A stretch of DNA of 64,000 nucleotides, taken from the NCBI GenBank assembly GCA_964476605.1, contig CAYZBH010000003.1, forward strand, positions 36,849-100,848. Direction: 5' to 3'. The position numbers and the translations under genes are program-made. The stretch comes from an uncultured Thermoanaerobaculia bacterium. GTDB taxonomy: Bacteria; Acidobacteriota; Thermoanaerobaculia; Multivoradales; JAGPDF01. The notes beneath the pieces were generated by a model. The model was given only the letters and a program-made list of their open reading frames with translations. It was not told the DNA's origin and searched no databases. Positions 1-64,000 of this stretch are shown here, piece after piece (positions within the stretch are counted from its first letter, which is position 1; the number at the start of each line of letters is the position of its first letter).

Positions 1-150
1 GATACCCCCGCCAACCGGGCCGCGATGCCGGCGGCCGACGCCTCGGCCTGGGTGGATCCCGACGCTCTGGTGGACGCGCTGCTCTTCCTGGCGAGCGACG
101 CCGCGCGCGCCGTGCACGGCGCCGCGATCCCGGTGTTCGGGCTCGGCTAG
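1..150 (+). CDS. SDR-family oxidoreductase, C-terminal fragment (gene starts before the window)
   Basis: Frame 1 reads DTPANRAAMP...WVDPDALVDALLFLASDAARAVHGAAIPVFGLG*. DTPANR and LFLAS...G..IPV are typical SDR C-terminal motifs. TAG at 148-150. Confidence 0.75.
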   Translation, partial: DTPANRAAMPAADASAWVDPDALVDALLFLASDAARAVHGAAIPVFGLG

Positions 151-183
151 GAAGGTCGGGCGCCGGGCTCCGGCGCCCTCGGC

Positions 184-738
184 TCAGCGGAATCCGCGCC
201 GCAGCTCGCGCGCGAAGGCCTTGTAGCTCGCGTCGTCCCAGAGACAGACGACGACGCGCTGCAACTTGGTCCCCCCCTGCAGGTAGCGGTGCACCTCGGT
301 GAGGAGGATACGGGCGCAGCGCTCGATCGGGAAGCCGTAGTTGCCGGTCGAGATCGCCGGGATCGCCACCGACTTGAGGCCGTGGCGGTCGGACAGAGCG
401 AGCGAGGAACGGACCGCCGAGGCGAGCTTGCGGTCCTCGTCCCCCTCCCCCATCTTCGGTCCCACGGCGTGGAGGATGTGCTTGAACTTCATCTTGCCGG
501 CGCCGGTGATGACCGCCGTCCCGGTCGGAGTCGAGCCGATCCGCTTGCACTCCTCCTGGATCGAGGGTCCGCCCCGCCGCTTGATGGCACCGGCGACCCC
601 ACCGCCCAGGAGGAGGTTGACGTTCGCCGCGTTGACGATCGCCTCGACCTCTAGCTCGGTAATGTCCCCCTCCACCAGCTCGAGGGTGGTGTTGTTCATC
701 GTGATGACGATCCGGTTCTCCGCCTGGGTCTCGGCCAT
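184..738 (-). CDS. Macro domain protein (O-acetyl-ADP-ribose deacetylase / ADP-ribosylhydrolase, YmdB-like)
   Basis: Motifs GDIT, IVNAAN, GGGVAGAI, HAVGP, PAISTGNYGFP. Confidence 0.92.
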   Translation of the reverse strand: MAETQAENRIVITMNNTTLELVEGDITELEVEAIVNAANVNLLLGGGVAGAIKRRGGPSIQEECKRIGSTPTGTAVITGAGKMKFKHILHAVGPKMGEGDEDRKLASAVRSSLALSDRHGLKSVAIPAISTGNYGFPIERCARILLTEVHRYLQGGTKLQRVVVCLWDDASYKAFARELRRGFR

Positions 739-863
739 GACTCCAACTCGATCCGTTCGGTTCCGGCCCGGAGGGTGACCCCCGCGCGTCGAATCCCGAA
801 TGTTATCAGGAAAGTTTCCGCTACCCCGCCGGGCGGGCGGGCCTTTCGATAGGATCTCTCACC

Positions 864-2777
864 ATGCTGCGTGAGTGGAAACGTAACCTGTCGGCCTCGC
901 TCGGCGAAGAGATCGCCCGCCGCTACTCGATCGAGCACCTTCCGGTCGCCGAGATCCCCCCTCGGCGCGCGCTGGGAGATCTCGCCTTTCCGGCGCCGCT
1001 GCACCTGGCCCGGACGCTTCGCCGCAAGCCGCGCGAGATCGCCGAAGAGCTCGCCGCCGGTTGGCGGCTCCCCGACGGGGTCCGCGAGCTCCGGGTCGAA
1101 GGCGCCGGCTACCTGAACGTCTTTCTCGATCGCCCCCGCTTCGTCGCCGCGTTGCTTTCCCGCTCTCCGCTCTCGGGCGAGGGAGCCGGCCGCGGCAAGG
1201 TGATCGTCGAGCACACGAACATCAATCCGAACAAGGCGGCGCACATCGGCCATCTGCGCAACGCCGTGCTCGGAGATCTGCTGGTCCGGTCGCTGCGCGC
1301 GCTGGGGACCCCGGTCGAGGTCCAGAACTACATCGACGACACGGGGGTCCAGGTGGCCGACGTGGTGGTCGGATTCGTCGACATCGAGCACCGGTCGGTC
1401 GCCGACGTGGCGGCGATCCCGGAGCCCTTCGACTACCACTGTTGGGACCTCTACGCGCGCGTCGGACAGTGGTACGAGGAGGACCCGTCCCGCCAGGCGC
1501 TGCGACGCCAGACCCTGCACGCGCTCGAGCGCGGCGAAGGGGAGCGCGCCGCGATGGGCCGTCTGGTCGCCCGCCGGATCGTCACCCGACACCTCGCGAC
1601 GATGCGCCGCCTCGGGATCGGCTACGACCTGCTCACCCACGAGAGCGACATCCTGGGCCTGCACTTCTTCGACGCCGCCTTCGGCGAGCTCAAGGCGCGG
1701 GGCGCGATCCAGCTCGAGGCAGAGGGGAAGAACGCCGGCTGCTGGGTGATGCCGCTCGAAGGCAACGCGGAGTTCGCGGGGCTGGAGGACCCGGACAAGG
1801 TCATCGTCCGCTCCGACGGCACCGTCACCTACGTCGGCAAGGACATCGCCTATCAGCTCTGGAAGTTCGGCCTGCTCGGCAGAGACTTCGCGTACCGCTA
1901 CTGGCGGGAGGAGGCGCTCTGGATGACCGCCGGCGAGGGGGCGGAAGACCACCCCGCCTTCGGCCGTGGCGAGCGCGTCGTGAACGTCATCGACGCCCGC
2001 CAGAGCTACCTGCAGAAGATCGTGCGCGCGGGCCTCAGAGCCCTCGGGCACGACGACGCGGCCGAGCGCTCCGTCCACTTCGCCTACGAGATGGTCTCGC
2101 TCTCGGCCGCCACCGCCCGCGCCCTCGGCCTCGTCGTCGAGGAGGGCAAGGCGATGGAGATGTCGGGGCGCAAGGGGATCGGCGTCAAAGCCGACGACCT
2201 GCTCGACCGGCTCGAGGAGAAGGCGCGCGAGGAGATCGCGATGCGCAACCGGGAGCTCTCGCGCGACGAGCTCCACCGGCTGGCGCGCGAGATCGCCACC
2301 GCCGCCGTCCGCTTCTTCATGGTGAAGACCGGGACGACGCGGGTCATCGCCTTCGACCTCGACGAGGCGCTCGATTTCGAGGGGGATTCCGGCCCGTATC
2401 TCCAGTACTCGCTGGTGCGCGCCCGCAACATCGAGCGCAAGGTGGAGGCAGCGGGCTTGGGCGGCCCGCTCGACGGCGAGACCCTGGCGGCTCTGCCAGC
2501 CGATGCCCTCGGGGACGATCTCTGGGATCTCGTGCACGCCGCGGCGGCGATCGGGGAGGCCGTCGAGCGAGCGGCCTCCTCGCTCGAGCTCTCCCTCGTC
2601 GCCCGGCAGGCGCTCGAGCTCGCGCAGCGCTTCAACGCCCTCTATCACGCCCATCCGGTGTTGCACGAGCCCGATCCGGTGCGCCGGAGCGCGCGGCGGG
2701 CCGCTTTCGCGGCCTTCGCGCAGGCGGAACGGGCCCTCTGCGACCTGCTGGGGATTCCGGAACCCGAAAAGATGTAA
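864..2777 (+). CDS. argS: Arginine--tRNA ligase
   Basis: EHTNINPNKAAHIGHLRNA (HIGH motif), RSDGTVTY, MSGRKG, GDSGPYLQY, C-terminal anticodon-binding domain ending PEKM. Confidence 0.96.
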   Translation: MLREWKRNLSASLGEEIARRYSIEHLPVAEIPPRRALGDLAFPAPLHLARTLRRKPREIAEELAAGWRLPDGVRELRVEGAGYLNVFLDRPRFVAALLSRSPLSGEGAGRGKVIVEHTNINPNKAAHIGHLRNAVLGDLLVRSLRALGTPVEVQNYIDDTGVQVADVVVGFVDIEHRSVADVAAIPEPFDYHCWDLYARVGQWYEEDPSRQALRRQTLHALERGEGERAAMGRLVARRIVTRHLATMRRLGIGYDLLTHESDILGLHFFDAAFGELKARGAIQLEAEGKNAGCWVMPLEGNAEFAGLEDPDKVIVRSDGTVTYVGKDIAYQLWKFGLLGRDFAYRYWREEALWMTAGEGAEDHPAFGRGERVVNVIDARQSYLQKIVRAGLRALGHDDAAERSVHFAYEMVSLSAATARALGLVVEEGKAMEMSGRKGIGVKADDLLDRLEEKAREEIAMRNRELSRDELHRLAREIATAAVRFFMVKTGTTRVIAFDLDEALDFEGDSGPYLQYSLVRARNIERKVEAAGLGGPLDGETLAALPADALGDDLWDLVHAAAAIGEAVERAASSLELSLVARQALELAQRFNALYHAHPVLHEPDPVRRSARRAAFAAFAQAERALCDLLGIPEPEKM

Positions 2778-2837
2778 ATTGTGCTTGACATCCTGTCGGC
2801 GATCTTTTACATTCCCGCGTGTCAAGGAAACTTCACA
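2773..2837 (+). promoter_or_regulatory. Sigma70-type promoter with two pseudo-palindromic operator sites
   Basis: TTGACA (2785-2790), 17 bp, TACATT (2808-2813). 18-bp sites TGTAAATTGTGCTTGACA (2773-2790) and TGTCAAGGAAACTTCACA (2820-2837) approximate TGTCAAG-N4-CTTGACA. AT-rich patch upstream of an XRE gene pair. Confidence 0.7.
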
Positions 2838-2858
2838 TCCAACGCAAGGGAGATCGCC

Positions 2859-3305
2859 ATGCAAGAGAACCAAGAGACCCTCACCCGACCCTGGTACTCC
2901 TTCGGCTGCGTCGGCCTGATGACCCCCACCGACGTCCGGAATCTCGGCCGCTTCAATCTCTCGATGCTCTCCTGGGGGCTCAGCTGGGCGGTCGCCCTCT
3001 TCGCGCTCCGCCTGCTACCCGAGCTGCCCGCCCCGCTGCGCTATGCGATCGCGGCGTTGCCGACCCTGGTCGCCCTCGCAGCCATCCTCGCCTACCTCCG
3101 CTTCCTCCGGCAGGCCGACGAGCTGCTGCGCAAGATCCACCTCGAGGGCATGGCCCTGGGCTTCGGCGTCGGCTTCCTCATCGCCACCGGCTGGCCGCTC
3201 TTCGAGCGGGCCGGAGCGCCGCCGCTCGAGATGGTCTGGGTCTGGACCGCCATGGTCTTCGGTTGGGGCGTCGGACAGGCGATCGGCCGGAAGCGCTACG
3301 CGTGA
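2859..3305 (+). CDS. Hypothetical membrane protein (about 4 TM), partner of the XRE regulator
   Basis: ATG 2859 after GGGAGA. Hydrophobic helices and a DELLRKIHL motif typical of membrane proteins paired with small XRE regulators. Stop overlaps next start (GTGA). Confidence 0.75.
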   Translation: MQENQETLTRPWYSFGCVGLMTPTDVRNLGRFNLSMLSWGLSWAVALFALRLLPELPAPLRYAIAALPTLVALAAILAYLRFLRQADELLRKIHLEGMALGFGVGFLIATGWPLFERAGAPPLEMVWVWTAMVFGWGVGQAIGRKRYA

Positions 3306-3511
3306 ACAACCGGCTCCGGGTCTTGCGCGCCGAGCGCCAGTGGTCGCAGGCCGATCTCGCCGAGCGGCTCGGGGTCTCGCGCCAGACCGTCAATGCGATC
3401 GAGACCGGACGCTACGATCCGAGCCTGCCGCTCGCGTTCCGCATCGCGCGCCTCTTCTCGCTCACGATCGAAGCGGTCTTCGATCCCAGTGGCGAGACCG
3501 CACGGCGCTAG
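3302..3511 (+). CDS. XRE/Cro-C1 family HTH transcriptional regulator
   Basis: GTG start: NNRLRVLRAERQWSQADLAERLGVSRQTVNAIETGRYDPSLPLAFRIA, a classic small XRE sequence. Confidence 0.93.
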   Translation: MNNRLRVLRAERQWSQADLAERLGVSRQTVNAIETGRYDPSLPLAFRIARLFSLTIEAVFDPSGETARR

Positions 3512-3547
3512 CCCGATCTCCTGGCGAGCCTCCGTCAGCGGTCGCGC

Positions 3548-4396
3548 CTAGTCGCCGGCGTAGAGCACCTCGAGCCGGCGGGCGCGGCGGGCCGCGAACA
3601 CCAGCAGCGTGGCCGCGACGGCGAGCAGGCCCAGGATGGCGAGCGGCGCCGGCGTCGGCTCGGCGGGGAGCGCGAAGGGGCCCTTCGGGACCGGGACCGG
3701 GCAGAGTGATTGCAGGTGGTGGATCACCGAGACGTTCTTGAGCGATTGCGGCAGCAGGAAGTTGAGCCACTCCCAGCCCAGGATCATCGCCGCGGGGATC
3801 ATCGGATTGCGGAGCGACAGACCCAGGGCCAGGAAGACCGCGCCGTAGCCGATCACCGCGAGCCAGGTGATGCCGAAGTAGGTGACGAGCTGCCCGAAAC
3901 CCGGACCCGAGAGGAGATAGGAAACGCCGCCCCGGGTGATCGACGGCAGGAAGCTCAGCAGGACTTGCGCGACCGTGCTCGCCGAGAGCAACGTCCCGGC
4001 CGCGAGCACGCCGGCCACGTACTTGCCCGCCACGTAGACCTCGCGCCGGATCGGCGCGAGAAAGTAGAAGTGGAGGCTCCGCTCCAGGATCTCGCCGCGC
4101 GACAGGTAGGTGAAGACGCCGAAGCAGCAGAAGAAGACCACCAGGCGGAGGAAGAAGACCTGGAAGATGATGCCGTAGACCCGCGCCACGTCGGCCGCCG
4201 GCTGCGCCTCGGGTCCGTGTCCGGGACCGAACAGGGCGTGCGCCAGGGCGCGGCCGCCCAGGAGCACGACCGGCATCAGAGCGACGATCACCACCGGCAG
4301 CGCGCGGGGCCGCAGGAAGGTGCGGCGCGCCTCGAGCCCCAGCATGGCGACGATCTGCCGCCACCAGAAGCGCCACCCCGAAGTCGCCTCGCTCAT
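3548..4396 (-). CDS. ABC-2 type transporter permease
   Basis: Start MSEATSG (ATG 4396). About 6 TM, EILERSLHFYFLAPIRR motif, adjacent to ABC ATPases. Confidence 0.82.
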   Translation of the reverse strand: MSEATSGWRFWWRQIVAMLGLEARRTFLRPRALPVVIVALMPVVLLGGRALAHALFGPGHGPEAQPAADVARVYGIIFQVFFLRLVVFFCCFGVFTYLSRGEILERSLHFYFLAPIRREVYVAGKYVAGVLAAGTLLSASTVAQVLLSFLPSITRGGVSYLLSGPGFGQLVTYFGITWLAVIGYGAVFLALGLSLRNPMIPAAMILGWEWLNFLLPQSLKNVSVIHHLQSLCPVPVPKGPFALPAEPTPAPLAILGLLAVAATLLVFAARRARRLEVLYAGD

Positions 4397-4404
4397 TCCA
4401 CCCC

Positions 4405-5358
4405 TCACGTGCTCGCCTGCGCGTTGCCGCCGATCAGGTACTGGTAGACCGCCTGGACGTCGTCGTCGGCCGGCAGCACGGCCTCGATCTCGAGCTCCCC
4501 CGCGCTCGCCAGCCGGTTGAGCAACAGGTAGAAGCGATCGGCATTCTGGGTGCGTACCAGCAACCCTCGCCGGTCGGCGTCGATCCGCGCCTCGACCACG
4601 TGATCCTCCGCGAAGACCCGCGAGGCGAGAGCCGAAGGCTCGGCGCACCGCACCAGGACCTGGAGTGGTCGCTCCGCGCTCATCTCGTCGCGCACCCCTT
4701 CGATCTCGCCCTCGGCGACGATGTAGCCGCCGTGGACCAGCACGACCCGATCCGCGAGCTCGTCGACCTCGTGCAGGATATGGCTCGAGATCACCACGTG
4801 CCGGCCCTCCGCGGCGAAGCCCTCGAAGAGCGCCAGGACCTCGGCCCGGGCGAGCGGGTCGAGCCCGTTGAGCGGCTCGTCGAGCACCAGGACGCGCGGA
4901 TCGTGGGCGATCGCCTGCGCCAGCTTGATGCGCTGCTTCATCCCCTTGCTGTAACCGCCGATCCGGCGGCCCGCCGAATCGCTCATGCCGACGCGCTCGA
5001 TGGCGCGCCGCGCCCCCTCCGCGGCGGGAGCGGCCGCGAGGCCATGCAACCGGAGGTAGAGGTAGACGAAGTCCCACCCCTTCATACCGCGTGGAAAGGT
5101 GTCGAACTGCGTGCAGTAGCCGACCGTTCGATGGAGACGCTCGGGATCCCGCGGCTCGATGCCACAGACGGAGACCCGGCCTTCGCTCGGCTCGAGGAGC
5201 CCCGCGAGGAGGTTCATCAGGGTCGTCTTGCCCGAGCCGTTCGGACCCACGAGAGCGGTGATCCCGGGCCCGATCGCGAGATCGATCCGGTTGACGCCGA
5301 GGACTTCGCCGTAGAACTTCGAGACGTTCTCGAAGACGATGCGGGTCTCCGCGCTCAT
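4405..5358 (-). CDS. ABC transporter ATP-binding protein
   Basis: Walker [10 protein letters not shown], signature YSKGMKQR, Walker B VLVLDEP, H-loop SSH. Confidence 0.95.
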
Positions 5359-6254
5359 CGCGAGACCTCGCATGCCCGCACCTTGCGGTGGAGCAGGAAG
5401 AGCGACAGGGTGGTGATCACGGCGAGCGCCGCCCAGCAGGCCGGAACCGGGAGCGGATCCTCGGGAAACGGGTGACCGAGAAAGTCGATGCCGCCAAACA
5501 GATCGGCCCAGATCGTCTGCACCGTGTCGTCGAAGGCGAGGAGCCTCCCCCAGCGCAGACCCATCACCTGCTCGATCGCCTTGCCGAAGGCCTCGCCCAC
5601 CAGGAAGACGCCGAAGAGCATGCCGGTCGCGACCGGTCGCCACTTCACCCAGGCCGAGATGGCGAGCGCGAAGAGAGAGAGCAGCACGATCCAGACCCCG
5701 AATCCGAGGACCAGAGCCGGCACGAGACGCCAGTGCGCCGCGAGCCAGCTCCAGCCGGCGAGCGATCCTTGGAGGCCGATCAGCAGCAGGCCCGGGATCC
5801 AGCTCACCACCGAGAGCAGGCCCGCGAGCACCGCGAACTTGGCCGCGACGTACTCGCCCCGCGTCAGCGGACGCGAGAGGTAGAGCGGCAGCGCGTTGTG
5901 CGCGAGATCAGGCGCCACCAGATGCGGTCCGACGAAGGTCGCGAGCAGGAACGAGACGCTCGACTGCCAGACCATGTACCAGAAGAATGTCTCCTTGCCG
6001 ATCGCCAGCAGGCCCGCGTCGGCCGACCCGTTCGCGATCCGCATGCCCGCGGCGATCAGCAGGTCGAGATTGTTGGCGACGTAGATCATCACCGCGAAGC
6101 CGATCGGCGGCAGGCAGGCGAGGATGAAGAGGATCAGGATGAAGCGCGAGGAGAAGATGTCCCCGAGCGCGAAGCGGGTGATCTTGAGCCAGCGCCAGCG
6201 CGACTCCTGCCGCGGCCCGGCGTAACCCCGGTAGCGGCGGTCATGCACCGGCAC
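5355..6254 (-). CDS. ABC-2 type transporter permease
   Basis: Multi-[19 protein letters not shown] motif, overlaps flanking ATPase genes. Confidence 0.83.
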
Positions 6255-7188
6255 GGGGCGGCTCCTTTCCGTTCTCCTCCATCGCCTTGAGGAAGAGGTG
6301 CTCGAGCGAGTTGCGGCTCGAGGTCAGGCGACGCAGCTGCACGCCCTCCGTCTCGGCGACTCGATAGAGCTCGCGCACGTCGACGCCCGCGGGCAGCACG
6401 ACCTTGAGCCGCCGGCCGGCGAGCTCCGCCACCTCGCAGCCGAGCCCGGCGAGCGCCGCCGCGTAGTTGCCGTTCTCTCCCCCCTTCGTCTCGAGCTCGA
6501 GAAAGCGTCGGTCGGCGAGCCGCTCGGCCGCCAGGTCCGCGATCGTCGCCACCCGCCCCTCCTTGAGCACCAGCACTTCGTCGCAGCAGCTCTCGATGTC
6601 GCGCAGCAGGTGGGAGGAGACGACGATGCGGACGCCCGAGGCCGCGATCTCACGAATCAGGCCGAGCATCCGTTGCCGCGCCGCCGGATCGAGCCCGTTG
6701 GTCGGCTCGTCCAGGAGCAGCACCGAGGGACCGTGAGCGATCGCCTGGGCGAGCTTGGCGAGCTGCTTCATGCCGAGCGAGTAGGTCTCGAGCTTGCGGT
6801 AGCGGGCCTCGCCGAGCCCGACGTAGAAAAGCGCCTCGTGCGCGCGCTCGAGCGCCTGGCGGGGAGGCAGTCCGGCGAGCTCGGCCATCATGCGGACGAA
6901 GCGCACCGCGCTCATGCCGGCGATGAACGACTCGCTCTCCGGCATGTAGCCGAGCGCTGTGCGGAGCGCGCGGGCCTCCAGGAGGATGTCGCGGCCGAGC
7001 ATGCGCGCGGTACCGGAGCTGGGACGGTAGAAGCCGAGCAGGGTGTTGAAGAGCGTCGTCTTGCCGGCGCCGTTGGGGCCCAGGAGACCGACCACCTGGC
7101 CGGCGAGCGATCCCCGGAGCCCCTTGAGGATCGGCCGGCCGGCCAGGCGAACTTCGAGATTCTCGAGCTCGAGCAGCGGCGACGTCAT
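6241..7188 (-). CDS. ABC transporter ATP-binding protein
   Basis: [27 protein letters not shown]. Start MTSPLLEL at 7188. Confidence 0.95.
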
Positions 7189-7201
7189 CGACACACGGAC
7201 T

Positions 7202-9913
7202 CTACGCCCGCGGCCCCGCCGGGGTTTCGACACCGGCCCGTGCCGCGGCCGGGGTGGCCGCCGGTCCACGCCCGGCCGCGCCCTCGCTCAGCGCGAGGAG
7301 CCGCTCGAGCGAGAAGCCGAGCACTCCCTGCCCGCCGCGCGTCACGACGGTCACCCGGCGCGGCGACCCATAGGCGACCGCGAGGCTCGGACCCGTGTCT
7401 CCGAGGAGCCCCTCGAGCCGACTCACGGCACCCTCGTTCGGCATGCCCGGTGCACCGGGTGCGCGCTGCTCGAGCAGGCTACCGAGCGCGCCGACCGAGT
7501 CGCCGAGATTCTGGTAGGCGACACCCGAGAAGTGGATCTCGCCGTCCTCCGGCAGCAGGTCGACGAAGCGCTGCGAGGCCGGCAGCGTCACCCCCGCGGC
7601 GCGCGTCGCGACCGCCTCGAGGAGGAGCGCCCGGGACGGGCCGACGAGCAGATAGCCGTCGTGGAAGAGCAGGTGGACGAGCTCCCGTCCGTCGCCGGTC
7701 GTGAGCGTGCGTACCACCTGCCCGTCGAGCGCCTCCTGCCGCCAGGCGAGGAGCGGTCGTCCTTCGGCCGCCGCGTCCCGGTTCCAGGCCTCGACGAGCG
7801 TCGCGAGCGTCCCCTGCAGGCGCCCTTCGTCCGCGACCTCCAGCACCAGCTTCCACGCCGGCTCGGGCAACCAGGGGCCGTCGAAGGCGAAGGCGAAGTC
7901 GCCGCCGAGCGTCGCCGCGATGTCCTCGCGGAGCGACAGACCATAAGTCGCCTCGAGCTCGGCCAGATGCGCCAGAGCCCGCGCGTCGTCGCTCGAGACC
8001 AAGGCGAGCAGGTCGTCGAGCATCGTCGACGGCTCCTTGAGGAGGCCGCCGACCGCCAGGTGAGCGTCGGGCGACACGTACTCCAGCGCCCCCACCGGCG
8101 CCGGCTCGGCGAGCCACGAGGCGAGACCCCGGCGATCGTCCGAGAAGGTGACGACCGCACGATTCTGCGTCTCGTCGCCGTTCCCGTGGCTCTCGAGAAT
8201 CAGGTGATCGACCTCGGAGAGTCCGAGCCGGTCGAGAGTCGCTGCCTCCGCGTTGCCCGCGCCCCCGGCGCGCTGGTGGGCCAGCAGGCTCGCGACGTCG
8301 ACGCCCACGAGCCAACTCGTCCCCTCGCCGTAGACCTCGGCCAAGCGGGCATGGAAGGGGGTGGAGACGAAGGGGTTGCCGCCGCCGTCGATCTCACCCT
8401 GGAGGGTCGCGAGGCGCGCTGCGCTCGGCGAGGCGAGCAGGAGGTCTCCCGCCAGCCAGACCAGCAGCTCGTGCGGTCCCGGCTCGCTCTCGGCGCTCGG
8501 ATCGGTGATGCGGCGCACGCGTCCGCCCTCTTCCGCGCTCGCGTTGAGGCGCGCGATCTCCTCGTCGAGCAGCGTGGAGAGACGCGCCGGATCGTTCACT
8601 TCGGCCAGGAAGACCGGCGCTTCCGCCCCCGCGCCAGTGCCCAGGTCGACCGCCACCACGATCTCGGGGCCGAGCTCCGCGCCGAAGCGCCGGATCTCGC
8701 CGAGCGCCTCGGCGATCTCCTGCTGGGCGTTGCCGTCACCGAATCGCTCTTGCCACCACGCGGCGAGCGCCTCGTTCTCGGCCACCCGCTGCTCGACGAT
8801 CTGCCAGGCGTCGGCGAGCGACTGCGAGAGGTTCGGGAGCGCCACGTAGATGCCCGTGCCGGCGGGCGCCAGGTCGAGCAGCCGCGTCGAGTTGCGATTC
8901 GCCACGGCGAGCGTTCGGTCGAGCTCGTGACCGAGCGACTTCAGGGCCGCCAACCGCTCCCGGTAGCGCGCGGCGTCGCGGCTCCAGGAGATCTCCCGCT
9001 CGAGCGGAATCATCGCCAGCCGCGGATTCGTGGTGAGCTGATCGCCGGGACGCAGCACCGCGTGCTGGGCGCCCTGCGCCACCTGGACCTCGCCCGCCAG
9101 GACCGAGACGCGAGATCCCTTGGCGCCATGGTTCACCGAGAAGACGGTGCCGACGACCGAAACCAGACAATCGCCGGTCTCGACGTAGAGATGGCCGCTG
9201 CGCTGCTCGGCGGCCTCGACGATCACGCTGCCGCGAGCGAGCCGGAGCACGGTGCCGTCCCAACGCCGGTCGAGCGAGAGCTCCGAGCGTTCGGCGAGCT
9301 CGACCCGCGTGCCATCCGGCAAGGCGAGGATCGCACCGGAATCCTTGGCGGTACGGACCGCCTGCGCGCGCTCGAGGCGCTCGCCCGCGACCGCGGGTCG
9401 CAGATGCTCGGCGGTCACCAGCACCAGCTCGCCCTGGATCGAGCGCACCTGGGCCGAGACGCTCGCGCCGAGCGGCGCCCAGCCGGAGCGCCAGACCAGC
9501 AGTCCGCCCGCGAGCGCCGCCGCCGCGAGGGTCGCCGCGATCGCCCAGCGCCAGGCGCCGCGCGTCGGGGCCGGGAGCTCCGCCCGTCCGCGGACGGATC
9601 CGCCCTCGCCGCGGCGCGCCGCCGCCAAGGCCTTCCGGCAGCCGAGGCACTCGCGCGAGTGATCCTCGAGCAGCAGGCGCTTGGGCTCCGCCAGCGCCCC
9701 CGCGAGGTAGGCGGGGACGAGGGCGCGGAAGCCCGCGCACCCTTGAATGCGATGGGCCTCCTCGGCCGCGGCGACGGCGCCGGACGGCGACGCGTCGAGC
9801 TCCTCCGTCAGCCGGTTCCAGACCCGGGCACCGGCCGCTTCCACGGTCCCTTCGTCGAGCTTCTCGTCGCGGGTCGCGGCGATGGCGGCGTCGAGCAGTT
9901 CTTCGCGCTTCAT
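7202..9913 (-). CDS. Zn-finger anti-sigma / FecR-domain protein with a very large extracytoplasmic domain
   Basis: N-terminal HSRECLGC (HxxxCxxC), one TM ([19 protein letters not shown]), FecR-like strands ([25 protein letters not shown]), then about 600 aa soluble domain. Directly follows an ECF sigma gene. Confidence 0.8.
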
Positions 9914-10476
9914 GATTGACCTCCCATCAGGGTCGCGAGCTCCTTGCGCAGGCGGTGGCGGGTGCGATGCAAGAGCACCGCGACCACCCCCGGCGAGGTG
10001 CCGGCGAGCTCGGCGATCTCGCGATTGCCGAGCCCTTCGAAGTATTTGAGGGTGAACATCTCGGCGGCCCGCGGCGAGAGGCGCGCGATGGCCAGGCGGA
10101 GAGCCCGCCGGAGCTGCGCGAGCTCCTGCTCGCGCTCGGGCGTCGCCTCGCGTCCCACGGGTCCTGCCGGCAGCTCCGCCTCTTCGAGCGGGGCCCAGCC
10201 GGCGCGCTGCCGGGAGCGGACCACGTCGAGCGCCGCGTGCACCGCCGCCCGGTAGAAGTAGCCGCCGGCGTCGGCCTCGAGCGGCTCGGCCTCCTGGCGC
10301 TTGAGCAACCGGACGAAGACGGTCTGCAGGACGTCCTCGGCGTCGGCGGCGTTGCCGGTGATCCGGCGCGCGGCGCGAAAGACCTTGCCGTAGTGCTCCC
10401 GGTAGAGACTCGCCAGCGCTCCCGAGCCGATTTCGGCGGCGCTCGGGTCCGGCGTGGATGCGGGGTGTGCGCTCAA
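9910..10476 (-). CDS. ECF sigma factor
   Basis: DAEDVLQTVF (region 2), FTLKYFEGLGNREIAELAG and LHRTRHRLRKEL (region 4). TTG start after GGAGGGAGA. Confidence 0.93.
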   Translation of the reverse strand: MSAHPASTPDPSAAEIGSGALASLYREHYGKVFRAARRITGNAADAEDVLQTVFVRLLKRQEAEPLEADAGGYFYRAAVHAALDVVRSRQRAGWAPLEEAELPAGPVGREATPEREQELAQLRRALRLAIARLSPRAAEMFTLKYFEGLGNREIAELAGTSPGVVAVLLHRTRHRLRKELATLMGGQS

Positions 10477-10506
10477 GCTCTCCCTCCTTCGGGTCGCTTC
10501 ACCAGG

Positions 10507-10535
10507 ACGACGCGCGAGACGCCGCTTTCTTAACA
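10507..10535 (-). promoter_or_regulatory. Candidate ECF-type autoregulatory promoter
   Basis: Minus strand TGTTAAG-N16-CGTCGT about 30 nt upstream of the ECF start. CGTC-type -10 and 16-nt spacer resemble ECF promoters. Confidence 0.35.
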
Positions 10536-10581
10536 GCTCCCGGGAGCGAGCCGGCGAAGGAGGGGCGGAAATCCGGCCGCG

Positions 10582-10713
10582 TCAGCCTCCGAGGCTGTCG
10601 GGCGGACGCTCGATCTCCCCGGGGACGGTGAGCACCTTGAAGTAGGTCCAGATCGTGAGCCCCCAGACGAAGGCGAGGGAGACGGTCAGGAAGATCCAGC
10701 CGGTCGTCGTCAT
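10582..10713 (-). CDS. Small single-TM protein, probable accessory subunit of the NSS transporter (43 aa, not in ORF track)
   Basis: Hand-translated MTTTGWIFLTVSLAFVWGLTIWTYFKVLTVPGEIERPPDSLGG*. GGAGGA RBS, 21 bp after the transporter stop. Confidence 0.75.
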   Translation of the reverse strand: MTTTGWIFLTVSLAFVWGLTIWTYFKVLTVPGEIERPPDSLGG

Positions 10714-10734
10714 CGCGCGTCCTCCCCGTTTCCC

Positions 10735-12333
10735 TCAGTCGTCCGTCTTGCGGCCGTCGAGATCGAGACCGGCCGCCCGCCACCGCTTCTCCCCGACGCG
10801 GGTCGCGATCAGCAGCACCAGCAAGGTGCCCGCCACCAGCGCAAGCGCCCCCTGCCGCAAGGGCTCGTCGGCGACCGACCGCACCCAGCTGCCCAGGTTC
10901 TGCCAGGCGAAGGCGGCGAAGACGACCAGCAGGTAGGTCGGGGTCACGTACTTCATGATGAACCGGTAGAGGCGCGGAATGTGGAGCTGCGCCCCCCGGT
11001 GCGCCTCCCGGATCCCCCGCTCCACGCCGAAGATCCAGCTGAAGCAGATGATCTGCACCATCGCCAGGATGAAGATCAGAAAGGTCCCCACCCAGTCGTC
11101 GATGGTCGACCAGAAGATGCCTCCCTTGCTGAAGTACATCACCAGGAAGGAGCCGAAGACGCAGATCGAGACCATGAGCGTGGTCGCGTTCCGGCGCGTC
11201 CAGCCGAGCGACTCCTGGAAGAAGGCGAGCGAGGGTTGATACATCGAGATCGAGCTCGTGATCGCGGCCAGGAAGAGCATGAAGAAGAAGATCGCCCCGA
11301 TGACGTTGCCGAGCGAGCCCATGTGGGCGAAGACGACCGGCAGAGTCTGGAAGCCGAGCCCGAACGTCCCTCCCTGCACGGCGCCGATCATGTTGGCGGT
11401 CCCCAGGAAGATGAAGGCCGCGGTCAGGGTGATGAGGCCGCCGAAGCCGACCTCGAAGAGCTCGTTGGTGGCCGAGGCCGTGAGCCCCGAGAGCACCACG
11501 TCGTCCTTCTTCTTCATGTAGGAGGCGTAGTTGATGATCACGCCGAAACCGACCGAGAGGGTGAAGAAGATCTGCCCCGCGGCGGCGAGCCAGGTCTGGG
11601 GATTGCCGAGCGCCGCGAAGTTCGGGTTCCACATGTAGCCGAGACCGTTGATCACGTTCTGCTCGGGCATCGTCGGATCGGGGGTCCCCAGCGTGAGCAC
11701 GCGGCCGAGCACGATGAGGGCGCAAACCGCCATCGCCGGCATGGCGTAGGAGCAGAACTTCTCGATCCCCTTCGAGATGCCGCGGAAGACCAGCCAGATG
11801 TTGACCGCGAAGGTGATGAGCCAGAAGACGAAGGTCTCGTGCGAGCCCGCCGCCAGGATGCCGTTCTCACCCCGGCCGGTGAAGTCGGAATAGAACTGCG
11901 CCGCGGAGGCCGTCTGCTCGGCGATCGGCCGTGCCACGTCGACGCCCAGACCACCGGTCAGGTAGTGCCAGGTGTAGCCCAGGCACCAGGCTTCGATGTA
12001 GGTGTAGTAGAAGGAGACCGCGAGCGGGATGAGGACTCCGATCACCCCGAGATACCGAGCGACCGGACCCTTGCCGAAGACACCGAGGATGGCCGGGGCG
12101 GAGTGCATCCCCTTGCCGCCGCCGTAACGGCCCATCGTCCATTCCGCCCACCCGATCGGGATGCCGAGAAAGAGCAGCGCGCAGAAGTAGGGGATCATGA
12201 AGGCGCCGCCGCCGTTCGCGGCCGCCTGTCCGGGGAATCGCAAGAAGTTGCCCAAGCCGACCGCGGAGCCGGCGACTGCGAGGATCACCCCGACGCGCGT
12301 CCCCCACTGCTCCGGCTGATGCTCTTTCGACAT
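10735..12333 (-). CDS. Sodium-dependent transporter, neurotransmitter:sodium symporter (NSS/SNF) family
   Basis: WGTRVGVILAVAGSAVGLGNFLRFP, GGGAFMIPY, AAGQIFFTLSVGFG, FLAAITSSIS. Start MSKEHQP at 12333. Confidence 0.95.
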   Translation of the reverse strand: MSKEHQPEQWGTRVGVILAVAGSAVGLGNFLRFPGQAAANGGGAFMIPYFCALLFLGIPIGWAEWTMGRYGGGKGMHSAPAILGVFGKGPVARYLGVIGVLIPLAVSFYYTYIEAWCLGYTWHYLTGGLGVDVARPIAEQTASAAQFYSDFTGRGENGILAAGSHETFVFWLITFAVNIWLVFRGISKGIEKFCSYAMPAMAVCALIVLGRVLTLGTPDPTMPEQNVINGLGYMWNPNFAALGNPQTWLAAAGQIFFTLSVGFGVIINYASYMKKKDDVVLSGLTASATNELFEVGFGGLITLTAAFIFLGTANMIGAVQGGTFGLGFQTLPVVFAHMGSLGNVIGAIFFFMLFLAAITSSISMYQPSLAFFQESLGWTRRNATTLMVSICVFGSFLVMYFSKGGIFWSTIDDWVGTFLIFILAMVQIICFSWIFGVERGIREAHRGAQLHIPRLYRFIMKYVTPTYLLVVFAAFAWQNLGSWVRSVADEPLRQGALALVAGTLLVLLIATRVGEKRWRAAGLDLDGRKTDD

Positions 12334-12489
12334 TCGGCCTCCCTTCGGATGCACGACGCCAGACCGCTCGGAAACGAGAAAACCCGCGGAAGCGTAGCAT
12401 TCCGCGCCCGGACGGCCCAATTCGCCCAGAGGGACCGGCGGTTTCTCCGCGCTGCGCGCCGGAGCGTCGCGTGGCACCCGGCATTCGGC

Positions 12490-12495
12490 TAGAAT
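12490..12495 (+). promoter_or_regulatory. Candidate -10 element (TAGAAT) of the hppA promoter
   Basis: GCTAGAAT, the same hexamer and context as upstream of the kinase operon and gltA. Confidence 0.4.
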
Positions 12496-12624
12496 TTCGT
12501 GATTCGACGACGATCGGCGGGGTCCGCGTGCAGGGCGGGGCCTCCGCCTCCGTGGCACCCCACGGCAGACTTGGACCTTGAGGCTTGCGCCCCGATCCCG
12601 CGGGGCGGATCGAACGGAGGAGAC

Positions 12625-15039
<2,415 letters not shown>

Positions 15040-15080
15040 CGCCCGGCCGCCCAGAGGCGGCCCGCGCGTGACGTTCGAGA

Positions 15081-15112
15081 GCCCCGGGGCGACCCGGGGC
15101 ATCTTGCTTTTC
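15081..15112 (+). terminator. Intrinsic terminator after hppA
   Basis: 8-bp stem GCCCCGGG/CCCGGGGC with GCGA (GNRA) loop, followed by a pyrimidine-rich tail ATCTTGCTTTTC. Confidence 0.6.
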
Positions 15113-15116
15113 TGAG

Positions 15117-15809
15117 TCAGTCTCGGGCTGGTGAGCTCGCGGCCTTCGCCGCCCATGCCGTCATCTTGCGCTGCAGGGCGATCCGGCTCTCGTCCGTCAG
15201 ACAGGGGTCGGAGTAGATCTCGAGCGCCTGACTGGCGACCCGGAACGCCTCGTCGAACGACCCGCACGCCACCAGAAGCTCCGCCTCCTGCTCGAGCAGG
15301 TCGCCCGCGAAGAGCGGATCGGCGGCCCCGTGCGGCAGGAGCTCCCGGATCCGCTCGTGAAGAAGCGCCGCCTGGAGGAGGTCTCCCCGGCGTCGCTGCG
15401 CGATCGCCAGCACCAGCAGCGCTTCTGCCGGCAGGTCCTCGAGCAGGCGCGATGCTCTCGGCGCCGTCGCCGCGAGTACCATCGCGAGCAGGGCGAGATT
15501 CTCGCCCACCTCCGGTTCCTCGTCGATCAGCGCGCGCGCCCGCTCGACGAGGGCGGAGATGGTGGGCAGATCGGGGAGCGGTTCGAGGAAGGCCCGGGCG
15601 GTAACGCCGTGTTCGCGGACGTGCTCGACCCAGCTCTCGGCGTGCCCCTTCGCGCGCTCGATCTGTTCGAGGAAGCTCCAGTCCGGTTCGTCGATCCCGC
15701 TTCCGCCGCGCGGCCTCCCTTCGGAGTGCGAGGAGCGTTCGGCGAGCCGACGCTCTCGCCGCCTGGCGGCATCGCCCGGTCGACGCAACGAGCGGTCGCG
15801 CATCGTCAC
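15117..15809 (-). CDS. Hypothetical alpha-helical / TPR-like protein
   Basis: 230-aa ORF, AGGA RBS 9 bp after the mod stub stop. Helical repeats EALLVLAIAQRRRGDL, DPLFAGDLLEQEAELL, GSFDEAFRVASQALEIY. Confidence 0.55.
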   Translation of the reverse strand: MTMRDRSLRRPGDAARRRERRLAERSSHSEGRPRGGSGIDEPDWSFLEQIERAKGHAESWVEHVREHGVTARAFLEPLPDLPTISALVERARALIDEEPEVGENLALLAMVLAATAPRASRLLEDLPAEALLVLAIAQRRRGDLLQAALLHERIRELLPHGAADPLFAGDLLEQEAELLVACGSFDEAFRVASQALEIYSDPCLTDESRIALQRKMTAWAAKAASSPARD

Positions 15810-15818
15810 GAGATCATC

Positions 15819-16020
15819 CTAGCCCACGCTCACCGGCACGAGCGTCATGGTGTCGTTGCCGAAGAGGTCGCGCTTCTTGCAGTTCAAAGCGAACCCGACC
15901 TCGCGCTCGTCCTCGGCGAAGAGTGAGCCGTGCTTCTGCGGCGAGGGCGGCCTCCGTTCGCGCGGCGAGATCGCGCTTCTCAGCGTCGGAGAAGTCGTAG
16001 GCGGGCGCCCTGGCACCACG
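15819..16020 (-). pseudogene. Collapsed remnant of a type III R-M-like DNA methyltransferase (Mod): frameshifted N-terminus joined to the C-terminal tail
   Basis: One frame gives AYDFSDAEKRDL. The adjacent frame gives RPPSPQKHGSLFAEDEREVGFALNCK, immediately followed by DLFGNDTMTLVPVSVG*. I recall these as degenerate versions of the N-terminus (SDAEKRDL..GKPLPEKY..LFEDKREV..WNGK) and C-terminus (KVIDIFGNDTM..V.V) of type III-like Mod proteins. No catalytic motifs remain. Confidence 0.7.
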
Positions 16021-16022
16021 GT

Positions 16023-17090
16023 TCAGTCTGCTCGCTTCGACTTGGCCTTGCGAGCCGTCGCCCTCTCCTGCGGCGCCGGAAGAGCCTCCAGCGCTTTCTC
16101 CAAGGCCCGCTCGTCGGCCTCGGCTTCGGTCACGAGTCTCCGGGCGTGGAACTGGTCGTACTCGCCGAGCGCCAGACGGTCGGCGACCTCCTTCGACACC
16201 TTTCCGGGGCTCGTCAATACCTCGCGCTGATTGAATTGGAGGAAGGCGTCCAGCTTCTCGCGCCAGTCCTTCATATAGAGCAAGCGGCGCCGTCGCGCTT
16301 GGTCCTCGGCATACTCGAGATACATCGTAACGATCCGGTTGAGCACCTCGATTTCGCCTTCACCGAGGTAGTTCTTGGCGATCGTCACGTCCGACTTTCG
16401 GACCTTGGCGCCTCTCCAGTTCGTGAGCCCCATGTTCGGCTTCCGGTGGTCGGCGCGCTCGGCGATGAGTTGGGGCGCGGTCTTGCCCGCCGCCGCCCAG
16501 TGCAGCTTGTTCTGGATGATCTGGAAGAACTCGTGGGTCTCCCGGCTCTCCGGCCGGTAGTCCGCCGCGAGCGCGAAAATGTCCCGGATCTTGAGGTACA
16601 TCCTCTTCTCGCTCGATCGGATGTCTCGGATCCGCTCGAGGAGCTCGTCGAAGTAGTCGGGAGCACCGTGCCCGGGCGGGTTCTTCAGGCGCTCGTCGTC
16701 CATCGTGAAGCCCTTGACGAGGTATTCGGAGAGCCGGCTGGTCGCCCACTGGCGAAACGCCGTTCCACGCTCCGAACGCACCCGGTAGCCCACGGCAAGG
16801 ACCATGTCGAGGTTGTAGTGCTTGACCGCTCGGCGGACCTGCCGGGAGCCCTCAGGTCGAACTACTAAGTAATCCTTAATTGTTGCCTCGGCCTGCAACT
16901 CGTTCTCTTCCAGTACGTTCCGGATGTGCTGGACCACGTTTGGAACACTCGTCTGGAACAGCTCTGCAATCTGGGCCTGGGATAGCCAGAGGGATCCCAG
17001 GTCGAATCGGACTTGGATCCGCGTGCGTCCGTCCTCGGCTTGATAGAGGATCAACTCCCCGCGGGGTTCAGACGCTCGATTCATGCTCAC
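16023..17090 (-). CDS. rhuM: RhuM family (so-called virulence RhuM) DNA-binding protein, intact
   Basis: ILYQAEDGRTRIQV, WLSQAQIAELFQ, YNLDMVLAVGYRVRS..GTAFRQWAT, KGFTMDDERLK, DYFDELLERIRDIRSSEKRMY, QNKLHWA, AKNYL. GTG 17090 or ATG 17084. Visibly more AT-rich than the flanks. Confidence 0.92.
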   Translation of the reverse strand: MSMNRASEPRGELILYQAEDGRTRIQVRFDLGSLWLSQAQIAELFQTSVPNVVQHIRNVLEENELQAEATIKDYLVVRPEGSRQVRRAVKHYNLDMVLAVGYRVRSERGTAFRQWATSRLSEYLVKGFTMDDERLKNPPGHGAPDYFDELLERIRDIRSSEKRMYLKIRDIFALAADYRPESRETHEFFQIIQNKLHWAAAGKTAPQLIAERADHRKPNMGLTNWRGAKVRKSDVTIAKNYLGEGEIEVLNRIVTMYLEYAEDQARRRRLLYMKDWREKLDAFLQFNQREVLTSPGKVSKEVADRLALGEYDQFHARRLVTEAEADERALEKALEALPAPQERATARKAKSKRAD

Positions 17091-17212
17091 GGTTGGTTCT
17101 CCCCGAATTTCTCATGGGAGCTCTTCCGCAAGGTCTCATCCGCGGGAAGCCACCGGTGTTCCGGCCGGAGGAGCTCGTAAGGCGAGCGCGGGAAGTCGGG
17201 GTGGAGCGCCAT
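17087..17212 (-). pseudogene. N-terminal stub (41 aa) of a type III restriction enzyme Res-like helicase (not in ORF track)
   Basis: Hand-translated MALHPDFPRSPYELLRPEHRWLPADETLRKSSHEKFGENQP*, with GGAGG upstream. Matches the N-terminus I recall for type III Res family proteins (MALHPDFP.SP...L.P..RW.PADE.LR..S.EK). Stop overlaps the rhuM GTG. Confidence 0.75.
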
Positions 17213-17370
17213 CGTCGAGGTTAGACCTCCGCTTGCCGGGCTCTATCCGGAGTCGCTTCGTGGGGCTGCCACCGGCTCGGTGTCGGGCCGCGTCAGCGTC
17301 GAGTGCCCCTGAAGATCCGGCGACCAGAGCATAGCGGGGTCCGCCTCCGGTCGGAAGTCTCGCGCCTAGG

Positions 17371-18792
17371 CTAGGCGGAGGCCTCCGCCCGCGCGCGGAG
17401 GGTCGCCAAGTGGGTGCTCTCGAGGGTGTCGCGGTAGAAGAGGTTGTAGGTGTCGAAGGGGATGAGGCGCCCGTCCTCGGGGTGGACGATGTGGACGCAG
17501 CTCTTCTTGACCGAGCGGACGTCGAAGGCGTGCGCGTCGATGAACTGGACGATCAGGATCCGGAAGAGGTTCGCGTAGCCGAGCTCGGCGGGCACCTGCA
17601 CGGTGGGCAGGCAGCAGAGCAGGTCCTTCAAGGTCGCCGCGCTCGACTCCGGCGAGTGGTTGGTGGCGAAGAGCTTGAAGAGCCCCTCGCGGACCGCCGG
17701 GTCGCGCTCGTAGACGATCGAGTTGCGCCCCCCCTCGATCAGCACCTGCGGGTCGATCATGCCGGTGAGCGGCACCACGCGGCCGCCGAGCTTCAGCGCG
17801 TAGGCCATCGCCAGCGAATCCGGATGGCAGGGGACGGGGATCAGGTCCTCCGGCCGGAAGCGGTCGCTCTGCTCGAGGATCCGCCGCCGTACCTCGGTCA
17901 ACGTCAGGCGGTGGCGGGCCGGGTCGTACCCCTCGACCCTGCCGGCGTCCTGCACCGGCTGGAAGGTCACGCCGCGGACGCAGCCGATCGAGAGCGCGTA
18001 CTCGACGATCGCGCCGAGCTCGTCGTCGTTCGCCCCCCGCGCGACGGTCACGACGAGGGTGGTCGAGATCCCGAGCCGGTCGAGGCGCGCGAGCGCCCGC
18101 TCGCGGATCTTCCGGAGGTCGGCACCTCGGAGCGCGAGGAGCGGCTCGCGCCGGAGCGAGTCGAATTGCAGGTAGATCTCGAAGCCCGGAGCGTACCCGG
18201 CGAGCCGTTTCGCGAACTCCTCGTCCTCCGCGATCCGCACGCCGTTGGTGTTGACCATGAGGTGGCGGATCGGCCGGCGCTTCGCGGCATCGAGGATGGC
18301 GAAGAAGTTGGGATGGATCGTCGGCTCGCCCCCCGAGATCTGGACGACGTCGGGCTCGAGCTCGTTGCGGACCACGGCGTCGAGCATGCGCTCGACCTCG
18401 GCCAGGCTCCGCATCTCCGGGCGGTGCGGTCCGCTCGCCGCGTAGCAGACCGGACAGGCGAGATTGCAGGCGTCGTTGATCTCGATCAGGGTGAGGCAGG
18501 AGTGCTGCTCGTGGTCGGGGCAGAGGCCGCAGTCGTACGGGCACCCCCAGCGGATCGGCGTGTTGTAGCGCGCCGGCATCTCGGGCGCCTTGAGGAAGAC
18601 CTCGCGCGCGCGCCGGTAGTAGTCGACGTCGTCGGCCACCAGCACGCGCTCGAAGCCGTGCTCGGGGCAGCGCTTGTCGAGGTAGACGTTCTCCTCCTCG
18701 AAGAGGATCTTCCCCTCGACCTTCCGGTGGCAGACCGAGCAGATCGAGATCGCGACGTCGTAGAAGAGGTAGGGGCGGGTGCGCGGCGCCAC
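17371..18792 (-). CDS. Radical SAM protein of the tetraether lipid synthase (Tes/GDGT-MAS, MJ0619)-like family
   Basis: N-terminal CSVC...CPEH (rubredoxin-like site), GCPYDCGLCPDH (auxiliary cluster), CNLACPVC (SAM cluster), QISGGEPT, NTNG, YLQFD, RGVTFQPV, FIDAHAFDVRSVKKSCVH, IPFDTYN. GTG start with GGAGG. Confidence 0.85.
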   Translation of the reverse strand: MAPRTRPYLFYDVAISICSVCHRKVEGKILFEEENVYLDKRCPEHGFERVLVADDVDYYRRAREVFLKAPEMPARYNTPIRWGCPYDCGLCPDHEQHSCLTLIEINDACNLACPVCYAASGPHRPEMRSLAEVERMLDAVVRNELEPDVVQISGGEPTIHPNFFAILDAAKRRPIRHLMVNTNGVRIAEDEEFAKRLAGYAPGFEIYLQFDSLRREPLLALRGADLRKIRERALARLDRLGISTTLVVTVARGANDDELGAIVEYALSIGCVRGVTFQPVQDAGRVEGYDPARHRLTLTEVRRRILEQSDRFRPEDLIPVPCHPDSLAMAYALKLGGRVVPLTGMIDPQVLIEGGRNSIVYERDPAVREGLFKLFATNHSPESSAATLKDLLCCLPTVQVPAELGYANLFRILIVQFIDAHAFDVRSVKKSCVHIVHPEDGRLIPFDTYNLFYRDTLESTHLATLRARAEASA

Positions 18793-18794
18793 GC

Positions 18795-19133
18795 TCAGCC
18801 TCCGGGGGGCGGCGGCGGGGCGCTCTCGGGCGGGCTCGCCGCCACCTGCCGGTCGGCGCGCGAGCGCGTCTTCACCAGGCCGACGATCCACCAGATGAAT
18901 CCGACCGGAAGCGCGAGCGCACCCAGGACGAAGAGCGCGCCGCAGCAGAAGCCCAGGATGTCGGCTCCGGCGCGGCTCGGACCACCGCTGAAGTCGAGAG
19001 TGAGGAGGAAGCCGAAGCAACCCGAGACGCCGAGCAGCACCCCGGCGACGGCGATCAGGCACCCTGGCGCCCAGGGCTTGTCGCGGGCGAGCGCTCGCAA
19101 CCTTCCCATCGGTTGAGACCCTCCGTCAGCCAT
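18795..19133 (-). CDS. Small Cys-containing membrane protein with a lipobox-like motif
   Basis: Two hydrophobic segments, LLGVSGC lipobox-like, GFCC in the second helix. Overlaps the lgt-like gene and ends 2 bp before the rSAM start. Confidence 0.7.
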   Translation of the reverse strand: MADGGSQPMGRLRALARDKPWAPGCLIAVAGVLLGVSGCFGFLLTLDFSGGPSRAGADILGFCCGALFVLGALALPVGFIWWIVGLVKTRSRADRQVAASPPESAPPPPPGG

Positions 19134-19887
19134 CGTTCGCCGCCGGCCCGGCGCGGCGAAGCCAGCGGACTATATCCGGGGAGAGGACGGTGAGCGCGCC
19201 CAGGCAGGTCCACTGGATCGCCGAGAGTCCCAGGCCGCGGCAGGCGGCCGGTTTCCAGAAGTCGACGAGCAGCCGGAAGGCGAAGTAGGAGGCGACGAAG
19301 CCGCGGAAGAGGTCGCCCTCTGGCGCGCCGTGCCGGCGCCAACGCGCGAGCAGAAACGCCAGAAGCGCGAGGAAAAGGATCTCGTAGAGCTGCGTCGGGT
19401 GGCGCTTCACGCCATCCCCGAAGTCGACCCCCCAGGGGAGGGTCGTCGCGACGCCGTAGGTGCGATCGGCGAGGCCGGAGAGGAAGCAGCCGATCCGCCC
19501 GATCGCGATCCCCAGGGCGAGCGGCAGCGCGAAGAGGTCCCCCGTCCGCCCGGAGATTCCGAGCAGCCTCTTCATCCCCTCGACCGCCACCCAACCGCCG
19601 GCGAGCCCCCCCACGATCGTCTTGCCCGAGAGCAGGAAGACCGGATCGGAAAGGTGCGCGAGCGTCACCGCCGGGCATTCGAGGAGCGCCAACCCCCGCG
19701 CTCCGAGCGCCGCCCCCAACGCCGCCGCCGCCACCAGCCAGAGCCGCCGCGGCGCCTCCACCCGATCCCCCAACCACCGCCGCTCCCAGAGGTAGAGCCG
19801 GAACCCCACGAAATAGGCGAGCAGCTCGAGCAACAGGTGGGGGTTAACCCGCCAAGGTCCGAACGGGAGATCGACCGGAAAGCTCAC
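19126..19887 (-). CDS. Prolipoprotein diacylglyceryl transferase (Lgt)-family paralog
   Basis: GAALGAR, GKTIVGG, GRIGCFLSG, YG..T.LPWG, RHPTQLYE, YFAFRLLVDFWK. GTG start 19887. Confidence 0.88.
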   Translation of the reverse strand: MSFPVDLPFGPWRVNPHLLLELLAYFVGFRLYLWERRWLGDRVEAPRRLWLVAAAALGAALGARGLALLECPAVTLAHLSDPVFLLSGKTIVGGLAGGWVAVEGMKRLLGISGRTGDLFALPLALGIAIGRIGCFLSGLADRTYGVATTLPWGVDFGDGVKRHPTQLYEILFLALLAFLLARWRRHGAPEGDLFRGFVASYFAFRLLVDFWKPAACRGLGLSAIQWTCLGALTVLSPDIVRWLRRAGPAANDG

Positions 19888-19918
19888 GTTTCGCGGGGAA
19901 ACGACATCCGAAGCGCGC

Positions 19919-22114
19919 CTAGAAGGCCAGCACCTCGCGGGCGGCGGCGAGGAGCTTGGCCTTGTCGGGGAGGAGCGCCTGCTCGAGGGCGCGCGCGTAG
20001 GGGCTCGGGCGCTCGGGGTAGCCGACCCGCTTGACCGGGGCGTCGAGGAAGGCGAAGCCGGCGTCGGCGATCCGCGCCGCGACCTCGCCGCCGAAGCCGC
20101 CGGTCGTCTGCGCCTCGTGCACGACCACGACGCGGTTCGTCTTGCGGACGCTCGCGAGCACCGTCGCCTCGTCGAAGGGGACGAGCGTCCGGAGGTCGAC
20201 GACCTCGGCCTCGATCCCTTCGCCCGCGAGATCGGCGGCCGCTTCGAGGGCCGTCCAGACCGAGGCACCGTAGGCGACGAAGGTGAGCCGGTCCCCTTCG
20301 CGCGCCACCCGCGCCTCGCCGAGCGGAATCGTGTACTCCCCCTTCGGCAGTACCTCCTTGATGCGCCGGTAGAGGAACTTGTGCTCGCAGAAGAGCACCG
20401 GATTGGTGTCGCGGATCGCCGCCTTCAGGAGCCCCTTGGCATCGGTCGGCGTCGCCGGACAGACCACCTTGAGCCCCGCGACGTGCGCGAACCAGGCCTC
20501 CGGATTCTGCGAGTGGAACGCTCCCGCACCCACGCCGCCCCCCGAGGGGAGGCGGATCACCACCGGGCAAGGGCGCTCGAAGCGATAGAAGAGCTTGGCG
20601 ATGACGTTGACGATCTGGTTGAAGCCGCAGGCGACGAAGTCGGCGAACTGCATCTCGACCACCGGCACGTAGCCCAAGAGCGCGGCGCCGGCCGCGAGCC
20701 CGAGCGTCCCCGACTCGGAGATCGGCGTGTCGAGGACCCGGTCGGGCCAGTGGGCGTGAAATCCCTTGGTGACCCGGAAGGCGCCCTCGAAGACGCCGAT
20801 GTCCTGGCCGAGCAGCAGCACCTCGGGGTCGCGCTCCATCTCCTCGCGGAGCGCCTGGTGGATGGCGTCGAGGTAGGTGACCTCGCCGTGCCCCTTCGGC
20901 GCTGTCGCGGCGCCGGTGAAGGCGGCCATTGGCGCCAACGCCGCCGGTTCGTCGACGTCCTCCATCGCTTGGAGTGCACGGCCGCTGACGAGGACGGTGG
21001 CGTCTTCTTCCGGATCGATCTCCCCCACCGGCGGCGGCGGCTGCGCGACCAGGATCGGCATCACCCGCTGCTCCGGCCGCGCGAAGACCGGCCGGAAGGC
21101 GGTCTTCTCCTCGGGCGGCGGCGCCGCGAGCGCCGCCTCGATCGCCTGCTCCACCAGCTCGGAGACCCGTCGCTCGAGCCGCTCCTGGGTCTCGGGGTCG
21201 AGCACGCCGTCGAGCGCGAGCTTCCGAGCGTAGGAGGGGACCGCGTCCTGGCTCCGGTAGAGCTCGAGCTCCTCCGCGGGGACCACCTTCATCGAGCCGT
21301 CCCCTTCGGCATGGCCGCGCAGCCGCCCGACCACCGCTTCGAGCAGCGTCGGTCCGGCCCCGGCGCGCGCGCGGGCGAGAGCGCGGGCGAGCGCCTCGGC
21401 CATCGCATCCGGATCGTTGCCATCGACGGTGAGCGCCGGGATGCCGTAGCCGGGACCCCGGTCGGAGAGCTGCAGGCAGGCGAACTGGTGACGCGCCGGG
21501 GTCGAGAAGGCGTAGCGGTTGTTCTCGACCACCAGCACGAGCGGCAGCTTCCAGACCGCGGCCAGGTTCAGCCCCTCGTGGAAATCCCCCGTGGAGGTCC
21601 CCCCCTCGCCGATGAAGTTGATCGCCACGCGGTCGCCGCCGTTCTTCTTGAGCGCGAAGGCGCAACCGGCGGCGACCGGGATCATGGCGCCGAGATGGCT
21701 GATCATCCCGACGTGCGAGAGGCCGGCGTTCTCGTCGAAGTAGCCGTAGTGGTACGAGCGCTCGATGCCGCGCGAGAAACCGTCCTGGCGCCCGAGCACC
21801 TGGCAGGCGAGCCGGTAAAAGAGCCGCTCGGGGTCGGGGCGCCGCCCGTCGGAGGCGCCGAAGCCGAAGCCGGGGAAGGCGCGCGCCGGATCGAGGTAGT
21901 AGGCGAGGATCGCCCCGACGTCGCGATGGAGGGAGCAGAGAACGTCCCCCTCCTCGAGCGCCAGGCCCGCCGGAACCGTGATCCCCTCGTTGCCGATCGC
22001 GGAGTACCACTTCGCGATGCGGCCGGTGAGCAGCATCGCCTCGAAGCGCGAATCGAAATCCCGCGCGAGCTTCATGAAGGCATAGCGGAGCAGCCGCTCC
22101 TTCGGGGTCGCCAC
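19919..22114 (-). CDS. Fused 2-oxoacid dehydrogenase E1 alpha/beta (branched-chain/pyruvate dehydrogenase family)
   Basis: ThDP motif GEGGTSTGDFHEGLN...VVENN, RLRGHAEGD. Beta part GQDIG, DTPISE, EMQFADF, FHSQ, VVHEA. Confidence 0.93.
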   Translation of the reverse strand: MATPKERLLRYAFMKLARDFDSRFEAMLLTGRIAKWYSAIGNEGITVPAGLALEEGDVLCSLHRDVGAILAYYLDPARAFPGFGFGASDGRRPDPERLFYRLACQVLGRQDGFSRGIERSYHYGYFDENAGLSHVGMISHLGAMIPVAAGCAFALKKNGGDRVAINFIGEGGTSTGDFHEGLNLAAVWKLPLVLVVENNRYAFSTPARHQFACLQLSDRGPGYGIPALTVDGNDPDAMAEALARALARARAGAGPTLLEAVVGRLRGHAEGDGSMKVVPAEELELYRSQDAVPSYARKLALDGVLDPETQERLERRVSELVEQAIEAALAAPPPEEKTAFRPVFARPEQRVMPILVAQPPPPVGEIDPEEDATVLVSGRALQAMEDVDEPAALAPMAAFTGAATAPKGHGEVTYLDAIHQALREEMERDPEVLLLGQDIGVFEGAFRVTKGFHAHWPDRVLDTPISESGTLGLAAGAALLGYVPVVEMQFADFVACGFNQIVNVIAKLFYRFERPCPVVIRLPSGGGVGAGAFHSQNPEAWFAHVAGLKVVCPATPTDAKGLLKAAIRDTNPVLFCEHKFLYRRIKEVLPKGEYTIPLGEARVAREGDRLTFVAYGASVWTALEAAADLAGEGIEAEVVDLRTLVPFDEATVLASVRKTNRVVVVHEAQTTGGFGGEVAARIADAGFAFLDAPVKRVGYPERPSPYARALEQALLPDKAKLLAAAREVLAF

Positions 22115-22126
22115 GATCGCGGGAGT

Positions 22127-23629
22127 CTACGGTGGCGTCGACGAGGGCGGCAAGGAAGGGGCTCGCCCGCGCCAGATGTCCACCTTCCTCCCCCGCTTGA
22201 CGAGCTCGAGCTCGGGCAGGCCGAGCTCCTCGAGCACCGAGCCGAGCCAGGGGTCGTCCCGCACCACCGCGATGCGCGCGGTGCCCCAGTCGTCCCGCCA
22301 CCAGAGCTCGCGGGCGGAGATCGCGCGGTCGGCGATCGGCCAGATGACGTGCTCGGAGCCCGCCCGATAGAGGAGCGAGTTGGCGCGAAAGACGATCGGA
22401 TAGACCTGCCAGTAATCCCCGGCGAGATGCGTCGCGTGGCGGCGGATGAGCTCTTTCGCGATTCCATCGAGGGGTCGGTCGAGCTGGGAAGAGAACCGTA
22501 GTGCTTGCTTTGCCCGAGCGAGGGACGGCAGTGCGAATTCCATCGTGAGCACCAGGCAGAGGACGACCAGCGCGCCCGCGGTGACGAGCCCCTCGGCGCG
22601 ACGGGACGGCGAGGCCCAGAGCCCTGCCGCGGCGACGACCGGCGCGACGGCGACGAGCGCGAAGGAGATCGTCGCGTAGCGCCATCCCTGGAATCCGATG
22701 CCGGCGTTCTGCCGCACCCAATCGAAAGCGCCGACGAGCAGGAAGGAGAGCGCGGCCGCACCGACGAGCCGCGTCGCGAGCCGTCGCGCACGCTCGACGG
22801 GTGACGCCGCCCGGCGCGTCGCTCCCAGCAGGGCCCACGCGCCCACGCCGGCGGCCACGATCACCAGGTACGCGAACGGCAACGCGTCCGCCGCCTGCGC
22901 GAGGAGCGTGTTCCAGGTCCCGGGCCAATCCCCGAGCGGGCTCCAGCCGCCGGGCGTGTGCCGCACCCGCGGCACCGCGCGGCCGGCCCAGGCGACGGCG
23001 GCCGCGAGCGCCGTGAGACCCGCGATGCGACCGATCAGGGGTCGCCCGAACGATCCCCGCCGTTCGGCGACGGCGACCGCGAGCGGCGCCAGCCAGAAGA
23101 GCGTGGTCGGCGTGATCCAGAGCGCGGCCGCGACGAGCACCCATCCCAGGCGACGGCTCGCGGGCCGTGAGGCGTCCAGGCAGACGAGCGCCGCGAGCGC
23201 GGGTGCCGCTGATTGGGTGTAGGCCTGCTGGCAGGCGCAGAAGAAGACGTGGAACGGGCCGAAGAACACGACCGCCGCGGTCGCGCTCAGAACGCCCGCG
23301 GCGAGGCTCCCTCGCGCGCCCAGCAGCAGACGCGCCAGCAGGAGCCAGGTGGCCAGGAAGAGCGCGTAGTCGACGGTCGACTGCGCGAGCAGGTTGTGCA
23401 CCGGGTTGCGGAAGGGCAGGGCGAGGAGCGCCACCGCCTGCCCGAACCGGTCCTCGCCCCAAATGAAGGGGGTCCAGCGATAGAGGCTCCCGAAGACCGG
23501 GAGCAGCGAATCGGAGTTGGCCTGCGAGAGATTCCGCCCGAGCGTCATCCAGACGCCGCCGCCGAGCGCGGCGGCGCAGGCGGTGAACCGCTCGCCGACG
23601 GACCAGCGCTCGCTCGCCGGTACGGACAC
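22127..23629 (-). CDS. Polytopic membrane protein, possible GT-C fold glycosyltransferase
   Basis: About 10 TM. First-loop acidic motif NSDSLLP..SLYRWTPFIWGEDRFG, C-terminal soluble part with AGDYW. Confidence 0.55.
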   Translation of the reverse strand: MSVPASERWSVGERFTACAAALGGGVWMTLGRNLSQANSDSLLPVFGSLYRWTPFIWGEDRFGQAVALLALPFRNPVHNLLAQSTVDYALFLATWLLLARLLLGARGSLAAGVLSATAAVVFFGPFHVFFCACQQAYTQSAAPALAALVCLDASRPASRRLGWVLVAAALWITPTTLFWLAPLAVAVAERRGSFGRPLIGRIAGLTALAAAVAWAGRAVPRVRHTPGGWSPLGDWPGTWNTLLAQAADALPFAYLVIVAAGVGAWALLGATRRAASPVERARRLATRLVGAAALSFLLVGAFDWVRQNAGIGFQGWRYATISFALVAVAPVVAAAGLWASPSRRAEGLVTAGALVVLCLVLTMEFALPSLARAKQALRFSSQLDRPLDGIAKELIRRHATHLAGDYWQVYPIVFRANSLLYRAGSEHVIWPIADRAISARELWWRDDWGTARIAVVRDDPWLGSVLEELGLPELELVKRGRKVDIWRGRAPSLPPSSTPP

Positions 23630-23648
23630 GCGCCTCGGGCTCTCCCCC

Positions 23649-25868
23649 TCAGCGCGGAAGAGCCGAGACCTTGGTCTCGAATTCGTTGCGGCGAGGGTGC
23701 TCGGGCTCCATCTGGAGGAGGATCCGGAGCGCGAGCTCCGCCTCGGCGCGCTTGCCGGCGGCGACGAAGCTCTCGAGTTGCCGCACCCCCTGGTCGATCC
23801 CTTGCTGGCGCCGGTGAACCTCCTCGTAGCGGCTCACCTCGTTGAAGAGCTGCGCGGTGCGTGGATACTCGGGCACCACGCGCTCGAGCTCGAGCACGAT
23901 CTCGCGGGCGCCGAGCCAGTCCTTCGCTTGCACCTTCTCCCGGAACCGGCGCTCGAACTCCTGGCTCTTCGCCTCGCGCGCGGCGAGGGCGGCGATGTCC
24001 GAGATGCGGAGGCGATAGCTCTCGACCGAGACCTTGGCGAGCCCTCCGGCCGAGAGGCGCTCGAGCTCGCGCTCCGCTTCGTTCAGACGGCGGCCCTCGA
24101 GGAGCTCTTCGAGCCGCTGGCGCTGCCGGCCGATCTGCTCGTCCGACGCGAGCTGCTTCTCGGCGAGGGCGATCTCCCCCTCCAGGGTCTCGGCCAAGCG
24201 GTGCGAGGGATCGATCTTGGCGACCGCCTCGACCTGCTTCTTCGCCGACTTGAGATCGCCGCGCCGGATCGCCTGTCGCCCCTCCTCGAAGGCTGCACGC
24301 GCGCGCGCGAGCTCCCGCGCCTCTTCGCCCAGGAGGGCGACCCAACTCGCGTAGTCCGCGCGCCGCGGATGGAGCGGCGCCAGCTCGAGCAACGTGTCGA
24401 GGGCGAACTGCGCGAGCGACTGCTTGTGCTCCCTGAGGTAGGTCTCGAGGAGCCGCTCCGCCTCGGCGACTTTGGCGGCGAGCTCCTCCTCCTCGGCGCT
24501 GGGCGGGGCGGGAGCGGCCGGCGCGGGCGTGACGGGCGCGGGCGCGACCGGCGGCGGGGCGGAAGCGGCGGCGGGCTTGGCCGCCTCCGGCATCGCGGCG
24601 ACGACGGCGGCGCGCGGTACCGGCTGCGTGGCGGCGCTGGGCTTCGCGGCCTTGCGCGCCACCGCCTGCGACTGGAGCGCACGCCCCACCGCGGCGAGCT
24701 GCTCCTTCAAGGGCGCGATACCCGGATGGCGCGGCGAGAGCGATTCGAGCTGGGTCACCAAGCCGGCGGCGTCGTCGTAACGCTTGGCGGCCACCGCCGC
24801 CTCCGCCAGCTCGTGCAGGCGGGAGCTCTCGCTCACCTTCTTGGCCGCCCGCTCGATCTGTGCCAGCAGCTCCATGCGCTCCTCGCGCGAGAGCTCCGAA
24901 GAGGAGCCCGCGCGGCTCACCGGACGCGGCGAGGAGGTCGCGACCGCTGGCGTCACCGCGCCGGTCGGGAGCGACACTTCCTGGGTCGCCACCTGGCGCA
25001 GCTTCTCCGCCACCTTGACCAGGGCCTGCAGGAAGCTGATGGCGTCGGGGTGCCGCGCCTCGCGGTCCTTCTCGAGCCCTTTCAGGACGACCGCGTCGAG
25101 CTCGGCCGGGACCGTCACCTGGGGGTTCCGCCCGATCATCGGCAGCGGCGGCTCGGTCAGGCGCTTGAAGACGTAGCCGTGCTGGTTCTCGGACTCGAAG
25201 GGGGGGCGCCCGGTCACCATCTCGTAGAGCACCGCGGCGAGCGAGTAGAGATCACTCCGGTGATCGAGCGGCTCGTCCTTGAGCGCTCCGGCCTGCTCCG
25301 GGGAGCAGTACATGAGCTTACCCATGAACATCCCGGCCTGGGTGATCTCGAGCCCCTGCTGCACTTCGAGGTTCTTGGCGAGCCCCAGGTCGATGATCTT
25401 GAGCTGATAGCGCCCGCGGCGGTCGCGGGTGATCATCAGGTTGTCGGGGGAGACGTCGCGGTGGATGACGCCGGCGGCGTGGATCGCCTCGAGGCCGCGG
25501 AGCGCCTGGATCGCGAGCTCCACCGCGAGCGGCATCGGAAAAACCCCCTTCTGCTTCAGCCAGGTGCCGACGTCCTCCCCTTCGATGTGCTCGGAGACCA
25601 TGTAGAAGCTGCCGTCGGCCAAGCGCGAGAAGTCGTAGAGGATGGCGACGTTGGGGTGCTTGATCTGGGTCGCGATCCGCGCCTCCTGCGCGAAGCGCTG
25701 GAGCGCCATCGGATCGGTCGCCCGGTCGGCGCGCAGGATCTTGATGACCCGGAGCTCGTGGAGGTGGAGGTGCTTCGCCTTCCAGACCTCCCCCATCCCG
25801 CCCGTCGCCAACCGGTCGACGATCTCGTACTTGCCGTCGAGAATGGTCCCGCTACTGCGCTCGGTCAC
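23649..25868 (-). CDS. Hanks-type Ser/Thr protein kinase with Pro/Ala linker and helical (TPR-like) C-terminus
   Basis: LATGGMGEVW, VIK, HRDVSPDN, IDLGLAK, YCSPEQ, DLYSL. No TM helix evident. Confidence 0.93.
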   Translation of the reverse strand: MTERSSGTILDGKYEIVDRLATGGMGEVWKAKHLHLHELRVIKILRADRATDPMALQRFAQEARIATQIKHPNVAILYDFSRLADGSFYMVSEHIEGEDVGTWLKQKGVFPMPLAVELAIQALRGLEAIHAAGVIHRDVSPDNLMITRDRRGRYQLKIIDLGLAKNLEVQQGLEITQAGMFMGKLMYCSPEQAGALKDEPLDHRSDLYSLAAVLYEMVTGRPPFESENQHGYVFKRLTEPPLPMIGRNPQVTVPAELDAVVLKGLEKDREARHPDAISFLQALVKVAEKLRQVATQEVSLPTGAVTPAVATSSPRPVSRAGSSSELSREERMELLAQIERAAKKVSESSRLHELAEAAVAAKRYDDAAGLVTQLESLSPRHPGIAPLKEQLAAVGRALQSQAVARKAAKPSAATQPVPRAAVVAAMPEAAKPAAASAPPPVAPAPVTPAPAAPAPPSAEEEELAAKVAEAERLLETYLREHKQSLAQFALDTLLELAPLHPRRADYASWVALLGEEARELARARAAFEEGRQAIRRGDLKSAKKQVEAVAKIDPSHRLAETLEGEIALAEKQLASDEQIGRQRQRLEELLEGRRLNEAERELERLSAGGLAKVSVESYRLRISDIAALAAREAKSQEFERRFREKVQAKDWLGAREIVLELERVVPEYPRTAQLFNEVSRYEEVHRRQQGIDQGVRQLESFVAAGKRAEAELALRILLQMEPEHPRRNEFETKVSALPR

Positions 25869-25904
25869 CGCGCTCGTTCGCCCTCACTGGATCGTTGCGG
25901 GGCT

Positions 25905-25910
25905 ATTCTA
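25905..25910 (-). promoter_or_regulatory. Candidate -10 element (TAGAAT) upstream of the kinase-led operon
   Basis: Minus-strand GCTAGAAT about 37 nt upstream of the kinase GTG. Confidence 0.4.
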
Positions 25911-26014
25911 GCCCGGCTCGCGCCGGGCTGCTGAGAAGGCGAGAGGATACCGCGACGCCCGACGGCCCTCGCGCGCCTCCGCGGTAGCGTGTCTCCGGAG
26001 GCCTTCGACATGCG

Positions 26015-26043
26015 AAAGGCCAGGCGCCGGATGGCGCCTGGCC
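26015..26043 (-). terminator. Intrinsic terminator after the ECF/DUF4097 operon
   Basis: Perfect 11-bp stem GGCCAGGCGCC/GGCGCCTGGCC, 4-nt loop, followed by TTTC on the minus strand. Confidence 0.65.
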
Positions 26044-26069
26044 CGCGTGCTGCGCGCTGCGCGTGGCGG

Positions 26070-26909
26070 TCAGTTCTTCGCGCGGCGCAGGAGGAGGTCG
26101 CCGTTGAAGGTCTGGAGGCGGATCTCGGGGCCGCCGCCGTTGATCTTGCCGGTCATCTCGCGCGCCACCACCAGGCGATAGCGCCCGCCCTCGTGCTTCT
26201 CCTCGATGTCCGGTTTCGTCGCGCCGAGCGCGATCTCGAAGTCGGCGTAGATCTCGCCGTTGTCCGAGCGCAGGCGGACGTCGGCCTTGAATTCGGCGGG
26301 CAGTGTCACGTCGATGTCGCCGTTCAGGGTCGAGAAAGCCATCGGCGCCGGCGCCGCGCTGCGCTTGAAGGCGACCGAGACGTCCCCGTTCACCGTCGCC
26401 GCCGAGACCGGGCCCTTCACGTCCTTCGCGTGGACTTCGCCGTTCGTGTTGTGGAGGTCGAGCTCGCCGTCCACGTTCTCGATCTCGATGTCGCCGTCGT
26501 TGACCGTCGAGAGGGTCGCCGAGCTCGCCGCCGGCACGGTGATCTTGAGATCCACCGCCCGCGCCCAGGACTCGGCCGAGATCGAGACCTTGTTGTGATC
26601 CTCCTCCGCCTCGAGCCCCATCGCGGTGTTCGGAATGCGGCGCATCCCGCCCCGCGCCTTCTTGCCCGCGATCGCGGGCTCGGAATCGTCCTCGCCCTCG
26701 TCGCGCGCCACCGCCTCGATCGTGACCTCCTGAACCGCGGCGCCGATCACCCGGATCGACCCCATGACCAAGGAGACCTCGATCTCCGCCGGCTTCGCCG
26801 GATCCGAGAGCGGCACCGTGAGCTTCTCGGCCGCCACCGGACCGGCGGCGAGGAGCGCCAGCGCCCCCGCCAGAAACCACCGCTCCATCTGCTGCATTTC
26901 GTTCTTCAT
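26070..26909 (-). CDS. DUF4097-like beta-strand repeat (adhesin-like) exported protein
   Basis: Signal peptide, repeats STVNDGDI / NTNGEV / ATVNGDV / STLNGDI / SDNGEI, ends GGGPEIRLQTFNGDL. Confidence 0.85.
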   Translation of the reverse strand: MKNEMQQMERWFLAGALALLAAGPVAAEKLTVPLSDPAKPAEIEVSLVMGSIRVIGAAVQEVTIEAVARDEGEDDSEPAIAGKKARGGMRRIPNTAMGLEAEEDHNKVSISAESWARAVDLKITVPAASSATLSTVNDGDIEIENVDGELDLHNTNGEVHAKDVKGPVSAATVNGDVSVAFKRSAAPAPMAFSTLNGDIDVTLPAEFKADVRLRSDNGEIYADFEIALGATKPDIEEKHEGGRYRLVVAREMTGKINGGGPEIRLQTFNGDLLLRRAKN

Positions 26910-26932
26910 CTTGCCCTCTCTTCGAGCGCGCC

Positions 26933-27808
26933 CTAGCGCTCGCGGATCGTGATGTCGCCGTTCACCGTGTCGCACGCGAGAGCGACGCCGCCCTCGCCGA
27001 TCACGGCCTTCGAGCGCCCACCCAGGTGATGGCGGCTGCCGCCACGGCCAGAACGCTCGTCGCGCTCGACCGTCGCCGGCAACTTCGCCAGCGTGAACGG
27101 GAAGTCCGTCTGGACCTCGCCGTTCAACGTGTGGAAGGTGAGCTCCGCCCCCAGCCCTTCGGGAAACGACAGATCGATGTCACCGTTGACCGTCGCGAAC
27201 TCGAGATCACCGGCGGGAAGGGAGGCGAAGTCGGCCTTGAGCTCGCCGTTCACCGTCCCCGCGTCGACGCTCCCGCCCACGGCTTCGAGCGTCACGTCGT
27301 CGTTGACGTGGTGCACGTCGAGTCGGCCGCGCACGCCGGAGACCCGGATCGCGCCGTCATTGACGTTCTTCACGACGAGATCGAGATCCGCCGGCACGGC
27401 GAGCGTCCAATCGAAGCGCACTTCGTAGCCGCGCTCGTCCGAGTCGCAACAGCAGTCCCGCTTGCGGTGCTCGCCGCGGCAGCGCCAAGGCCCGCCCTGC
27501 ACGAGCTCGAGCTCGCCGGGCTTCTCCTCGACCTCGAGCTTCACCTGCTCGCGCGCTTCCGCGAGCGCGGACGCATCGCGCGCCGTCCAGCGCTGGTCGA
27601 GGGCGAGCCGCACGGTGTCCCCCGATCCGCCGACGATGGCGATCGATCCCAGCACGTTGTCGACCACGAGCTTGCGATGTCCGTCGACCTTGGTGAGCGT
27701 GAAGGTCCGTTCCACCTTGTCGCTCGCCGTCTCCTTGGCGAGCGCCGAACCCGCGGCGAAAACGAGGAGCAGGAGCGGGAAGATCCGACCGAGTGTTCTG
27801 TTTCTCAT
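26933..27808 (-). CDS. DUF4097-like beta-strand repeat exported protein
   Basis: Signal peptide, NVNDGAI / HVNDDV / TVNGEL / TVNGDI / TLNGEV repeats. Confidence 0.85.
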   Translation of the reverse strand: MRNRTLGRIFPLLLLVFAAGSALAKETASDKVERTFTLTKVDGHRKLVVDNVLGSIAIVGGSGDTVRLALDQRWTARDASALAEAREQVKLEVEEKPGELELVQGGPWRCRGEHRKRDCCCDSDERGYEVRFDWTLAVPADLDLVVKNVNDGAIRVSGVRGRLDVHHVNDDVTLEAVGGSVDAGTVNGELKADFASLPAGDLEFATVNGDIDLSFPEGLGAELTFHTLNGEVQTDFPFTLAKLPATVERDERSGRGGSRHHLGGRSKAVIGEGGVALACDTVNGDITIRER

Positions 27809-28611
27809 CAGGCGCTCCTTCCGAGGCGATCGCGCAGATAGGCACGCACCGCCGGATCGAGATTGGGGTTGTCGACGAGCGCCTTGAGGTCACGCTTCGC
27901 GGCGGCGCTGTCGGAGGCGATCAAGAGGTCGATCAACGAGAGCTGGACGAGCGGCGAGTCCTGGCGCGAGACCGCGGCCACCAGCTTCTCCCGCTCCGCG
28001 GGGCGCTCGGCGAGCGGCTTCAGCGCCTCGAGGGCAGCCAGCCGCACGTTGACGTTCGGATCGGAGAGCATGGTGCGATAGAGCGCGCTCGCGAGCTTCT
28101 CGTCCTCGCCGGTGTACTCCCGCGTGTAGGCGACGCCGCGCAGGCGCTCCGAGACCGAGCGCTGCTCGAGCAGCGACATCGCGACCATCTCGTGCAAGTC
28201 ACCCACCTCGCGCCGGAGGGCGGCGACGTCGGAGCCACCCTGCCGGGAGAGCAGGAATCCGATTCCCAGCCCCACGATCAGCATCGCGGCGAGGGCGAGC
28301 GCGGAACGCCAGACGGGCCGGCGAACGGGCTCGCTCCGCTCGGCGTCGCGGAAGCCGCCGAGCGCGACCGGGCGCCCCGCCTGCCGTGCCGCTTCGCCCG
28401 CGAGCAGGGCGTCGAAGCGGCGCCGCGCGCCCTCGCTCGGCGCCTCCTCGGGCAGCTCGCCCAGCTCCCGCCAGAGGCTCGCGAGCGCCGCCGCCTCGGC
28501 GGCGCAGGGGGCGCACGCCGCGAGGTGCCGATCGAGCTCGGCGCTCTCGGCCGCGGAGAGCTCCCCCGCGAGCCGACTGGTGATTCGCTCCTGCATCGTT
28601 TCGCAGCTCAT
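27808..28611 (-). CDS. Zn-finger (zf-HC2) anti-sigma factor with C-terminal HEAT repeats
   Basis: MSCE..., HLAACAPC, TM helix, SDPNVNVRLAALEAL, QDSPLVQLSLIDLL. Confidence 0.87.
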   Translation of the reverse strand: MSCETMQERITSRLAGELSAAESAELDRHLAACAPCAAEAAALASLWRELGELPEEAPSEGARRRFDALLAGEAARQAGRPVALGGFRDAERSEPVRRPVWRSALALAAMLIVGLGIGFLLSRQGGSDVAALRREVGDLHEMVAMSLLEQRSVSERLRGVAYTREYTGEDEKLASALYRTMLSDPNVNVRLAALEALKPLAERPAEREKLVAAVSRQDSPLVQLSLIDLLIASDSAAAKRDLKALVDNPNLDPAVRAYLRDRLGRSA

Positions 28612-29201
28612 GCCATCTCCTCCCCCGCGCTCGCGAGGTAGGCCTGCTTCAAGTCCTTGAGCGCCCGGTGCACCCGCACCTTGACCGCTCCCACGCTGAC
28701 GCCGAGGATCTCCGCGATCTCTTCGTAGCGGAGCTCCGAGAAGCGCGCGAAGACCAGCAGCTCCCGTTTCTCCGGGGCCAGGCGGGCGAGCGCCGCGCGC
28801 AGCCGTCGCACCTGCCCCGCGCGCTCCATCGTCTCGACCGGATCGGGCTCGTCCGCGGCCGGTTCCGGAGCTTCGGGGTCCTCCTGGAGCTCCTTCGGGC
28901 GCGCCCGATGAAGATCGGTCGCCGCGTTCCTCGCGAGGGTGAACATCCAAGGGGCGAAGTCGGCCCCGGGACGGTAGGTATGGCGGTACTTCAACATGCG
29001 GACGAAGACCTCCTGGACGAGGTCTTCCGCGGTCGAGCGGCGGCGCGCGAGCTTGAGGAAGAAGTTGAGGAGTCGCGCCTGGTGCCGCTCGAAGAGCTCC
29101 CCGAGCCGGGCGAGGTCCCCCTCGCGGACGCGCCCCATGAGCTCGGGATCGGAGAGCGCTGGGGCGCCACCCGGGGTCGCTGGTCGGTTCGGCGAGGGCA
29201 T
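28608..29201 (-). CDS. ECF sigma factor
   Basis: SDPELM..V..GD...LGELFERH, AEDLVQEVF, WMFTLARN, YEEIAEILG.SVGAVKVRVHRA. Confidence 0.94.
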   Translation of the reverse strand: MPSPNRPATPGGAPALSDPELMGRVREGDLARLGELFERHQARLLNFFLKLARRRSTAEDLVQEVFVRMLKYRHTYRPGADFAPWMFTLARNAATDLHRARPKELQEDPEAPEPAADEPDPVETMERAGQVRRLRAALARLAPEKRELLVFARFSELRYEEIAEILGVSVGAVKVRVHRALKDLKQAYLASAGEEMA

Positions 29202-29252
29202 CGCGATCGCTCCCTCAGTCCAGGCTGCCGTCGAGGTCTCCATCCACCGGGC

Positions 29253-29280
29253 AATACCGGCGGCGCGGGGGAAGGTTACC
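29253..29280 (-). promoter_or_regulatory. Candidate ECF-type autoregulatory promoter
   Basis: Minus strand GGTAACC-N15-GGTATT about 50 nt upstream of the sigma start. Confidence 0.4.
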
Positions 29281-29461
29281 GCGCGGTCCGGGGGCGCCGG
29301 GCCGGGGGCGCGACGAGCTTGCTCTTGGGGCAGTTGGCGCAGGCCGACTCGGCCTCGCGATTCCCCCGGCGAACCCGCCAGACCGCCCAGACGACCGCCG
29401 CCAGCATGGCGCCGGTGGCGATCCAAAACTGCGCGTCGTGCCAGGGAAGGGTTGCGCTCAC
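29276..29461 (-). CDS. FeoB-associated Cys-rich small membrane protein
   Basis: GTG overlapping the feoB stop. SATLPWHDAQFWIATGAMLAAVVWAVWRVRRG...SACANCP: one TM followed by CxxC. Confidence 0.72.
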   Translation of the reverse strand: MSATLPWHDAQFWIATGAMLAAVVWAVWRVRRGNREAESACANCPKSKLVAPPARRPRTAR

Positions 29462-31440
29462 GCGACCCCCAGGGCCTGCAGGCCGTGGAAGGCCGCGAAG
29501 GCGCCCACCCAGGCGAGCCCGGTCATCCAGACGAACTGGAGGAGCGGCCACTTCCAGTGCCGGGTCTCCCGCCGCACCGTCACCACGGTCGAGAGGCACT
29601 GCATGGCGAGGACGAAGAAGACCAGCAGCGAGACCGCGGTCGCGGGGGTGAGGAGCGGCGTGCCGTCGTCGCGCCGGGCGGTGTGGATGCGCTCCAGGAC
29701 CCCCGCCGCGTCCTCCTCGGGCGCTCCGACCAGCACCGCGAGCGTCGAGACGAAGACCTCCCGCGCCGCGAAGCTGGTGAGCACGCCGACCGAGAGGCGC
29801 CAGTCGTAACCGAGTGGCGCGAAGACGGGCTCGACGAGGCGGCCCAGGCGCCCCGCGAAGCTGCGCTCCTGCTGATCCTGCAGCGTCGCGCGCCGGGCCT
29901 CGCGCGCGAGCGCCGCCGCGGCGTCCGGCTCCGTCGAGGCGAGCGCTTCCGCCCGGGCCGCGAGCGCGGCGGCCGCCGGAGGCGGCGCCATCTTCGGGTA
30001 CGCCGAGAGCCACCACATGACGAGGCAGATGGCGAGGATCACGGTGCCGACCGTCGAGAGAAAGGACCATCCCTGCTCGACGGCCTGCGCGAAGGCGACG
30101 CGGAACGACGGGCGCTTGTAGGTCGGCAGCTCGAGCACCATCGGCCGCGAGCGGCCGGGCAGCAGGGTGCGGCGCGCCAGCAGGGCGCTCCCCATGGCGG
30201 CGATCGAGCCCAGGAGGTAGCAGCCCGCGAAGGCGATTCCGGCGTAGACCGGCCGGTGGGCGAAGAGAAAGTTGGTGAGCAGAACGTAGACCGGAAGCCG
30301 CGCCGAGCAGCTCATGAACGGGGCGACCAGGATGGTCGCGAAGCGATCGTGCCGGTCGGGAATGAGCCGGGTCGCGAGCAGACCCGGGATCGCGCAGGCG
30401 TGGCTCGACAGCAGCGGGACGAACGCGTAGCCGGGAAGCCCGAAGCGGCAGAGCAGCCGGTCCATCACGAAGGCGGCGCGCGCCAGGTACCCGGTGTCCT
30501 CGAGCAGCGTGATGAGGAAGAAGAGGAGACAGATCTGGGGCAGGAAGACCACCGTCCCGGAGATTCCGCCGAGCAGGCCGCCGACCAGGAGATCGCGCAC
30601 CGCCCCCGCCGGGAGCTGGCTTTCGAGGAACCCCCCGAGGTGCGCGAAGGTCGCCTCGATCAGGCTCATCGGGACGCTCGCGAGGGCGAAGATCGTCCAG
30701 AAGAGCCCCGCCATGACGCCGAGGAAGATGAGGAGGCCGGCGATCGGATGGGTGAACGTCTCGTCGAGGCGGTCGAGCAGCGTGTCACTCGCGGCACCGA
30801 GCGCCCGCTCGCCGCCGACCGCTTCGCCCACCAGCCGCTCGGCCCAGCTCTCGAGGCTCTCCTCGCTCGCGGCGAGCGGCGCCGGGGGGGCGCTTCCCAC
30901 CGCGCGGCGGACCTCCGCGAGGAGCTCGGCGGTCCCCTCGCCGCGCCGGGCCGCGATCGGCACCACCGGCGCGCCCAGAGCCGCGGCGAGCCGCGCGAGA
31001 TCGAACGAGAGCCCCCGCCGTCGCGCGAGATCGATCATGTTGAGCGCCACGACGAGCGGCAGTCCCCGTCGCCGGAGCTCCCCCACCAGCATGAGATGGC
31101 GCGGCAGGTTCGTCGCGTCCGCGACCACGATCACCGCCGCGGGGGGCGCGGCGGGGTCGGCGAGCGCCTCCGACGCGACGCGCGATTCGGGAAGATCGAG
31201 CTCGAGGCTGTAGAGGCCGGGAAGGTCGATGAGCTCGAAGGCGAATCCCTCGGCGAGCTGCAGGCGTCCGACCTTGAGGTCGGTGGTGGTGCCGGGGAAG
31301 TTCGCCGTCTTCGCGCGCAAACCGCAGAGGCGGTTGAAGAGCGTGGTCTTGCCGGTGTTCGGATTGCCGAGCAGCAGGATCCGCCGCACGCTTCCGGCGC
31401 CGTGGCGTCCGGAAGGGGGAGGCCCTGGAGGCTGCGTCAC
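29458..31440 (-). CDS. feoB: Ferrous iron transporter B
   Basis: G1 GNPNTGKTT, G2 NFPGTT, G3 DLPG, G4 NMID, LEDTGYLARAA, PFMSCSARLPVY, AREVFVSTL. Confidence 0.96.
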   Translation of the reverse strand: MTQPPGPPPSGRHGAGSVRRILLLGNPNTGKTTLFNRLCGLRAKTANFPGTTTDLKVGRLQLAEGFAFELIDLPGLYSLELDLPESRVASEALADPAAPPAAVIVVADATNLPRHLMLVGELRRRGLPLVVALNMIDLARRRGLSFDLARLAAALGAPVVPIAARRGEGTAELLAEVRRAVGSAPPAPLAASEESLESWAERLVGEAVGGERALGAASDTLLDRLDETFTHPIAGLLIFLGVMAGLFWTIFALASVPMSLIEATFAHLGGFLESQLPAGAVRDLLVGGLLGGISGTVVFLPQICLLFFLITLLEDTGYLARAAFVMDRLLCRFGLPGYAFVPLLSSHACAIPGLLATRLIPDRHDRFATILVAPFMSCSARLPVYVLLTNFLFAHRPVYAGIAFAGCYLLGSIAAMGSALLARRTLLPGRSRPMVLELPTYKRPSFRVAFAQAVEQGWSFLSTVGTVILAICLVMWWLSAYPKMAPPPAAAALAARAEALASTEPDAAAALAREARRATLQDQQERSFAGRLGRLVEPVFAPLGYDWRLSVGVLTSFAAREVFVSTLAVLVGAPEEDAAGVLERIHTARRDDGTPLLTPATAVSLLVFFVLAMQCLSTVVTVRRETRHWKWPLLQFVWMTGLAWVGAFAAFHGLQALGVA

Positions 31441-31718
31441 CGCGCGTCCTCGAGCCGCACCAGGAGGCGCTCGGCGACGCTACGCGCCAAGCCGATACGA
31501 GTCGAGCGGGCCTCGACGATGTAAGGGTCGCCGTCGCTCCTGACCACGAGCCGGCACCCTTCCGTGAGACCCATCGCGGCGAGCAGGCAGGCCTCCCCTT
31601 CGGCGAGATCCCGCCGCTCGAGGCGCACCACCTGTCCGGAAGGGATTTCGGAGAGCGGACGCAGCGCGCCGCCCGGCTGCACGCGCGTCGCCGCCGCGCT
31701 CCTGCCTTCGCTAAGCAC
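31437..31718 (-). CDS. feoA: Ferrous iron transport protein A
   Basis: LAAMGLTEG, GDPYIVEARSTRIGL (SH3-like FeoA), overlapping the feoB start. Exact start uncertain. Confidence 0.85.
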   Translation of the reverse strand: MLSEGRSAAATRVQPGGALRPLSEIPSGQVVRLERRDLAEGEACLLAAMGLTEGCRLVVRSDGDPYIVEARSTRIGLARSVAERLLVRLEDAR

Positions 31719-31878
31719 GCGCCCCCTCCGCCGCCTCGCGCGGCCCGCGCTGTGCGAAGATCCCCCCCACCGGTGCCGGGCGCAGGGCGGCCGACCAACC
31801 CCCCTGCGCGCGCGGGAAGCTCGGGAACTGCTGGACTTCGCGGAGCTGGGTCATTTGACGAGACACGATCTCGAAGGT

Positions 31879-31916
31879 TCCAGAAAATTCTGGACGATTT
31901 CGGTCCTGTATGTCAA
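31879..31916 (-). promoter_or_regulatory. feoAB promoter with a 7-2-7 palindromic operator over the -10
   Basis: Minus-strand TTGACA (31916-31911), 18 bp, CAGAAT (31892-31887). Palindrome TCCAGAA-AA-TTCTGGA at 31879-31894. Confidence 0.6.
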
Positions 31917-31940
31917 TCGAGCGCCCCGCGGAACCCGCCG

Positions 31941-32279
31941 ATGAAGCTCTCGCGCCCTCGCCTGCCACGCCATCTGAGGCCCCGCTTTCAACGTCTGCCG
32001 CTCCCCCTCTGGCTCCGCGTGGTGGTCCTCACCGCCGGCTGGGCGCTCATCCTGATCGGGATCGCCGGCATCTTCCTGCCCGTCATCCAAGGTGGCTTGA
32101 GCTTGGCGCTCGGTTTCGCGCTCCTGTCGATCGGCAGCCAGTGGATGCACTTGAAGCTCCGGAGCCTCCTCGGCCGCTGGCCCTGGCTCTGGAAGCGCCT
32201 CGAGCGGCTGCGACGGAAGATCCACGCCAAACTCCATCCGCGCGAGGCCAGCGGACGCACGGGCCGGCCGCGCCGCTGA
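31941..32279 (+). CDS. Small membrane protein, PGPGW-like
   Basis: GWALILIGIAGIFLPVIQGGLSLALGFALLS..W followed by a basic tail. Confidence 0.65.
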   Translation: MKLSRPRLPRHLRPRFQRLPLPLWLRVVVLTAGWALILIGIAGIFLPVIQGGLSLALGFALLSIGSQWMHLKLRSLLGRWPWLWKRLERLRRKIHAKLHPREASGRTGRPRR

Positions 32280-32312
32280 GCGGAGCGGCCGGCGGCGGCG
32301 GCGAGCGTCGCG

Positions 32313-33572
<1,260 letters not shown>

Positions 33573-33624
33573 GCTCCACCCCGCGCCGAAAGCCCTTTGC
33601 GCGGCGCCCTGCCGCGCCGCCGGG

Positions 33625-33653
33625 ATTCTAGCCGCGGCTCATCCCCGCGCCAA
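33625..33653 (-). promoter_or_regulatory. Candidate sigma70 promoter of gltA
   Basis: Minus strand TTGGCG, 17 bp, TAGAAT. Confidence 0.5.
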
Positions 33654-33698
33654 GACAAATCGCGGGGAAGACGGGCGAGCGGCGCTCGCGTCCCGCGC

Positions 33699-34160
33699 TC
33701 AGTCGGGAGCGAAGCCGATGCGGATGCGCAGGCTCTTCGCGCGGTCGAGACCGTAGCGGAGCGTCGAGAGGGTCACCGTCACCTTGTCGAGCCGCGAGTC
33801 GCTGTCGAGGTTCTCGCCGTCGTTGTAGCCGTCGATCACGTCTCCCGCCCCGTCGAGCCAGCTCACGTGCAGCCGCGCCTCCCAGTCGTGGGATCCCTCG
33901 TTCGTGTACTCGAGCTCGATCCGCACGTCGGTCAGGTACTCGCTGTTGCCGGGCCGGAAGAGCTTCGACTTGGTGACTCCCCCTTCTTTCAGCACGCGGA
34001 TCCGGTGCAGCGTCACCGGGCCGTCGGTCGCACCGAGCTCGATCCAGCGGCCGAGCTCGAAGGGCGCCGTCTTCTCCGCCTCCCCGGCGCGGGCGGGTGG
34101 AGCGACGAGCGTGGCGAGCAGTAGGGCGCCGGCGATGCGGGCGATCTGATGTCGGTGCAT
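33699..34160 (-). CDS. Exported hypothetical beta-sandwich protein (FxLYD/Ig-like)
   Basis: ATG 34160 with GGAGGAG. Signal peptide ending PPARA, strand-rich VRIELEYTN..WEARLHVSWLDGAGDVID. Confidence 0.6.
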   Translation of the reverse strand: MHRHQIARIAGALLLATLVAPPARAGEAEKTAPFELGRWIELGATDGPVTLHRIRVLKEGGVTKSKLFRPGNSEYLTDVRIELEYTNEGSHDWEARLHVSWLDGAGDVIDGYNDGENLDSDSRLDKVTVTLSTLRYGLDRAKSLRIRIGFAPD

Positions 34161-34204
34161 GCGCTCCTCCTCGGGAGTTTCGACGGATCTGCGGATCCTA
34201 CCCC

Positions 34205-35422
34205 TCACGCCTCCCTGAGCGCCGCGGTCACCGGCAGCCGCGCGGCCCGGATGGCTGGGAACAGACCACCGAGGAAGCCCATCAGGAGCGCGAAGAGGGT
34301 CCCCGCGACGAGCAGCGGCAGGGTGACGTCGAAGGCGAAGGTCACTTGGCTGAAGCTGTCCCAGTTGAGGGTCGAGGTGCGATAACCGTCGAAGAGGAGC
34401 CAGGCGAGGAAGGCCCCGAGCGCGCCACCCGCGAGCGCCAGCAGGAGCGATTCGGCGAGCACCGAGACCACCACCGCGCCGCGTCCGAACCCGAGCGCGC
34501 GCAGCGTCGCCACCTCCCGCGTCCGCGCCGAGACCGCCGAGTACATGGTGTTGAGCGAGCCGAAGATGGCGCCGATCGCCATCAGGATCGACACCGTGAA
34601 GCCGAGGCCGCGGATGATGGCGGTCAGGGAACGTCCCTGGTTGGCGAAGTACTCGCTCTCCCGGAGGACCTGGACGTCCAGCCTCGGATCGGTGGTGAGC
34701 GCGTCCTTGAAGTGGTCGAAGGCGTCGGGTGACTCGAGCTTCGCGATGACCGTCTGGAAGGAGTTGCCGCGGTTGTACGCCGGCTGCAGCACCGCGGCGT
34801 CGGTCCAGATCTCGGACTCCCAGAGCGCGCCGCCGGCCGCGAAGGTGCCGACCACGGTCCATTCGTTCCGCCCCCAGCGCAGGCGGTTCCCCACCTCGAG
34901 CCCGACGAACTGCTTCTCGGCCCCCTCGCCGACCAGGATCTCGTTCTTTCCCCACTCGAAGGTGCGGCCCGAGGTGATCTGGAGATCCTGGTGGGTCGCG
35001 AAGGCGGCCGGCTGCACCCCGCGGAGCGGCACGTTCGCGGTCGTGCCGGTGCTCCGCTTCGGCAGGTCGACGATGACGAAGAGCTCTCCGGAGGAGAGCG
35101 CCACCGGCGGCCCGCCCGGGAGCACCGGCGCCCGCGCGACGCCGGGCGCCTGCGCGATGATGTCGACCGCGTCGCGCAGCAGCACGCTCATCATCTCGCT
35201 GTCGCTGCCGGCGCGCAGCACCATCGCGTTGTCGGGAGCGCCAGCGGTGCGAATCGCCTTGCGGAACCCCTCGCCGATCGCCAGCACGCCCACGAAGACC
35301 GCCACCACGCCCGCGACGCCGAGGACGGTGGCGAGCGACGCGCCCCGCCGCTCGGGAATGGTGCGGACCGCGGTCGAGGTCACCGCGCCGACCTGCGAGA
35401 ACCAGCTGCCGAGAGAGGCCAT
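34205..35422 (-). CDS. MacB/FtsX-like ABC permease
   Basis: TM, large periplasmic domain, 3 TM. SARTREVATLRALGF. Confidence 0.9.
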   Translation of the reverse strand: MASLGSWFSQVGAVTSTAVRTIPERRGASLATVLGVAGVVAVFVGVLAIGEGFRKAIRTAGAPDNAMVLRAGSDSEMMSVLLRDAVDIIAQAPGVARAPVLPGGPPVALSSGELFVIVDLPKRSTGTTANVPLRGVQPAAFATHQDLQITSGRTFEWGKNEILVGEGAEKQFVGLEVGNRLRWGRNEWTVVGTFAAGGALWESEIWTDAAVLQPAYNRGNSFQTVIAKLESPDAFDHFKDALTTDPRLDVQVLRESEYFANQGRSLTAIIRGLGFTVSILMAIGAIFGSLNTMYSAVSARTREVATLRALGFGRGAVVVSVLAESLLLALAGGALGAFLAWLLFDGYRTSTLNWDSFSQVTFAFDVTLPLLVAGTLFALLMGFLGGLFPAIRAARLPVTAALREA

Positions 35423-35425
35423 GAA

Positions 35426-36589
35426 TCACGCCCTCCGGAGCGCTTCGACGATGCGCAACCGCATCGCCGTGAGCGCGGGTAGGAACCCGGTCACCAGACC
35501 GAGCGACAGCACGAAGAGCACACCCAACGCCAGATCCCGGCCGGGCAGGTAGAAGACCGGGAGGAACCCCCCGGTCGGGTCCCCGCCCGCGATCGCCCCC
35601 GCCCCGAGCACGAGGCCCAACCCACCCCCCAGGAGCGCGAGCAGGCTCGACTCCGCGAGCACCAGCGCCATCACCCCGCCGTTCGAGAAACCGAGCGTCT
35701 TGAGGACCGCGAGCTCGCCGGTACGCTCGCGCACCGACTGCGCCATCGTGTTGCCGGCGACCAGGAGGAGCGTGAAGAAGACCGCCGCGAGGACGAACGT
35801 GATGATCGCCCCCACGTCGCCGATCTGATCGGCGAAGCTCTGCGCGAGCGCCTTCTCGGTCACCGTCTTGGTCTCGTAGGACGAGTTCTCGAAAAGGTGA
35901 TCGATCGCCGCCGAGATCTCGGCGGTCCTCGCCGGGTCGGCGATCCGCACCACGTACCAGCCCACGATCCCCTGCCCGAAGAGGCGCCCCTCGTCGAAGT
36001 AGTCCCAGTGGAAGAGGAACTGCGTCGTGTCGGTCCCCTTCTCCGCCCCGTCGTAGATGCCACGCAGGTTGAACTCCCAGGTGCGCGACCCGTCCTTCTT
36101 GCGCCAGATCGTGGCTTGAATCGGGATTCGATCTCCCACCTTCCAGGCGTAGCGCTCGGCCGTCTTCCGCCCCACGATCACCCCCTCCCGATCGGCGATC
36201 CAGGCCGCCTTCTGGTCCGGCGGCAGCCTGAACTCGGGGTACATCGCGAGGTACTTCTCCGGCTCGACCGGCGACTGGAAGACCCCCTGGAAGCCGTTGT
36301 TCGAGTTCTGGTAGATCCCGCCGAACCAGGTGTCGTGGGTGACCAGCGTCACGCCAGGAACGGCCGCGATCTTCTCTTCGTAGGAGACCGGCAGCGGCTG
36401 GATGATCGAGGTCTTGTGGGTGGTGAAGAGACGGTCGGCGCCCGCCACGTCGACGCCGGCGCGAAACGCCACCCGCACCGCGCCGAGGTAGGCGAAGAGC
36501 ACGAAGGCGACGACGATCGACAGCAGGGTGAAGGCGGTCCGGGCCTTGCGCCGCTTGAGGTTGCCCCACAGGAGCGGCCAGTACTTCAC
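35426..36589 (-). CDS. MacB/FtsX-like ABC permease
   Basis: GNTMAQSVRERTGELAVLKTLGFS, same topology as the neighbour. Confidence 0.9.
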   Translation of the reverse strand: MKYWPLLWGNLKRRKARTAFTLLSIVVAFVLFAYLGAVRVAFRAGVDVAGADRLFTTHKTSIIQPLPVSYEEKIAAVPGVTLVTHDTWFGGIYQNSNNGFQGVFQSPVEPEKYLAMYPEFRLPPDQKAAWIADREGVIVGRKTAERYAWKVGDRIPIQATIWRKKDGSRTWEFNLRGIYDGAEKGTDTTQFLFHWDYFDEGRLFGQGIVGWYVVRIADPARTAEISAAIDHLFENSSYETKTVTEKALAQSFADQIGDVGAIITFVLAAVFFTLLLVAGNTMAQSVRERTGELAVLKTLGFSNGGVMALVLAESSLLALLGGGLGLVLGAGAIAGGDPTGGFLPVFYLPGRDLALGVLFVLSLGLVTGFLPALTAMRLRIVEALRRA

Positions 36590-37269
36590 GCCGCCGTCTC
36601 CACGAGAACGCCCTTCTCGAGGTGGAGGACGCGGGTCGCCCGCTCCGCCGCGTGCGGGTCGTGGGTGACCATGAGCACGGTCTTTCCCTGCTCGCGATTC
36701 AGCGCCTGCAGCAGATCGAGCACTTCGTCTCCGGACTTCCGATCGAGGTCCCCGGTGGGCTCGTCGCAGAGCAGCAGTGTCGGATCGGTGACGATGGCGC
36801 GCGCGATGCCCACCCGCTGCTCCTGACCGCCCGAGAGCTGCCGCGGATAGTGCTTGGCGCGATCCGCGAGCCCGACCAGAGAGAGCGCGGTCGCCACCTG
36901 CTGGCGCCGCCGCGCCCGCGCGAGCGACGTCAGGAGGAGAGGTAGCTCGACGTTGCGCTCGGCCGAGAGCGCCGGCAGCAGGTTGTACATCTGGAAGACG
37001 AAACCGACGTGCCGCGCCCGCCAGGCGGCGAGCCGCGAGTCGGAGAGCCCGTCGATGCGCTGGTCTCCGACCTCGATCGACCCGGACGTCGGTCGGTCGA
37101 GACCGCCGATCAAGTTGAGCAGCGTCGACTTGCCCGAGCCCGACGGGCCCATCAACGCGAGAAACTCCCCCTCCGCGACCTCGACGTTCAGGCCCTGCAG
37201 GACGTCGATCTTCTCGCTGCCACGCGTGAAGGTCTTGTGGACGTCCCGGACGCGTACCAGACTGCTCAT
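36586..37269 (-). CDS. ABC ATP-binding protein (MacB/LolD-like)
   Basis: GPSGSGKSTLL, LSGGQEQR, LLCDEPTGDLD, VTHD. Confidence 0.95.
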   Translation of the reverse strand: MSSLVRVRDVHKTFTRGSEKIDVLQGLNVEVAEGEFLALMGPSGSGKSTLLNLIGGLDRPTSGSIEVGDQRIDGLSDSRLAAWRARHVGFVFQMYNLLPALSAERNVELPLLLTSLARARRRQQVATALSLVGLADRAKHYPRQLSGGQEQRVGIARAIVTDPTLLLCDEPTGDLDRKSGDEVLDLLQALNREQGKTVLMVTHDPHAAERATRVLHLEKGVLVETAA

Positions 37270-37286
37270 GCTTCGCCCCTCCCGGA

Positions 37287-38510
37287 TCAACGCTCGCCGC
37301 GTTCGACCACGCGGGTGCCGGCGGCGAGCTCGGCCGGCCCCTCGATCACCACACGCTCTCCGGCCGCCAGGCCGGCCACCACCTCCGCCGGATCGCTCCC
37401 ACCCGCCGCGACCCGGATCGCGCGCCGCTCGAGACCCGACGTCCCGACCACCCAGACGAACTCCGCGCCCGCGCTCCCCCGGACGGCGGCGCGCGGCACG
37501 CGGACGACCCGCCGCCCGTCGCCACCCTCGTGTTCCTCGAGAAACGCCACCTTGACCCCCATGTCCGGGAGGATCCTCGGATCGAGCGCGTCGAAGCCGA
37601 TCCGTACCTTGACCGTCGCCTTGTCGCGCTCCGCGGCCGGAATGCTGGTGATGACGTGGCCGGGGATCGTCCAGTCGGGATAGGCGTCGAGCGTCGCGGT
37701 CACCCGCTGCGAAGGACGGACACGCTGGATGTAGGCCTCGTTGACGTCGACCTCGATCTCGAGGGACGCCATGTCGACGATCGTCGAGATGCCGGTCCGC
37801 GTGAAGCTGCCGCCGGCCGAGATCGGAGAGATCATCTCACCCGGTTGCGCGTTCTTCGAGATCGCGACCCCCGCGAAAGGCGCGCGGATGACCGTGTCCT
37901 CGAGGTTCTGGCGCGCCAGCGCCACGGAGCGGTCGGCGGCTCGGATCTGCTCGCGCTGAGCGGCGATGCGAGCCGCGAGCGCCGCGGTTTCGGCCTCCAC
38001 GGCGTCGACGTCCCCTTGCGGCGCGATGCCTTCGCGGGCGAGGTCGCGGATGCGCCCCCGCCGGAGCTCCGCCTCGTGCAGATTGGCTTCCGTCTCGGCG
38101 AGCCCCTTCTCCGCTGCCGCGAGCTCGGCTTGGGCGAGCTCGAGCGAGAGGCTCGCCTGGCTGTCGTCGAGGCGTGCCAGCACTTGGCGGGCGTCGACTT
38201 TCATCCCCTCCTCGATCAGCACCTCCATCACTTTGCCGGTGATCTTCGAGGAGACGGTCGCCTGCCGCCGCGCGGTGACGTAGCCGGAGGCGTTGAGCAC
38301 GGCCTCGACGCCTCCCGCGGCGTCCCGCGCTTCGGACACCTCGATCGTCCGCACCGGCACCGCGCGAGGCCAGAGCAGGAATGCGGCCACCGCCGCCACG
38401 CCGAGGAGTCCCGCGACGACTCCGACCCAGAGACCGCTCCGGCGCTCCGGAACCTCGTCGCGGCGCTCGATGCGCAGAGTCTCCAGCTTCTGATTGAGAT
38501 CCGACGTCAT
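37287..38510 (-). CDS. Periplasmic adaptor (MacA/HlyD family)
   Basis: TM anchor, LNASGYVTARR, coiled-coil hairpin, IRAPFAG, EVDVNE, PDMGVKVAF. Confidence 0.92.
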   Translation of the reverse strand: MTSDLNQKLETLRIERRDEVPERRSGLWVGVVAGLLGVAAVAAFLLWPRAVPVRTIEVSEARDAAGGVEAVLNASGYVTARRQATVSSKITGKVMEVLIEEGMKVDARQVLARLDDSQASLSLELAQAELAAAEKGLAETEANLHEAELRRGRIRDLAREGIAPQGDVDAVEAETAALAARIAAQREQIRAADRSVALARQNLEDTVIRAPFAGVAISKNAQPGEMISPISAGGSFTRTGISTIVDMASLEIEVDVNEAYIQRVRPSQRVTATLDAYPDWTIPGHVITSIPAAERDKATVKVRIGFDALDPRILPDMGVKVAFLEEHEGGDGRRVVRVPRAAVRGSAGAEFVWVVGTSGLERRAIRVAAGGSDPAEVVAGLAAGERVVIEGPAELAAGTRVVERGER

Positions 38511-38529
38511 GCCTCCTCCTCCCCGCGCG

Positions 38530-38559
38530 TAGACGTTACGACAGAGGCGCCGGGATGAC
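38530..38559 (-). promoter_or_regulatory. Candidate ECF-type promoter of the efflux operon
   Basis: Minus strand GTCATCC-N17-CGTCTA just upstream of the GGAGGAGGAGG RBS. Confidence 0.3.
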
Positions 38560-38622
38560 CCAGGCCGGCCGGCGAGCGGCGGTCGGGCGCCGGTGAAGAT
38601 CGCCGTGGCAGGCCGCGAACGT

Positions 38623-39954
38623 CTAGGGCGCGGCGCTCGACCAGACGGCGAAGTCTGCGCTCTCGAAGCCGTCGCGGAAGAGGTGCTCGCGCTCGGTGGC
38701 ACCGAGATCGGACGCGAGCGGCGCCGTGGGGCGCTCCCAGGCGTCGAAATCGTCGATCGCATCCGGAAGGCGCGTCACCTGGTCGAACGCCACCGTCGCC
38801 GCGGCGGCGAGGTGAAGATCCCCGGCGGCGGCGTCCACGAACCATCCCGGAACGGCGTTGGTCACGTTGCCCGACGTCGCGGGGACGGCTCCGTCGCGCG
38901 CCGCGACCGAGCCGTCGAGCAGATTGTTGCGCACCTCGACGCCGGTCGAGGACGCCCATCGGACCTCGACGGCGTTGGGGTAGGCGTCGCCGACCAAGAC
39001 GCTGTTGTGCAGGATCTTCGAGCCTGGAGAGACGGTGTAGATTCCGACGTCGGTGACGTACGAGGCCGCGGGGTCCCAACGGATGAAGTTGTTGCGCACG
39101 ACGCCGCCCGCGTGATCTCCCGGTCCGAGCCCCAGGTGCGGCCCCCGGGAGCAGTCGAGCAGCAGGTTCCGCTCGACGAGGGTGCCACTCGACCCCTGCC
39201 AGAGGAGGATGGCGGGGCCGGCGAGCTCGCCGTTCTGGCACCAGATGTCGTGGATGAAGCTGTCGCGGACGATCCAGCCGGAGACGCCGAGCGCGTCGAC
39301 GCCGTTCGTGTAGCAGGAGCCGGGCGGGCTCCCCTCCGGGTGCTCGATGGCCCCCGCGGTGTAGAAGATCTCGCACCACTCGATCGTCACGTCGTCCGCG
39401 CCGGAGCCCGAGCCCTTGACGATCTGCTGTCCGGCATCGAAAGCGCGCACGTCGTACAGGCGGACCCGCTCGGCCCCCTGGTCCCCCTGGATGGCGATCG
39501 CGTGGTAGTAGACCTCTCCGATCGAGAGGTCGGCGATCAGCACGTCGGTCGCGGTGAAGACCTGAAAGCCGAAGGGGACGATCGGGTCGAGCATGCCCGC
39601 GCCCAGGAGCACGACGTCCCCCGGATCCCCGGTGGCCCCGCGAACCTGGATGTTCGCGATCGGCGGCGCGCCGTAGCGGCCGATCGTCAGCCGCCCGTCG
39701 ACCCCGTTCGGAAAGGAGACGCTCGCGAGGTCGTAGGTTCCCGGCGCGATGACGATCGCCTGATTCGACTGCAGATTCCAGCAGGCGTCCGCCAGCTCCT
39801 GCGCCGTGTCGACGGCGACGATCGTGTAGGTCCCGGCGTCCGGCGGAGGAAGACGCGGCGCCGCGACCGGAAGCCGTGCGGACAGGGGCGCGGCGAGCGC
39901 CAGTCCGAACACTGCGAGCGCCAATCCGAACGCGGCGAGGCGGCGTGAGAGCAC
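38623..39954 (-). CDS. Exported right-handed parallel beta-helix protein with C-terminal LFRDGFES motif
   Basis: Signal peptide, Asn-ladder repeats (VERNLL, VRNNFI, LHNSV, VRNNLL), ends HLFRDGFESADFAVWSSAAP. Start uncertain (39954 or 40002). Confidence 0.7.
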   Translation of the reverse strand: MLSRRLAAFGLALAVFGLALAAPLSARLPVAAPRLPPPDAGTYTIVAVDTAQELADACWNLQSNQAIVIAPGTYDLASVSFPNGVDGRLTIGRYGAPPIANIQVRGATGDPGDVVLLGAGMLDPIVPFGFQVFTATDVLIADLSIGEVYYHAIAIQGDQGAERVRLYDVRAFDAGQQIVKGSGSGADDVTIEWCEIFYTAGAIEHPEGSPPGSCYTNGVDALGVSGWIVRDSFIHDIWCQNGELAGPAILLWQGSSGTLVERNLLLDCSRGPHLGLGPGDHAGGVVRNNFIRWDPAASYVTDVGIYTVSPGSKILHNSVLVGDAYPNAVEVRWASSTGVEVRNNLLDGSVAARDGAVPATSGNVTNAVPGWFVDAAAGDLHLAAAATVAFDQVTRLPDAIDDFDAWERPTAPLASDLGATEREHLFRDGFESADFAVWSSAAP

Positions 39955-40015
39955 GGCCCAGGGTAGTCCGGCCGAGTGCGCGCGCTCTGTTCGCCAGCTC
40001 ACACCCGCCGCCCGC

Positions 40016-40666
40016 CTAGACGCCGCGCGCCTCGGGTCCCCAGAGGAGCTTGTGAAGCTGGAGCGTCAGGCGCGCCGGCAGGCGGTCGCGGAGGATCCAG
40101 CCCGCGAGCACGGCCGCGTCGACCGCACCCCAGACGGGCGCCAAGTGGATCGGGCAGCGCCCCGCGAGCCGGCGCTCCGCGATCACCCCGCGCGCCCAGA
40201 GGTAGTCGCTCTCGGAGGCCAGCACGAACTTGAGCTCGTCGCTCGGCCTGAGGTGGGCGAGATTCTCCCAGCGATTGTTCTCGACCTCGCCCGAGCCGGG
40301 GCACTTGATGTCGAGGATTCGATGGACGCGCGGATCCACCGGCGCGATGTCGCGGCCGCCGCCGGTTTCGAGCAGCACCTCGTAGCCCGCGTCGCAGAGC
40401 GCCGTCAGGAGCGGAAAGACCGCCGGCTGGAGGAGCGGCTCGCCGCCCGTGACCTCGACGAGCGGGCAGCCGTACGACTCGACCGCGGCGAGAATCTCCT
40501 CGAGGCTCCTCCACTCCCCCGCGTAGAAGGCGTGCGCCGTGTCGCACCAGACGCATCGCATCTGGCAGCCCGTGAGCCGCACGAGCACGCAGGGACGGCC
40601 GACGGCCGTCGACTCCCCCTGCAGGGAGTAGAAGATCTCGTGCACCTTGAGCCGCCCGACGCTCAC
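40016..40666 (-). CDS. queE: 7-carboxy-7-deazaguanine synthase (radical SAM)
   Basis: EIFYSLQGE, VRLTGCQMRCVWCDT, TGGEPLLQ, ETGG, LQLHKLLW. Confidence 0.93.
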   Translation of the reverse strand: MSVGRLKVHEIFYSLQGESTAVGRPCVLVRLTGCQMRCVWCDTAHAFYAGEWRSLEEILAAVESYGCPLVEVTGGEPLLQPAVFPLLTALCDAGYEVLLETGGGRDIAPVDPRVHRILDIKCPGSGEVENNRWENLAHLRPSDELKFVLASESDYLWARGVIAERRLAGRCPIHLAPVWGAVDAAVLAGWILRDRLPARLTLQLHKLLWGPEARGV

Positions 40667-40679
40667 CTCGCCGGGCTCC

Positions 40680-41045
40680 TCAAGGCTCGTAGATGGCGCA
40701 GGAGCTCGGCGTCTCCCAGAGCTCGACGCGGCGGACGGTCCTCCCTTCCGGCAGCTGGCGCGCGAGCTCCTCGTAGAAGAAGCGCGCCAGGAGCTCCGCG
40801 GTGGTATTGAGCTCGTCGAAGGGGGGGACGTCGTTGATCAGGCGGTGATCCAGCGGCTCGACCAGTGACGCCACGATCTTCTTGAGATCGGCGAAGTCGA
40901 TCACCATGCCGAGCGCGTCGAGCGACTCCGAGGCCACCTGGACCCGCAATCGGTAGTTGTGCCCGTGGAGGTTCTGACACCCCCCCTGGTGCCCCCGGAT
41001 GCGGTGCGCGGCGGAGAAGGTGAAGTCCTTGCAGACGATGAACAT
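40680..41045 (-). CDS. queD: 6-carboxy-5,6,7,8-tetrahydropterin synthase
   Basis: FSAAHR, CQNLHGHNY, IDFADLK, LDHRLIN, TTAE, LWET. Confidence 0.93.
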   Translation of the reverse strand: MFIVCKDFTFSAAHRIRGHQGGCQNLHGHNYRLRVQVASESLDALGMVIDFADLKKIVASLVEPLDHRLINDVPPFDELNTTAELLARFFYEELARQLPEGRTVRRVELWETPSSCAIYEP

Positions 41046-41127
41046 GGTGGCGCCGGTGCCGGGTCCCCCAGGGGACGCGGCTGAGGATAGCGCGTTCCGG
41101 CTCCGGAGAAGTGCCGAATCGACGCGG

Positions 41128-42120
41128 TCAGGCGGCGATCCCCGCCTCCGCCCGGCGCAGGTAGTCGATCGTCACCGCGAGCCCGTCGTCCAGCCCGCGG
41201 GGCTGCCAGCCGAGCTCGTGGCGGGCCCTCGAGTCGTCGAAATTCCAGTGGCGGCCGAGGGAGTCCAGCTGCTCGAGGGGCACGGGGAGCCGGCGCCCGG
41301 AGAGCGCGAGGAGCGGTCCGGCGAAACGGAAGAGGAGCTTCGCCGCCCCTGCCGACAGGGAGAGCCGCGGTGGGGCCACACCCCCGAGGCGCGCCACGTC
41401 GAGCGCGAGCCGGCGAACGCTCCGCGCCTCTCCTGCCAGGAGATAGCCGCGGCCCGGCGGGGCGCTCGAGAGAATGCGCAGGATCGCCTCGACGAGGTCG
41501 TCGAGGAAGACCCAGCTCGCGAGCTTCTCCGGCGCCACCAACGCCGGAAAGCGGCCCAGCATCAAGGCGCGCAGTAGCGCGTTCGCTCCCTTCTTCTTGC
41601 CGGGAGGGCCGTAGACGAGGCTCGGGTAGACGGTATTGACGGCGAGCCCGCGTCGCGCCCACTCCTCCACCCGCGCCTGGCCGGCGGCCTTGGTCGCGGC
41701 GTAGCGCGTCGGATAGGGGAGCTGAACGGGGCTCTCCTCGGTGGCCGGCGACCCGTCCGCGGGGCTGCCGCCGAAGGCCGCGATCGAGCAGACGGAAAGG
41801 AAGCGGCCCACTCCCAGCTTGAAGGCGAGAGAGGCGACGTTCTCCGACCCCTCGACGTTGGCCCCCGCGATCCGCTCGTCGGAGGCGCCGAGATCGAGCT
41901 CGGCGGCGGCGTGGATCACCCAGTCGGCGCCCGACATCCCCTCGCGCATCGAGGCACGGTCACGGATGTCCCCAGGAAAGGTCGCCACTCCGATCTCTTG
42001 AAGGGTCAGTGCGCGCTCCCTGGAGCGGACGAGGGCGTTCACCGCGTGCCCCTCGGCCCGGAGCTGCAGGCACAAGGCCCTGCCGATATAGCCGGTTGCG
42101 CCGGTCAGGAAGCAGCGCAT
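41128..42120 (-). CDS. NAD-dependent epimerase/dehydratase (extended SDR, HpnA/DFR-like)
   Basis: FLTGATGYIG, VIHAAA, ANVEG, YAATK, YPSLVYGP. Confidence 0.88.
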   Translation of the reverse strand: MRCFLTGATGYIGRALCLQLRAEGHAVNALVRSRERALTLQEIGVATFPGDIRDRASMREGMSGADWVIHAAAELDLGASDERIAGANVEGSENVASLAFKLGVGRFLSVCSIAAFGGSPADGSPATEESPVQLPYPTRYAATKAAGQARVEEWARRGLAVNTVYPSLVYGPPGKKKGANALLRALMLGRFPALVAPEKLASWVFLDDLVEAILRILSSAPPGRGYLLAGEARSVRRLALDVARLGGVAPPRLSLSAGAAKLLFRFAGPLLALSGRRLPVPLEQLDSLGRHWNFDDSRARHELGWQPRGLDDGLAVTIDYLRRAEAGIAA

Positions 42121-42253
42121 GCGGGGTCCCCGAGGGGGGCGGGAATCGGGCGCGCGGTTTGCAACGTTCTCATCTCCAGAGCGGGTTGGCTGGGGACTCG
42201 ACCCGCTGCCGGCGCCACGAGGCTCCGGCCCAGTACCCAGTCCCCTCTCCTCC

Positions 42254-42290
42254 CCCCGTGCAGAACTCCCTCCACTGCACGGGGATTTTT

Positions 42291-42292
<2 letters not shown>
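42254..42292 (+). terminator. Plus-strand intrinsic terminator, antisense to both flanking genes
   Basis: Perfect 10-bp stem CCCCGTGCAG/CTGCACGGGG, 11-nt loop AACTCCCTCCA, then A and T7 (42286-42292). Confidence 0.65.
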
Positions 42293-44987
<2,695 letters not shown>

Positions 44988-45010
44988 GGAAGGGGCTCCG
45001 GGGGAATCGA

Positions 45011-45072
45011 CCGACCGCGCGAGACTATCACCGCACCCCCGGAACCGACCGCGCGAAGCCGGTGATAATCTC
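45011..45072. promoter_or_regulatory. Divergent promoter region with inverted and direct repeats
   Basis: Inverted repeat GAGACTATCACCG (45021-45033) / CGGTGATAATCTC (45060-45072), 1 mismatch. Direct repeat CCGACCGCGCGA at 45011-45022 and 45045-45056. Confidence 0.5.
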
Positions 45073-45132
45073 GAAACGAGGGCCGGATCCGCGCGCCTCG
45101 GGCGCTCCGGACGAGCGCCCGCAGCTCGCGCG

Positions 45133-45717
45133 ATGCCCGCTCCGGACCTGACCGCCCCCGTTCTGCTCCTCGCCATGCCGCAAGTCGCGGATCCCTTCTT
45201 CCGCAAGAGCGTGGTGCTGTTGCTGGCCCACGAGGAGGAGGGGAGCTTCGGTTTCATCGTCAATCGGAAGACCGAGCTCAAGGTGGTCGACATCCTGCGC
45301 GATCTCGAGCTTCCGTGGAGCGGCGATCCGGAGGCGATGGCGCGCTTCGGCGGCCCGGTGCAACCGCAGGTCGGAACCGTTCTCTTCGCGAGCCGGGCGA
45401 CGACCCTGCCCGAGCTCGCGGGCGCCTCCGAGGTCTTCCCCGGGATCCATCTGACGCAGCATCTCTCGGAGCTCGCGACGCTCGCCGCGACGCCGCCGGA
45501 CCGCTTCCGCCTGCTGCTCGGCTACGCCGGCTGGGGAGCCGGTCAGCTGGTCGGCGAGATCCTGCGCAACGACTGGTTGACCGCCCCGGTCGACCCGGCG
45601 CTCGTCTTCGGCGAGGAAACCGACGGCGTTTGGGAAGCGGCCCTCGAGAGCGTCGGTGTCGATCCGGCGAACCTGCCGGCCTGGACCGAACCCGATCCGG
45701 ACGGCGACGTCAACTGA
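45133..45717 (+). CDS. YqgE/AlgH (UPF0301) family protein
   Basis: LLLAMP...[31 protein letters not shown]...NDW. Confidence 0.92.
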
Positions 45718-46298
45718 TGGCGACGCTCGATCCGCTCGCGGAGTTCCAGCGCCTCTACGCGCGCGTCTCCGACCGCGCGCCGTTCGACCCCACCGCCGTG
45801 ACGCTCGCCACCGCCGACGCCTCGGGCGCACCTTCGGCGCGCGTGGTGCTCCTCAAGAACGTCGACGATCGCGGCTTCTCCTTCTACACCAACTACACGA
45901 GCCGCAAGGGGAACGAGCTCGCGGCGAATCCTCGCGCCGCGCTCTGCTGTTACTGGCCCTGGGTCGAGCTCCAGGTCCGCGCCGAGGGCACGGTCGAGAA
46001 GCTGCCGCCGGAGGAGTCCGACGCGTACTTCGCGAGCCGGCCGCGCGGTAGTCAGCTCGGAGCCTGGGCCTCCGACCAGAGCGCCACGATTCGCTCCCGG
46101 TTCTCCCTGCTGCGCAAGGTCGCGGCGATCGAGGCGCGGCATTTCGGGCGCGCCATTCCCCGCCCGCCGTTCTGGGGGGGGTATCTCCTGCGACCCTCGC
46201 GCATCGAGTTCTGGCGCAGCAAGCCGAGCCGGCTCCACGAGCGGCGCCTCTTTCGCCGCGAGGCCGACGGGTGGCGGCTGGAGATCCTGAGCCCGTGA
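45717..46298 (+). CDS. pdxH: Pyridoxine/pyridoxamine 5'-phosphate oxidase
   Basis: ARVVLLK, FYTNYTSRKG, RPRGSQLGAWASDQS, PRPPFWGGY, IEFW, RLHER. Confidence 0.94.
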   Translation: MATLDPLAEFQRLYARVSDRAPFDPTAVTLATADASGAPSARVVLLKNVDDRGFSFYTNYTSRKGNELAANPRAALCCYWPWVELQVRAEGTVEKLPPEESDAYFASRPRGSQLGAWASDQSATIRSRFSLLRKVAAIEARHFGRAIPRPPFWGGYLLRPSRIEFWRSKPSRLHERRLFRREADGWRLEILSP

Positions 46299-46771
46299 TC
46301 CGGCGCCGGCGCCTGGCACCCGCTGAGGAGCAGCATTCGGCCGGCGGCATCGTGGTGCGCGGCGAGGAGGTCCTCCTCATCGCAACCGCCGGCGGCCGCC
46401 GCTGGCAACTTCCGAAGGGGCACCTGGAACCCGGAGAGCGCCCCGACGAGGCCGCGGTGCGGGAAGTGCGGGAGGAGACTGGCGTGAGCGGACGCGTCCT
46501 CGCGCCGCTGCAGGGGATCGACTACTCCTTCGTCGAGCGCGGGCTCCGGCGCATCCAGAAGCACGTCGACTACTACCTGCTCGCCTACGAGAGCGGCAAC
46601 GAAGCCGATTTCGATCCCGAGGAAGTGGTGGCGGCCCGTTGGTTCCCCTGGACGGAGGCGCTCGCCAAGCTCTCGCACGCCAACGAGCGACGAGTCGCGG
46701 AGCAGGCCTGGACGCTCGTCCAAGCGGGAGCTTCCGCGGCGGATCTCGCGAGCGAAGGAGGAAGGCCTTGA
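46295..46771 (+). CDS. NUDIX hydrolase (Ap4A hydrolase-like)
   Basis: SAGGIV, WQLPKGHLEPGE...AAVREVREETG Nudix box. Confidence 0.9.
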   Translation: MIRRRRLAPAEEQHSAGGIVVRGEEVLLIATAGGRRWQLPKGHLEPGERPDEAAVREVREETGVSGRVLAPLQGIDYSFVERGLRRIQKHVDYYLLAYESGNEADFDPEEVVAARWFPWTEALAKLSHANERRVAEQAWTLVQAGASAADLASEGGRP

Positions 46772-47112
46772 AGATCCTCGTGCGCATCGTCCTGAACGGC
46801 CTCGGCCTCTGGCTCGCGGCGGCGATCCTGCCGGGCGTTCACTACACCGGCGGCCTCTGGAGCCTGCTCGGCGCGGGCTGCGTCATCGGCCTGCTCAACC
46901 TCCTGGTCCGGCCGCTCCTCACGCTGTTCTCGCTGCCGCTCCTCGTCGTGACCCTGGGCCTCTTCTACCTGGTCATCAACGGCGCCCTCTTCTGGCTCGC
47001 GGATCGCCTGCTCGGCGGCCTCGTCGTCGACGGCTTCTTCTGGGCGATGGCAGGCGGCCTCTTCCTCGCGATCTTCAACCTGCTCCTGCGCGCCCTGTTC
47101 GAGCGCGACTGA
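46768..47112 (+). CDS. YvlD/DUF360-like 4-TM membrane protein (phage holin superfamily IV family)
   Basis: TTG start overlapping the previous stop. LLNLLVRPLLTLFSLP..VTLGLF.LVING. Confidence 0.85.
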   Translation: MKILVRIVLNGLGLWLAAAILPGVHYTGGLWSLLGAGCVIGLLNLLVRPLLTLFSLPLLVVTLGLFYLVINGALFWLADRLLGGLVVDGFFWAMAGGLFLAIFNLLLRALFERD

Positions 47113-47115
47113 GCG

Positions 47116-47808
47116 ATGAGCGCCCGCGTCGCGAGTGGCGCCGCGAAGTCGCCGAAGACGGGTCGGCGCCCCGGCAAGCCCGCGCCTGCCGAGCGCGCCG
47201 CAGAGCTGCTGGCGCTCCTCCGGCGCGAGTATCCGGACGCTGCCTGCGCCCTCCGTCACGAGGACGCGCTCGAGCTCCTGGTCGCCACGATCCTCTCCGC
47301 CCAATGCACGGACGCGCGCGTCAACCAGGTCACGCCGGCCCTCTTCCGACGCTGTCCCGACGCCGAGGCCTACGCCGCGATCCCCCTGCCCGAGCTCGAG
47401 TCGCTCATCCGGTCCACCGGTTTCTTCCACAACAAGGCCAAGTCGATCTCGGGGCTCGGCCGCGCGCTCCTCGAGCGCCATGACGGGGAGGTTCCCCGCA
47501 CCATGGAGGAGCTCGTGGCGCTACCCGGCGTCGGACGCAAGACCGCGAACGTCGTGCTCGGCAACGCCTTCGGGAAGAACGAAGGAATCGTCGTCGACAC
47601 GCACGTCGCGCGTCTCGCCGGCCGGCTCGGGCTCGCGAAGAGCGCCGATCCGGTGCGCATCGAGCGGGAGTTGATGCCACTCTTCCCGCGCGACGCGTGG
47701 ACTCTGCTCGCCCATCTGCTGATCGAGCACGGCCGCAAGGTCTGCAACGCACGGCGCCCGCTGTGCGATCGCTGCACGCTCTCGACGCTCTGCCCGTCGG
47801 CACGTTGA
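47116..47808 (+). CDS. nth: Endonuclease III
   Basis: ATILSAQCTDARVN, STGFFHNKAK, HhH LPGVGRKTANVV, VDTHV, Fe-S motif CNARRPLCDRCTLSTLC. Confidence 0.96.
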   Translation: MSARVASGAAKSPKTGRRPGKPAPAERAAELLALLRREYPDAACALRHEDALELLVATILSAQCTDARVNQVTPALFRRCPDAEAYAAIPLPELESLIRSTGFFHNKAKSISGLGRALLERHDGEVPRTMEELVALPGVGRKTANVVLGNAFGKNEGIVVDTHVARLAGRLGLAKSADPVRIERELMPLFPRDAWTLLAHLLIEHGRKVCNARRPLCDRCTLSTLCPSAR

Positions 47809-47852
47809 ATGTTCCACCGGGGCCGGCGTACCCTTCGAGTACACTAGCCGCG

Positions 47853-48596
47853 ATGAGCTCTCCTCGGCGCCTCGCGGTCGTCACCGGAGCCTCTTCGGGC
47901 TTCGGCGCCGCGACCGCCCGGGCGCTCGCCACCGCAGGTTTCGACGTGGTGCTCGGCGCGCGCCGCGTGGAGCGCCTGCGCGAGATCGCCGAGCCGCTCG
48001 GTTGCCGGTATCGACCCCTCGACGTCACCGACGGCGCGAGCGTCGAGGCTTTTCGCTCGGCCTTGCCGCGGGTCGACGTCCTCGTCAACAACGCCGGCAA
48101 CGCCTTCGGTGCGGAGCCCGTCGGTCAGGCCGACGAGGCCAACTGGCGCGCCATGTTCGAGCTCAACGTGCTCGGCGTGCTGCGCATGACCCGTGCCCTG
48201 CTCCCCGCGCTCGTCGCTTCCGGCGACGGCGTCATCGTCAATGTCGGCTCCATCGCCGGCTTCGAGGTCTACCCGGGCGGCGCCGGCTACACCGCCTCCA
48301 AACACGCTCTGCGCGCGCTCACGCGCACCCTCCGTCTCGAGCTGCTGGGCCAGCCAGTCCGGATCTCGGAGATCGCCCCCGGCATGGCGGAGACCGAGTT
48401 CGCGCTGGTGCGCTTCGGTGGCGACCGCGAGCGTGCGCGCAAGGTCTACGAAGGGATGACGCCGCTCGCCGCGGAGGACGTGGCGGCCGCGATCGCGTGG
48501 GTCGCCACGCGGCCCGCGCACGTCAACATCGACGAACTGGTGATCCGGCCACGGGATCAGGCCTCGGCCACGCTCGTCCACCGACGCCCCTCCTGA
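47853..48596 (+). CDS. SDR oxidoreductase (YdfG-like)
   Basis: VTGASSGFG, LVNNAG, YTASK, EIAPGMAETEF, HVNIDE. Confidence 0.92.
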   Translation: MSSPRRLAVVTGASSGFGAATARALATAGFDVVLGARRVERLREIAEPLGCRYRPLDVTDGASVEAFRSALPRVDVLVNNAGNAFGAEPVGQADEANWRAMFELNVLGVLRMTRALLPALVASGDGVIVNVGSIAGFEVYPGGAGYTASKHALRALTRTLRLELLGQPVRISEIAPGMAETEFALVRFGGDRERARKVYEGMTPLAAEDVAAAIAWVATRPAHVNIDELVIRPRDQASATLVHRRPS

Positions 48597-48609
48597 GCGG
48601 AAGCCCACC

Positions 48610-48966
48610 GTGCATCCGCGACAACGTCTCCTGGCCCTCGCGCTGCTCGCGCCGGCGCTCGCGATGCTCCTCGCCGCCTGCGACGACTGGCTCGTGCGCT
48701 CGCCGGGCGAACGTCTCTGGCGAAAGCACTGCGCGAGCTGTCACGGTCTCGACGCCTCCGGCAACACGCCCCGCCAGATGGGGAATCCCTGGGCCGACCT
48801 GCGCGACGACGCATGGAAGCACCTCGGCGGCGAGGACGAGCAGATCGAGAACGTGATCCGCCAGGGGATCTTCGGCGAGATGCCGGCGCACGACGAGCTC
48901 ACGCGAGAGGAGATGCGCGCCCTCATCGCGCACCTCAGACTGCTGCGCGGCGAGGCCGGACGGTGA
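48610..48966 (+). CDS. Monoheme class I cytochrome c, predicted lipoprotein
   Basis: Lipobox LLAAC, CASCHG, distal Met in GEMPAH. Confidence 0.87.
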   Translation: MHPRQRLLALALLAPALAMLLAACDDWLVRSPGERLWRKHCASCHGLDASGNTPRQMGNPWADLRDDAWKHLGGEDEQIENVIRQGIFGEMPAHDELTREEMRALIAHLRLLRGEAGR

Positions 48967-49280
48967 GAGCACTCGCACCGGCCGCCCTGCTGCTCGCGAT
49001 CGCTTGCGGACCTCCGCGCTCCGGCGAGAGCGCGGAGAGCCTCTGGCAGGAGCACTGCGTGCGCTGCCACGGCGAGAACGGGCGCGGGGATCCGCGCCGG
49101 GTGGGACTCTCACCCGCGCTCGACCTCTCGCGCTCGGTCCTGGTCGCGCGTCGCGAGCGCGGAGCCCTCTACCGTCGGATCCAAGGCGGCACCGAGAACA
49201 TGCCGGCGTTCTCGCACAAGCTCCCGCAGGGGGACATCGAGCTGCTGGTCGACTACGTCCTGAAATCTCAGGGGAGGTGA
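48963..49280 (+). CDS. Monoheme class I cytochrome c, predicted lipoprotein
   Basis: GTG overlapping the previous stop. LAIAC lipobox, CVRCHG, NMPAF. Confidence 0.85.
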   Translation: MRALAPAALLLAIACGPPRSGESAESLWQEHCVRCHGENGRGDPRRVGLSPALDLSRSVLVARRERGALYRRIQGGTENMPAFSHKLPQGDIELLVDYVLKSQGR

Positions 49281-49284
49281 GGCC

Positions 49285-49509
49285 ATGGATGCGCAGAAGC
49301 TCAAGGAGGTCTACGAACGCCTCGAGATTCTCGACGACCGGCTCTCCCACCGCCTCCGGCGCAGCTCGAGCGCTGGCGCGCATCGGGCTTCGCCGGAGGA
49401 TCTCGAGGAGCGGCTCCGCGACGTCGCCACCTACGTTCTCGAGCTCCGGGAGCTGGTCGCCGAGCTGATGCGCGCCCTGGCGGCGCGCCCTGACGGCCCG
49501 GTGCGCTAG
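49285..49509 (+). CDS. Hypothetical small helical / coiled-coil protein
   Basis: GGAGG RBS, amphipathic helices, tightly packed in the operon. Confidence 0.65.
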   Translation: MDAQKLKEVYERLEILDDRLSHRLRRSSSAGAHRASPEDLEERLRDVATYVLELRELVAELMRALAARPDGPVR

Positions 49510-51368
49510 CGCGCCGAGCGCGGCGGCTCGATCTCGAGCAGCGCGGCCAGCCGGCGCGCGATCGCCTCGATCCGCAAGCGCCGGGGGGCGCGCGCGGCAC
49601 GTCCGAGCTCGCGATAGAAGCCGCGCATGGCGCGCTCTTCGGGCAGGTAGCCGCCGGCGAAGCTGAGCGTGGGCGGGCGGAAGGCGGCCAACACGTCGGC
49701 GGTCCGGTCGACGAGGCGGATCCCGGGGCGCGCGAAGGCCACGACGTCCCCGCTCGTCGAGCCCCCCACCCCATGCCGGGCGGCGCTCTTGCGATCCCAG
49801 ACTCGCTCGAAGACCGGTCGCCCCTCGAAGCGGAAGGCCTCCAGGGCGCGCGCGATGCCCTTCGCCCAGGCGTCCGCGGCCTTCGCATCCAAGTGCCCGT
49901 CCGCGCTCGCCCCCTGACGATTGACGTAGACCTGCACCACGCCCTCGTTCGCCACCGCCCGATAAGCGACGGCGAAGTTCCACGGCTCGCGCGCGTTGCG
50001 CAGTGACGCCAGCTCCGGCGCCTGGCGCAGGACCTCGCTCACGTCGACCTCGGCGTCGACCTTCACGGCGCCGTGGCTGCTCACGACCACGACCGTGGTG
50101 CGGTCGAGGTCGAGGGCATCGAGGAGCCCGGCGAGCTCGCGATCCGTCGTCCGCCAGGCACGCTCCCGAAGCGACTGGCTGAGCACGCGATCGGAGGGAG
50201 CGACCCGCGCCGCGACCTCGAAGGTCGGAACGTGCACCAGGAGCAGATCCCAGGAGAGGCGCGCCCCCGCCGTGGCGGAGCGAAAAGCGTATTCCGTCAG
50301 CCGGTCGAGCTGCTCGCCGAGCGTGTCGGCGTCGATCAGCGGCATTCCGAAGACGCGGCGTCCGAGCGCCGTCCCGTCGGGGACGCCGGGCCAGGTCAGG
50401 TTCTGATCGCCGAGCCGCCGCGAGAGGGCGGCAGGTACCGCACGGTTCTCGTACACCGCCGAGGCGTAGATCCGCGACATCCCCCGGACCGGATCGAGGT
50501 CGATGACCTTGAGCCAGCAGACGAGCCCGCCGCCGCTCCTCGCGGCGGCCGCGTCGGTCGGCAACACGAGCGGAAACCACTTCCCGGGCTCCATCGTGCC
50601 GATGTAGCCCTTGGCCGGATTGACGTCGCTCCCGATCAGCACGGCATCGTAGTTCGCGACGCCGTCGTCCGTCCGGTCGATCGCGATCAAGTCGTAGAGG
50701 ATGCGGGCGCCGCTGATCTGGCCGGTGCCGAACGGCAGCGTGATGGTGAGCGGCGTCGAATAGCTCGAGACGCCGGGCGGCAGCGACCAGTAGAGCGAGG
50801 GCCCCGGTCCGATGCCGTAGAGCTCGTTGCGCCAGCCGTCCGGCTTCAGCACGAGGGTCTGCGATCGGAAGAGCGGCTCGCCTCCGTCGTTCACGGCCCA
50901 GTTCGCGCGCCGCTCCGCGGTCGAGCCGTCGAGGCCCGGCCAGAGCACCGCCCCCACCTGGAGCTTCTGCCGGCGCGCCGCCTGCCAGAGCGTCTCGACC
51001 GGGAGGGTCACCGAGGCGGCGTCGGCCTCTTCCAAGAGCGGGTCGGACGGCCGGCGGAAGACCTGACCGACCACTCCGTGCACCGCCGGAGGAGCCCCGG
51101 TCACCAACGAAGCGAGCCCCGGCGCCGTGAGCGGCACCGCGGCGGGAGTGAGCGGCGTGATGCCCCCGGGGGCTCTCGCGAGGCGCGCCCAACCTCCCTC
51201 GAGCGCTCCGCTCCCGAGGTGACTCTCGAGCTCGTCAGCGCCCACCCCGTCGACCGCCACGACCACCACCCGCGGCGCGGGCGTCGCCGCGAAGGCGGCC
51301 TCGGACCACCCCGGAGCGAGCAGCGCGAGCGCCGCGATCCAACTCTTCCGCCACATCCCCATCGTCAC
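49506..51368 (-). CDS. Exported alkaline-phosphatase-superfamily (NPP-like) protein with degenerate metal site
   Basis: Signal peptide, VVVAVDG, LTAPG.ASLVTG...HGVVG, ETLWQAA..Q, VVVVSSHG. Most distal metal ligands are substituted. Confidence 0.75.
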   Translation of the reverse strand: MTMGMWRKSWIAALALLAPGWSEAAFAATPAPRVVVVAVDGVGADELESHLGSGALEGGWARLARAPGGITPLTPAAVPLTAPGLASLVTGAPPAVHGVVGQVFRRPSDPLLEEADAASVTLPVETLWQAARRQKLQVGAVLWPGLDGSTAERRANWAVNDGGEPLFRSQTLVLKPDGWRNELYGIGPGPSLYWSLPPGVSSYSTPLTITLPFGTGQISGARILYDLIAIDRTDDGVANYDAVLIGSDVNPAKGYIGTMEPGKWFPLVLPTDAAAARSGGGLVCWLKVIDLDPVRGMSRIYASAVYENRAVPAALSRRLGDQNLTWPGVPDGTALGRRVFGMPLIDADTLGEQLDRLTEYAFRSATAGARLSWDLLLVHVPTFEVAARVAPSDRVLSQSLRERAWRTTDRELAGLLDALDLDRTTVVVVSSHGAVKVDAEVDVSEVLRQAPELASLRNAREPWNFAVAYRAVANEGVVQVYVNRQGASADGHLDAKAADAWAKGIARALEAFRFEGRPVFERVWDRKSAARHGVGGSTSGDVVAFARPGIRLVDRTADVLAAFRPPTLSFAGGYLPEERAMRGFYRELGRAARAPRRLRIEAIARRLAALLEIEPPRSAR

Positions 51369-51814
51369 TCTCTCCCGGTGGAGCCGAATCCACCGCTGCC
51401 GCGCGAGCTCGGCGTGAGCTCGTTCGCTTCCTCGAAATGCGGCGCCGTGACCGCCGCGATCACCAGCTGCGCGATCCGGTCACCGCGCCGGATCACGAAC
51501 GTCTCCTGCCCGAGGTTCGCCAGGATCACCCGGAGCTCGCCGCGGTAGTCGCTGTCGATCGTCCCGGGCGCGTTGAGCAGGGTGAGCCCGTGACGCAGCG
51601 CGAGCCCGCTCCTCGGCCGGATCTGTCCTTCCCAGCCCGGCGGGATCTCGAGACAGAGACCGGTCGGAACCGCCGTCCGCTCGCCGGGCTCGAGGCGTTG
51701 CTCGTCCGGGATCGCGGCCCGCAGGTCGGCGCCGGAGCTGCCCGCGGAGGCGGCCTCGGGCAGGGGGAGCCCCGCCGCGTGCGGAAGCCGTCGCACCCGC
51801 ACCGTGGGGCTCAC
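51365..51814 (-). CDS. dut: dUTP diphosphatase
   Basis: SSGADL, RPRSGLA, LNAPGTIDSDYRGE, RIAQL, RGSGGFGSTG. Confidence 0.97.
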   Translation of the reverse strand: MSPTVRVRRLPHAAGLPLPEAASAGSSGADLRAAIPDEQRLEPGERTAVPTGLCLEIPPGWEGQIRPRSGLALRHGLTLLNAPGTIDSDYRGELRVILANLGQETFVIRRGDRIAQLVIAAVTAPHFEEANELTPSSRGSGGFGSTGRE

Positions 51815-52575
51815 CCGCCCCCCTTCGTCCCCGGGCGCCCTCGAGGGGGTGCCGGAGGCGGACGATTCGGGTCCAGCGGCGACGGGGGGACTGGACCGAT
51901 CGCCTTGGGCGGCAGGCCCCCTCCCGCCTGGAAGTCGCCCGGCGTCGGGTAGCGAAACGGCCGGCCGAGCGTCATGGCGGAGAGGCGCGCGATGCCGTTG
52001 TCACCCGGACGCGCCCGGTACTTGAGCAGCAGGTCGACCTTGAACTCCCACTCGTCGTAGCGCGAGCGGTCGAAGAAGAGCTGCAGCCCTTCCTCGTCGC
52101 TGCGGCTCCGGACCCCGCGGATCGGACCGATCACGATCGGCTCGCCGGTCTCGGGGTCGATCTCGGCCGGATCTCCGGGCCCCCCGGAACCCGGCGGAGC
52201 CCCCGGCTGCGGTCCGGGGACCGGTTTGCCCGTGGTCGGATCGAGCGCCTGCGGGCGTCCTCCCGGCTGGCCGTCGAGGATCAACTTCCAGTTGCGCTCG
52301 CCGGTCATCGGATCGTCCCAGAGCTTGCGGATCGAGCGCGGCTCGACCTCCATCAGCTCGTCGAGCTTGACCGGCAGCCGTCCGAACCGCCGCTGGAAGA
52401 CCCGGATCGCCTCCGCATACTGCAGGCCGCGGGAGATGAGCTCTTCTTCCTTGTCGCGCCGCACCTGTGTGCTCCAGAGCGGCAGCGCGACCGCCACCAG
52501 GATGCTCATCACCGTGATGAGCATCACCACCGCCACCAGGTTGTATCCGGCTTCCGGGCTCCTACCAGGTCGCAT
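51811..52575 (-). CDS. Minor pseudopilin (GspK-like, lacks Glu5) with Pro-rich tail
   Basis: G/YNLVAVVMLITV prepilin-like N-terminus without E5, KEEELISRG.QY, RKLWDDPMTG. Confidence 0.75.
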   Translation of the reverse strand: MRPGRSPEAGYNLVAVVMLITVMSILVAVALPLWSTQVRRDKEEELISRGLQYAEAIRVFQRRFGRLPVKLDELMEVEPRSIRKLWDDPMTGERNWKLILDGQPGGRPQALDPTTGKPVPGPQPGAPPGSGGPGDPAEIDPETGEPIVIGPIRGVRSRSDEEGLQLFFDRSRYDEWEFKVDLLLKYRARPGDNGIARLSAMTLGRPFRYPTPGDFQAGGGLPPKAIGPVPPSPLDPNRPPPAPPRGRPGTKGGG

Positions 52576-53008
52576 AGGGCGTGCCGTCGAGCGCTACCGC
52601 CGGGGAGCCCGAGTGGACGTCGATGATCCCCGGCCCGCCACCTTCGGGTTGGTCGGTCTCGGCGGGCTCCGCCAGCGGGTCGGGTTCCTCGAAGACCAGC
52701 ACCCAGGTCGCGTCGCTCTTGGTGATCGGATCGTAGGGAATCTGACGGACGTACCCCTTCTCGACCAGCACCTCCAGCGTTTCCGGGTAGTGTCCCTGGT
52801 CCCCGTAGTACTGGTCGATCAGATCGCGCAGCGTCCGCAGGTTGGTTTTCAGGACGGACTCGTTCGCTCGCCGCGGCATGTCCTTGAGCGCTGGCATCGC
52901 GATCGTCGCCAGGATGCCGATGATCGCGACCACGATGATCAACTCGAGCAGCGTGAAGCCGGCGGCACCGCCGCGGCGTCGCGCGAGAAAGCGATGGAAG
53001 CTCGACAT
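52562..53008 (-). CDS. Pseudopilin (GspG-like)
   Basis: G/FTLLELIIVVAIIGILATIAMP, YPETLEVLVEKGY, IPYDPIT. Confidence 0.9.
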   Translation of the reverse strand: MSSFHRFLARRRGGAAGFTLLELIIVVAIIGILATIAMPALKDMPRRANESVLKTNLRTLRDLIDQYYGDQGHYPETLEVLVEKGYVRQIPYDPITKSDATWVLVFEEPDPLAEPAETDQPEGGGPGIIDVHSGSPAVALDGTPYATW

Positions 53009-53019
53009 CGCCGCCTCCT

Positions 53020-53475
53020 TCACCATTCCGCGTAGGGGACGTGATTCAGCCCCACGCCCTGGGACAGGGAGAAGACGTCGTAGACGTTCTCGCCCCCCCA
53101 GCTCGTCGAATCCGGCTCGTCCTGGTAGCTGCGCATGCCCCATTCGTCCTTGCCGGTCATGGGGTCGATCGGAATGCGCCGGAGAAACCGCACCTTCTTG
53201 TCGACCTGACCGACCACGTCGACCCCCTCGACCAGGAGATCGAGCTCCTTCGGGTAGCCGTCCGTTCCGAACTCGATCGGGATGAAGCCGGCGTCGCTGT
53301 AACGCTTGAACTCGTCGATCGCCGCCCGCATCTCGCGCAGATCCGCCCGCAGCTCCATTTCCTTCTGTCGCTTGCGCGTGTACTTCACGGTCGGGAAGGC
53401 CACGGCGGCGAGAATCGACAGCACGGCGCAGACCACGACCAGTTCGGTCAGCGTGTAGCCGGCGCGTCGGCTCAT
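53020..53475 (-). CDS. Pseudopilin (GspG-like)
   Basis: G/YTLTELVVV, LREMRAAIDEFK, FLRRIPIDPMTG, NVYDVFS. Confidence 0.9.
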   Translation of the reverse strand: MSRRAGYTLTELVVVCAVLSILAAVAFPTVKYTRKRQKEMELRADLREMRAAIDEFKRYSDAGFIPIEFGTDGYPKELDLLVEGVDVVGQVDKKVRFLRRIPIDPMTGKDEWGMRSYQDEPDSTSWGGENVYDVFSLSQGVGLNHVPYAEW

Positions 53476-55964
53476 CGGCTCCCTTCCGGTCGCGCCGGGG
53501 CGATCACGTCGCGGACCCGCGGCACCTCGGACTCGGGGGAGCGCACCTCGATGTCGGTCGGCACCGTGGCGACGCTCGCGATCTCCATCCGCTCGCGGTC
53601 CATCACGCGCCGCGCCGCGATCGCCACCGTCGATTCGCCCTCGGCGAGCGCGCGGAAGCGCACCCGCGCCAGCGCGCCGTGGCCGGCGACTCCCGCCGTG
53701 CCCGCGAAGCGGCTCGCGCCGAGCACGAGCTGGCCCGGCGTCGCGCCTCCGCCACTCACCTCGGCCACGTCGGCGCCCCCGAGGAAGTCCCCCGGAATGA
53801 CCTCCTCGACGGCGAGCAGCGACGGATCGTAGGCGAGAGTCATCGGGAGGTGCGCCACCGGCGTCGTCGTCGCCACCTCCACCTCGAGCTCGAACGTGTC
53901 GCCGGGCTTCACGGCGACCGACTGCGGCAGGAGGCGGAGCCGCACGCTCCCCTCGCCGGCGCTCGCCACGGGCGCCGCGGCGAGCACGTCGAGCGGCGTC
54001 GGCGACGAGGCGCCGAGCGACGAGCTCGACGGCGGCTCCTCGTCCGGGGGTTCCGGTTTCGCGGCCGGCGGGGTCGCGAAGGGATTCGACGGCGCCGAGC
54101 CGGGCGCGAGATTGAGACCGCTCGGCGCCTCGCCCTTGCTCTCGGTGCCCGGCCGCGCCTCCTGGCGCAGGCCGCGCGGCAGACGCTGGACCTGCTCGCG
54201 CAGCTTCTCCTCGGCGTCCGCCGCGGAGATCCCCTCGTCGAACGGTCCTTCGGTCTCCGACTCGACGCGCGGGCTGCCGCCGCGGAAGGTGATGTTGGCC
54301 TCGGTTCCCACCCAGATCGGCAGGAGGTCGGCCTCGGTGACGTCCGGCGTCCGGATGATGTGCGGCGTCAGGGTCAGCATGACGTCGCTCCGTTTCACGT
54401 TGGTCGACGTCTTGCCGAAGAGACGCCCCAGGATCGGGATCTCCGACAGCCCCGGGATGCCGCTCTCGCCATTCGTCTCGTCGGTGCGGATCAGTCCCGC
54501 CAGGAAGTTCGTCTCCCCGTCCTTCAACCGGATCGTCGATTCGATGGTCCTGGTTCCGATGATCGGCTGCCGCTGGCCGCCGCCGCCGTCCTGGTAGCCG
54601 GTGATCTGACTCACCTCGACCTGCAGCTTGAGCGTGACCTCCTTGTTGTGGTGGACGCGCGGCTCGATGTCGATCTTGATGCCCACGTCCTGATACTGGA
54701 AGGAAGTCACCGGAATGATCTGGCCGCCCGCCGTCTGCGCGGTGTTGAAGGAGGTGACCGGGATCGGCACGCGATCGCCGATGTGCACCTTCCCCTTCTC
54801 CCCCTCGCTGATCCGAAGCTGCGGCTTGGCGAGCAGCTGCGCGTCCGTGTTGGTCTTCACGAAGTCGTAGATGATGTTCGGGATGGTGAGCGCCCAGCTG
54901 TTCTGATTCAGGTACTTGAGATCGCTCAGCCGAACGGTCGCGTTCTCGCCGAGGTCGAGCGACTGGGTGACCTGGTTGGCCGAGAGGCTGACGCCGAGCT
55001 CACGCAGCTTCGTCGTGTCGACCTCGATGAGCTCCACGTCGACGATCACTTCCGATTTCGACTTGTCGATCCCCTCGATCATCTTCTGCGCCACCTTGAC
55101 CTTGTCGGCGGTGTCGCGGATGGTGACCGCGTTCAGCTGCTCGTTGGTGGCGATGTTCTTGGCGCCGATCAGACTGCGCAACAGCGTGAGGACGTCCTTC
55201 ACCTCGGCGTTGGACAGGAAGAAGGTCTGGATGACCAGGTCTTCGTAGTTCTTCCGATTCTGGGGGTTGTCGGCGGCGATGATGATCGAGCGCTCGTCGA
55301 TCACCTTGTAGAAATGTCCGGCCGCGCGCATCAGCGTCTCGAGCGCCGTCTGCGCCGTCACCTCGCGCAGCTCGATGGCGAGCTCCTGGTCCTTGAGGGC
55401 GGGATCGAAGAGCACGTTGATGCCGAACGCCTTGCCGAGCGCCCGATAGATGTCGAAGATCGAGACCGGCTTCGGGAAGTCGAGCGAGATCGGTTCCTTC
55501 GAGCGTGGATTGAGGACCGGCGGCTGGGCCGGCAGGTCCCGCGTCTTCTTCTTGAGCTCGTCCAAGGTCGCCACCGGGGCGTTGCGCTCGGTCTTCGCCA
55601 GCTCGTCCCGGACCTTGTCGAGCTCGACCTGGGCGTACTGGTTGGTCGGATCGAGCTGCACGGCCTGCTGGTATTCGACCAGCGAGCGCTCGAGCACACC
55701 GGCCGCGTAGAAGCGCTGACCGACCCGGAAGTGCTCTTGCGAGGCGCGAATGCGGGCACGCAGCAGCGACGACTTGAAGCGGACGTTGGACGGCTGTTGC
55801 TCGGTGAGGCTCAAGTAGCTCGACACCGCGGCGTCCCAGTCGCCACGCTCTTCGGCGAGCCGGGCGTCGCGGGCCGTCCGGTAGGACGTGCAGCCCGCGA
55901 GCGCCAGAGCGAGCGCCACCGCGAGCGTGGTCGCGGCGATCCTGTGCACCTCGCGCATTCCCAT
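53472..55964 (-). CDS. Secretin (GspD/PilQ family) with lipobox, N-terminal TPR and C-terminal cohesin-like domain
   Basis: LALAGC lipobox, TPR helices, N domains, LLAKPQLR, YQDVGIKIDIEP, LKDGETNFLAGLI, GLSEIPILGRLF, LTPHII, C-terminal beta-sandwich (LAYDPSLLAV..G.FL, LARVRFRA). Confidence 0.9.
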   Translation of the reverse strand: MGMREVHRIAATTLAVALALALAGCTSYRTARDARLAEERGDWDAAVSSYLSLTEQQPSNVRFKSSLLRARIRASQEHFRVGQRFYAAGVLERSLVEYQQAVQLDPTNQYAQVELDKVRDELAKTERNAPVATLDELKKKTRDLPAQPPVLNPRSKEPISLDFPKPVSIFDIYRALGKAFGINVLFDPALKDQELAIELREVTAQTALETLMRAAGHFYKVIDERSIIIAADNPQNRKNYEDLVIQTFFLSNAEVKDVLTLLRSLIGAKNIATNEQLNAVTIRDTADKVKVAQKMIEGIDKSKSEVIVDVELIEVDTTKLRELGVSLSANQVTQSLDLGENATVRLSDLKYLNQNSWALTIPNIIYDFVKTNTDAQLLAKPQLRISEGEKGKVHIGDRVPIPVTSFNTAQTAGGQIIPVTSFQYQDVGIKIDIEPRVHHNKEVTLKLQVEVSQITGYQDGGGGQRQPIIGTRTIESTIRLKDGETNFLAGLIRTDETNGESGIPGLSEIPILGRLFGKTSTNVKRSDVMLTLTPHIIRTPDVTEADLLPIWVGTEANITFRGGSPRVESETEGPFDEGISAADAEEKLREQVQRLPRGLRQEARPGTESKGEAPSGLNLAPGSAPSNPFATPPAAKPEPPDEEPPSSSSLGASSPTPLDVLAAAPVASAGEGSVRLRLLPQSVAVKPGDTFELEVEVATTTPVAHLPMTLAYDPSLLAVEEVIPGDFLGGADVAEVSGGGATPGQLVLGASRFAGTAGVAGHGALARVRFRALAEGESTVAIAARRVMDRERMEIASVATVPTDIEVRSPESEVPRVRDVIAPARPEGSR

Positions 55965-55977
55965 TCCTTTCACGACC

Positions 55978-56598
55978 TCAGCCCCCGATCGGCAGCCGTT
56001 TGGCCGGCTCCGCCGGAAAACCGACGAACTTGATGTCGACCGACTCGTAGCCGATCCGATCGACGATGAACTTCCCCTCCAGCACGTCGCCGGGACGGGC
56101 ATTGTAGAGATTCTCGCCGCTCTGGTCCGCGAAGACCGCGATCCTCCGGTTCTCGGCGCCGAAGCTGCCGAGGAAGACGAGGGTGAGCGGGGGAGGCTTC
56201 GGAATCGCCGCCAGGCGGCGCTCCTCCTCGAGTTGACGCAGTCGCTCCTCCTGCTCCCGCCGGCGCCGCTCGAGCTCGTCGGCCGACGGCGGCGGAGGCG
56301 GCGGGGGCGGCGGCAGCGGTCCGAAGCGGAATGGGTCGCGCCCCACCGTCAGGTCGCGCGGCGCGATCTCGAGCGCCTCCGTCTCGAGCCTCGAGACGGT
56401 CGTGGGCAGCTCGACGGCGCCTCGCCGGCGTTGACCGAAGCGCGTGGTAGGCGGCGCCGGCCGCGAGGCGGCCGCCGCCACGCCGGTGCGCGCCGGCAAA
56501 CGGTTCGCGGCCGCCATGAAGAGCCCCCGCACGAGCAGGATTCCCGCGAGCAGCGCGAGGATTCCGAGCAGGCGCCGTTCGCGCGGTTGCAGGTTCAC
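55978..56598 (-). CDS. Bitopic assembly protein (PilP/GspC-like position)
   Basis: N-terminal TM, GRDPFRF, poly-Pro, LVFLGSFG, GDVLEGKFIVDRIGYESV. Confidence 0.65.
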   Translation of the reverse strand: MNLQPRERRLLGILALLAGILLVRGLFMAAANRLPARTGVAAAASRPAPPTTRFGQRRRGAVELPTTVSRLETEALEIAPRDLTVGRDPFRFGPLPPPPPPPPPSADELERRRREQEERLRQLEEERRLAAIPKPPPLTLVFLGSFGAENRRIAVFADQSGENLYNARPGDVLEGKFIVDRIGYESVDIKFVGFPAEPAKRLPIGG

Positions 56599-57188
56599 TT
56601 GGCCCCCTCTTCGGCGCCGCTCGCCGGGTTCTCGTCCTCGGCGAAGAAGGTCGAGAGCCTGAGGCTCACGCCCAACCCGCGGCTCCCGCTCTGCTCGTCG
56701 ACGCGGATCTGATCGACGGTCACGTAGGAGGGGGAGAGCTCGAGCAGGTGGAGGAAGGCCCGCAGGTTGGCGTAGCTCCCCTGCACGCTGAAGACGAACG
56801 AGCGCCGGCGCAGGCCGAAGGCGTCGAGCTTCTCCTCCGGATAGCCGATCTCCCGCGGGTCGAGTCCGGCGTGCTCCGCCAGGCGCTTGATCTCGCGAAT
56901 GAGATCGGTCAAGCGGCTGCGCTCGGTCGAGAACTGATCGCCGTAGAGACGCGTGGTCGCGAGGCGCGTGGCGGACGCCGCCTCCGACAGCGCCTCGAGC
57001 CGCGCCAGCTTCGTCGTCGCCTCCTCCCGTTCCCGGGCGACCCGCTCGAGCCGCTGGTCGAGCTGCAGCATGCCCGCTCCGATGCCGCTCTCCAGGTAGA
57101 TCCAGAATCCCAGGGCGCACCCGAGCACGAGAGCGGGCGGCACCCAGAGCCAGCCACGACGCCGCCAGAGTCCGGTCGGACGGCCCAT
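56595..57188 (-). CDS. PilO/GspM-like protein
   Basis: TM, coiled coil, then FSVQGSYANLRAFLHLLE..YVTVDQI. Confidence 0.75.
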   Translation of the reverse strand: MGRPTGLWRRRGWLWVPPALVLGCALGFWIYLESGIGAGMLQLDQRLERVAREREEATTKLARLEALSEAASATRLATTRLYGDQFSTERSRLTDLIREIKRLAEHAGLDPREIGYPEEKLDAFGLRRRSFVFSVQGSYANLRAFLHLLELSPSYVTVDQIRVDEQSGSRGLGVSLRLSTFFAEDENPASGAEEGAK

Positions 57189-58297
57189 CAGTCGTCCCCC
57201 GCCGAGGAGGCGTACGGCTTGAGCGGTGTCGGAATGAGATTGTACGGATAAGCGAGCGGTTTGGGCGCCGCCGGAGCGCCGCTCGCTCCCGCGCGCGAAC
57301 GCACCGGAGTCTCCTCCGGGAGCGCCACGTCCGGTTCGCGATCCGGTAGTCCGGGCGATTCCGCGCGGGGCTCGCCGGACGCCGACCTGGAGAACGCGCG
57401 GCCGGGGCGCACCGGGCTCGGCGCGACGGGCCGCGCGGCCCGCGTGGCGTCGCTCGCGACCGCCGCGGGCTCGCCGGGTGCTGGCGCGACGGGCGACGGG
57501 GGCGTTCCAGAGAAGGCGCGCGGCTGCGGCGCGGCGCCCACGCCGGGCGAAGCCACCTCCGCGCCGCCCGGCTCCGCCGCGGCGCGATCTTCCTCCGCGG
57601 CGCTGGCGGCAGGGACGCTCCGCGCCGCGCTCCGCTCGGCTGGACTTTCCGCCTCCCCGTCCGCCGCCTCGCCCGGCGGCAGATAGTCGACGGAGAGGTC
57701 GAAGTCGATCAACAGGTCCTTCTTCTCCGACTCGCGGGCAAGGTTCGGCTGATCGAACTCGGGGTGCGCGAAGAGCCGGTCGACGAACTCGAGCAGGGCC
57801 TCGGTGTCCTCGGCCTGCCCGTCGAGGCGCAGTGAGACGCGCGTCACGGCGGCCGCGGGCGCGGCCGTCGCGCCGCGGCGGAGGCTCGCGGGAGTCTCTT
57901 TCGCGAAGGCCTGCGGCGTCAGGGTGCGCAGCCGGACGCCGCGCGGCAGCGTCTCCGTCAGCCGGTCGAGGAGTCGATTCCAGGAGAAGGCGCGCTCCGT
58001 CAGCCGCCGGTTGAGGAACTCCGTGCGCTGATTGAGCCCCGGCAGATCGGCGTGCTCGAGCTCGGTCTCGAGCGCGGTGGCGCGCTCGCGGGCGCTCGCC
58101 GTCTCGGTCGTGTAGCGGGCGAGATCCGACGCCTTCGTCCCGCTGTCGCGCTCGAGGACGTGGAAGCGCCAGGCGCCGATCGCCACCGCCACCAGCGCCA
58201 GAATCCAGAGCAGCGCCGCCAGGCGCTCGATCGGGCGCTGGTTCTCGAACGGGGCGCCCGCCAGGTTCGGGCCCTGCCAGGTGCGATCCCGTCTCAC
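57188..58297 (-). CDS. PilN/GspL-like protein with long low-complexity C-terminal extension
   Basis: NLAGAPFEN, TM, FSWNRLLDRLTETLPRGVRL, FVDRL.AHPEF, then about 140 aa rich in A/P/S/G/R. Confidence 0.75.
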   Translation of the reverse strand: MRRDRTWQGPNLAGAPFENQRPIERLAALLWILALVAVAIGAWRFHVLERDSGTKASDLARYTTETASARERATALETELEHADLPGLNQRTEFLNRRLTERAFSWNRLLDRLTETLPRGVRLRTLTPQAFAKETPASLRRGATAAPAAAVTRVSLRLDGQAEDTEALLEFVDRLFAHPEFDQPNLARESEKKDLLIDFDLSVDYLPPGEAADGEAESPAERSAARSVPAASAAEEDRAAAEPGGAEVASPGVGAAPQPRAFSGTPPSPVAPAPGEPAAVASDATRAARPVAPSPVRPGRAFSRSASGEPRAESPGLPDREPDVALPEETPVRSRAGASGAPAAPKPLAYPYNLIPTPLKPYASSAGDD

Positions 58298-59245
58298 GCG
58301 ACCTCCCGGCAGGCCGCACCGGCGAGTGGCGCGACCTCGAGGGCCCCCTCGCCGGCGATCTCACCCGCGAGCGGCAGCTGCTCGGCGCCGAGCCGCGCCA
58401 CGCGGCAGCCGAGGCCGTTACCGAGCACCTCGCGCCAGAAGGGCTCGACCTCCCGGGGCGCCGCCAGGTAGACCGCGCCCACCTCTCGCGCCCCGAACCG
58501 CTCGGCGACGAACGTTCGGGTCAACCGGAGCTCGGCGGTCATCAGACGCGCGCGGTCGGCATCGGCCAGCCCGGGCGTGAAGCTCTTCTGGCGCCAGACC
58601 ACCGGCTGCGCCCGGTCGGCGAGCGCCATCGCGAAGCCGTCGGCGTCGACCCGCGCCACACCCCAGAGCGAGCTCTCCGGCGCCCGGCGCGCCAGCGCGG
58701 CGAGCGTCGCGAGCGTCGAGCCGACGATCTGTCCGAGCCGGATGCCGCGCCGGCCGAAGGCTCCTTCGACGCCACCGAGGAGGGCCTCGCTCGCGAAGGC
58801 GACGAGCGCGCGTCCCGGCTCCTCGGGTCCCTCCGGCACCGCCACCGCCTCGACCTCGAAGCGCAGCTCCTCGATCCGGAACGGCAGCAGGCGGCGCAGA
58901 CGGAAACGCAGGACCTCTAGCCGCGCCTTGGGCTCGCGCGGCAGCTCGCCGATCTCGACCATCAGGTGCCGCGCCCAAGCGTCGGGCAACACCAGCGACG
59001 CCGCCTTGACCGGCACGGAAATCCGCTGTTGCAGGCGCTCGAGCGCCTCCTCGAGGGCGCCGCCGTCCGCGAGCGGAACGCCGAGCGGCCCCGCGCCGAA
59101 GAGCCCCTCCGGCAGGGGCACCGAGTGGAACTCCTGGAAGTCGAGGCTCTCCGCGCGCGCCTGGAACGCGCCATAGCGCAGCTCCTGGCGCTCCAGCGCG
59201 AAGACGTGCGGCGGCACCGGCCGGGCCGCGAGGCCCGCCAAGCGC

Positions 59246-60886
<1,641 letters not shown>

Positions 60887-60905
60887 GGCGAAGCTCCTTC
60901 CCGTC

Positions 60906-62123
60906 TCACTGCATCCTCCCCAGGGCGCTGAACATCGGCAGGTAGACCGAGATCAACAGCAACGCCACGATGGTTCCCATCACGATCAGCATCAAGGGCT
61001 CGACCAGCGAGAGAATGCGTTGCATCCGGACCTCGACCTCCTCGTCGAAGAAGTCCGAGACGTTCGAGAGCATGACATCGAGCGAACCGGTCGCCTCGCC
61101 GACCTTCACCATGTCGATCGCCAGGTCCGAGACCACTCCGGTCGACTCGAGCGCCTCGTGCAGCGAGCGCCCCTCGCGCACCTGTTGCAGGGTCGGCACC
61201 ACCTTGCTGCGGATGAAGCGATTGCCGATGGCGCGGATCGAGATCTCCATCGCCGGAACCAGCGGCAGCCCGCCCGCGAGCAGCGTCGAAAGCGAGCGGC
61301 AGAACTCCGAGAGCGAGAAGCGATGCAGCACGGGGCCCAGGAACGGCACCCGCAGCCGCAAGCGATCGATCACGAGCCCCCCCGCCTCGGTCCGGTTGAA
61401 GCGGCGCGCCAGGAGCCAGAGGACGATCACGCCCGCCGCGAGGAAGAAGCCGTTGTCCCGCAGGAAGAGCGAGGTGCCCACCGTGATGCGCGTGATGAGC
61501 GGCAGCTCTAGGTCCATGGCCTCGTAGAAGACCGTGAAGCGAGGCACCACGAAGATCGCCATCACGAAGAGCATGCCGATCGAGAGGGCGACCAGGACCG
61601 CGGGATAGACGAGTGCCGAGATGACCCGCTTGCGCGCCTCGATCACCAGCCGGAGGTAGCGGATGAAGCGGCGGATCACCTGCTCGAGCTCGCCCGTGCG
61701 TTCGCCCGCCTTGAGTGTCGCCGGATAGAGCGGCGGAAACATGTGGCCGAAGGCGGCGAAGGCGTCCGAGAGCTCCTCCCCGCTCTTGACGCGATCCCGC
61801 ACCTGCGCGAGGACGTCGCGGAACGTCGGGTCGCGCAACCGCTCGAGCATCAGGTTGATCGCCTGGAGGAGGGGCAGGCCGGCCTTGAGCAGGGCGGCGA
61901 GCTCCTGATTGAAGACGAGCAGCAGCTTGAGCGGCAGGCGGCGGTTGCGGCGCCAGGCGGCGGTGATCTCCCCCAGGGAGGAGAGCCCGAGCCGGCGCTC
62001 GAGCGAGAAGACGTGCAGCCCCTGGCGCACGAGCTCCTCCCGGAGCGCGCGCTCGCTCGCCGCGGCGCGGGTCTCGCGCACCACACGGCCGTCCGGGGTG
62101 CCGAGGTGGCAGACGAACTCCAT
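60906..62123 (-). CDS. GspF/PilC family inner-membrane platform protein
   Basis: FNQELAALLKAGLPL, AGERTGEL, LVYPA, GEATGSL, LVEP..L. Confidence 0.95.
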   Translation of the reverse strand: MEFVCHLGTPDGRVVRETRAAASERALREELVRQGLHVFSLERRLGLSSLGEITAAWRRNRRLPLKLLLVFNQELAALLKAGLPLLQAINLMLERLRDPTFRDVLAQVRDRVKSGEELSDAFAAFGHMFPPLYPATLKAGERTGELEQVIRRFIRYLRLVIEARKRVISALVYPAVLVALSIGMLFVMAIFVVPRFTVFYEAMDLELPLITRITVGTSLFLRDNGFFLAAGVIVLWLLARRFNRTEAGGLVIDRLRLRVPFLGPVLHRFSLSEFCRSLSTLLAGGLPLVPAMEISIRAIGNRFIRSKVVPTLQQVREGRSLHEALESTGVVSDLAIDMVKVGEATGSLDVMLSNVSDFFDEEVEVRMQRILSLVEPLMLIVMGTIVALLLISVYLPMFSALGRMQ

Positions 62124-62125
62124 CG

Positions 62126-62929
62126 CTAGTCGCCGACCTGCGTCGCGTCGCAGCGCAGGACGAGCATCAGGGCGCGGTCCGAGGACTCGTCCCGCGTCAG
62201 CCCGAGGATCAGCGGCTGGCCGAGGCTCAGATTGATCGCGGTCCGCAGAAGCGCGTTCTGGGAGCCGCCCGGCGCGAGCCGCAGCATGGTGAGGTCGCCC
62301 AAGCGAACCCGCCGCTCGTCCATCAGCGTGCCCACGCGAAAGGCCAGGCGGTAGCCGTTGCCGATGTCGTAGGTCACCAGCTCGCCCTCGCGGCTCGCGA
62401 TGGTGGCGCGGCCGATGAGAGCGTAGTGCTGGAAGCGCAGGAGCTGTCTCAGCTTCGCGAGCAGCTCCGGGTCGAGCGCGTCGCTCCGCGGCACCGGCGA
62501 GAGCGACGCGAGCTCGGCGTGCACGAGCTGCACGTCGAACCGCAGCCCCCTCGCGACGTGGTCGAAGCCGCGCACCGCGAGCGTGACGCGGCTCAACGCC
62601 GGCAGCGTGTCGCGGACCGCGAGCGTGTTCGCCGCCTCGTCCAGCTCGACGACGCCGCGCGAGGAGAGCAGCGGCCGGACGACCGCGAGCGCGTCGGCGG
62701 CGCGCTGGTGCTGGAGCGTGAAGACGTGAAGGCGGACGTTGCCCTCTGGCGCGCGCGGCGGCTCGGCGTCCGGGCGCGCCACCGGTCCGACCGACGGCGG
62801 CGGCGACGCGCTGCCGGTCTGCGCGCGGGCGTCTGCCCCAGCGAGGAGCGCCGCCAGCAGGACGAGGGCGAGAGGGCGGAGCGCGCGCCTCACGGCGTCG
62901 CAGGCCTTGCTTCGGGAGCGCTCAGACAT
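62126..62929 (-). CDS. Exported protein with a stand-alone secretin N-domain-like region
   Basis: Signal peptide. VFTLQHQRAADALAVVRPLLSSRGVVELDEAANTLAVRD resembles secretin N (NolW-like) repeats. Confidence 0.65.
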   Translation of the reverse strand: MSERSRSKACDAVRRALRPLALVLLAALLAGADARAQTGSASPPPSVGPVARPDAEPPRAPEGNVRLHVFTLQHQRAADALAVVRPLLSSRGVVELDEAANTLAVRDTLPALSRVTLAVRGFDHVARGLRFDVQLVHAELASLSPVPRSDALDPELLAKLRQLLRFQHYALIGRATIASREGELVTYDIGNGYRLAFRVGTLMDERRVRLGDLTMLRLAPGGSQNALLRTAINLSLGQPLILGLTRDESSDRALMLVLRCDATQVGD

Positions 62930-63425
62930 CGAGGCTCGCGTCGACGATCATCACGAGCGCGAGGTCGCTCTGGGGGAGCTCGTAGACCCTCGCCTGCGGC
63001 CGGTCGAGATCCTCGAGGATCGCCGCCGGCGGAGCGTCGGCGAGACGGTCCACCCCCGCGACCTGCGCTGCCGGCGCCCACGCACGGTCGGGTGAAGGGC
63101 CGCCGGTGAGCCCGAGGAGAGCGAAGACTCCGAGACCCGCCGCGAGGCGGCCAAGGGCCGGCCCGGAGGGCAGGCGACGCCGCCGTTCCAGGCGCTCCGC
63201 CCGCACCAGCGCGGTCACCGAGGCGAGCATTTCTTCCTCGCGCCCCGCGGGCGGCGCCGCCGCGCCGAGGGGAGCGAAGACGAGGAGCGGATCGGCGGCG
63301 ATCGCGGCCCGCCGGCAGGCGGCGCACTCGTCCAGGTGGCGTCGCGCGGCCTCCCACCCGTCGGGATCGCGGCCAGGTTCCCGCTCGCGCTGCGAGACGA
63401 GGAGACGCCAGTCGGGACAGCTCAT
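62922..63425 (-). CDS. Zn-finger anti-sigma factor-like protein
   Basis: MSCPDW, HLDECAAC (HxxxCxxC), TM helix, short C-terminal domain. Coupled to the ECF gene. Confidence 0.75.
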   Translation of the reverse strand: MSCPDWRLLVSQREREPGRDPDGWEAARRHLDECAACRRAAIAADPLLVFAPLGAAAPPAGREEEMLASVTALVRAERLERRRRLPSGPALGRLAAGLGVFALLGLTGGPSPDRAWAPAAQVAGVDRLADAPPAAILEDLDRPQARVYELPQSDLALVMIVDASLDV

Positions 63426-64000
63426 CGCGCGCTCCTCCCCCGGCCGCCGGCGGACGCCGGCGCGTACTCGGGATAGCGGCGGAGCAGCTGCTCGCGCAGC
63501 ACCTTGCGAGCGTTGAACAGATGATTGCGGACGGTCGACTCCTCGCAGCCGGCGATCTCCGCGACCTCCTGCGACGAGAGACCCTCCATCTCGCGCAGCA
63601 CGAAGACGAGCCGCTGCTTGTCGGTCAAATCGCAGGCGAGCTCGCGGAAGATCCGTTCCACTTCGCCCCCCTTGAGCTCGGCCAAGGCCCCGCTCTCCAC
63701 GCTCTCGGCACGCTGCACGAGGTGGAATCGCACCGGCTCGGCCGCTTGGTCGCGGCTCCGTCGGGAGCGCCAGTGATCGATCGCCAGATTGGTCGCGATC
63801 CGGTAGATCCAGGTGTTGGGGCTCCACCGAGGGTCGTACTTGCCCCGGTTCTCCCAGAGGCGAAAGAGCGCCACCTGCACGACGTCGCGCGCCTCCTCGG
63901 CGTCGGCCACGATGCGCCCGACGACCTGCAGGAGCCCGCGCGTCTTGCGCGACACGAGCTCGGCCAGCGCGAGCTCGTCGTCGGCGGCGAGCCGTTCGAG
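63422..64000 (-). CDS. ECF sigma factor (5' end beyond the window)
   Basis: Frame stays open to 64000 (LERLAADDELALAELV). EEARDVVQ, WIYRIATNLAID, FVLREMEGLSSQEVA, STVRNHLFNARK. Confidence 0.93.
   Translation of the reverse strand, partial: LERLAADDELALAELVSRKTRGLLQVVGRIVADAEEARDVVQVALFRLWENRGKYDPRWSPNTWIYRIATNLAIDHWRSRRSRDQAAEPVRFHLVQRAESVESGALAELKGGEVERIFRELACDLTDKQRLVFVLREMEGLSSQEVAEIAGCEESTVRNHLFNARKVLREQLLRRYPEYAPASAGGRGRSAR

Follow-up and report, generated by a model that had tools for sequence, protein, structure and literature searches.

An intact rhuM gene between the deletion remnants of a type III-like res-mod operon

The locus lies on the minus strand of the window, the whole 64,000-nt stretch of DNA that was analysed, and consists of a res remnant (17212-17087), an intact rhuM gene, and a mod remnant (16022-15819), in that order (Table 1). 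The host of the gutted operon is an activated-sludge bacterium. An earlier note, made from the letters of the DNA, had described a 41-codon ORF with an RBS that ends on the rhuM start and, after rhuM, a segment of about 200 bp in which a frameshifted Mod-like N-terminus is joined to a Mod-like C-terminus; both were found there, the first upstream and the second downstream of rhuM on the minus strand. Further downstream, a 230-aa ORF at 15117-15809 (p230) was considered as an additional operon member. Its GC3 pattern is coding-like and its Pfam hints of TPR are all sub-threshold, and no homologues of it were found in the related loci or the protein collection; it was therefore set aside as an orphan gene next to the operon. 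The flanks of the locus include a radical-SAM gene and a PPase gene.

Table 1. Features of the collapsed operon and its upstream region, in window positions.
Feature	Position	Strand	Description
Upstream intergenic region	17213..17370	-	Radical-SAM gene stop to res ATG; presumed promoter/RBS region
res 5' stub	17108..17212	-	Start codon and codons 1-35
res 3' end	17087..17107	-	Last six codons (FGENQP) and TGA overlapping the rhuM start
rhuM, intact, 355 aa	16023..17090	-	GTG start orthologous to the relatives' ATG
mod 5' remnant, codons 1-52	15867..16022	-	75% DNA identity to L168 6018-6173, with indels
mod deletion junction, 4-nt microhomology CGAC	15867..15870	-	Common to both breakpoints
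mod 3' stub	15819..15866	-	Last ~15 codons (LFGNDTMTLVPVSVG) and stop

The rhuM gene codes for a full-length member of its family. RhuM matched Pfam Virulence_RhuM (PF13310) at E=5e-113, with a score of 376.9 bits (cutoff 33.7) over profile positions 1-248 of 252, and PADLOC PDC-S05 (PDLC04852) at E=3e-153 over positions 1-337 of 346. Compared with rhuM of the intact relative L168, the gene was 87.3% identical in DNA and 89% in amino acids, with no gaps or stops over 355 codons, and its dN/dS of 0.13 against this relative indicates purifying selection. The G+C content of rhuM was 0.59-0.65, and that of the flanks 0.68-0.73. Strain variants differed in rhuM by 3 non-synonymous and 3 synonymous SNPs, which by themselves show no constraint on the gene. 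The metatranscriptome contigs over the region were short stretches of other organisms' conserved segments, besides a 170-nt piece inside p230. RhuM-like genes embedded in R-M operons have been predicted to code for toxins, and a protein-modifying toxin role was proposed for RhuM from DOC-domain fusions (PMC3710099). In addition, a single RhuM-domain PDC-S05 gene was by itself protective in E. coli against T7, T5, and T4, cutting the plating of T7 and T5 approximately 1000-fold (PMC12881386).

The res remnant is a 41-codon ORF, MALHPDFPRSPYELLRPEHRWLPADETLRKSSHEKFGENQP, whose stop codon overlaps the GTG of rhuM (GTGA), with a GGAGG located 13 nt 5' of the ATG. Over the first 35 residues, the ORF matched the N-terminus of Res-like DEAD/DEAH proteins by tblastn against 7.3 Gb of plasmids (E=1e-7), and a Res profile of nine family proteins matched at profile positions 1-36 of 902 with E=1.4e-14 among all 1,175 six-frame segments of the window. 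Homologues of the stub were obtained by tblastn on plasmids and by a pattern scan of metagenome contigs; the 41-aa query returned only itself from a collection of 5.8 billion proteins, where the word index is not fine enough for a query of this length. Against codons 1-35 of L168 res, the stub showed 82% DNA identity and 30 of 35 identical amino acids, without gaps. The changes F22L and Y33H alter positions that are invariant in the aligned Res N-termini (nine of subfamily B and four of A2), and with a dN/dS of 0.06 the stub has been preserved unusually well relative to the mod remnant. The 5' stub and the 3' end of res are joined at 17108/17107. The 3' end aligns with TTC-CGG-GAG-TAC-CAG-AAA-TGA of L172 and also with the res end of L168, and Res C-termini of the family read F-x-[EDGA]-[YF]-[KQR]-x, followed by the stop at once or after at most 4 residues. 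The Shine-Dalgarno sequence of rhuM, GGGGAG (17104-17099), lies inside the six surviving terminal res codons. The region 5' of the stub was non-homologous to its L168 equivalent (46% identity), and a sigma-70 consensus scan upstream of the stub found no promoter.

The mod remnant was further decayed. One frame reads AYDFSDAEKRDL, corresponding to Mod residues 6-17, and past a frameshift comes PQKHGSLFAEDEREVGFALNCKKRD, residues 28-52, which is fused directly to LFGNDTMTLVPVSVG and a stop codon, the final 14-15 residues of Mod. The Mod profile matched the remnant at E=1e-4 overall, with separate matches at both ends of the protein (positions 26-54 and 748-771 of 771); the C-terminus of Mod in the family is DIFGNDTMTLVPV[TN]VG, followed by the stop. 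The frame-1 peptide of the remnant had no match in plasmids. The start codon has been lost (ATG to GGT at 16017-16015), and a 5-nt deletion and a frameshift are present near 15950. In codons 28-52, 13 of 25 amino acids were changed, including an invariant W and an invariant G, against 5 of 34 in the res stub (Fisher p=0.004), and the dN/dS of the mod 5' remnant was 0.64. The decay is patchy: codons 6-17 were kept with a single change in 12 residues, and the last 13 codons were nearly unchanged, a pattern that a simple clock in which mod died first does not account for. A 39-nt part of the 3' stub was 95% identical to L168 8291-8329. A 66-codon ORF from the GTG at 16019 was rejected as an accidental reading, with its first ~23 codons outside the Mod frame.

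The order of the remnants is that of intact operons. L168 and L169 are complete and carry res (920 aa, ResIII), rhuM, and mod (773 aa, N6_N4_Mtase), and L170-L172 and a JGI contig have the same res-rhuM-mod order, cut by contig ends. RhuM in the intact-operon relatives was 83-90% identical to the window RhuM. The res stop and the rhuM start share a 4-nt overlap, ATGA in the relative and GTGA in the window; mod begins 5 nt past the end of rhuM in the intact relatives and, in L168-L172, follows directly 3' of rhuM with no extra stub. The window keeps this geometry, with rhuM in the same orientation as the R-M gene remnants and packed closely between them. A second decayed mod 3' end was also observed in L168, after an NfeD-like gene. 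The earlier note had proposed a type III-like operon of this order that suffered two separate large internal deletions, and the alignment agreed on both points, since DNA homology to L168 runs from the res ATG to the mod stop and is broken by two gaps only. The gap in res comprises 2,637 nt, or 879 codons (36-914 in L168 numbering), and that in mod 2,121 nt, or 707 codons (53-759); both are in frame. In L168 mod the breakpoints (slash) are ..CGGGAC/GTC on the 5' side and ..ATCGAC/CTG on the 3' side, both ending in CGAC/GGAC, and the blastn segments overlap at 15870-15863 across the mod junction. These microhomologies are approximate because L168 is ~13% divergent.

The relatives share the hallmarks of type III R-M systems such as EcoP15I and EcoP1I. 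Their Mod belongs to the beta-class N6_N4 methyltransferases and has DPPF, a long region, and then FxGxG (for L031 Mod, Pfam N6_N4_Mtase at 4e-38 and PADLOC MTase_III at 2.3e-108), and their Res, of ~900 aa, combines an SF2 helicase-type ATPase (GSGKT/DEAH) with a C-terminal PD-(D/E)xK motif of the form PD..ExK (Pfam ResIII at 1.4e-11 and PADLOC REase_III at 1.8e-23, both partial matches). However, their subfamily has the order res-to-mod in place of the classic mod-to-res, which a sister subfamily retains, and they normally hold an accessory gene between both genes; the family is known from sequence, with partial Res matches. The motifs GSGKT (143), DEAH (296), PDF..ETK (~843-865, in the nuclease motif PDFLV..IETKG), DPPF (131), and FCGSG (396) of L168 all fall within the deleted intervals. 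The window retains 35+6 codons of res and ~52+15 codons of mod and encodes neither a functional Res nor a functional Mod. Because the helicase, nuclease, and methyltransferase motifs are deleted, the system is incapable of both restriction and methylation.

In this type III-like family, the two R-M genes as a rule have accessory genes between them. In the metagenome set, all 12 res-to-mod loci with both genes intact and visible carried an insert of 0.7-2.5 kb between them, and about half of the mod-to-res loci likewise had an insert. By Pfam, the insert genes included Schlafen/AlbA_2, DUF3800, ParA-like, and 23S-IVP-like genes, and by the appearance of their sequences HEPN/MNT-, KilA-N-, and DinD-like genes; their start codons abut or overlap the res stop. 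A circular permutation or rearrangement, considered from the mod-to-res loci L001 and L002 and the res-mod-rhuM locus L031, was dropped when res-cargo-mod loci and intact res-rhuM-mod operons were found. RhuM-family genes between type I R-M subunit genes have been described (PMC9881135). Similar to the accessory genes embedded in R-M systems (PrrC, Fic/DOC, and RhuM in type I hsd), rhuM lies here between R-M subunits, and the other slot cargo (Schlafen/AlbA_2, DUF3800, HEPN/MNT-, and DinD-like) is of the usual types. In contrast to those cases, the carrier is type III-like and not type I, and it has been gutted while the passenger survives.

The locus is very probably a two-deletion remnant of a horizontally acquired type III-like res-rhuM-mod operon in which rhuM was retained by selection. 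The R-M gene pair of the family flanks a slot for a variable accessory gene, whose start sits on or beside the stop of the upstream R-M gene, and rhuM fills this slot here. Two separate in-frame deletions took res codons 36-914 and mod codons 53-759 and spared rhuM, the 4-nt stop/start overlap, and the Shine-Dalgarno sequence in the six terminal codons of res. Short imperfect repeats were probably the sites of the slippage or illegitimate recombination that caused them. The 41-codon res mini-ORF may still bring ribosomes to the start of rhuM, which is probably expressed at present, and selection may keep RhuM as a stand-alone defence or toxin-type gene. Type III cleavage is ATP-dependent and needs Mod and two inversely oriented unmethylated sites, and Mod is required for recognition and cleavage alike. 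The mod gene was probably hit first, as decay has gone further in its 5' part than in the res stub; this order is plausible because Mod serves both recognition and cleavage, and its loss would disarm the system without self-restriction.

A more speculative proposal, which we regard as doubtful, is that the slot gene can be translated only with ribosomes from the upstream R-M gene, and that for this reason the res mini-ORF has stayed open and in frame along with the six final res codons that hold the rhuM Shine-Dalgarno sequence. The family would then offer a translationally coupled expression slot for exchangeable defence genes, and its passengers, here RhuM/PDC-S05, could outlive their carrier as defences of their own. 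The well-preserved res stub (dN/dS 0.06) fits such a maintained mini-ORF. If true, single-gene defence systems would arise recurrently when an R-M system collapses around a passenger that is retained.

The same two deletions might also have occurred with no selection, in which case the in-frame junctions, clean ends, and overlap would be due to chance and rhuM would be the next to go. This is unlikely, although two in-frame deletions would arise by chance in about 1 in 9 cases and decayed loci are frequent in the family. The disarming had been called "unusually clean" in the earlier note, which was an overstatement, given the further decay of the mod remnant and the similar truncation or collapse of ~8 of 80 related metagenomic loci (decayed: L117, L120, L124, L127, L128, L129, and L157). 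L120 and L124 contain out-of-frame fusions, but each of them results from a single deletion from inside res into mod that left no cargo between the remnants, whereas both deletions in the window spare rhuM, and the one in res stops 3 nt short of the rhuM Shine-Dalgarno sequence. Similarly, the equal numbers of non-synonymous and synonymous rhuM SNPs (3:3) and the failure to see rhuM expression in the metatranscriptome contigs suit neutral decay, but rhuM is ungapped over 355 codons at a dN/dS of 0.13, while the mod remnant has lost its start, is frameshifted, and stands at 0.64. The collapsed form is also common to strain variants from several plants, a further point against neutral decay.

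Another possibility is that an old, decayed mod 5' stub left by cargo exchange was later joined by a deletion to the 3' end of a separate, intact mod located downstream; we consider this improbable. There is a precedent in L131, where res and the cargo gene are separated by a decayed stub of the Mod N-terminus (residues 1-63, 52% identity), 5' of a full-length mod, and the second decayed mod 3' end of L168 also speaks for this reading. However, the closest relatives, L168-L172, have no extra stub between rhuM and mod. The far stronger decay of codons 28-52 than of the mod 3' stub would fit two separate origins, but codons 6-17, with 1 of 12 amino acids changed, are unlike an old stub. In addition, a 40-nt mod 3' segment (15831-15870) is highly conserved at the DNA level across the community, and the preservation of the 3' stub therefore requires no special history.

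The collapsed structure was present in several independent assemblies, and about 14 runs contain the locus. Five Logan contigs from 5 runs were identical over the locus and both junctions, and contigs from 4 runs of 4 studies (sludge, wastewater, and plastisphere) spanned 14800-17459 at flat depth (10x, 21x, ~20x, and ~5x), with no alternative joints at 17108 or 15868 in those four runs. Strain variants from several plants had the same structure and differed by SNPs only. Loose ends and depth spikes at 15831-15870 coincided with the conserved mod 3' segment. In run X10, a joint that skips 2,024 nt (15546 to 17571) was rejected as a chance match; it rests on a 24-nt side of one contig and would cut two genes. 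Given the five identical contigs, the flat-depth spans, and the SNP-bearing variants with the same structure, it is scarcely credible that an assembler collapsed an intact 6-kb operon at repeats; the earlier note had mentioned this as a caveat, and no evidence of misassembly was found.

Decayed R-M loci are common in Helicobacter, in Neisseria, and in many further genomes, and such decay is a presumed source of orphan methyltransferases. The remnant described here is similar to such loci in its internal deletions, frameshift, start-codon loss, and short-repeat junctions, but differs in that both genes have been cut to their two ends, with no orphan methyltransferase left, and in that the embedded third gene is intact. 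As a two-deletion remnant with rhuM retained, it shows the decay of a defence locus clearly but is nothing out of the ordinary; both the decay of R-M systems and the passengers embedded in them are established, and current views are not overturned. Its value is mostly that of a clean worked example, in which both breakpoints of a collapsed R-M operon can be placed to the nucleotide against an intact relative. Both deletions come close to rhuM and its RBS but reach neither, which is natural evidence that RhuM may be worth keeping without its R-M partners. The window RhuM resembles the PADLOC PDC-S05/RhuM family by its full-length match, a likeness of sequence, and the retention of rhuM alone agrees with the one published single-gene phage-defence test of PDC-S05. 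The useful inference from the locus is that the retention of RhuM (PADLOC PDC-S05) does not depend on its R-M carrier. More broadly, the intact relatives belong to a widespread type III-like family with res-to-mod and mod-to-res versions, in which the space between the two genes is a regular slot for accessory defence genes.

Our results confirm the observation of a collapsed type III-like restriction-modification (R-M) locus around rhuM and support its interpretation. In the tblastn comparison suggested by the earlier note, run against all PLSDB plasmids, the 41-aa peptide upstream of rhuM matched residues 1-35 of a 'Res' protein of DEAD/DEAH type encoded by an Aminobacter plasmid (E = 1e-7), with a second match at the corresponding position of Sinorhizobium pSMED02. 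For the segment downstream of rhuM, the final 16 residues matched the extreme end of the methyltransferase adjoining Res on the same Aminobacter plasmid. In addition, 80 related loci were obtained from metagenome contigs by a scan with an alignment of Res N-termini, and Res and Mod profiles built from nine intact loci were searched against the six-frame translation of the 64-kb window, 1,175 segments in all. Only the 41-codon ORF matched the Res profile significantly, over positions 1-36 of 902 (E = 1.4e-14). The top Mod match was the 200-nt segment (E = 1e-4), with two separate matches (positions 26-54 and 748-771 of 771) and a third, weak one (6-22) in another frame. Based on the tblastn and profile matches, the locus consists of a Res N-terminus, rhuM, and a frameshifted Mod N-terminus fused to a Mod C-terminus, as had been proposed. 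The TGA of the ORF overlaps the GTG of rhuM, whose product matches Pfam PF13310 (E = 5e-113) and PADLOC PDC-S05 (E = 3e-153), and the mod remnant starts three nt past the rhuM stop.

Features of the window and of related loci (amino acid changes and dN/dS are from comparison of each window segment with L168, an intact res-rhuM-mod relative)
Feature	Position	Strand	Description	Amino acids changed	dN/dS
Radical-SAM gene	17371-19062	minus	ends at 17371
41-codon ORF	17212-17087	minus	res remnant, MALHPDFPRSPYELLRPEHRWLPADETLRKSSHEKFGENQP and stop
res codons 1-35 (5' stub)	17212-17108	minus	82% DNA identity to L168, gap-free	5/34	0.06
Last six res codons and stop	17107-17087	minus	aligned to relatives' res end
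rhuM, 355 codons	17090-16023	minus	full-length RhuM-family protein	40/354	0.13
200-nt segment	stop at 15819	minus	mod remnant, ending DLFGNDTMTLVPVSVG and stop
mod codons 1-52	16017-15867	minus	75% identity to L168
mod codons 6-17	15964-16002			1/12	0.11
mod codons 28-52	15867-15941			13/25	0.64
Last ~15 mod codons	15866-15819	minus	39-nt core, 95% identity to L168
Last 13 mod codons	within 15819-15866			1/13	0.11
p230, 230 codons	15809-15117	minus	apparent orphan ORF directly after mod stop
Terminator-like hairpin	after p230		common to p230 and convergent H+-pyrophosphatase gene
L094	5380-6645		cargo slot (metagenome loci L088-L167)
L150	4920-7182		cargo slot (same set)
L166	5482-7290		cargo slot (same set)
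L098	8266-10001		cargo slot (same set)
L117			res 1-87 runs on to 785-903 after an in-frame internal deletion
L120			res 1-171 fused to mod 265-777
L124			res 1-256 fused to mod 683-778
L129			mod internally deleted, res truncated
L127, L128, L157			isolated res N-terminal stubs

In a large collection of proteins, the nearest RhuM homologues show 90%, 89%, and 83% identity, and each is flanked by a ResIII protein of ~906-920 aa and an N6_N4_Mtase protein, so that the proposed res-rhuM-mod order is found in intact operons. L168 and L169 contain the two flanking genes in full, while in L170-L172 and a JGI contig the contig end truncates one or both. In L168-L172, the res TGA and the rhuM ATG overlap as ATGA, and the start of mod lies 5 nt past the rhuM stop. 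Alignment to L168 mapped the breakpoints and bore out two separate large internal deletions that removed the catalytic cores and kept the gene ends. Homology begins at the res ATG, with the 160 nt upstream unrelated (46% identity), and stops at the mod stop; rhuM is colinear and gap-free at 87.3% DNA identity. The deletions span 2,637 nt (879 codons) of res and 2,121 nt (707 codons) of mod, both in frame, and all Res and Mod catalytic motifs, as located in L168, fall within them. The retained res end reads TTC GGG GAG AAC CAA CCG TGA (L172, TTC CGG GAG TAC CAG AAA TGA). It contains the rhuM Shine-Dalgarno GGGGAG (17104-17099), which thus lies 3 nt past the end of the res deletion. The mod junction lies inside a 4-nt microhomology (CGAC, 15870-15867) and the res junction between imperfect 12-nt repeats (9/12 matches in L168), which are indicative only since L168 is ~13% divergent from the window.

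The possibility of an assembly collapse, raised in the earlier note, was also addressed. Five Logan contigs from five runs were base-for-base identical across the entire stub-rhuM-stub region, and most 31-mers of the locus were present in at least 14 runs (activated sludge, wastewater, plastisphere). In four of these runs, contigs covered 14800-17459 with flat depth, and neither deletion junction showed an alternative joint. Strain variants in two runs differed by ~0.4%, in SNPs only. Taken together, the collapse is not an assembly artefact, and it is older than the strain divergence. One contig of run X10 suggested a 2,024-nt skip (15546 to 17571), which would delete the whole remnant and parts of both flanking genes; one side of the joint has only 24 matched letters, and the match is probably due to chance.

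The remnants have decayed unevenly. The 5' part of mod carries a 5-nt deletion near 15950, its former start ATG is now GGT, and substitutions in codons 28-52 include WNGK to LNCK. In the res stub, F22L and Y33H alter positions that do not vary in our alignment of Res N-termini. Decay is significantly heavier in the mod 5' part than in the res stub (Fisher p = 0.004), which would fit a loss of mod first and res later. Type III enzymes require Mod for recognition, as in EcoP15I-type enzymes and phase-variable mod genes, so mod inactivation disarms restriction safely. This order does not account for the patchiness of mod decay, which is heavy in codons 28-52 and light in codons 6-17 and the last 13 codons. 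For the 3' stub, strong preservation has at least a partial explanation in the high DNA-level conservation of this 40-nt segment across many organisms; the segment draws foreign contigs in DNA as well as RNA runs.

Intact family members are classed as type III-like from their Res (Pfam ResIII; PADLOC REase_III, 1.8e-23; GSGKT, DEAH, and C-terminal PDF..ETK motifs) and Mod (Pfam N6_N4_Mtase; PADLOC MTase_III, 2.3e-108; DPPF before FCGSG). The positions of res, mod, and rhuM in the 80 loci define two subfamilies by gene order, mod-to-res and res-to-mod, and the window stubs resemble the latter (Mod start ..YELTDAEKRDL.., Mod end ..DIFGNDTMTLVPVTVG and stop). The region between the two R-M genes is a regular cargo slot: an insert of 0.7-2.5 kb occupies it in 12/12 res-to-mod loci in which both genes could be seen intact, and in about half of the mod-to-res loci. 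The upstream stop is usually abutted or overlapped by the cargo start. By Pfam, the inserts include Schlafen/AlbA_2 with HATPase_c_4, DUF3800, ParA-like ATPases, and 23S-rRNA-IVP-like four-helix proteins; HEPN/MNT pairs, KilA-N-like, and DinD-like proteins were judged from sequence alone. This agrees with published toxin and defence genes, including RhuM, embedded in R-M operons (PMC3710099, PMC9881135). L131 carries a degenerate Mod N-terminal stub (13126-13422) between res and a 579-aa ATPase gene, with a full mod downstream. L168 carries a degenerate mod 3' end (9626-9675, AIDLFGIDAMALVPANVS) following an NfeD-like gene, downstream of its full mod. Such extra decayed ends beside cargo genes suggest recombination at the conserved mod ends as a route of cargo gain or exchange. 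In a different, more distant type III-like family, L004 (8265-12477) and L023 (119-4485) hold a ~60% identical rhuM in the order mod-rhuM-res, an arrangement seen, for example, in Prosthecobacter fluviatilis. L031 has res-mod-rhuM; these orders indicate that rhuM entered type III loci at several positions.

The earlier note had called the disarming unusually clean, which is overstated: the collapse is not very unusual, with similar decay in about 8 of the 80 related metagenomic loci (among them L117, L120, L124, L127, L128, L129, L157). Particular to the window are two separate deletions that both leave the cargo gene intact along with its translation signals. A single deletion in L120 and in L124 runs from within res into mod, and hence no slot gene is left.

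The radical-SAM gene ends 158 nt before the 41-codon ORF. Its product, with an N-terminal zinc ribbon (HMPTM-type), has TrsS and tetraether lipid synthase Tes as best NCBIfam matches, both under curated cutoffs (294 and 255 bits), and is predicted to be a bacterial Tes/TrsS-like enzyme. p230 has a coding-like composition (GC1/2/3 = 0.78/0.50/0.86) and appears to be an orphan gene, with no homologues among 5.8 billion collected proteins and only TPR hints, all below threshold. One metatranscriptome contig of 170 nt falls within p230, which is possibly co-transcribed with the R-M remnant. In the hairpin, strain variants (L084, run X11) show five clustered G<->C/A>G changes in 16 nt (15040-15055) of a GC-rich stem region, the sequence around being identical; these may be compensatory changes in the terminator stem.

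The R-M activity of the locus is, from its sequence, lost. A promoter somewhere upstream of 17212 would drive RhuM, which is probably still made, and the 41-codon mini-ORF would feed ribosomes to the overlapping rhuM GTG. Proteins of the RhuM family have been predicted to act as toxins in multi-layer defence loci (PMC3710099), and a single PDC-S05 representative, alone in E. coli, reduced plating of T7 and T5 ~1000-fold and of T4 ~10-fold (PMC12881386). Given the loss of R-M activity, this predicted role, and this phage protection, the locus may be read as a RhuM defence gene that stands alone within the remains of its former R-M carrier. It adds a new case to two known phenomena, the decay of R-M systems and the embedding of accessory genes in R-M operons.

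Follow-up and report, generated by a model that had tools for sequence, protein, structure and literature searches.

A three-gene cassette joining an Lgt paralog, a GDGT-MAS-related radical SAM enzyme and small cysteine-bearing membrane proteins: a candidate system for unusual protein lipidation

Described relatives and layout of the locus

Described relatives of the two enzymes encoded at this locus are Lgt (prolipoprotein diacylglyceryl transferase) and the radical SAM enzyme GDGT-MAS (Tes; MJ0619), the tetraether lipid synthase of archaea. In Lgt, R143 and R239 presumably form the phosphate-binding pair, and we take Y26, H103 and N146 to be residues important in catalysis. Catalytic or essential roles of Y26, H103, R143, N146, Y235 and R239 were reportedly described by Pailler in 2012 and Mao in 2016.

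GDGT-MAS contains a rubredoxin-like iron site (C9X2C12...C33X2H36), an N-terminal auxiliary [4Fe-4S] cluster with C73, C77, C80 and a His as ligands, and a C-terminal [4Fe-4S]C site at which Met439 and Tyr459 are strictly conserved in 1000 archaeal homologs (PMC9433317). Bacterial "Tes homologs" are currently taken as markers of brGDGTs or membrane-spanning lipids in genomes and metagenomes (PMC8941075, PMC11868695). A radical SAM enzyme of Thermotoga and Thermoanaerobacter, Mss, was proposed to couple lipid tails in bacteria; the organisms encoding Mss are without Tes homologs, and no Mss was found in Acidobacteria (PMC13159169).

The window, i.e. the whole 64-kb stretch of DNA that was analyzed, carries an Lgt-like gene, a small ORF and a radical SAM gene. 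Reading of the sequence recovered these three ORFs where the original prediction had placed them, all on the minus strand (Table 1). Translational coupling of the genes had also been proposed. The 8-bp overlap between the Lgt-like gene and the small ORF and the 2-bp gap in front of the radical SAM gene are true of the maximal ORFs, but the overlap is lost with the start codon that we prefer for the small protein. The ATG at 19109, which gives 104 aa, is the more likely start because GGAGGG lies 9 nt upstream of it and the homolog from locus L001 begins at the equivalent Met. With this start, the Lgt-like stop codon is therefore followed by a 16-nt spacer. No canonical lgt was detected within the window, a result that covers these 64 kb and says nothing on the whole genome. 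A literature search yielded no published description of the three-gene cassette and no paper tying Lgt to a Tes homolog.

Table 1 Features of the cassette in the window (Shine-Dalgarno sequences by sequence reading)
Feature	Position	Strand	Remarks
Lgt-like gene (Lgt paralog)	19126..19887	-	GTG 19887 to TGA 19126, 253 aa
Shine-Dalgarno GGAGGG	19119..19124	-	9 nt 5' of internal ATG 19109 of the small ORF
Small membrane protein, maximal ORF	18795..19133	-	ATG 19133 to TGA 18795, 112 aa
Shine-Dalgarno GGAGG	18799..18803	-	6 nt 5' of the radical SAM GTG
Radical SAM gene	17371..18792	-	GTG start at 18792, 473 aa

Co-conservation, gene fusion and taxonomic range

The Lgt-like and radical SAM genes adjoined each other across 160 related loci, whichever gene was used to seed the search. 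Among 80 genome loci seeded with the radical SAM gene, the Lgt-like gene was located directly upstream on the same strand in 66, and most of the others had no upstream sequence. The reverse search, with 80 metagenome loci seeded with the Lgt-like gene, placed the radical SAM gene downstream in 57, and a further 16 offered no room for it. Only one Lgt-seeded locus (L137) had more than 1.5 kb of downstream sequence but no radical SAM gene. A search for further conserved neighbours of the pair, ferredoxin, methyltransferase and acyltransferase genes among them, yielded none in the related loci. A natural fusion protein of 733 aa, P0124, united the LGT domain with Zn_ribbon_HMPTM and Radical_SAM, and its cluster comprised three members from three contigs.

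The cassette was very common in Acidobacteriota and was also identified in Paenibacillus, Brevibacillus, Oleiagrimonas, Sulfuricurvum and Gracilibacteria. In the loci compared, the radical SAM enzymes shared 63-85% identity across phyla, and more than 8000 relatives had at least 73% identity among the matches listed. The presence of the cassette in Gracilibacteria, which have small genomes, together with this degree of identity suggests that its function likely matters to the cell. A sister clade from Sulfuricurvum and Gracilibacteria, 44% identical to the radical SAM enzyme of the window, kept the cassette layout. In a Tes-like control clade (Chloroflexi and relatives), the LGT gene was missing in all four contexts; these carried a methyltransferase and, in two of the four, PlsY. 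The trio was predicted to be a co-conserved unit across phyla, and the neighbourhood analysis agreed with this in both seeding directions and in the sister clade.

The co-conservation far exceeds a chance arrangement. An ordinary lgt lying beside an unrelated small ORF and a pterin-methylating radical SAM enzyme (the old MJ0619 annotation) is thus exceedingly improbable, and housekeeping genes adjacent by chance are refuted by the two-way co-conservation across phyla and by the P0124 fusion. The Lgt-like protein also scored far under the Lgt equivalog cut-offs and has Cys in place of N146, as detailed below. Some source databases label homologs of the radical SAM enzyme "7,8-dihydro-6-hydroxymethylpterin dimethyltransferase". 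However, the structure and assays of GDGT-MAS disproved the pterin function assigned to MJ0619 (PMC9433317), and the pterin-methylase reading is rejected on these grounds; moreover, the carriers of the cassette are not methanogens.

The radical SAM enzyme and the Lgt paralog

The radical SAM enzyme comprised a Pfam Zn_ribbon_HMPTM domain (57.4 bits, cut-off 27) and a Radical_SAM domain, and the motifs CSVC...CPEH, CPYDCGLC and CNLACPVC that had been predicted for it were all found. In an alignment of 46 sequences, the rubredoxin-like Zn-ribbon residues C18, C21, C42 and H45 were invariant. The N-terminal auxiliary cluster motif CPYDCGLCPDHEQH (C84, C88, C91 and H94/H97) and the RS motif CNLACPVC (C109, C113 and C116) were likewise invariant, and both aligned to PDB 7TOL. 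The C-terminal domain was divergent, with invariant C322, C393-C394 (in "LLCCLP") and C432. The CC motif of divergent superfamily members was read by eye; the MAFFT superfamily alignment misplaces it.

The best solved relative was GDGT-MAS (7TOL, E 6.4e-66). An AlphaFold2 model of the enzyme (pLDDT 70.4, with segments 346-399 and 420-430 below 50) matched 7TOM/7TOL in Foldseek with E 2e-31 and TM-scores of 0.71-0.73 over about 495 columns, the C-terminal part of the model being of low confidence. The next match had a TM-score of 0.38, and the second tier consisted of RiPP maturases (SkfB and SuiB), which matched through the radical SAM core. A PADLOC search for anti-phage defence proteins returned no match for the Lgt-like or the small protein, and only a weak core similarity of the radical SAM enzyme to pVip (43 bits).

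Against the NCBIfam Tes family (NF045702), the enzyme scored 255.9 bits (cut-off 450), with only profile positions 3-312 of 486, the N-terminal two thirds, being covered. Residues were mapped from the alignment with 7TOL, in which the chain index equals the residue number plus 20. In the C-terminal site, C438, M439, C455, Y459 and C470 of GDGT-MAS were changed to I414, V415, S431, I435 and D447, respectively, and C456 was retained as C432, the sole residue of the C-terminal cluster site kept among those mapped. In the radical SAM family, I414, I435 and Q416 were at least 90% conserved and D447 was invariant, while V415 and S431 were not conserved positions. Judged by sequence and modelled fold, the enzyme is a member of the HMPTM/GDGT-MAS (MJ0619) superfamily, and this part of the earlier Tes/MJ0619 assignment holds. 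It is not a Tes equivalog, however, since its C-terminal cluster ligands differ and the CC motif is family-specific. As the GDGT-MAS cluster site for the C-S intermediate is not kept, C-C coupling is not assured. The top-scoring curated family was TrsS (NF045646; 295 bits, cut-off 490), and this cut-off was reached by none of ten representatives that were scanned individually. TrsS is said to be a radical SAM (seleno)protein, described by Haft and Tolstoy in 2025.

The homology to GDGT-MAS over the full length would agree with the Lgt-like/radical SAM pair being a protein-independent synthase, the one missing for membrane-spanning lipids (iso-diabolic acid or a brGDGT precursor) in Acidobacteria and other bacteria. 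The paralog would then bind phospholipid, present it or attach head groups anew, with the small proteins as regulators or additional subunits. The fusion, which shows joint action of both enzymes, and the abundance of the cassette in Acidobacteriota speak in favour of such a synthase. No Mss homolog was found in Acidobacteria, where the membrane-spanning-lipid synthase is still missing (PMC13159169); release of acidobacterial iso-diabolic acid requires that the biomass or the residue left after extraction be hydrolysed (PMC13274423). However, the C-terminal cluster ligands of GDGT-MAS are replaced, and a lipid synthase gives no reason for hypervariable, tandem small proteins with one conserved Cys. 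The cassette is also present in the five non-acidobacterial groups named above, none of which, to our knowledge, is a known maker of membrane-spanning lipids. The link to acidobacterial membrane-spanning lipids that was drawn originally is weakened by this wider range and by published screens in which only 3 of 14 iso-diabolic acid producers among the acidobacteria had Tes homologs (PMC13159169). We consider a protein-independent synthase unlikely.

The Lgt paralog is a polytopic membrane protein with a Pfam LGT domain (PF01790; 78.7 bits, cut-off 24.9), and its sole PDB match was E. coli Lgt (5AZB). Its scores fell far below the NCBIfam Lgt equivalog cut-offs (TIGR00544 and NF000778; 48.1 vs 334 and 36 vs 118.9). 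A total of 61 paralog sequences were collected via the radical SAM enzyme, and the sample is therefore unbiased by an Lgt motif. The motifs of the family were GKTxVG, TGD, GRxGC (containing the invariant Cys134), GDGxxRHPxQxYE and YxxxRxxxxFxKP. When these sequences were aligned with E. coli Lgt, R143, H196, Y235, R239 and D129 were retained, the first four of them without exception, while Y26 was replaced by H (89%), H103 by V (92%) and N146 by C (100%). The Gracilibacteria paralog has Ala where the family otherwise has the invariant Cys. Thus, the LGT domain and the presumed phosphate-binding arginines agree with the predicted paralogy, but the three residues that we take to be catalytic are altered. 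Because Y26, H103 and N146 are absent, Lgt-type transfer by the paralog may be absent altogether.

The small proteins, a possible product and comparison with known systems

The small protein of the window, the presumed acceptor or substrate of the system, had no Pfam or NCBIfam match. It displayed a basic N-terminus (RLRALARDK...), a helix 1 ending in VSG-C-FGF, a short loop, a helix 2 and a basic tail, with two hydrophobic segments predicted. The stretch "LLGVSGC" matches the lipobox pattern [LVI][ASTVI][GAS]C. A tblastn search with this protein recovered homologs in loci L001, L002 and L013 only, since the sequence is too variable for BLAST. The class was recovered by clustering the ORFs in the gaps and building HMMs.

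The class consists of small membrane proteins with a single helix-embedded Cys and was divided into three types. The protein of the window falls in type A (HMM match E 9e-19), which within the scanned loci was confined to the space separating the Lgt-like gene from the radical SAM gene; type B is encoded 3' of the radical SAM gene, and type C proteins are predicted to span the membrane 7 times. Of 95 complete loci, at least 84 had proteins of type A, B or C next to the pair, with 2-4 tandem copies in 32 of these loci, and an adjacent Cys protein was missing in about 7-11 of the 95. Under a strict helix-Cys rule, 73 of the 95 complete loci were positive, compared with 0.009 per locus expected by chance. 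The lipobox-like Cys noted in the window proved to be conserved in 67 of 70 type A members; it was retained in all 29 members of type B and in 16 of 18 of type C, and the remaining sequence was hypervariable. The Cys was preceded as G-[L/S]-C in most type A proteins, as N-A-A-C close to the C-terminus in type B and as S-L-C in type C, so the lipobox-like context is non-canonical in most members. Leu or Ser in front of the Cys may block cleavage by signal peptidase II. The small genes of the sister clade resembled those of classical prolipoproteins, such as the 36-aa MKKGFWILLLMGVVGFASMG-C-VIRMG... of Sulfuricurvum and MTKKSKTIIVSIAVILGLLFGITTG-C-TH... of locus L164. Both resemble lipoprotein signal peptides with a terminal G-C, and their -3 and -2 residues are not strictly consensus.

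Small genes that are tandem, hypervariable and conserved in one residue are precursor-peptide-like. In a RiPP-like maturation, the radical SAM enzyme would act directly on the small proteins, e.g. by forming a thioether or cross-link at the Cys, and the paralog would be a scaffold or an independent lipidation enzyme. The presence of SkfB and SuiB in the second tier of structural matches fits this pattern, and the C-terminal domain of the radical SAM enzyme has an invariant CC motif that could have a redox role. However, SPASM, twitch and RRE domains were not detected in the radical SAM enzyme, which matched maturase families only in its core (about residues 95-300). Over the full length, structural similarity was limited to a lipid enzyme, GDGT-MAS (TM-score 0.72 vs 0.38), and a cytoplasmic enzyme would not reach the conserved Cys at its predicted place on the outer side of the membrane. 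Such a maturation therefore appears quite improbable.

We tentatively favour a dedicated S-lipidation route coupled to radical lipid chemistry, which would yield a specially lipidated small membrane protein. Beside the gene architecture, co-conservation, fusion, homologies and conserved residues, which were observed, we infer the donor, acceptor, step order, chemistry and biological role of a self-contained three-part membrane system. By homology to Lgt, the paralog would be an integral transferase of the cytoplasmic membrane whose active site faces outwards. It may move a glycerolipid moiety from a phospholipid to the helix-embedded Cys of the small proteins encoded next to it. The radical SAM enzyme would be located on the cytoplasmic side and docked at the C-terminus of the paralog, to which it is fused in some organisms. 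With a 5'-deoxyadenosyl radical it would functionalize an acyl or alkyl chain of the glycerolipid at its end, before or after transfer, either by GDGT-MAS-like C-C coupling, intra- or intermolecular, or by C-S chemistry via the CC motif. The product would be a small protein with a non-standard lipid anchor, which might be macrocyclic, dimeric or otherwise remodelled. The predicted topology puts the conserved Cys and the active site of the paralog at the outer face (positive-inside rule and homology) and the radical SAM enzyme in the cytoplasm, which speaks against this route, as both enzymes would handle one lipid. The complete loci lacking an adjacent Cys protein, the non-canonical lipobox contexts and the Ala of the Gracilibacteria paralog are further points against it.

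It is more doubtful that the small proteins receive a glycerolipid anchor whose tails are joined C-C (or C-S), i.e. a macrocyclic or membrane-spanning anchor, or, in a stronger form, that they are carriers on which bacterial membrane-spanning lipids are built. If true, the carrier form would account for the resistance of these acidobacterial lipids to extraction with solvents. The different C-terminal site of the clade and its lock to an Lgt paralog and Cys acceptors suggest that the clade may make a lipoprotein instead of a free tetraether; if so, gene surveys based on Tes homologs would have to be read differently. Lipoprotein biogenesis would gain a new branch in such a second Lgt-type enzyme, with a Cys in its active site and substrates of its own. 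For radical SAM enzymology, the clade appears to provide a naturally altered GDGT-MAS scaffold, with a CC motif in place of the cluster for the C-S intermediate. The system is tractable, having only three genes and culturable carriers such as Paenibacillus sp., Oleiagrimonas soli and Paracidobacterium acidisoli.

Compared with known systems, the radical SAM enzyme shares with GDGT-MAS/Tes the rubredoxin-like CX2C...CX2H, the auxiliary CX3CX2C plus His, the radical-SAM CX3CX2C and the four-domain fold, and is about 27% identical to GDGT-MAS. It differs in the C-terminal site and in the invariant C322 and C393-C394, which are new in its family, and it is always paired with an Lgt paralog, whereas the Tes-like control clade is without one. 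Among the curated families, TrsS alone matched the enzyme over its full length, the C-terminal domain included (residues 15-452 vs profile positions 4-432 of 441). Mss belongs to a different radical SAM lineage according to its authors (PMC13159169).

The paralog resembles Lgt in its Pfam LGT fold and in R143, R239, H196, Y235 and D129, and its putative acceptors likewise have a Cys after a hydrophobic helix. Most of these acceptors, however, have Leu or Ser before the Cys and depart from the canonical lipobox of Lgt substrates. By reading of the alignments, the paralog is shorter than E. coli Lgt, whose long periplasmic insertion it largely lacks. Lgt is a general enzyme, whereas gene context ties the paralog to the one to four small proteins encoded next to it.

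Cassette genes in the window

Three consecutive ORFs on the minus strand of the window, whose G+C content is about 70%, encode an Lgt-like protein, a small hydrophobic protein and a radical-SAM (rSAM) protein. The 8-bp overlap and 2-bp gap originally described between them are correct for the maximal ORFs. The small protein, however, more probably starts at ATG 19109 rather than at 19133, because GGAGGG lies 9 nt upstream and its closest homolog, in locus L001, starts at the equivalent Met. The rSAM start has a GGAGG 6 nt upstream. The nearest named rSAM homologs were from Thermoanaerobaculia MAGs (Acidobacteriota), with 85% identity.

A fused E1 alpha/E1 beta ORF of a 2-oxoacid dehydrogenase stops 32 nt short of the Lgt-like start, and a RhuM-family gene is located 280 bp downstream of the cassette. 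Neither recurred as a conserved cassette neighbour in a cluster analysis of 80 genome loci. In the close relatives L001 and L002, the Ser/Thr kinase of the upstream region likewise lay within a few kb of the cassette, on its upstream side.

Features of the cassette and its surroundings (window positions)
Feature	Position	Strand	Remarks
H+-translocating pyrophosphatase	12499-15039	plus	membrane-bound; Pfam H_PPase 608 bits
RhuM-family gene	16023-17090	minus	Pfam 377 bits; PADLOC candidate defence family PDC-S05, 508 bits
Radical-SAM protein	18792-17371	minus	GTG start, 473 aa
Small hydrophobic protein	19133-18795	minus	112 aa as maximal ORF
Lgt-like protein	19887-19126	minus	GTG start, 253 aa
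Fused pyruvate-dehydrogenase E1 alpha/beta	19919-22114	minus	731-aa single ORF; E1_dh + Transket_pyr + Transketolase_C
Polytopic membrane protein	22127-23629	minus	500 aa; no Pfam, NCBIfam or PADLOC match
Ser/Thr kinase	23649-25868	minus	long TPR-like C-terminal part; adjoins the polytopic membrane protein

Pairing of the Lgt paralog with the radical-SAM enzyme

The Lgt paralog and the rSAM form a dedicated, self-contained module in which a membrane transferase and a cytoplasmic radical-SAM enzyme work together. A scan seeded with the rSAM, using one genome per species, yielded 80 loci with 63-85% identity. Most belonged to Acidobacteriota, and the others were labelled Elusimicrobiota, Eisenbacteria, Rhodanobacteraceae and other Proteobacteria, Myxococcota, Planctomycetota, Chloroflexota, Longimicrobium, Paenibacillus and Brevibacillus. 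Carriers of the cassette that can be cultured include Paenibacillus sp., Oleiagrimonas soli and Paracidobacterium acidisoli. Of the 80 loci, 66 had an Lgt-like gene immediately preceding the rSAM on the same strand; most of the others were without upstream sequence, and only about six were true exceptions, among them the Myxococcota MAG locus L079, where the Lgt-like gene is downstream of the rSAM. When the Lgt paralog was used as seed against metagenome contigs, the rSAM was found downstream on the same strand in 57 of 80 loci, while 16 had no room for it; among the remaining seven, only L137 had more than 1.5 kb of downstream sequence. All-against-all clustering of the neighbouring ORFs revealed no further gene conserved beyond close relatives.

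The gene order in L079 (L079:8001-12512) was rSAM, Lgt-like gene and then three tandem paralogs. Each of these paralogs has a signal peptide and 'HGSGAVNLDGLNPLLAAGCAH', within which a canonical LAAGC lipobox is found at about residue 40. Its Lgt-like gene is more canonical-looking and shares 29% identity with that of the window. A complete bacterial-type cassette, with an rSAM 72% identical to that of the window, was also found in L023, which is titled 'uncultured Halobacteriales archaeon' and is probably a mis-binned contig.

That the two enzymes work together is shown by a natural fusion. P0124, detected in a search of the representative library, has a length of 733 aa and carries an LGT, a Zn_ribbon_HMPTM and a Radical_SAM domain, with about 45 Pro/Ala-rich residues linking the two enzymes. 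Together with P0271 and P0272 it makes up a cluster of three, spread over three separate metagenome contigs; the fusion is therefore real. The C-terminus of E. coli Lgt is cytoplasmic. By homology, the rSAM of the fusion would sit on the cytoplasmic side of the membrane, tethered to the transferase.

The partnership with Lgt is specific to one clade of the superfamily, since a control clade has no LGT gene. A sister clade has the same layout as the window. Its closest full-length representative, P0133, shares 44% identity with the window rSAM, and this sister clade includes Sulfuricurvum, other Campylobacterota and Candidatus Gracilibacteria. The order LGT, small ORF(s), rSAM was found in all three contexts examined there. 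The control was the clade around P0137, which had the top Tes score among ten individually scanned representatives and includes Nitrososphaerota and Chloroflexi. None of its four contexts (0/4) contained an LGT gene. In three of the four, L165, L167 and L168 from Chloroflexi and relatives, a SAM-dependent methyltransferase (CMAS-like in L168) was immediately downstream of the rSAM, and two of these also had PlsY (G3P_acyltransf) nearby; this different conserved context may represent a separate lipid-tail-modifying module. The Gracilibacteria locus L163 places a cassette in a small-genome bacterium of the candidate phyla radiation.

Small Cys-bearing membrane proteins

The module is accompanied by one to four small proteins of membrane or prolipoprotein-like type. 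These are hypervariable, their sole conserved feature being one Cys ending a hydrophobic helix. The small protein of the window had no Pfam, NCBIfam or PADLOC match, and BLAST retrieved its nearest relatives only. It has a basic N-terminus, a first hydrophobic helix running into V-S-G-C-F-G-F, a short loop, a second hydrophobic helix and a basic tail. A second Cys pair, 'GFCCG', lies in helix 2 (residues ~62-64; 18930-18950) and is not conserved in L001.

Three types of Cys protein were recognized beside the enzyme pair. Type A proteins are one family of ORFs in the gap between the Lgt-like and rSAM genes, with two helices, the first ending in [AGS]-x-G-[L/S]-C-[G/F]-G. In the scanned loci they were confined to this position, in all cases on the same strand, and tandem arrays of 2-4 copies were frequent. 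Type B proteins (~100-140 aa, three helices, ending G-I-T-F-L-L-N-A-A-C-F-G) are encoded immediately after the rSAM and were seen in Paenibacillus, Brevibacillus, Planctomycetota and Bryobacterales. Type C proteins have 277-326 aa and seven predicted transmembrane helices, the first carrying L-L-x-S-L-C-A-G. The Cys was conserved in 67/70 type A, 29/29 type B and 16/18 type C proteins, while the other sequence varies freely.

A strict rule was also applied (a length of 40-230 aa, two or more helices, and a Cys that follows a stretch of 12 hydrophobic, uncharged residues plus a small one). By HMM matches and this rule together, 84 of 95 complete loci had at least one Cys gene next to the pair, and 32 of the 84 had 2-4 copies; the rule alone gave 73/95. 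As a control, it found six candidates in 1.17 Mb from the same loci, equal to 0.009 expected per target zone. Four apparent negatives (L015, L041, L097 and L099) nevertheless proved on inspection to have such a protein. The three genes are conserved neighbours across phyla, the pair being recovered from either seed with Cys proteins beside it.

The small genes of the sister clade resemble classical prolipoproteins. The Sulfuricurvum protein has 36 aa (MKKGFWILLLMGVVGFASMG-C-VIRMGNVPSQHSENF), that of L164 has 218 aa (MTKKSKTIIVSIAVILGLLFGITTG-C-THS...) and that of Gracilibacteria has 102 aa (...VIGAGIT-C-GG). The three genes change at sharply different rates, with the rSAM under extreme constraint. 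Across phyla, identity within the cassette was 63-85% for the rSAM versus mostly 43-67% for the Lgt paralog, with a few more divergent members; unlike both, the small protein could be aligned by profile only.

Active sites and relation to known lipid enzymes

The Lgt-like protein matched Pfam LGT with 78.7 bits and was far under all NCBIfam Lgt equivalog cut-offs (e.g., 48 vs 334). E. coli Lgt (PDB 5AZB) is the only relative with a solved structure. We aligned 61 paralogs, a sample free of Lgt-motif bias because it was gathered via the rSAM, with an E. coli Lgt sequence that was consistent with the 5AZB alignment over residues 61-267. R143, H196, Y235 and R239 were invariant and D129 nearly so. 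However, Y26 was replaced by His (89%), H103 by Val (92%) and N146 by Cys (100%), while E243 was mostly Asp and R246 was Lys. The roles of the E. coli residues reportedly trace to Pailler 2012 and Mao 2016. In the sister clade, the Sulfuricurvum and L164 paralogs kept GRIGC, and GRLGA replaces the otherwise invariant GRxGC in the Gracilibacteria paralog (L163:2538-3281, genetic code 25).

Hypervariability except for one Cys is best read as the pattern expected of substrates or carriers, not enzymes. The positive-inside rule places the Cys at the outer membrane face. The active site of Lgt is at this face. From this substrate-like pattern and the location of the Cys, the best-supported reading of the sequences is that the Lgt paralog would S-lipidate the small proteins and the rSAM would perform radical chemistry on the lipid. 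The simplest reason for a dedicated Lgt would be a non-standard lipid or a non-standard acceptor. The S-lipidation reading is strained by the need for one lipid to serve a cytoplasmic rSAM and an outward-facing active site, and also by the loss of canonical Y26, H103 and N146 and the invariant Cys134 of the paralog.

The rSAM contains Zn_ribbon_HMPTM and Radical_SAM domains and all of the cysteine motifs first named for it. TrsS was its top curated family (295 bits vs a cut-off of 490, full-length), while the Tes match (255.9 bits, cut-off 450) covered the N-terminal two thirds only. Its best solved relative was GDGT-MAS (PDB 7TOL, E 6.4e-66). An AlphaFold2 model (pLDDT 70.4; core >90, C-terminal parts <50) gave TM-scores of 0.71-0.73 with 7TOM/7TOL, the next match being 0.38.

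In the local alignment with 7TOL, well anchored by F-x-D-A-x-x-F-D and I-P-F-x-T-Y-N (chain index = residue number + 20), C456 of GDGT-MAS is kept as C432. However, C438 is replaced by I414, M439 by V415, H440 by Q416, C455 by S431, Y459 by I435 and C470 by D447. Met439 and Tyr459 were fully conserved in 1000 archaeal homologs, and the C-S intermediate sits at the [Fe4S4]C cluster (Lloyd et al., PMC9433317). Since M439 and Y459 variants are still active, more weight falls on the loss of the Cys ligands. The invariant Cys of the family itself are C322 (PVPCHPD), common to many superfamily members, C393-C394 (LLCCLP) and C432. The CC motif was kept in the Lgt-rSAM fusion and in the one translated sister-clade rSAM (L164), which also kept PCxP.

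The cassette may be linked to acidobacterial membrane-spanning lipids, as first proposed, given that Acidobacteria are without Mss (PMC13159169) and that their iso-diabolic acid is freed only by hydrolysis (PMC13274423). Two observations weaken this link: the cassette is spread widely across taxa, and Tes homologs were reported in only 3/14 iso-diabolic-acid-producing acidobacteria (PMC13159169).

Full-text searches found no paper connecting Tes homologs with the diacylglyceryl transferase (Lgt) family, in agreement with the original view that the trio is uncharacterised. The component families are known; the searchable literature has no description of this combination, of the remodelled active sites or of the dedicated acceptor proteins. 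Zeng et al. (2022), like a 2026 review, still regarded bacterial Tes homologs as uncharacterised candidates for brGDGT synthesis. With 32% identity (E 4e-61), the homolog that they mention from Edaphobacter aggregans would fit the divergence expected for the cassette clade.
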